Source of the DNA: Octopus sinensis | Lineage: Eukaryota | Direction of reading: 5' to 3' | DNA: 29,103 nucleotides | Assembly: GCF_006345805.1 (NCBI RefSeq) | Contig: NW_021832705.1 | Span: 1 to 29,103, forward strand | Shown: piece by piece, positions 1 through 29,103 of the stretch | Layout of the letters: the number at the start of each line of letters is the position of its first letter | Numbering within the stretch: position 1 is the stretch's first letter | The notes under the pieces: generated by a model | The model's database searches: none | Seen by the model: only the letters and a program-made list of their open reading frames with translations | Told to the model about the DNA's origin: nothing | Program-made: the position numbers and the translations under genes

Positions 1-114
1 TATATATATGTAATATATATGTATATATAATATATGTATATATATATATATGTATATTATATATGTATAATATATATATATATATAAATATAATATATAT
101 ATATATATATATAT
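1..114. repeat. (TA)n-type microsatellite
   Basis: Almost pure TA/TATG repeats. Confidence 0.95.
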
Positions 115-244
115 AGGTGCAGGAGTAGTAGTATGGTTCCGGGTTCAGTCCCACTGCATGGCACCTTGTGCAAGTGTCTTCTACTATAGCCTCGGGCTGA
201 CCAAAGCCTTGTGAGTGGATTTGGTAGACGGAAACTGACAGAAG
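115..244 (+). mobile_element. SINE family A, 5' part
   Basis: GGGTTCAGTCCCACTGC..CACCTTG.GCAAGTGTCTTCT..GACCAAAGCCTTGTGAGTGGATTTGGTAGACGGAAACTGA is near-identical to 20231-20330. Confidence 0.85.
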
Positions 245-854
245 GAGGAGGAGGTAGAAGAAGAAGAAGAAGAAACCTAAAAACTAAGGCTACTACTTGC
301 AGTTACTGTCTGCATCTGCCGGTCTCGGATGTCCAAGTGGAGGCTGACAGCAATCGGTTTATCTCTCAGAATTCTGTTCTTTCAGAAGAGCACCATTCAT
401 GAACTGGGTAGGAACAAGATATGGCATAATACTCCAAATGCTGGGCTCCTGTTTAAAAGCACCATGGGTCTTTGCTTGAAAACCTTTCCCACTGGGAAAC
501 TGTGGTGAAGCCTTTCCCGCTGAGAGGAGTAAGCCCAAGCTCTCGCAACAAATAGACCTGCACTAATGATATCTGATGCTTGTTTGATGAGGATAAGTCA
601 AACGACAAAATAAATTCCAAAACTTTCCTGATACCAAGATGCCGTTGTTTCTAAGCATGTCTTTTTTATTCAACATTTATTTTTGATATCTCTGATATTT
701 TGCTCTATAATTTCGTGTGAAAAAAAAAAAAAAATTGTAAAAAATCTATAAAATTATATTTTCTATTTTCAGTCAATGAAAGAAGACACACCAATTACTA
801 CATATAACTCCAACAAAGACCAGCGCTCTGCCTCATATCATTAATACATGCATA

Positions 855-1164
855 CATATAGATATCTATATATATATTATATATATATATACACATTTTA
901 TATATGTGTATATATATAATATATTGTTGATGCCATAAGAATTTATAAAACATTTGAACATTTGAGAAAATGCAAAAGAATTCTTTCTTGAAATAGGATC
1001 TTGATGTATATATAAAGGTATACGTACAGCATGTAATTATTTACATGCTATTATTATTATTATTATTGATAGCTTTATATGTAAATCGCTATCCAATTTT
1101 GAAAATAATATACACACACAGGCATACACTTGCACATACACAAACACACCTAAGTGTGTGCGTG

Positions 1165-1202
<38 letters not shown>

Positions 1203-1262
1203 TACATACACATATATATATGTATGTATGCATGCATGAATACATATATGTGTATATATATG

Positions 1263-1319
<57 letters not shown>

Positions 1320-1440
1320 CACACACATATATATATATATATGTATATATATACATATATATACAGATATATACATACACATATAAATGTATGTATGCAT
1401 GAATACATGTATGTATGTATATATATACACACACACCCAT
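855..1440. repeat. TA/CA/TATG microsatellite cluster
   Basis: Interrupted simple repeats; source of the YI/HT/CV ORFs. Confidence 0.9.
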
Positions 1441-1443
1441 ATA

Positions 1444-1528
1444 CGCCAGGCTTCTTTCAGTCTTTGTCTACCAAATCTACTCACAAGGCTTTGGTCGGCC
1501 AAAGCCTGTAGTAGGAGAGAATTGCCCA
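1444..1528 (-). mobile_element. SINE family A fragment
   Basis: GTCTACCAAATCTACTCACAAGGCTTTGGTCGGCC is the reverse complement of the family A body. Confidence 0.75.
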
Positions 1529-1673
1529 TATGTATATATAAAAATTAGAAAAAACCACCTTTTATCAATTCAAAATGAACAATTAAATTACACCATCTAG
1601 AAAATTACATATAATACAAATATTAAAAATAAAATAACAATATATACCGATCATTAAGTAAATTGCAACAATA

Positions 1674-1972
1674 TGATTGATTGATTGATTCTAGTTTCAG
1701 CTCACGAGCTGTGGCCATTCTGGGGCACCGCCATTTGGTGTTGCTACATGGTTTTACTTCACGAAAGCTTTTTAGCAACTGCCATTTGGTGCATGAGAGA
1801 GTTCGATGCAGCTGCCCTCATCTGCACCTCCTGCCGTGAAGTTGGTTCATCTGGGATACCTGACAAGAAAAGATCCAGTTTCATTTTAAAGACATCTGCA
1901 TCCACCCCATGCAGGTCTCTTAGGTTCTTCAGGAGGATATTGAAGAGCTGTGGGCCTCAGAAGCCCAGGCTT
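1674..1972 (-). mobile_element. 3' end of a CR1-group LINE (RT C-terminus, 3' UTR, (ATCA)n tail)
   Basis: Minus strand reads SLGF*GPQLFNILLKNLRDLHGVDADVFKMKLDLFLSGIPDEP..AAASNSLMHQ, the GPxLFNxLP..FKxxLDxFL..PDxP C-terminal pattern, followed by a short tandem-repeat tail. Confidence 0.8.
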
Positions 1973-1975
1973 TTC

Positions 1976-2085
1976 GATGAAAGGCGAAGTTGACCGTGGC
2001 GGAATTTGAACTCAGAACGTAACGGCAGACGAAAAACCACTAAGCATTTTGCCCGGCATGCTAACGATTCTGCCAGCTCACCACC
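1976..2085 (-). mobile_element. SINE family B, 5' half
   Basis: Matches about 8319-8427 and 7148-7251 (GAGCTGGCAGAATCGTTAGCA..CTGAGTTCAAATTCCGCC..GCCTTTCATC on minus). Confidence 0.85.
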
Positions 2086-2479
2086 TTATATACGTTTTTA
2101 TTATTATTTTGCAATTTACTTAATGATCGGTATATATTGTTATTTTATTTTTAATATTTCTATTTTATGTAATTTTCTAGATGGTGTAATTTAATTGTTC
2201 ATTTTGAATTGATAAAAGGTGGTTTTTTTCTAATTTTTATATATATATTATATTTTGTGAAATTTGATTTAGTATTTCTAAATTGAATTTTTCCCTGTAA
2301 GTTAGGAATAATATTCCCTCAAATAATTATTATTTATATATATATATATATGAACACACACAAACATAGATATGATAACAAGTTGATTCAGAAGAGCATT
2401 ACTCAGTGTTTTGTACATGTAGTTATACCTACATCTTCAAATGTAAGGAGGTCTGAATAAAGAGAATTTAAAGCTGGCT

Positions 2480-3440
2480 TCTATGTATGGATATTTGGGT
2501 CTTCATTGGTCACATCAGATCATGTGAACAGCTTGATAAAACTGCAGCCCAAATCATTTCCTCTTTTTAACATCTTTTCCTTCGAGGAAGGAGTAAGAGG
2601 TCCTCTATTTATAATAATTTATCAGTAAAACCACTCCATGTTAGTGCTTCATTATAATAGGTTGTAGCCTTTTTGAAGGTCTTTTTATAGACTGAAGATT
2701 CTTCTGCTGATGCCTGTGACCAGGTTTCTGGTTTCACCAAAGTGGTAGGGCTGAAGTTCTTACGGGTGTAAACAGTTTTCTCATTAAATTTTCTGTAGGC
2801 GTAGTGTATACCTGCCTTGATGTTCTGAACAGCATCCAGAAAATCAACTTCAGTTAAATTGATGGTAACAATTATACTCAGGATGAACACTTTGAAGATG
2901 TTATAAGGTTTTTCTGGAACTTTCCATAGAGTAGTCATTCAAATGACTTGAGACTGCCAAGCTATCATCCCTATAAAGGGCTGAACTGTTATGGGGGATA
3001 GGTGGGGGTGTATCTTTATTCAGGGTATCTAGTATAAATAACCCAATAAGGTCAGTAACTTCAGCCCCATTGTAACTTCCTATGAACATATCAAACAGTG
3101 GACACCCTTTTTCTCCATAGAAGGGGTCACTTTGCAAAAGGAATGACTTCTTAGGGATCAGAATGATTCTGATATTGAGATGACTGATTTCAGTAGATTG
3201 TCTCTTAAAATCTAGAATTTTTCATGAGCAAAGATTTCGACATGGAAGGGTAGAAATCCACAAAATCAAACTTGGTGAATTTGCAGTTTGCTTTATTCTT
3301 TATGCCATGGAATCATCTGAAAATGTAGATGCATATCTGCACCCATGAAACTTTGAGTAATGCAGAGCTTTCATGTCAACTTGTTATTGAATACTTGCAA
3401 CACCGTGCGCTGATGGCCACATTTTTTCATTTGTTCAATT
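2480..3440 (-). pseudogene. Decayed Penelope-like element reverse transcriptase
   Basis: Across frameshifts: KFDFVDFYPSM (3241-3300), FDMFIGSYNGAEVTDLIGLFIL, LYRDDSL, VDFLDA..YRK, YNEALTWSGF. These match the FDI..FYPS / GSYDGAE / YRDD / FLD motifs of Penelope-like RTs. Boundaries approximate. Confidence 0.8.
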
Positions 3441-3505
3441 TACCTGTGTGTGTGTGTATGTGTGTGTGTGTGCACATGTGTGTGTGTGTGTGTGTGTATA
3501 CAACG

Positions 3506-3693
3506 AACCTGGAGAATCTGTTTGTAAATTATTAAATCAATGTCCTCTTACATATGTTTCAGTGAAAATAAAAGCAGAATGATGCAATTTAAGCCTGGTG
3601 AGGTTTCTATGATTGCATTATTCACTCATAGTCTTCACTGAAACACATGTAAGATGATGTAATTAAATAATTTAACAACCAACTCTCTGGGTT
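3506..3693. repeat. Imperfect inverted repeat, ~80-bp arms
   Basis: TCTTACATATGTTTCAGTGAA / TTCACTGAAACACATGTAAGA and GAATGATGCAAT / ATTGCATTATTC pair. Confidence 0.75.
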
Positions 3694-3879
3694 TTCTTTT
3701 TTTTTTTTTCTTTTAATATGTACTCTGTGATCTTTCAAACTCTGGAGACCAGTGAAAGAAAGCTTGGACTATAAAACATAGGGTCTCTTCACAGTTTTCT
3801 ATTTTGCTATATAAGGATGCACATAAACTTCTAAATACTTGTGATATGTCATGCCATTTTAATTTAAATCACACTATAC

Positions 3880-3971
3880 AAATATATATACACATACAAA
3901 TTTATATGTATATATATATGTATATATATATGTATATATATATAGATATATATATATATTATATATATATC

Positions 3972-4002
<31 letters not shown>

Positions 4003-4161
4003 ATTAAATAAGGGTAGAAATGATATTAATCAATTAAAACCAGTGCCTAGCATCTTTTTAAAAAATGCAAAGATTAAAAATTTTTTTACATACAAAATTA
4101 GAGTAGTGACCACTAGGCTGTCCATTTTTTTAGTGGTCATTCCTCTAAATTTTATATATAT

Positions 4162-4197
<36 letters not shown>

Positions 4198-4459
4198 CAC
4201 ATGGATAAATACACACACAAGTAATGGTAGAGACATATGGATATACTGATGTGAAGATAGACTGAGGTTAGTAATGAAACCAACTGGAATTTTAACACTC
4301 ATGGAGGTTAGTCAGCATAAATAACTGGTACATGCGACTACGGTACCCACTTAGATTACATATATATACACACAGACACACACACACACACACACACACA
4401 CAAATATATATATATACACACACATGCACACACATATATATATATATGTATATATATAT

Positions 4460-4494
<35 letters not shown>

Positions 4495-4751
4495 ATGTAT
4501 ATATATGTATATATGTATATGTATATATATGTATATATGTATATGTATATATATGATATATGTATATGTATATATATGTATATATGTATATGTATATATA
4601 TGTATATATGTATATGTGATATATATGTATATATGTATATGTATATATATATATGTATATGTATATGTATATATATGTATATATGTATATGTATATATAT
4701 ATATATGTATATGTATATATATATATATGTATATATGTATATATATATATG

Positions 4752-4822
<71 letters not shown>
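3880..4822. repeat. (TA)n, (CA)n and (TATATG)n microsatellite cluster
   Basis: Direct reading; short non-repeat spacers at about 4010-4150 and 4200-4355. Confidence 0.9.
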
Positions 4823-4825
<3 letters not shown>

Positions 4826-5276
4826 GTGTGTTTTGGAGACAAGAAAGTCAATTTTGAATGCCAACTTTTTTTCTGTATTACAAAGGGTTAAATACTCAAT
4901 CTTTCTCTGCTGTTTTCACAGCTTTACTGCATTTGAAATTTACTTTCTTTTTTGAAAAATTCCAACCACATTCGATGGTTCCAAAGTTTGTAGATACAAA
5001 CCCAGAACAGTGAGAGAACATCATCGATGAGGTTGCCAATGACAACGAAAGAACTTTGACAAACCAACTGATTTATCAGTTGATCAAACAATCACTCAAA
5101 CAATTAATTAGTTAACTGGTTAACTATTAATAAATAAATAAAAAAACATGCAAGAAAATCAGCATGTGTGTTTTTATTGGCCAAATGACCTTCCCCAGAT
5201 GCATTATCTATTTCAATACATGAATTCATTTGAAGGATGAAAAAAAATCATCAAAGAAAACAAATACAAAACTGAA

Positions 5277-5307
<31 letters not shown>

Positions 5308-5627
5308 TGTATGTATGTATGTATGTATGTATGTATGTATTATGTCTGTATGTATGTATGGTATGTATGTATGTTGTTTTATGTATGTATGTATGTATGT
5401 ATGTATCTATGTATGTATGTCTGTATGTATGTATATATGTATGTATATAACAAAATATGTATGTATGTATGATTGTATGTCTGTATGTATGTATGTATGT
5501 ATGTATGTATGTATATATGTATGTGTGTATGAATGTATGTATGATTGTATGTATGTATGTATGCATGTATATATGCATGTATGTATGTATGTATGTATGT
5601 ATGATTGTATGTATGTATGTATGTATG

Positions 5628-5659
<32 letters not shown>

Positions 5660-5747
5660 ATTGTATGTATGTATGTATGTATGATTGTATGTATGTATGT
5701 ATGTATGTATGTATATATGTATGTATGTATGTATGTATATATGTATG

Positions 5748-5779
<32 letters not shown>

Positions 5780-5847
5780 ATTGTATGTATGTATGTATGT
5801 ATGTATGTATATATGTATGTATGTATGATTGTATGTATGTATGTATG

Positions 5848-5881
<34 letters not shown>

Positions 5882-6001
5882 GTATGTATGTATGATGTAT
5901 GTATTTATGTATGATTGTATGTATGTATGTATGTATGTATGTATGTATGTATGTATGTATGTATGTATGCATGTATGTATGTATGTATGTATGTATGTAT
6001 G

Positions 6002-6035
<34 letters not shown>

Positions 6036-6093
6036 TGTATGTATGTATGTATGTATATATGTATGTATGTATGTATGTATATATGTATGTATG

Positions 6094-6127
<34 letters not shown>

Positions 6128-6225
6128 TGATTGTATGTATGTATGTATATATGTATGTATGTATGATTGTATGTATGTATGTATATATGTATGTATGATT
6201 GTATGTATGTATGTATGTATGTATG

Positions 6226-6256
<31 letters not shown>

Positions 6257-6265
6257 ATATGTATG

Positions 6266-6299
<34 letters not shown>

Positions 6300-6445
6300 T
6301 GATTGTATGTATGTATGTATATATGTATGTATGTATGATTGTATGTATGTATGTATATATGTATGTATGTATGATTGTATGTATGTATGTATATATGTAT
6401 GTATGTATGATTGTATGTATGTATGTATGTATGTATATATGTATG

Positions 6446-6479
<34 letters not shown>

Positions 6480-6650
6480 TGTATGATTGTATGTACGTAT
6501 GTATGTATGTATGTATGTATGTATGTATGTATGTATGTATGTATGATTGTATGTATGTATGTATGATGTATGTATGTATGTACGTACGTATGTATGTATG
6601 CATGTATGTATTTATGTACGTATGTATACAAACACACACATATGTATGTC
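5277..6650. repeat. (TATG)n array with recurring TATA and GATT variants
   Basis: About 1.37 kb tetranucleotide array. Confidence 0.97.
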
Positions 6651-6671
6651 AGTCTTCCAGTCAGCTTAAAA

Positions 6672-7475
6672 CATCAGAGTTGCCTTCATTAACATCAGCA
6701 CCTTGAAAGGTAAGTTCGGAGAGATTGTGGAGGTGCTAGAGCAGAGAACATTGGTGTATGTTATGTACAAGAGATAAGATGGAAGAGGAGTTCAGCCAAA
6801 GTCCTTCCAGATAAGGAGCAGCAGTACAAATTCTTCTCGGTTAGTAACCACAAGGGAGTGGGTGATGTAAGTATATCATAGCCAAAGAAATTGATAGATA
6901 ATGTAATTGAGGTGAATGATCAGAGTGAACAATACGATAATTGAGCTTAGACTAACGATCAATAGTTGAACAGTGTCATTGATCTCTGCATACACGTGAC
7001 AGCAAGAGCTGATGAACAGAAGGACCTATTTCTTTACAACCCACAAGGGGCTAAACACAGAGGGGACAAACAAGGACAGACAAATGGATTAAGTCGATTA
7101 CATCAACCCCAGTGCGTAACTGGTACTTAATTTATCGACTCCGAAAGGATGAAAGGCAAAGTCGACCTTGGCGGAATTTGAACTCAGAACGTAATGGCAG
7201 ACGAAATACAGCTACGCATTTCGCCCGGTGTGCTAACGTTTCTGCCAGTTCGATGAACAGAAGGACCACCCTTATGATGTCCCTTCTGCAGTTTACTTCA
7301 ATGACAGATTACAAATTGAGGCTTCTTCATCATTGCATCTGGTGACTTGAAAGGAAATGCTGGAAAACACCAGGAAGGCTTCCAAAGACTAAATATAGGC
7401 TATGGATATCCTTCAAGAAGGAGGGATCAATATTATTGCAGTTCTGCAGCAGAAATAACCTAATCATTAGCAGCA
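6672..7475 (+). pseudogene. Decayed RTE-clade LINE AP-endonuclease region, interrupted by a SINE
   Basis: RVAFINISTLKGKFGEIVEVLEQR..VQEIRWK..YKFFSVSNHKGVGDVSI..ISAY..SGDLKG..LQFC..NNLII resembles the NV/QE/GVG/SAYAP/GDFN/FC..NNL motifs; stops and frameshifts present. Confidence 0.8.
7027..7251 (-). mobile_element. SINE family B, near full length, 16-bp TSD
   Basis: GATGAACAGAAGGACC duplicated at 7011-7026 and 7252-7267. Confidence 0.93.
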
Positions 7476-8009
7476 GTACAGGAAATCAATTAGTGACTCG
7501 ATCATCGGTTAATTAGGTGGACCTACAAGTTGAATAAACTTCATCCTTGGTAGGATCTGAACTCAGATTGCAGAGATCCAGAAAAAATACTGTAGACTAA
7601 AATACCAGATGCTCTAATAGTTCTACCAGTTCACCAGTCTTTAAATAGACTTCCTTATCTCCAGAAAACAGGATAGACAGATGATTGCGACTGCTAAGTT
7701 TATCCTTGATGACTAATGTATTATCCAGCACAGGTTTGAGATTAGATATATCAGAGTAAGATCAAAGTAGGCTCAGAGGGTAAGATAAAATCATGTTTAA
7801 AAATCTGAGACAAAAGCCTGGATAAGCTTCTAAAAAAAAAAAAACGATCTCACACACACCTCCCATTTATTTATTTATTTATTTAAGGAAGGTTACTGTT
7901 AAAGAATTTCAGTCACCTTCCTTGCATCTGATTGTAATTGGCGTTTGGAATTCTAAATCGTTTTGCTCCATCGTTGAATTGGAAACGAAATTCAACTTGC
8001 TGGTGAAAT

Positions 8010-8427
8010 ACCTTTTTTTTTTTTACTACCCACAAGGGGCTAAACACAGAGAGGACAAACAAGGACAGACAAACGGATTAAGTCGATTATATCGACCTCA
8101 GTGCGTAACTGGTACTTATTTAATCGACCACGAAAGGATGAAAGGCAAAGTCGACCTCGGCAAAATTTGAACTCAGAACGTAGCGGCAGACGAAATACCT
8201 ATTTCTTTACTACCCACAAGGGGCTAAACACAGAGAGGACAAACAAAGACAGACAAACAGATTAAGCCGATTATATCGACCCCAGTGCGTAACTGGTACT
8301 TATTTAATCGACCACGAAAGGATGAAAGGCAAAGTCGACCTCGGCAGAATTTGAACTCAGAACGTAGCGGCAGGCGAAATACTGCTAAGCATTTAACCCG
8401 GCGTGCTAACGCTTCTGCCAGCTCGCC
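8010..8427 (-). mobile_element. SINE family B head-to-tail dimer (full 8198-8427 plus 5'-truncated 8010-8197)
   Basis: Two very similar units of about 190 bp joined at GAAATACC. Confidence 0.92.
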
Positions 8428-8462
8428 AGCGCACGCACGCACGCATATAAGTGCGCACACGA

Positions 8463-9160
8463 GTCTCACTAGTTGCTGTTCTTGTTTAGCCTCCATAGCA
8501 GCTCTGAGCCAGCGGACCAATAATGAAATGCATTCCATCCATGACTATCCCATCTTTCAAGTTGTTTAATAATTAGCACATGATCCTCCTGTCGTTTGAT
8601 TTCTTCCTTTTCTCTTCTGAGGGCTTCGAAGTTTTTGGTTCCGATGGTGTTGAAGCACCGCCACTTAGTACGGTCTCGGGCTTGTGTTTCAAACGATTCA
8701 GGATCAATTCCAGTAGCTTTCATTTCTGTTTTTAGTTGGTCCCCGTATCTCCGAAAAAGGGCAACCTCATGGTCTTTTTCCTGAAGTGAGCTCACTGAAT
8801 AAGACTTAAGATGGGAACCTTGACTCTTCTGTTCTTACTGCGTGTCCTGACCAACGAAAATGGTATTACATGATCAACGATTCAGTACTTTCCAGGACCT
8901 TTGGATCTTTCCAGGACTTTGTTGTTGGTCACATAATGTTCCCATTTCATGCTCAAGATTGAACGAAGCTTTTGTTAGTGAAAGGGTTCTAATTTTTGGA
9001 TGTGGTTCCGGCCTATGGTTGATGAGAGTCGAAATATCAGATAAGGATAACTCGGTTGTGTGCATAGAGAAAGCCAACCCCACGAGTATTTAAGCACGTA
9101 AGACTCCAGCCACATCCCTGCTGTATCCTTGGGATATTCTTTTGTTTTGCAAAATTACTT
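8463..9160 (-). pseudogene. Decayed RTE-clade LINE RT C-terminal region
   Basis: RWSGHAVR..LLFSEL..G.RP..RRYGDQLKTEMKATGIDPESFETQARDRTKWR is the typical RTE C-terminus; QQGC further upstream; internally deleted. Confidence 0.75.
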
Positions 9161-9279
9161 CTCATCTGAGGATTACAGTCTTTTATAACGGAGCAAAGTT
9201 CTCATTCTTCAACACACACGTACCCATTTTCCATTTTCACCAACGACCAAACAAATGAGAGAAGTTGCTTGTTAACTTG

Positions 9280-9560
9280 AGAAAGTGAACGCGTAAACTC
9301 CAAGACCGCTCATTTTTAATCCATTCTGGTCACTTCCAATTTTTTTTTTTACTTTTTATTCCTGACGCAATATTTTTAAACGCGCGAAAAATAATTAACC
9401 GAATTACTTCCCTTTAATTTTACGTTTTATTTTCTACTTGGCTTTACCTCCTCTTGTTTTATTTTCGGTTTACTTTCTACCCTGTAGATGGCGCGTTGTT
9501 AATAACGCTTCGCCTTAACAACGTGTAAACTTCAAGTTTTTGTAAAGAATGTTAATACGA
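9280..9560. promoter_or_regulatory. Candidate NPHP1 promoter (CpG-enriched)
   Basis: Local CpG cluster; ETS-like CACTTCC 9331-9337, E2F-like CGCGCGAAAA 9381-9390, YY1-like AGATGGCG 9486-9493, X-box-like GTTGTT motifs 9495-9522; directly upstream of the ORF. Confidence 0.5.
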
Positions 9561-9564
9561 ACAG

Positions 9565-9707
9565 GTAGATACACACACACACACACTCATATATTTATAT
9601 ATAGATAGATACACACACACAGACATACATTGACGCGAGCAGCCACGTTTATTCATTCATACATTCGTACACACACTCGCGCCCAACTTATTCTTCTACA
9701 TACACAG
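9565..9707 (+). other. Candidate 5'-UTR intron (143 bp)
   Basis: Donor CAG|GTAGAT; acceptor CTTATTCTTCTACATACACAG|G 11 nt before the ATG; interior contains CA/TA repeats. Confidence 0.55.
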
Positions 9708-9718
9708 GCGTAATAATA

Positions 9719-12664
9719 ATGTTGGGCAGGACACCAGTTGCGCTCCAGACGTTATCGAATTCGTATGATAAATTAAAAAAAGATACAGATTCGTTTCTAA
9801 AGAAGTTTAAAAAGTTTAAGAAGTCGAATCCGGACGTGAAGGAGTCGGAGAATGTTTTGGCGTTGAGCGAAGAATGTAAAAGTTTAGCGAACGAGTTGGA
9901 AGGTCTAACGAAGGAAATTGATTTACTTGAAAATAAGGATCCGAAACAACAGAAGAATTTCGATTCCAAGAAAAAGAGCCTTCTGAAAAAAGTGGCCACC
10001 CAACAGAAACTAGTATCAGATGCTTACGATGTTATTGTTCAACAAACAGCATCAGAAGAAAACGAAGGAAACAAAAACGGTGAAAGTACCAAAGATACAG
10101 ATTCAGTGGGAAAGGCGGCAGCGAAAAGCACCACAACAAAGAAGAAGCAAAAGGAGATTTCTGAGAAGCAAAATCGATCGAAGAAAGAAAACAATAATAA
10201 CAGTAGTAAGAAAGGTTCCCAGTCTGGAAGCAGCATTTCAGGAAATATTCTAGGAAATCATGAAAAAGAAATAAACGAAGATATATCTGAAAATGTGGAC
10301 GAGCTTGATGAAAGCGATGATGATGATGACGACGACGACGATGAAGACGATGACGATGATGATGATGACAATGAAGAGGATGATGATGACGAAGAGGAAG
10401 AAGAGGGTGCAACTAGTACTACTGGTGCTGCTAGTACTAGTGCCACTGCTAGCTCGAGTGGCCCAGCTAGTAGTACCAGTGTTGCAGTTACAGAGAATGA
10501 CGATGTTAGTAAGGTAAAGTCTTTTACAAGTAGCCATTCTTCTTCGAAATCCAAGTCGAAAATTTTGAAACAGAAATCAGACTCTGAGAAAAGCCCCACT
10601 CAAGTTGTTCCCACGCCAGATCCTCATGAGGGACCAGCAGCAGCGACAACAACAACAACAACCACAGAAAGTCAAAGTTCGGTGACCAACCAGAAGAAGA
10701 AAGGTTTGAAATCAAAGTTAATAGCCGACATGAAATCAGTTTTGAAACATAATCTTTGTCCTAAAGAGAAATTACCTCCAAAAACTAAGGAACCCTTGGA
10801 AGAGGAAGATGAAGGAAAGAAGGAGGAAGAGGAAGAGGAGTCAGATGAAGAAGAGGTGGAGGAGGAGTCTGATGAATATGAGGCAGAAGAGGAGAAGGAG
10901 GACGTGGGTAAAGTGGATGAGGAAGAAGGGGATTCTACAAATGAGGAAGATGATGATGATGATGAGGAGGAATCTGAGTCTGATGAAGAAGTAGAACTTC
11001 CTACTAAGTATTTTGTTGCATTATCAAACTATGAGAAAGAAGAGACGAATGATTTAAGTTTTAAGAAAGGTGAAGTCTTGAAAATCGTGCAGGCCCATCG
11101 AAATGGTTGGTGGCTTGCTGAAAATAAGGATGGTTTTCGAGGCCTGGTGCCCAGCACCTATCTGCAGATGAGGTCTACTACTGATGTCGATGATGATGAT
11201 GAGGAGGAGGAGGATAGCACTGAAGAATCGGCAAAAGATGAAGGAGAAAGTGACAGTGATGATAACTTTGAGGAAGAAGAAGAAGAGAAAGAAAAAGAAA
11301 ATGAAGAAGACTCAGATATGGATGAGGATGTGAAAGTGGACAGCGGAGGAGATAAACCGAAAATTCGTTCTGCTAAACAACTTTGGCAAACTATCAAAGA
11401 ATCGATTCAAGAACAATCCATTGTTGATGTTCTTCAAGCAAAAGGCACTGTGCCATCTGGTTTCAGACCTTCTACTCTGAGTAGTTTATGGGCTGCCAAC
11501 TCGGAGTATCGCATGGAGAAAGCACTTCATCCGTCCTTGAGTAAAACTGCAATGGGCTATACAGATTTGTTTTACTCTCCTTCAGACAAACATATTTGTC
11601 CTTACAGTGTAAATATATTAAAAATTGGGAGTATTCAGTCTTGCCGGAACATTCCACAAACAGGTCCGGGTATCGATGTCCAGTGTCGATGCGTACGAGT
11701 TTGTATCTTTGATGGAAAAAATGTCTTGAGTAACATACACACAATCAAAGTGCAATCAGTTGATAAATCTCAAAAGTCTTGGAGTTTTTCTTCTCGTGTC
11801 TCTGATAATATGGATGTCAGTTTACATACGGAATTCTTTGTGAGAACAAATTACTCAGGGAATCAGATAAGTTTACTGTTTGAGCTGTGTCTGTCATACA
11901 CCCAACAAGACACCCAGGAACAAGGGATATTCAGCTGTGGTTGGACTAAGCTTTTATTAAATGAAGAAACCATTACAAACCGTTCTTATGAATTGCCCCT
12001 TCATGGTGGAACTCCCTATGATAGAGGTATTCCTCTTGACTCCAGGTTTTCAAATGCAGTTGAAGAGAATTCCTTTCTTAGTCTTTTTACTGGACACCAA
12101 AAGCCAACATTAGTGGTCAAAATTTTTCCTCCCAAAAAAGAACAGAAAGATGTTTTGAACAGTTTACCTCACACCATCATTGGTAATGCATGCCTGATGC
12201 ATTTCTATGCATTGTACCGGAACATTCTGGCAAAGACTCTCCTACGAGACAGAACCGATTCAGATAACACGGAGCTGATATCCAGTTCGGTTTTGGCGTC
12301 TTTCCCTTTGGTTGCGGATCAATTCGACATGATGCAATTGCTTCGTGACACTTGGATCGAGAAACAGAAAGAGATGAGTCGAACGGCTCGACGCGACAGC
12401 AACAACCACAAGAAGATGTTTATAGATAGTTTCCTGGAGACTGTTTACCCATTTTCCCATATATTGACCCCCGGAGGGCCTGCAACAGGCATAGACACAA
12501 ACCAAAGGCAGTATGATGCCATACAGAAATTCAAAGAATTGAAATCAGAACGTGGATCTACGCTGGCCGTATTGTTGAGCGATGATTTCACTTACGAACC
12601 AATGAGACTAAATGAAGTGACATTTTCTGTTTTGAAAGATAACGAATCCGTAAGTGAGGCATGA
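9719..12664 (+). CDS. NPHP1: Nephrocystin-1 homologue, 981 aa, single uninterrupted ORF
   Basis: N-terminal coiled coil, D/E tracts, SH3 domain (11006-11167: ALSNY..DLSFKKGE..GWW..GLVPSTYL), then nephrocystin-homology domain motifs PSGFRPSTLS, RVCIFDGKNVLSNIHT, LLFELCLSY, SCGW, YELPLHGGTPY. Order and motifs match vertebrate NPHP1 as I recall it. Confidence 0.95.
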   Translation: MLGRTPVALQTLSNSYDKLKKDTDSFLKKFKKFKKSNPDVKESENVLALSEECKSLANELEGLTKEIDLLENKDPKQQKNFDSKKKSLLKKVATQQKLVSDAYDVIVQQTASEENEGNKNGESTKDTDSVGKAAAKSTTTKKKQKEISEKQNRSKKENNNNSSKKGSQSGSSISGNILGNHEKEINEDISENVDELDESDDDDDDDDDEDDDDDDDDNEEDDDDEEEEEGATSTTGAASTSATASSSGPASSTSVAVTENDDVSKVKSFTSSHSSSKSKSKILKQKSDSEKSPTQVVPTPDPHEGPAAATTTTTTTESQSSVTNQKKKGLKSKLIADMKSVLKHNLCPKEKLPPKTKEPLEEEDEGKKEEEEEESDEEEVEEESDEYEAEEEKEDVGKVDEEEGDSTNEEDDDDDEEESESDEEVELPTKYFVALSNYEKEETNDLSFKKGEVLKIVQAHRNGWWLAENKDGFRGLVPSTYLQMRSTTDVDDDDEEEEDSTEESAKDEGESDSDDNFEEEEEEKEKENEEDSDMDEDVKVDSGGDKPKIRSAKQLWQTIKESIQEQSIVDVLQAKGTVPSGFRPSTLSSLWAANSEYRMEKALHPSLSKTAMGYTDLFYSPSDKHICPYSVNILKIGSIQSCRNIPQTGPGIDVQCRCVRVCIFDGKNVLSNIHTIKVQSVDKSQKSWSFSSRVSDNMDVSLHTEFFVRTNYSGNQISLLFELCLSYTQQDTQEQGIFSCGWTKLLLNEETITNRSYELPLHGGTPYDRGIPLDSRFSNAVEENSFLSLFTGHQKPTLVVKIFPPKKEQKDVLNSLPHTIIGNACLMHFYALYRNILAKTLLRDRTDSDNTELISSSVLASFPLVADQFDMMQLLRDTWIEKQKEMSRTARRDSNNHKKMFIDSFLETVYPFSHILTPGGPATGIDTNQRQYDAIQKFKELKSERGSTLAVLLSDDFTYEPMRLNEVTFSVLKDNESVSEA

Positions 12665-13189
12665 TTCAGAACAAAAATAAGGCAACCCCACCCCCACAAA
12701 AAAAAAAACTCACCTGTCTTTGTGAGAAAGACTAAATCTTGAAGAAAAGGTTTGATGTGTGATGAGATGAAAGAGAGATTGTTGTTTCAAGCAGGGATTC
12801 TTTGATTTATTTTCAAGTAAATTGCAACTGATGAAGGCCACCACATCACCATTGGACTACCATTTTCTAATTACTGTCAGGTAAATCTCAATGAGATTCA
12901 TTTTTGATATTGCTGCTATCAGTCAGGTAATTTTACCAGGTACTTAATTAGATTTGTGTACTTAGTGGTTGATATGTTTGTTTGAAACTGTATTGTAATG
13001 ACAGTACAGTACTAGATGTACTAAATGTATTTGTGAGTCCTGATTAGTCAATGTTACAATCTCACCTGTACATGCACACACATATTTCGAAATATAATCA
13101 AAACAAACACCTTTCATATCCAAGAATATCTAAGCACAAAAACACTATATATACGTGCGTATGTATATGTATGTATGTGTGTATATATA

Positions 13190-13552
13190 TCTTTATATAT
13201 AAAAGTAAGGTTGTGTGTCTGTCTCCTACGATTTAGATTCCTAACTACTCCCACATTTTGCGGTGCAGTTTAACCAAAACCGGGTATCTTATAGTCGTGA
13301 TTCATATCGAGCCCTTCTGGGTATTAGCGCACGTCTACGATTTAAAAAAAAATTTACCATCATTTTTTTCCATTTTAATGCATTTTTTTGCTATTATATA
13401 AGGGAAGTAACTCTCTAAAAATGTCTACGATGAGTCAACGATTTAAAAAAAAATTTACCATCATTTTTTTGCTTTTTTGGCTATAACTCTCTAAAATTGC
13501 TTATATAGTTATTTCCCTTACAAACCCGAGCAACGCCAGGTGATACTCCTAG
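13190..13552 (+). mobile_element. Non-autonomous Helitron
   Basis: Starts TC after A, ends CTAG before T; subterminal GC-rich imperfect hairpin CCCGAGCAACGCCAGG; internal direct repeat ACGATTTAAAAAAAAATTTACCATCATTTTTTT. Confidence 0.75.
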
Positions 13553-13753
13553 TATATATATAAAAAAATAAGCAGCAAGGATATCCAAGGTAGAGTAGTA
13601 CAATTGTTTCATGCTTGCTTATTTTGATTATAATCACCCCATTTGATTTATATGGATAATACCATACAAAATTCTGGTGCCTTTAACTTAAGTACCATAT
13701 TCATCTGAATCTAAATTTTGCTGAACTTATGTGTGTATATATATATATATATA

Positions 13754-13946
13754 TACTCTTTTACTTGTTTCAGTCATTTGACTGCGGCCATGCTGGAGCA
13801 CCGCCTTTAATCGAGCAACTCGACCCCGGGACTTATTCTTTTGTAAGCCCAGTACTTATTCTATCGGTCTCTTTTGCCGAACCGCTAAATAACGGGGACA
13901 TAAACACACCAGCATCGGTTGTCAAGCAATGCTAGGGGGACAAACA

Positions 13947-13999
<53 letters not shown>

Positions 14000-14069
14000 G
14001 GATAAAAACAGTTTGATTCAAATTCGTTGGTAATCTTGAGTTTCAAGCATGATGCTAGTCGTCAGCTGT

Positions 14070-14101
<32 letters not shown>

Positions 14102-14233
14102 AACAACGGGCTTCCATACAGTTTCCATCTAATTCCAGTTACTAGCACAGTAGAAGACACTTGCCCAAGGGTGCTGTGCAGTGAGGTAGAACATAAAGCC
14201 ACGTGCTTTCAAAGCCAATTATTCCCATAGCCT
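13754..14233 (-). mobile_element. SINE family A (well-preserved 3' half, internal CA/TA repeats, degenerate 5' half)
   Basis: 13754-13950 is the reverse complement of 20395-20588; GAAGACACTTGCCCAAGG near 14153-14170. Confidence 0.85.
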
Positions 14234-14320
14234 AGACTTGTATACACGTGCGTATACATAAATACACACACATACACTGGTTTTGTTTCACGTTTTTTTT
14301 TTTTATTACGAACCCACTAA

Positions 14321-14690
14321 GGTGGCAGAACCATTAGCATAGCATGGCAGGCAACATGCTTAGCGGCATTTTATTTCGGCTGCCATTACATTCTGAGTTC
14401 AAATTCCGCCGAGGTCGACTTTGCCTTTCATCCTTTCGGGGTCGATAAATTAAGTACCAGTTACGCACTGAGGTCGATGTAATCGACTTAATACCTATGT
14501 CTGTCCTTGTTTGTCCCCTCTATGTTTAGCCCCTTGTGGGTAATAAAGAAATAGGTATTTTATCCATCTTAATGATTTGAGTTCGAATTCTGCTGAAATT
14601 GACTTTGAAAGGGTGAAACCCTTTGAGGGTTGATAAAATGAATATCAGTCAAAAATTGGGGCTGATGTAATCAATCAATTAGTGCCCCAC
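14321..14690 (+). mobile_element. Young SINE B (about 14375-14556) nested in an older SINE B
   Basis: Degenerate head, well-conserved body, then a degenerate body resumes; ATTTTAT at 14368-14374 and 14557-14563. Confidence 0.8.
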
Positions 14691-15270
14691 AACATACACA
14701 CACACACATAATCATGTTGGGCTTGCTCCCTTCCCCCACCCACACCTTCGTTCTCTCCGACACACTGTGCCTTGCAATTTTGGAACAGCGCTTTCAAATT
14801 CATTGTTTACATAATATTTCCATCTCCCAGTTGAGCTGTAGAACTCCTCAAAAGGGACAGGAGTTCAAACTGCTTTCAGGGATAAACACTTTTTTGAAGG
14901 GATTTCATTGGTGATGGGCATATTATCCGCATATAAGCCAAACTCGACTGTGAGCAGTAGACTCCACAGACTTTGTTCGCAATTCTTTGTATAAATCATG
15001 AATCTGAATAACTTGTGTGTGTGAATCACTGATACTTTTTTACGATGCAGATTCACCAACAATTTAAATAAAATAACAGCTGAGGAATCTGTAACTTTTA
15101 AATAAAGAAATCTTATTCTATTGACCTCAGTGAAATATTAAAACAATTTATATAAAAATTTCCCTCATATTTTGTTCTCTTTGGATCCAATCCTTCAAAG
15201 TATTTTCAATAAAATATTTAATTTTTCTATATCAAATATATGAAGTGTATATATTTGATGCATCTATTAA

Positions 15271-15491
15271 CCCTTTCATTACCAGCCCAGCTGAAACCGG
15301 CTCTGGCTCTGAGTACAAATGCCTTGTTTTCATATGTTTCGAATTAAAATCTTCCACCAAACCTTAGTCACAATTTATGTTCCTAACACTAGCTTATTGA
15401 TAACTAAGTTGTTTTACTAAATTCTTTGTTATATTTAAAATTAATTGGAAGAAACACAGAGCATCTCAACAGAAATATGGTAACAAAACGG
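15271..15491. mobile_element. piggyBac-type MITE, copy 1
   Basis: TTAA|CCCTTTC...AAAACGG|TTAA; homologous to copy 2. Confidence 0.8.
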
Positions 15492-15522
15492 TTAAAATAT
15501 ACAATAGAAAAACAATTCTTAA

Positions 15523-15744
15523 CCCTTTCGATACCAACCTGGCTGAAACTGCCTCTGGCTCTGAGTACAAATGCCTTATTTTCATAAGTTTTGAATTAAA
15601 ATCTTCCACCAAACCTTAGTCACAATTTATGTTCCTAACACTAAGCTTAATGATAACTAAGTTATTTAACTAAATTCTTTGTTATATTTAAAATTAATTG
15701 AAAGAAACACAGAGCATCTCAAAATAAATACAGTAACGAAAGGG
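15523..15744. mobile_element. piggyBac-type MITE, copy 2
   Basis: TTAA|CCCTTTCGATAC...GTAACGAAAGGG|TTAA terminal inverted repeats with TTAA TSD. Confidence 0.85.
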
Positions 15745-16173
15745 TTAAATACCATTTTTTCAAATGATGTAAAATGCTGCCATTTTGATGGTAGAGGATG
15801 GTGGTTGTGTGTCATTGATGTGACACAACCAATCCAAAGAAGTAACTTTGAATTCGACTCAAGCATCCATCTTTTTACTTGTTTCCTTTAACCAAACTTT
15901 CCAAGGTGGTGCCAGGCTGGCCATCTGATGCTTGGTTTGTCGTGGAGGCATCAAGTGTACCTGAAACCTGATTTACAAGTGGACTTGAAAATGTGAATGG
16001 AATCACCCCACTTTTGCATCAAATTGCTCTCCTCATATTTACTCTATTGATCTCTGACTGACCTCATTCAGTTCATCTACTGCTGCTTTTTTTGGCAGTT
16101 TTCTCTTTCATTTCAGGTTCCACAATGGCATTTCTATAACTTATTCTTGACAATTTAAAAAATTACTTTCTGA

Positions 16174-16470
16174 CCAAAGGTTCTCAACTCATTTTGGCCA
16201 AAGACCCCCTTTTGACCCCTGGAGTCACAAATGGACCCTCCCACTAGAAAATAGTTTAATTTTTCAATATACTATTTATTTTGATAATGGTTAAAAAATA
16301 AAGGGCGTCATTTTACATATGCACTTGTATGCTGTCGGGGATACAGATGTACATACTGAAATGCAAAATAATGAAATAATGAATTGAAAGTTTGGTAATT
16401 GCGTTTATTTCCACCACTCAACACTTATGAGATTAATGTGTTGTTTATTGAAAGAGTGCACCCAGTCCAT
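16174..16470 (-). mobile_element. Possible decayed hAT/Charlie-type transposon end
   Basis: CCAAAGGTTCTCAAC resembles CAGGGGTTCTCAAC-type termini; minus-strand AAACAACACATTAATCTCAT resembles a decayed KQAHxSH C-terminus. Weak. Confidence 0.3.
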
Positions 16471-16717
16471 TTATTGTAGAAAAAAATATCTTGCATTCTT
16501 TTATAGCAGAGCATGCCTGCAAAAGAACTAAGTTTAAGACATGAGCACAACAATGAGCAAAGTGAACCCCAAAAACTTGTACCAACTTAGGTAAAATATT
16601 GTTGTAATATATACAAATATGCATATTAGATAACTAAATAAATAGGTGTAAATATATTGCCTTGATTTTCAAGAGGAAATTAAGTCAGCGAGGTTGTTGA
16701 ATGAAAAAACTATTTCC

Positions 16718-17110
16718 TGGACTGGAAGCACTCCGTCGGTTACGACGATGAGGGTTCCGGTTGATCCGAATCAACGGAACAGCCTGCTCGTGAAATTAAC
16801 GTGTAAGTGGCTGAGCACTCCACAGATACGTGTACCCTTAACGTAGTTCTTGGGGATATTCAGCATGACACAGAGAGTGACAAGGCCGGCCCCTTGAAAT
16901 ACAAGTACAACAGAAATAGGAAGTAAGAGTGAGAGAAAGTTGTGGTGAAAGAGTACAGCAGGGATCACCACCATCCCCTGCCGGAGCCTCGTGGAGCTTT
17001 TAGGTGTTTTCGCTCAATAAACACTCACAACGCCCGGTCTGGGAATCGAAACCGCGATCCTACGACCGCGAGTCCGCTGCCCTAACCACTGGGTCATTGC
17101 GCCTCCACAT
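16718..17110 (-). mobile_element. SINE family C (tRNA-Arg-like head), full length, 10-bp TSD
   Basis: A box TGACCCAGTGG, GCGGACTCGCGGTCGT anticodon-like arm (TCG), B box GTTTCGATTCCC; AACTATTTCC duplicated at 16708-16717 and 17111-17120. Consistent with tRNA-Arg-related octopus SINEs (OR-type), from recall. Confidence 0.92.
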
Positions 17111-17572
17111 AACTATTTCCCATACAATATATGTACAACAATAGCTAACGATAACAAATACTCTTTTCAACCATTGTTATCCTTAATATGTAGACTTGTG
17201 TCATTCAAAGAATTTGTTTAGAAATATTTCAATAGTTATTCCCGCTAATTTAATATTGAAAGCGCCAAATTTTTTATAACTTAATGAGAAATGGAAAAGC
17301 AGTGTCCTGACTGCTACAGTTGGACACAGCATGACAGATATGCTTTGTATGGAAAATGTTAATAGAGGATTTATTGATAAGATAATGAAATTATTCTGAA
17401 ATCGGAAAACTGGCTCCAAGAATCGCTCCTAAAAAAAAATTTTTTTTTAATAATAACTAAGGGAGACAACTTCTGCAAAAGTTACGGCAGTTTTGTCCCA
17501 TGGAAATAGATTTTTTTTTAGTTTTGTTTATTCTATCCAGTTAGCTAGCTAACTAACTAACCAACTAGGTAC

Positions 17573-17805
17573 TACTTAATAAATAGGGTCCAGCAAAGAT
17601 TTGCTTTACCACATACCGAAGTTTAGAAATAGCAGCCAAAAAATGTTAGCTATTTCTTCTACTTTAAAAAGGGACTCCCAGAAAAACCAAAATACTTTCT
17701 GGGAGTCCTTTTAAAGTAGAAGAAATAGCTAACATTTTTTGGCTGCTATTTCTAAACTTCGGTATGTGGTAAAGCAAATCTTTGCTGAACCCTATTTATT
17801 AAGTA
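17573..17805. mobile_element. Near-perfect palindrome (arms 17573-17684 / 17696-17805, 11-nt loop)
   Basis: One substitution and one 2-nt indel between arms of about 110 bp; TA at both ends. Confidence 0.92.
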
Positions 17806-17954
17806 TTACTTAAGTTTACCATGAAATGGTCCTTTTTTTCATGCTGAATTCTACTTGGTGAAATTATTGATTACTTCTTAATTAATTAATTTTACCCTTT
17901 GTTATTATTGGCAACCAAGTAGGTAGGTAGGTAGGTAGACAGACAGACAGACAG

Positions 17955-18110
17955 ATGTGCGTGTGTCCCTTCACCGCTTGACAACCGCCCAAAAGAGACC
18001 GATAGAATAAGTACTAGGCTTACAAAAATAAGTCCTGGGGTCGATTTGGTCGACTAAAGACAGTGCTCCAGCATGGCCACAGGCTAATGACTGAAACAAG
18101 TAAAAGAGTA
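17955..18110 (+). mobile_element. SINE family A, 3' part
   Basis: GATAGAATAAGTACTAGGC..GTGCTCCAGCATGGCCACAG..TGACTGAAACAAGTAAAAGAG. Confidence 0.85.
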
Positions 18111-18144
18111 ATGAGGGAGAATAAACATCTTACTGATTGATTTA

Positions 18145-18345
18145 AGGTGCCGAGGAAAATGCTTAGCGGCACTTCGTCCGTCATCACGTTCTGATTTCTA
18201 ATTCCGCTGAGGTTGAAATTTGCCTCTCATCCTTTTTTGAGTCGATAAAATAAGTACCAGTTTAGTATTAGGGGGGCAATGTTATGGACATATTCCCTGC
18301 CCAGAAATTGCTGGCCTTGTGCCAAAATTAGAAGCCAATATATTA
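18145..18345 (+). mobile_element. Degenerate SINE family B-related copy
   Basis: AAAATGCTTAGCGGC..GTTCTGA..AATTCCGCTGAGGTTGA..GTCGATAAAATAAGTACCAG; different tail. Confidence 0.7.
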
Positions 18346-18439
18346 TTGATTTATTTATTAATTTTTTTAAATTAAGGATTAAAATAAATGAGAAATAAAA
18401 ACGAACGAATTTATCTGACAACCCAATAGATTGAATGGC

Positions 18440-19971
18440 TATAGTAGTAGTAGTAGTTTCAGCAGCAGCAGTAGTAGTTGTAGTAGTAGTTTCAGCAGCA
18501 GCAGTAGTAGCTGTTGTAGTAGTTGTAGTAACAGCAGCAGCAGTAGTAGTAGTAGTTTCAGCAGCAGTTGTAGTAGTAGTAGTAGTAACAGCAGCAGCAG
18601 TAGTAGTAGTAACAGCAGCAGCAGTAGTAGTAGTAGTAGTTTCAGCAGCAGCAGTAGTAGTAGTAGTAACAGCAGCAGCAGTAGTAGTAGTAGTAACAGC
18701 AGTAGTAGTGGTAGTTACAGCAGCAGCAGCAGTAGTAGTAGTAGTAGTTTCAGCACAGCAGTAGTAGTAAGTAACATCAGTAAACAGCAGTAGTAGTGGT
18801 AGTTACAGCAGCAGCAGTAGTAGTAAGTAGTAGTAGTTTCAGCAGTCAGCAGTAGTAGTAGTAGTAACAGCAGCAGCAGTAGTATTAGTAGTAACAGCAG
18901 CAGCAGTAGTAGTATAGTAACAGCAGCAGCAGTAGTATAGTAGTAACAGCAGCAGGCAGTAGTAGGAACCTGCAGCCGTAGTAGTAGTAGGTGTAACCGC
19001 AGTAGTAGTGGTAGTTACAGCAGCAGCAGCAGTAGTAGTAGTAGTAGTTTCAGCAGCAGCAGTAGTAGTAGTAGTAACAGCAGTAGTAGTGGTAGTTACA
19101 GCAGCAGCAGCAGTAGTAGTAGTAGTAGTTTCAGCAGCAGCAGTAGTAGTAGTAGTAACAGCAGCAGCAGTAGTAGTAGTAGTAACAGCAGTAGTAGTGG
19201 TAGTTACAGCAGCAGCAACAGGCAGTAGTAGTAGTAGTAGTTTCAGCAGCAGCAGTAGTAGGTAGTAGTACAGCAGTAGTAGTGGTAGTTACAGCAGCAG
19301 GCAGCAGTAGTAGTAGAGTAGTTTCAGCAGCAGCAGTAGTAGTAGTAGTACACAGCAGCAGTAGTAGTAGTAGTACAGCATTAGTAGTGGTAGTTACAGC
19401 AGCAGCAGCAGTAGTAGTAGTAGTAGTTTCAGCAGCAGCAGTAGTAGTAGTATAACAGCAGCAGCAGTAGTAGTAGTATAACGCATTATTAGTGGTATTT
19501 ACAGCAGCAGCAGCAGTAGTAGTAGTAGTAGTTTCAGCAGCAGCAGTAGTAGTAGTAGTAACAGCAGCAGCAGTAGTAGTAGTAGTAACAGCAGCAGCAG
19601 TAGTAGTAGTAGTAACATCAGCAGCAGTAGTAAGTAGTAGTATTAAGTAGTCCTATCGTAGTCCCAGCAGCAGTAGTAAGTAGTAGTAGTAACAGCAGTA
19701 GTAGTGGTAGTTACAGCACAGCAGCAGTAGTAGTTAGTAGTTTCACAGCAGCAGTAGTAGTAGTAGTAACAGCAGTAGTAGTGGTAGTTACAGCAGCAGC
19801 AGCAGTAGTAGTAGTAGTAGTTTCAGCAGCAGTAGTAGTAGTAGTAGCAGCAGTAACAGCAGTAGCAGTAGTAGTAGTAACAGCAGCAGCAGTAGTAGTA
19901 GTAGTAACATCAGTAGTAGTAACAGCAGCAGTAGTAGTAGTAACAGCAGCAGTAGTAGTAGTAACAGCAGC

Positions 19972-20010
<39 letters not shown>

Positions 20011-20055
20011 TACAGCAGCAGCAGTAGTAGTAGTAGTAGTAGCAGCAGCAGCAGC
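18440..20055. repeat. Compound (TAG)n/(CAG)n array with a higher-order unit
   Basis: Alternating triplet blocks joined by TAA, TTT or GTGGTAGTTA linkers. Confidence 0.95.
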
Positions 20056-20197
20056 TAAAGAATCAGTAGCACCTGCTGCTCTGCTACTCTTGTTGTGATT
20101 GGTTGAGCCACAGATTAATCCTGATCCAGCAGAAATGTGACTAAAGACATTCCAGCCTGGCCATTCCACCTCTGACTTTTACCTTTCAAGCTATGCT

Positions 20198-20342
20198 TGG
20201 TAAGTAGCTTGTTTACCAACCACATGGTCCCGGGTTCAGTCCCACTGCGTGGCACCTTGGGCAAGTGTCTTCTGCTATAGCCTCGGGCCGACCAAAGCCT
20301 TGTGAGTGGATTTGGTAGACGGAAACTGAAAGAAGCCCGTCG

Positions 20343-20374
<32 letters not shown>

Positions 20375-20588
20375 TGTGTGTGTTTGTGTGTCTGTGTTTG
20401 TCCCCCTAGCATTGCTTGACCACCGATGCTGGTGTGTTTATGTCTCCGTTACTTAGCGGTTCAGCAAAAGAGACTGGTAGAATAAGTACTGGGCTTACAA
20501 AAGAATAAGTCCCGGGGTCGAGTTGCTCGATTAAAGGCGGTGCTCCAGCATGGCCGCAGTCAGATGACTGAAACAAGTAAAAGAGTAA
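20198..20588 (+). mobile_element. SINE family A, near full length
   Basis: B-box-like GGTTCAGTCCC, CACCTTGGGCAAGTG (CORE-like), internal (TA)n(TG)n, tail GGCGGTGCTCCAGCATGGCCGCAGTCAGATGACTGAAACAAGTAAAAGAG; several partial copies in the window. Confidence 0.92.
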
Positions 20589-20874
20589 AGTGTTTTATCC
20601 TTTATTTAAAACAGTAGGGCGTGATTTAGGGAAATTCTATTGAGTTGACTGCTATTTCTAGGAAGCCGGACGACCATGTAGACGCTCCTTCCTTGTTTCA
20701 TAGAACTGAACACCCTAACACTAATTAAGACAAGCCCTTTATGTTTGTTTGTTCTGCCGGGTTCTCCCCTCCACCCTTTTATCTCGTTCGAATCCTACTT
20801 TGCCTTTTATCCCTCCTGGGGCCGACAAAATATAGAAAACCATTCATACAATGAAAAACGTTGCAAGCCCCTGT

Positions 20875-21020
20875 AAAGACGTCGTTACAATGACAGCGTT
20901 GTTGCAATGACGTCACCGCAATAACGTCATTACAATGACAGCGTTTTCGCAATGACGTCACCGCAGTAACGTCATTGGCAAAGACGTCATTGATATGATA
21001 TCATTAAAGTGACATCATTA
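20875..21020. repeat. Minisatellite of palindromic CAATGACGTCA-like units
   Basis: Subunits of about 14-17 bp; a 45-bp unit is present twice; TGACGTCA at 20908 and 20953. Confidence 0.75.
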
Positions 21021-21349
21021 CTTAGCTGCCCGTAGCGTCATTACGCCTAACGCTGTCACGCCAAACCACGTCGAAGAAGACGTTACGCTACGTTTGACAA
21101 CGTCACTCGACGCCACAATCTCACTCCGTAGCGTCTGTATCATCTCTAGAGTTACAGTGACACCCTAAACACAGGCTCGCCGTAATGAGCGACGGCCTCT
21201 CATTGCTATTACGTCAACAAACCGACGTCATTGAACTGTGGTCATTGCAATGACGTCATCACAATGCCTATTGATGACATCATCATCAGAGCAATTACAT
21301 CTTCGAGTGACGTTAGCCTGGTGACGTCGATGCACTATTCTCGTGGCAG

Positions 21350-21744
21350 ACATCATCGTTGTCATCGTCGTCATCATCATCATCATCGTCCTCATCTTCA
21401 TCGTTATCATCGCCTTCGTCGTCGTCCTGCTCCTCCTCTTCCATTTCATCTTCATCATCGTCGTCATCATCATCATCACCATCATCACCATCATCATCAT
21501 CGTCCTCATCTTCATCGTTATCATCGCCTTCGTCGTCGTCCTCCTCCTCCTCCATCTCATCTTCATCATCGTCCTCATCATCATCATCATCACCACCACC
21601 ACAACCATCATCATCATCATCGTCGTCGTAATAATGGTCATCGACGTTGTCATCGTCGTCATCATCATCATCATCATCACCATCATCATAATCGTCGTCG
21701 TCGTCCTAGCCGTCATCGTCGTCATCACCATTGTCTTCATAATT

Positions 21745-21775
<31 letters not shown>

Positions 21776-22330
21776 TCATCGTCAAGAACATCATCATCGT
21801 CATCATCACAACCAACTTGCAACAACTCCCTTGCTACTAAGTACAGCGACCATAACCGCTGACACTCCTCATCGTGGCCACCACCACTTACTACCATCAC
21901 AACCACAACTCCAACCACAACCACTATCACCACCGCTACCGTCACCACAACCACCACCATCACCCACCACAGCCACCACTGTCACCACCGTCACTACAAC
22001 TGCCACCGCTGTCACTGCAACCGAGACTACAACTACCACTATCTCTGCCACTATTACCACTACCACCGCCACCACTGCTACCAGCTGTACTGAAACTACC
22101 ACTCATACTGCTACCATTGCTAATACAACCACCACCATCACTACAACAACCATAACAACATCAACAACAACAACGGCAACATCACCTCCACTACTACTGC
22201 TACTACTACTGCCACTACTGCTACTACTACTACTACTACTACTATATCTACTACTACTGCCACTACTACTACTACAGCCACTGCGGCTGCTACAACTACT
22301 ACTACTGCCACTGCTACTACCACCACCACT

Positions 22331-22366
<36 letters not shown>

Positions 22367-22489
22367 GCCACTGCTACTACTACTACTACTACTACTGCCA
22401 CTGCTGCTGCTGCTACTACACTACTACTACTACTACAACTACTACCGCCGCCACTACTACTACTACTACTACTACCACTACTACCGCCG

Positions 22490-22538
<49 letters not shown>

Positions 22539-22790
22539 CAGCATTATCATGGTCAGCAGCAACAGCAGCAGCAACAGCAAAAAACAACTACATGGATCAT
22601 CATCACAACTAGCACCATCACCAACATCATCATCACCAGCATCACCATTAACAGCAACAGCAGTAGCAGCAACAATGGTTATGTGTACCACCACCACCAC
22701 CACCACCACCACCACTATCACGAGCCACAACAACCTCAGCAGCAGATGCAGCAGCAATGAGGATGACGGCACCAGCATCATTATCATCAA
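21350..22790. repeat. Compound triplet repeats (CAT/CGT, CAC, CTA, CAG)
   Basis: Consecutive trinucleotide blocks, open in several frames on both strands. Confidence 0.93.
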
Positions 22791-22894
22791 CACAGAAAAA
22801 TTAAACCGTTGCCTAGCAACTGACGTACACACAGACACAGTCGCAAGAATCCTGATATTATGCAACGCCTTTTGTGTTCAGGAGACATGTTCAG

Positions 22895-23535
22895 GTGTGT
22901 GTGTGTGTGCGTGTGTGTGTGTGTGTGTGTATGTGTGTGTGTATGTGTGTCTATGTGTGTGTATGTGCGTGTGTATGTGTGTATGTATGTATGCGTGTGT
23001 GTATGTGTGTATGTGTGTGTATGTGCGTGTGTATGTGTGTATGTATGTATGCGTGTGTGTGCGTGTGTATGTGTGTGTATGTGCGTGTGTATGTGTGTGT
23101 GTGTATGTGTGTGTGTGTATGTGTGTGTGTGTGCGTGTGTATGTGTGTCTATGTGTGTGTATGTGCGTGTGTATGTGTGTGTGTGTATGTGTGTGTGTAT
23201 GTATGTGTGTGTGTATGTATGTGAGTATGTGTGTATGTATGTGTGTATGTGTATGTGTATGTATGTGTGTGTGTATGTATGTGTGTATATATGTATGCGT
23301 GTGTGTATGTGTGTATGTATGTGTGTGCATGTATGTGTGTGTGTGTATGTGTATGTATGTGTGTGTGTATGTATGTGAGTATGTGTGTATGTATGTGTGT
23401 GTGTGTATGTGTGTGCGTGCGTATGTATGTGTGTGTGTATGTATGTGTGTGTATGTGTGTAAATATGTATGTATGTATGTGTGTGTATGTATGTATGTAT
23501 ATATGCATGCATGTATGTATGTATAATGTATTTAC

Positions 23536-23569
<34 letters not shown>

Positions 23570-23605
23570 ATATATTATATATATATATATATATATATTA
23601 TAATC

Positions 23606-23640
<35 letters not shown>
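22895..23640. repeat. (TG)n/(TATG)n then (TA)n
   Basis: Direct reading. Confidence 0.95.
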
Positions 23641-23643
<3 letters not shown>

Positions 23644-23735
23644 ATAAGACCGTTATTTAAAATAACGATCATATCAAGTGGCCACCATGGTATGAAAAAC
23701 CTTATAGGTAATAATTATTATTAAACTTAAGATCG

Positions 23736-23962
23736 AGGGTATCTAAGAGATATCACCATGCTTGAAATAGCAATCAAAACCTGACTCGAAAACCACATCA
23801 AGTATTCAATACAGCACAAGGTGAAAAGATAAATAATAAACAAACTAGCCAAAAATGATTGTTTATTTATCTTTTTGCTTTGTGCTGTATGAATACATGA
23901 TGTGGCTTCAGAGCCAGGTTTTGACTGTTATTTCGAGCATGGTGGTATCTCTTAGATACCCT
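23736..23962. mobile_element. Fold-back element, ~105-bp imperfect arms
   Basis: AGGGTATCTAAGAGATATCACCATGCTTGAAATA / TATTTCGAGCATGGTGGTATCTCTTAGATACCCT. Confidence 0.85.
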
Positions 23963-24009
23963 TAATTATAATTTATATATATATATCTCCTTGTTTTTTT
24001 TTCTGTGTA

Positions 24010-24047
24010 TCTTTCTGTCGAAGAGCGTAGGCTCGAAACATAAAAGA
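24010..24047 (+). ncRNA. Degenerate minimal type I hammerhead-ribozyme-like motif in a (TA)n-flanked element (about 23986-24143)
   Basis: TCTTT-CTGTCGA-A-GAGC(GTAG)GCTC-GAAA-CATA-AAAGA: stems I and II pair; the core deviates from CTGANGA at A6. Confidence 0.45.
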
Positions 24048-24189
24048 CTTTTCTATTTCTATTCCTGAGCGCTATACTAATACATTTGTTTGTTTGTACT
24101 CCACCTGCCTTCGTCTTTTGTTTATTTTCGTAAACCTTCCCGTTATATATATATATATATAATATATATATATATATATTCGATTTTAT

Positions 24190-24368
24190 TTTTTATTTGC
24201 TTCAGTCATTAGACTACGGCCATGCTGAGCGCAGCCAGGAGGAAACCAGTGTTTTTGTTTCTTTTTTAAATGCCTGGTACTTATAATATAAATCCTTTAG
24301 TCGAACCGCTACGTTACGAGGACGTAAACACACCAACACCGGTTGTCTGCGGTGGGACGGGCACAAAA
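24190..24368 (-). mobile_element. SINE family A-related 3' part, degenerate
   Basis: TTCAGTCATTAGACTACGGCCATGCTG..GAACCGCTACGTTACGAGGACGTAAACACACCAACACCGGTTGTC. Confidence 0.75.
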
Positions 24369-24397
24369 GCAATTTATGTATATATTTAACGTATATA

Positions 24398-24794
24398 CAG
24401 GTTCTTGCAGTTAAACTGAGACCAATTTTAAGCAGTTAATTTAGTCGGTTTGACATTTCATTTTTTTTTTGGCAATACTATGTTTGCGTGAAAACGTAAT
24501 CGTCCTCTTTATCTTTCAGGTAAATAGCGAACCGATTCGACAATAGAAAGTCAAGGAATAACAGAATCATTCCGCCATTCTTGTTTTTGGCGCGCTCCAG
24601 ACACGCTGCCAATGAAATTGTTAAGTTGTCGAAACTTCCAAAAGCGACACGTTATCATCGCCTTCGTCATCGTCCTCCTCCTTCCCCTCCCCCTCCCCTC
24701 CCCCATCCTATTCCTCCTCCTCTTCCTCCTAATCATCATCATCGTCGTCGTCGTCGTCATCATCTTCATCATCATCATCATCATCATCATCATC

Positions 24795-24828
<34 letters not shown>

Positions 24829-25350
24829 CCATCGTCGTCGTCGTCATCATGGTCATCGCCGTTGTCATCGTCGTCATCATCATCATCATCATTATCATCA
24901 TCATCACTATAATTGTCGTCGTCGTCATCATCATCACCATCATCATAATCGTCGTCGTCGTCGTCGTCGTCCTAGCCGTCATCGTCGTCACTACCATTGT
25001 CTTCATAATTTAAAGAGAGAAAGATTTATTGGAAAAGAACACAAGACTCAAAGTGATTCCCAGCGCAATCCAAAGTTTCTCGCTGGCCTCAAACGCTCGA
25101 TTGAAGCCACGACAAATTCTGGCTAAGTAACGCAATGTGTTCCTTTCCGCTGTGTCCAGAACTGAGAACACGAACCTTGGCATGACTAGCAATGTTCGAC
25201 GACGCCGTCAACACTTAGCAGCCAAGGCCAAAGCCAAAACAGAGCCGAGAGATACCCAAAGCTTCTGTCATTCATCAATCATCAAGGTGCAGGAAAAACT
25301 CTCGTGTTTGTGGACGAGAAGTTCACTGTGGATGCTGAGGTGAATTGCAG
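24398..25350 (+). pseudogene. Tc1/mariner transposon 5' portion with decayed transposase
   Basis: TA|CAGG terminus; HTH-like SAILV..RSRHAANEIVKLSKLPKAT, QSDSQRNPKFLAGLKRSIE, LAK*RNVFLSAVSR..NLGMTS.VRRRRQHL, first catalytic motif FVDEKFTVDAEVN; interrupted at 24650-25010. Confidence 0.75.
24650..25010. repeat. CAT/CGT triplet block homologous to 21516-21744
   Basis: Shared non-repetitive anchors in the same order. Confidence 0.85.
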
Positions 25351-25361
25351 ATAGATAGAGA

Positions 25362-25399
<38 letters not shown>

Positions 25400-25400
<1 letters not shown>

Positions 25401-25545
25401 GTGTGTTTGTCCCCCCTCCATCGCTTAGTGACCGAGAGAATAAGTACTAGGCTTACAAAGAATAAGTCCTGGTGTCGATTTGTTCGACTAGAGGCGGTGC
25501 TCCAGCATGGCCGCAGTCAAATGACTGAAACCAGTAAAATAATAC
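25400..25545 (+). mobile_element. SINE family A, 3' part
   Basis: GAATAAGTACTAGGCTTACAAAGAATAAGTCC..GGCGGTGCTCCAGCATGGCCGCAGTCAAATGACTGAAAC. Confidence 0.88.
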
Positions 25546-25732
25546 AAGAATATATATATAATATTATATAATGCATATTAACATATATACCAATACGGAA
25601 ACGTGAAACCAGTTTGCAGCTTTAACAAAAACACATTACTCTACACTCTTCGGTATTCGTGTAGTGCTTTTTTTACACCTTGTTTTACATTTACGTGCTT
25701 AATGGTGTGTGTGTGTTGGTGCGTGTGGTGTC

Positions 25733-25962
25733 AAGAGAGAGAGAGAGAGAGAGGAGGGAGAGAGAGAGATGTATATATATAATACGCATTTATGTATGTA
25801 TCCCTATACTATATATATATATATATATATCTATTATATATTATATATATATATCTATATCTATATATTATATATATATATGTATATATATATATATGTA
25901 TACATACACACAACATTTATATTTAGATGTATGTATGTATGTATGAATGTATGTATGTATGA
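25733..25962. repeat. GA/TA/TATG microsatellites
   Basis: Direct reading. Confidence 0.9.
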
Positions 25963-26313
25963 TATATTCTAATTCTTGAAAAAAATATCCGAAGGCATTA
26001 TTCCCGAGAAGCAAACGATACGAGATGGCCGAGAGGAAAGAAAAGAAAAGGGATTTCTGATTTCTTTTAACGCGCCACTTCATTGTTTTTAGTTTTGTAC
26101 TTTTGTTTTATGTTGTTGTTTATTTTTTTTTTTCCTGGGTACTTACTTTGATATCAAAGCTAAGCGAATCCATCAATGAGATATCGTAGTATATTGATAA
26201 TATCAAATAACAGGCTTTGATCAAGATTTGCTGTCTCTGACTGATCGTTGCGATTTAAACTACAAGCCTCTAATTGACATTGCTGAGTTGTACGATATCC
26301 TAAGGCATAAGCA

Positions 26314-26401
<88 letters not shown>

Positions 26402-26569
26402 GAATGAATGTGTGTGTGTATGTATTTATGTACGTGGGCATATGTGCATATGTGATGTATGTGTGATGTAAATGTGCAGACATATACGATTTCATAAATC
26501 TATGGATGTATGAAAAATTATACACACACAAATGCACACAACCATGCGCACACGTAGATTGATGAAAAT

Positions 26570-26714
26570 AAATAGATAAGATAGACAGACAGACAGACAG
26601 AGAGGCACGCACATAGATTGATAGACAGACAGGTACACTGGCAGATAGTTAGTCGGATGGATGGACGGATGGACGGACAAACAGGTAGACAGAGACAGAC
26701 ACCACAGACAGACT

Positions 26715-26756
<42 letters not shown>

Positions 26757-26775
26757 AAGAGTGATAGATAGAGAT

Positions 26776-26815
<40 letters not shown>

Positions 26816-26849
26816 TTGATTGATAGATAGATAGATAGATCGATCGATC

Positions 26850-26897
<48 letters not shown>

Positions 26898-26964
26898 CAT
26901 AGATCGATAGATAAATAGATAGATAGATAGATAGATAGATATAGATAGATAGATAGATCGATCG

Positions 26965-26995
<31 letters not shown>

Positions 26996-27003
26996 GATAG
27001 ATC

Positions 27004-27058
<55 letters not shown>

Positions 27059-27136
27059 CGATAGATAGATAGATAGATAGATATAGATAGATAGATAGAT
27101 AGATAGATAGATCGATAGATAGATAGATAGATAGAT

Positions 27137-27182
<46 letters not shown>

Positions 27183-27202
27183 CGATAGATAGATAGATAG
27201 AT

Positions 27203-27268
<66 letters not shown>

Positions 27269-27275
27269 GAGATAA
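26570..27275. repeat. (GATA)n array with GACA/GATG/GATC variants
   Basis: Direct reading. Confidence 0.95.
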
Positions 27276-27530
27276 GATCGCCAACTGTCATTTAACATAG
27301 TAAATACGCTCGGGATTATAACACGAGGAAGAGAATAAGACTATTGGTCACGGCTGGTTGAAGGCTCACCTTTTGACACGAATGACTGAGCGTTGAACCT
27401 GTTTGGCATTGGAGGCAAACACACACATATATGCACGCGTATGTAGAAATGTATGCGTATAGATGGAGAGAGTGAGAGTGAGAGATAGGGCGAGAGCGAG
27501 AGAGAAAATGCACATATATACGAACATGAC

Positions 27531-27731
27531 GTGGAGACACATGGCAGCGGACTCGCGGTTGAGGGATCGTGGGTTCGAATCTCAGACCACGCGATGTGTG
27601 TGTTTATGAGCGAAGCACCTAAGCTCCACGCGGCTCCGGCAGAAGTAATGGTGAACTTCTGCTGACTCTTTCGCCACAATTTTCTCTCACTCTTTCCACC
27701 TACATCTAGCAGCTCTTTCCACCTACATCTA
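27531..27731 (+). mobile_element. SINE family C-related copy, 3'-truncated
   Basis: GCAGCGGACTCGCGGT..GGTTCGAATCTCAGACC..CACCTAAGCTCCACGCGGCTCCGGCAG matches the 16718-17110 head; ends in duplicated CTCTTTCCACCTACATCTA. Confidence 0.82.
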
Positions 27732-27774
27732 ACTGGTGATCTTGGTCATGGAAAGGTGAGCAAGTAATATTGAA

Positions 27775-28320
27775 CATCCATTTTCGGGGCCGGTCGATTC
27801 GGCAGGTAAGTTGTTACACACTCCTGAGCGGATTCCGACTTCCGTGGCCACCGTCCTGCTGTCTATATCGACCGACACCCTTTCGGGGATCTAATGGGCG
27901 AAGCGTAGAGCACCTTAGCCGGACGTTCGGTTCATCCCAAATCACCAGTTCTGCTTACCAAAAGTGGCCCACTTGGCACCGTGCATTCGTCGTCGCATAA
28001 CGGCGGCCGCCTCCGATCGGGAGAGGAGCGGCCCGTTTCGCCCGTTTCGAGTTCGAGAGTAGATCGAGGCCGTCAACGTCCCCGGGGCCTCCAGTCGTTC
28101 ACTTTACCGGACGGAATTGCGTGTCGTTCTCCCGCTGGCGCCAGCTATCCTGAGGGAAACTTCGAAGGGAACCAGCTATTAGACGGCTCGATTGGTCTTT
28201 CGCCCCTACACCCGGTTCCGACGATCGATTTGCACGTCAGAGGCGCTTCAGACTTCCATCAGAGTTTCCTCTGGCTTCGTCTCGACCGGGCGTGGATCGC
28301 CATCTTTCGGGTCCTCGGCC
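27775..28320 (-). pseudogene. Isolated 28S rRNA fragment (~550 bp)
   Basis: Reverse complement contains LSU core motifs GGACCCGAAAGATGG, GAAGCCAGAGGAAACTCTG, AAGTTTCCCTCAGGATAGCTGG, TTTTGGTAAGCAGAACTGG, GAGTGTGTAACAACT, GAAAATGGATG; flanks are not rDNA. Confidence 0.92.
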
Positions 28321-28334
28321 GCAGACGGACAGAG

Positions 28335-28770
28335 GTGGAGTGAATAGTTTTGGCTAGAGTAACTGAAACGTAGGCAGGACAGTATGAGGTACATCAAGCT
28401 GTTGCAAACGGGAGCTCTTGCCCTGTATTAGACAAGAAACGGGAGAATTCTATTTCCCAACAAGATAACTGCAGCATTTACGTGTCAAAAAACAGTCAAA
28501 AAATGGATGCATGACATGAAAACAAGTCTAAAGGAATGACCGGCGAGAAATCCGGACTTGCACATGATTGAAAATGTATGAGAACTGTTACAGCTTCTGG
28601 CTGTATGACGGGCCAGAAGTGACGAGTGAAGCAGAATTAGAGAAAAGCTTTTCAGGAACCAAAAGAAGACTGGTAGAAACGAAAAGATATGTTATAATGA
28701 ATATGTTTGTCTGGTACAAGGAACAAATAGAGCAAGTGATTGAAAAAAAACCCCAAAAGGCGACTGTGTG
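28335..28770 (+). pseudogene. Tc1-type (DD34E) transposase C-terminal remnant
   Basis: RQDSMRYIKLLQ..LLP..QQDNCSIYVSK/TVKKWM..E*PARNPDLHMIENV*; 34 residues between D and E after removing one extra A. Confidence 0.85.
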
Positions 28771-29079
28771 GACCACTGAAGCTCTGAGTGGTACTGTCCA
28801 AAAAGTATTGTCTTATGATTTTAATAAAATTTTCCTAAAATACAACTTCCAAATTTTTACATACGCGCTCTGGGAATGCATTCACAACGGGAATATTATA
28901 CAAATGTCCGTATTGTTTTACTCTAAAAGTGCGTTCGTCACTAAGTGTTCACTAAGTCCGAAAAACTGTCGACCTCCCCGCTTCCTTGTAAGACGAATGT
29001 TCCAGCCTATGCCACGAAGAAACTCTACAACAGTCTTCTGGTTCTCCCACCGTGCAACACACGTTATGAAGGCGTACCA

Positions 29080-29103
29080 GGAGGCGCAATGGCCCAGTGG
29101 TTA
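29080..29103 (+). mobile_element. Start of another SINE family C copy, cut by the window edge
   Basis: GGAGGCGCAATGGCCCAGTGGTTA matches the family C 5' end. Confidence 0.75.

What the first reader, a model, noticed from the sequence alone, without database searches (positions are those of the whole stretch)
9719..12664. Intronless but intact NPHP1: probable functional retrogene
Seen: a 2946-bp ORF with all domains and no stop, frameshift, intron or TE insertion, in a window otherwise saturated with repeats. Established: vertebrate NPHP1 is multi-exon (about 20 exons in human) and mollusc genes are generally intron-rich. Inference: a retrocopy under selection that may have replaced the parental gene, or wholesale intron loss. 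No TSD recognised, so it is likely old.
Basis: partly seen in the sequence, partly recalled or inferred. Interest (0 to 1): 0.75.

Follow-up and report, generated by a model that had tools for sequence, protein, structure and literature searches.

The report
Octopus NPHP1 lost all its introns
This octopus encodes the cilium-gate protein nephrocystin-1 in one unbroken reading frame, whereas clam-like and fish-like relatives carry introns at matching positions and no spliced copy turns up in its genome, so a reverse-transcribed mRNA copy likely replaced the original gene; a younger, frameshifted duplicate also exists.

Summary
Confirmed. Window 9719-12664 is a 981-aa stop-free NPHP1 (coiled coil, SH3, predicted C2 and helical domain), 94-99% identical in its C-terminal part to two annotated Octopus proteins. 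The ancestor was multi-exon: 18 intron positions recur in at least 2 of 20 genomic loci of other organisms, and 9 of 11 clam-like positions match fish-like loci; octopus has none. Three own-genome searches found no spliced parent, while control genes (Meckelin, RFT1) show up exon by exon. Best reading: retrogene replacement (0.55); in-place loss 0.33. Expression not shown. This scan noted the same kind of event before, for other octopod genes (USP34, CFAP46, MDN1); I found 5458-aa and 3775-aa open frames for two such families here. Known kind (amphioxus SYCP1, human orphan retrogenes); not found in print for NPHP1.

The parts
9719..12664 (+). Single-exon NPHP1 coding sequence, 981 aa
   Evidence: this exact protein is in NCBI/UniRef
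9719..10063 (+). N-terminal NPHP1 coiled-coil region (aa 1-115)
   Evidence: profile of 13 homologous N-termini, E 2e-13; no solved relative found
10064..11014 (+). Long low-complexity acidic/Ser-Thr linker (aa 116-432), longer than in most molluscs; most indels between the two copies lie here
11015..11167 (+). SH3 domain (aa 433-483)
   Evidence: Pfam PF00018, PF07653, PF14604
11615..12127 (+). Predicted NPHP1-C2 beta-sandwich (about aa 633-803)
   Evidence: model strands; architecture SH3+NPHP1-C2+helical in PMC3495828
12137..12574 (+). Predicted C-terminal alpha-helical domain (about aa 807-952)
9400..10000 (+). CpG-rich 5' zone (observed/expected 1.64-1.69, against 0.18-1.03 in the rest of the ORF); likely promoter/5'UTR
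   Evidence: function inferred
9455..9487 (+). Polypyrimidine tract + TAG, a possible 3' splice site of a 5'UTR intron; kept in both copies
   Evidence: one X15 contig starts at about 9488 but an X2 contig runs through it: unresolved
9319..16459 (+). Block duplicated at G000:C25:27236522-27226679 (minus strand); no poly(A) or TSD at its ends, so likely a DNA-level duplication
10224..10245 (+). Place at which the C25 copy has a net 11-base loss (its first frame stops after 181 aa); the window copy is intact here
   Evidence: same gap in contigs of X15 and X17, one study
12670..12710 (+). A-rich tract just after the stop, in both copies; too degraded to call a poly(A) remnant; no AATAAA/ATTAAA until 14542

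Best explanation
This is an intact, intron-free nephrocystin-1 gene, under purifying selection and with no spliced copy found in the genome, that likely arose when a reverse-transcribed, spliced NPHP1 mRNA was inserted at a new site and the intron-bearing parent was then lost. Shown: intact ORF and domains; introns at conserved positions in other animals; no spliced copy found; selection; a second, frameshifted copy. Inferred: the RNA intermediate (every mappable intron is gone, with no scar at its site), insertion at a new site, a promoter in the CpG-rich zone just upstream, and the ordinary role of the protein at the ciliary transition zone with NPHP4 and RPGRIP1L (NPHP1-4-8 complex, PMC3495828). 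After the split from O. bimaculoides (if rates were even) a 7-kb DNA block holding the gene was duplicated; both copies stayed constrained for most of the time since, and the C25 copy then took a frameshift, leaving the window copy as the only full-length one found.
For: Ancestral introns: spliced alignment of 20 of the 28 metagenome loci gave 18 positions seen in at least 2 loci. Loci L039, L041, L049 group with the clam Ruditapes (support 95, quick tree) and give 11 positions with canonical GT-AG ends; 9 of the 11 recur in teleost-like L040/L045. Isoform differences in named molluscs fall at or within 3 aa of the same sites (aa 548, 565, 649, 728, 778, 849, 889-891 in Ruditapes, Argopecten, Saccostrea, Haliotis, Bradybaena; 565 and 592 in Peromyscus). 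No parent: own-genome searches with the octopus C-terminus, full-length Haliotis protein and a bivalve-like C-terminus found only the two intronless copies in the C-terminal domain. Controls: Meckelin 8 pieces over 38 kb on C10, RFT1 7 pieces over 14 kb on C25, Tectonic 2 pieces on C7, so exons of conserved genes are detectable and intron loss is not genome-wide. mRNA copying occurs here: compact, stop-ridden copies of Meckelin (C9002) and RFT1 (C8901). Selection: window vs C25 dS 0.089, dN/dS 0.32 overall and 0.20 in aa 548-981 (24 changes at 281 synonymous sites, 18 at 1021 non-synonymous; p 3e-7); 11 of 12 coding indels keep the frame; 24 of 2000 neutral simulations stay open at 4.5% change and 0 of 2000 at 7%. 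The C25 copy sits head-to-head about 3 kb from kanadaptin, a neighbour that is hundreds to thousands of accession numbers away in three outgroups, as a new insertion would give. Other very long single frames in this genome: midasin family 5458 aa, DUF3517 family 3775 aa. PMC3548309 calls retroposition the most parsimonious cause when all introns are gone.
Against: NPHP1 and kanadaptin lie on contigs of identical length in 5 of 6 chromosome-scale outgroups (Gigantopelta, Liolophura, Owenia, Tubulanus, Glandiceps; not Mya) and in O. vulgaris; 8 further species with both genes on different, apparently sub-chromosomal scaffolds are uninformative. A random insertion would land beside a gene of its parent's ancestral chromosome only about 1 time in 21-22 (ancestral molluscan chromosome number from PMC9068888), though only one neighbour was tested. 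No TSD or clear poly(A). One of the three parent searches ran with a stricter first look, the assembly has 13,516 pieces, and the other two scored only 8 and 3 candidates. Many in-frame indels lie in triplet repeats, which inflates that test. Expression is not shown. Exon structure in squid, cuttlefish, Nautilus and the two other Octopus species was not seen.
Confidence: 0.55

Rival explanations
1. In-place overwrite: a full-length cDNA recombined with the original NPHP1 locus and removed all coding introns at once (or in a few long tracts), leaving the gene, its promoter and perhaps a 5'UTR intron where they were.
For: The gene is still linked to kanadaptin, its chromosome-mate in 5 of 6 chromosome-scale outgroups and in O. 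vulgaris. Explains the missing parent, TSD and poly(A) without a separate loss. Splice-acceptor-like site at 9455-9487 kept in both copies. Recombination of genes with their cDNA is a described route of intron loss (PMC5470649 passage).
Against: That route usually spares 5' introns, yet the whole coding region is clean. Octopus chromosomes mix several ancestral linkage groups (PMC9068888, PMC12682272), and only one neighbour was tested, so the linkage is a modest signal (my estimate 4-8 fold). The two genes are not adjacent in outgroups. An X2 contig runs unspliced through the acceptor-like site.
Confidence: 0.33
2. The retrocopy coexists with a spliced parent that is missing from this assembly or too diverged to find.
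For: Fragmented assembly (13,516 pieces); first-look filters.
Against: Protein searches returned one NPHP1 each for O. vulgaris and O. bimaculoides, both collinear with the window protein; control genes were found exon by exon.
Confidence: 0.06
3. Stepwise, DNA-level loss of introns one by one, without an RNA intermediate.
For: Long cephalopod stem branch leaves time; a 2-aa gap near aa 750 lies close to the 754 intron site.
Against: All 18 recurrent sites are gone, nearly all without a scar, while neighbouring RFT1 and the ciliary genes Meckelin and Tectonic keep introns.
Confidence: 0.04
4. The window contig is only an allelic haplotig of the C25 locus, or a cDNA artefact.
For: The window is a whole unplaced 29-kb contig; both sequence types occur in the same runs.
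Against: The copies differ at 44 sites in 1341 bases, the window protein is closer to O. vulgaris than to C25 (support 98), similarity stops sharply at 9319 and 16459, and in O. vulgaris the window-type protein is 516 accession numbers from kanadaptin. Either way the gene is intronless.
Confidence: 0.02

Closest known systems
Retrogene replacement of amphioxus SYCP1 (PMC5803294; abstract and one results section seen)
   Same: About 3 kb single coding exon, multi-exon in most other animals, no parent found, close to a head-to-head neighbour, possible 5'UTR splicing.
   Different: There the new site, transcripts, 5'UTR exons and shared promoter were shown. Here the site may be ancestral, expression is unshown, and a younger frameshifted duplicate holds the head-to-head position.
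Human 'orphan' retrogenes (PMC3548309, abstract and 4 passages; PMC5470649, passages)
   Same: All introns gone, parent absent, purifying selection.
   Different: One of their methods required a changed genomic location; here location relative to the ancestor is unresolved and chromosome-level linkage is kept. NPHP1 is not mentioned in the main text.
Nephrocystin-1 / NPHP1 of the NPHP1-4-8 transition-zone complex (PMC3495828, passages; PMC8623546, passages)
   Same: Coiled coil + SH3 + predicted NPHP1-C2 + helical domain; nests inside mollusc NPHP1 in the tree.
   Different: Gene structure; longer acidic linker (981 aa against about 750-850 in most molluscs); long cephalopod stem branch, though not clearly beyond a control gene.
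Other fully intron-free octopod genes noted by this scan (USP34, CFAP46, MDN1; unreviewed notes)
   Same: Conserved, normally intron-rich gene present as one long frame.
   Different: Two of those were reported nested in host introns (not checked here); NPHP1 is intergenic on C25 and keeps an ancestral linkage.

Membership tests
NPHP1 (nephrocystin-1) orthologue | SH3 domain preceded by an N-terminal coiled-coil region | tested here: met
NPHP1 (nephrocystin-1) orthologue | NPHP1-C2 plus helical C-terminal domain homologous to named NPHP1 | tested here: met
   33-45% identity over most of it to named animal NPHP1; beta-sandwich + helices in the model; structural search weak
NPHP1 (nephrocystin-1) orthologue | Falls within mollusc NPHP1 in a tree | tested here: met
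   mollusc clade support 99, quick tree only
NPHP1 (nephrocystin-1) orthologue | Localises to the ciliary transition zone with NPHP4 | not testable with these tools
   from PMC3495828; not tested in octopus
Orphan retrogene / retrogene replacement | Ancestral gene had introns and all coding introns are lost | tested here: met
   (sites mapped for aa 459-929; the ORF is unbroken throughout)
Orphan retrogene / retrogene replacement | No intron-bearing parent in the genome | tested here: met
   with controls 30, 55, 81; limited by assembly and first-look filters
Orphan retrogene / retrogene replacement | Intact and under purifying selection | tested here: met
Orphan retrogene / retrogene replacement | Genomic location differs from the parent's | tested here: inconclusive
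   same ancestral chromosome as kanadaptin in 5 of 6 outgroups, but not adjacent in the three where accessions were compared
Orphan retrogene / retrogene replacement | Poly(A) remnant and target-site duplication | tested here: not met
   expected to decay in old copies, and the true insertion ends are unknown, so this weakens but does not exclude
Orphan retrogene / retrogene replacement | Transcribed | tested here: inconclusive
   only contigs of runs guessed to be RNA or of unknown kind

The most novel reading that the evidence does not exclude
NPHP1 was overwritten in place by its own full-length cDNA, losing about 18 or more ancient introns in one step while staying on its ancestral chromosome, and it belongs to a lineage-wide purge in which octopods replaced many large, essential single-copy genes (midasin, a DUF3517 deubiquitinase, CFAP46, NPHP1) by intron-free versions while their neighbours kept introns.
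Probability: 0.3. Interest if true: 0.75.

Novelty: new member of a known kind. Interest (0 to 1): 0.5.

Why it matters
NPHP1 introns are shared between clam-like and fish-like genes, and several also with loci that branch outside bilaterians in my tree, so their complete loss in octopus is a clean, datable event in a gene linked to human kidney and eye disease. Loss of all coding introns removes the alternative splicing seen in other molluscs and may change regulation. As one case it is a known kind of event. As part of a set (midasin and DUF3517 families confirmed here as very long single frames) it makes a general question testable: do whole-gene intron losses in animals come from insertion at new sites or from overwriting the parent in place? 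Ancestral linkage groups give the test, and cephalopod genomes now allow it. The pair of copies also shows a duplicate just after loss of its full-length frame.

Tried and rejected
Expression: no RNA holder listed; runs are 'RNA?' or '?' and held as contigs only, so depth was not used as evidence. Contigs do run collinearly across the ORF (X4 10410-12681, X17 10978-12685, apart from skipped repeats) and no joint with splice ends is listed inside the coding sequence. 5'UTR intron: unresolved (one contig starts at about 9488 with no loose end listed; another runs through). Nesting in RFT1: rejected, its first matched exon starts 13 kb downstream of the C25 copy. Second retroposition as the origin of the C25/window pair: rejected, no poly(A) or TSD, and the block includes flanking repeats. 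Placing the window contig: flank searches returned only repeats. Pfam scan of 137 flanking frames (28 from the window): no family in the window; RFT1, reverse transcriptase, integrase, Mos1-type and PIF1 pieces on C25. Rate acceleration: Owenia-to-octopus distance 1.22 times the median of 9 other molluscs for NPHP1 and 1.11 for kanadaptin, not a clear effect. Solved-structure search of the N-terminus gave only chance hits. Other cephalopods: only P0080 (281 aa, unnamed, sister to octopus, support 100) and P0028 (octopus-like) turned up; neither shows exon structure. L022-L024 look unspliced over the domain (L022); they are 2.0-2.6 kb contigs, probably transcripts, and L022 falls outside molluscs, so I did not count them as intronless genes. 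8 of 28 loci were not run through the spliced aligner (L023, L024, L028, L033, L037, L042, L044, L048); its terminal exons are unreliable and were dropped for the tree. The careful tree did not finish; the quick one is used. Linkage-group tables: no hit for the gene names in 3 supplements of PMC8809688; the two main supplements of PMC9068888 were too large to read and may bear on the linkage argument. Not found in print: searches (listings only) gave no report of intronless NPHP1 or of retrogene replacement in cephalopods; subscription papers are not covered. PMC8793726 and PMC10339062 (passages) added nothing used.
Full report
Observation. The window is the whole unplaced contig G000:C9176 of a 2.72-Gb genome; a neighbouring gene on C25 is identical to a protein annotated in Octopus sinensis. 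The frame 9719-12664 (+) gives 981 aa without a stop; shuffles reach at most 156 aa (500 runs). It has an SH3 domain at aa 433-479, an N-terminus matching other NPHP1 N-termini and a C-terminal 432 aa whose 25 hits are named nephrocystin-1 or NPHP1 wherever a function is named. A model shows a beta-sandwich followed by helices, the SH3 + NPHP1-C2 + helical layout given in PMC3495828 (passages); the structural search gave only weak PI3K hits.

Was the ancestor spliced? Two independent lines say yes. First, RefSeq/GenBank isoforms of one locus differ by short blocks at octopus positions 548, 565, 649, 728, 778, 849 and 889-891 in Ruditapes, Argopecten, Saccostrea, Haliotis and Bradybaena, and at 565 and 592 in Peromyscus. 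Second, a scan of metagenome contigs gave 28 loci; a spliced alignment of 20 of them found 18 intron positions that recur in at least 2 loci (459/2, 483/0, 550/2, 565/0, 593/1, 625/0, 650/1, 668/0, 693/0, 717/1, 730/0, 754/2, 780/1, 813/2, 851/1, 876/0, 891/0, 929/0). In a quick tree of 42 rows, L039, L041 and L049 group with the clam Ruditapes and L040 and L045 with teleosts. The three clam-like loci give 11 positions with canonical ends, 9 of which recur in the teleost-like loci. The octopus frame reads through all 18, with no gap at the sites except 2 aa near 750.

Is there a parent? Searches of the own genome with the octopus C-terminus (E up to 10), a full Haliotis protein and a bivalve-like C-terminus found the window and one more intronless copy, and otherwise only other SH3 or acidic stretches and three weak hits at E 1.5-4.8. 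The same tool finds Meckelin as 8 pieces on C10, RFT1 as 7 on C25 and Tectonic as 2 on C7, so intron loss is gene-specific. Meckelin and RFT1 each also have a compact, stop-ridden copy (C9002, C8901), which shows that mRNAs get copied into this genome. Limits: 13,516 pieces, few candidates scored, one stricter search.

The second copy. G000:C25:27233301-27236081 (minus) is also intronless. The shared block is window 9319-16459, with sharp ends, no poly(A) and no TSD: likely a DNA duplication. The C25 copy has one net 11-base loss at window 10224-10245, so its first frame ends after 181 aa; the rest is an open frame of 828 codons. The same gap is in contigs of X15 and X17 (one study), so it is not an assembly error. 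Between the copies dS is 0.089 and dN/dS 0.32 overall, 0.20 in aa 548-981 (p 3e-7) and 0 in the SH3 (1 change); 11 of 12 coding indels keep the frame, though many are in triplet repeats. An unconstrained frame would stay open in 24 of 2000 runs at 4.5% change and in 0 of 2000 at 7%. The window protein groups with O. vulgaris (98) to the exclusion of C25; both differ from O. bimaculoides more than from each other in the C-terminal listing, so the duplication likely falls between those two splits. C25-type letters also occur in X4, a run of another organism label.

Where does it sit? On C25 the copy lies head-to-head about 3 kb from kanadaptin and 13 kb upstream of RFT1. In O. vulgaris the window-type protein and kanadaptin are on the same 45,560,751-base chromosome, 516 accession numbers apart, so the window probably belongs to that chromosome. 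In Gigantopelta, Tubulanus and Glandiceps the accessions are 2423, 971 and 429 apart, so they were linked, not adjacent. With 21-22 ancestral molluscan chromosomes that were mixed in coleoids (PMC9068888, PMC12682272; passages), a random insertion would have such a neighbour about 5% of the time, a gene left in place perhaps 25-50% (my estimate). This is one neighbour only, but it lifts the in-place reading from unlikely to a serious rival.

Expression and promoter. CpG observed/expected peaks at 1.64-1.69 over 9400-10000 and is 0.18-1.03 over the rest of the ORF, as an unmethylated promoter before a methylated gene body would give (inference). A splice-acceptor-like site at 9455-9487 is kept in both copies; read contigs neither prove nor exclude its use. 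No run on record as RNA was listed, so transcription is not shown.

Mechanism. An RNA step is very likely (about 0.88 for the two RNA-based readings together): every mappable intron is gone almost without scars while neighbours keep theirs. I commit to retroposition followed by loss of the parent (0.55), because complete loss including the 5' part is the usual sign of it (PMC3548309, PMC5470649; passages), processed copies are present here, and the present neighbours are new. In-place overwrite by cDNA gets 0.33. When it happened is open: an unnamed 281-aa protein (P0080) is sister to the octopus genes on a long stem, but its exon structure is unknown.

Context and novelty. Earlier unreviewed notes of this scan report the same kind of event for USP34, CFAP46 and MDN1 in octopod genomes and an intronless CCA-adding enzyme copy in this one; none concerns animal NPHP1. 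I checked two families here: midasin lid domains lie in one 5458-aa frame on C18, and a DUF3517 domain in a 3775-aa frame on C4; host-intron nesting and CFAP46 were not checked. The closest published case is amphioxus SYCP1 (PMC5803294; abstract and section 5). Six literature searches (listings only) found no report for NPHP1 or for cephalopods. Verdict: real, new member of a known kind; interest 0.5, higher if the lineage-wide pattern or in-place overwrite holds.

Noticed in passing
G000:C9002:25807-27334 (-): Compact, stop-containing copy of Meckelin/TMEM67 (profile positions 352-825 in about 1.5 kb): a processed pseudogene of the multi-exon gene on C10.
   Followed up: no
G000:C8901:477322-478041 (-): Compact RFT1 copy with 6 stops, likely a processed pseudogene.
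   Followed up: no
G000:C18:34265735-34270321 (+): Midasin lid domains in one 5458-aa open frame; a decayed copy with similar spacing on C8703.
   Followed up: partly
   Followed up: partly
G000:C6:554320-554862 (-): Tectonic domain positions 25-141 in one 275-aa open frame, while the C7 copy is split: a possible further intron-poor or intron-free transition-zone gene.
   Followed up: no
G000:C25:27235781-27233301 (-): Behind its frameshift the C25 copy keeps an open frame with an out-of-frame upstream ATG (about 826 aa, SH3 and C-terminal domains intact); a product lacking the coiled coil is possible but untested.
   Followed up: partly
L007:4427-6797 (C25:27229427-27231797): LTR-type retroelement pieces (RT, RNase H, integrase zinc finger) inserted in the duplicated block downstream of the C25 copy only.
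   Followed up: no
window 8018-8382: Two tandem 184-bp copies (96% alike) of a very abundant SINE-like repeat, followed by multi-copy LINE-like DNA up to about 9210 (class recalled).
   Followed up: no
L031, L032: NPHP1-like genes with many short introns (about 50-90 bp) that branch outside bilaterians in the tree and share several intron sites with clams and fish.
   Followed up: partly
window 18442-20051, 21351-22715: Long triplet arrays (TAG/CAG, CAT, ACT) give spurious low-complexity ORFs of up to 498 aa.
   Followed up: no
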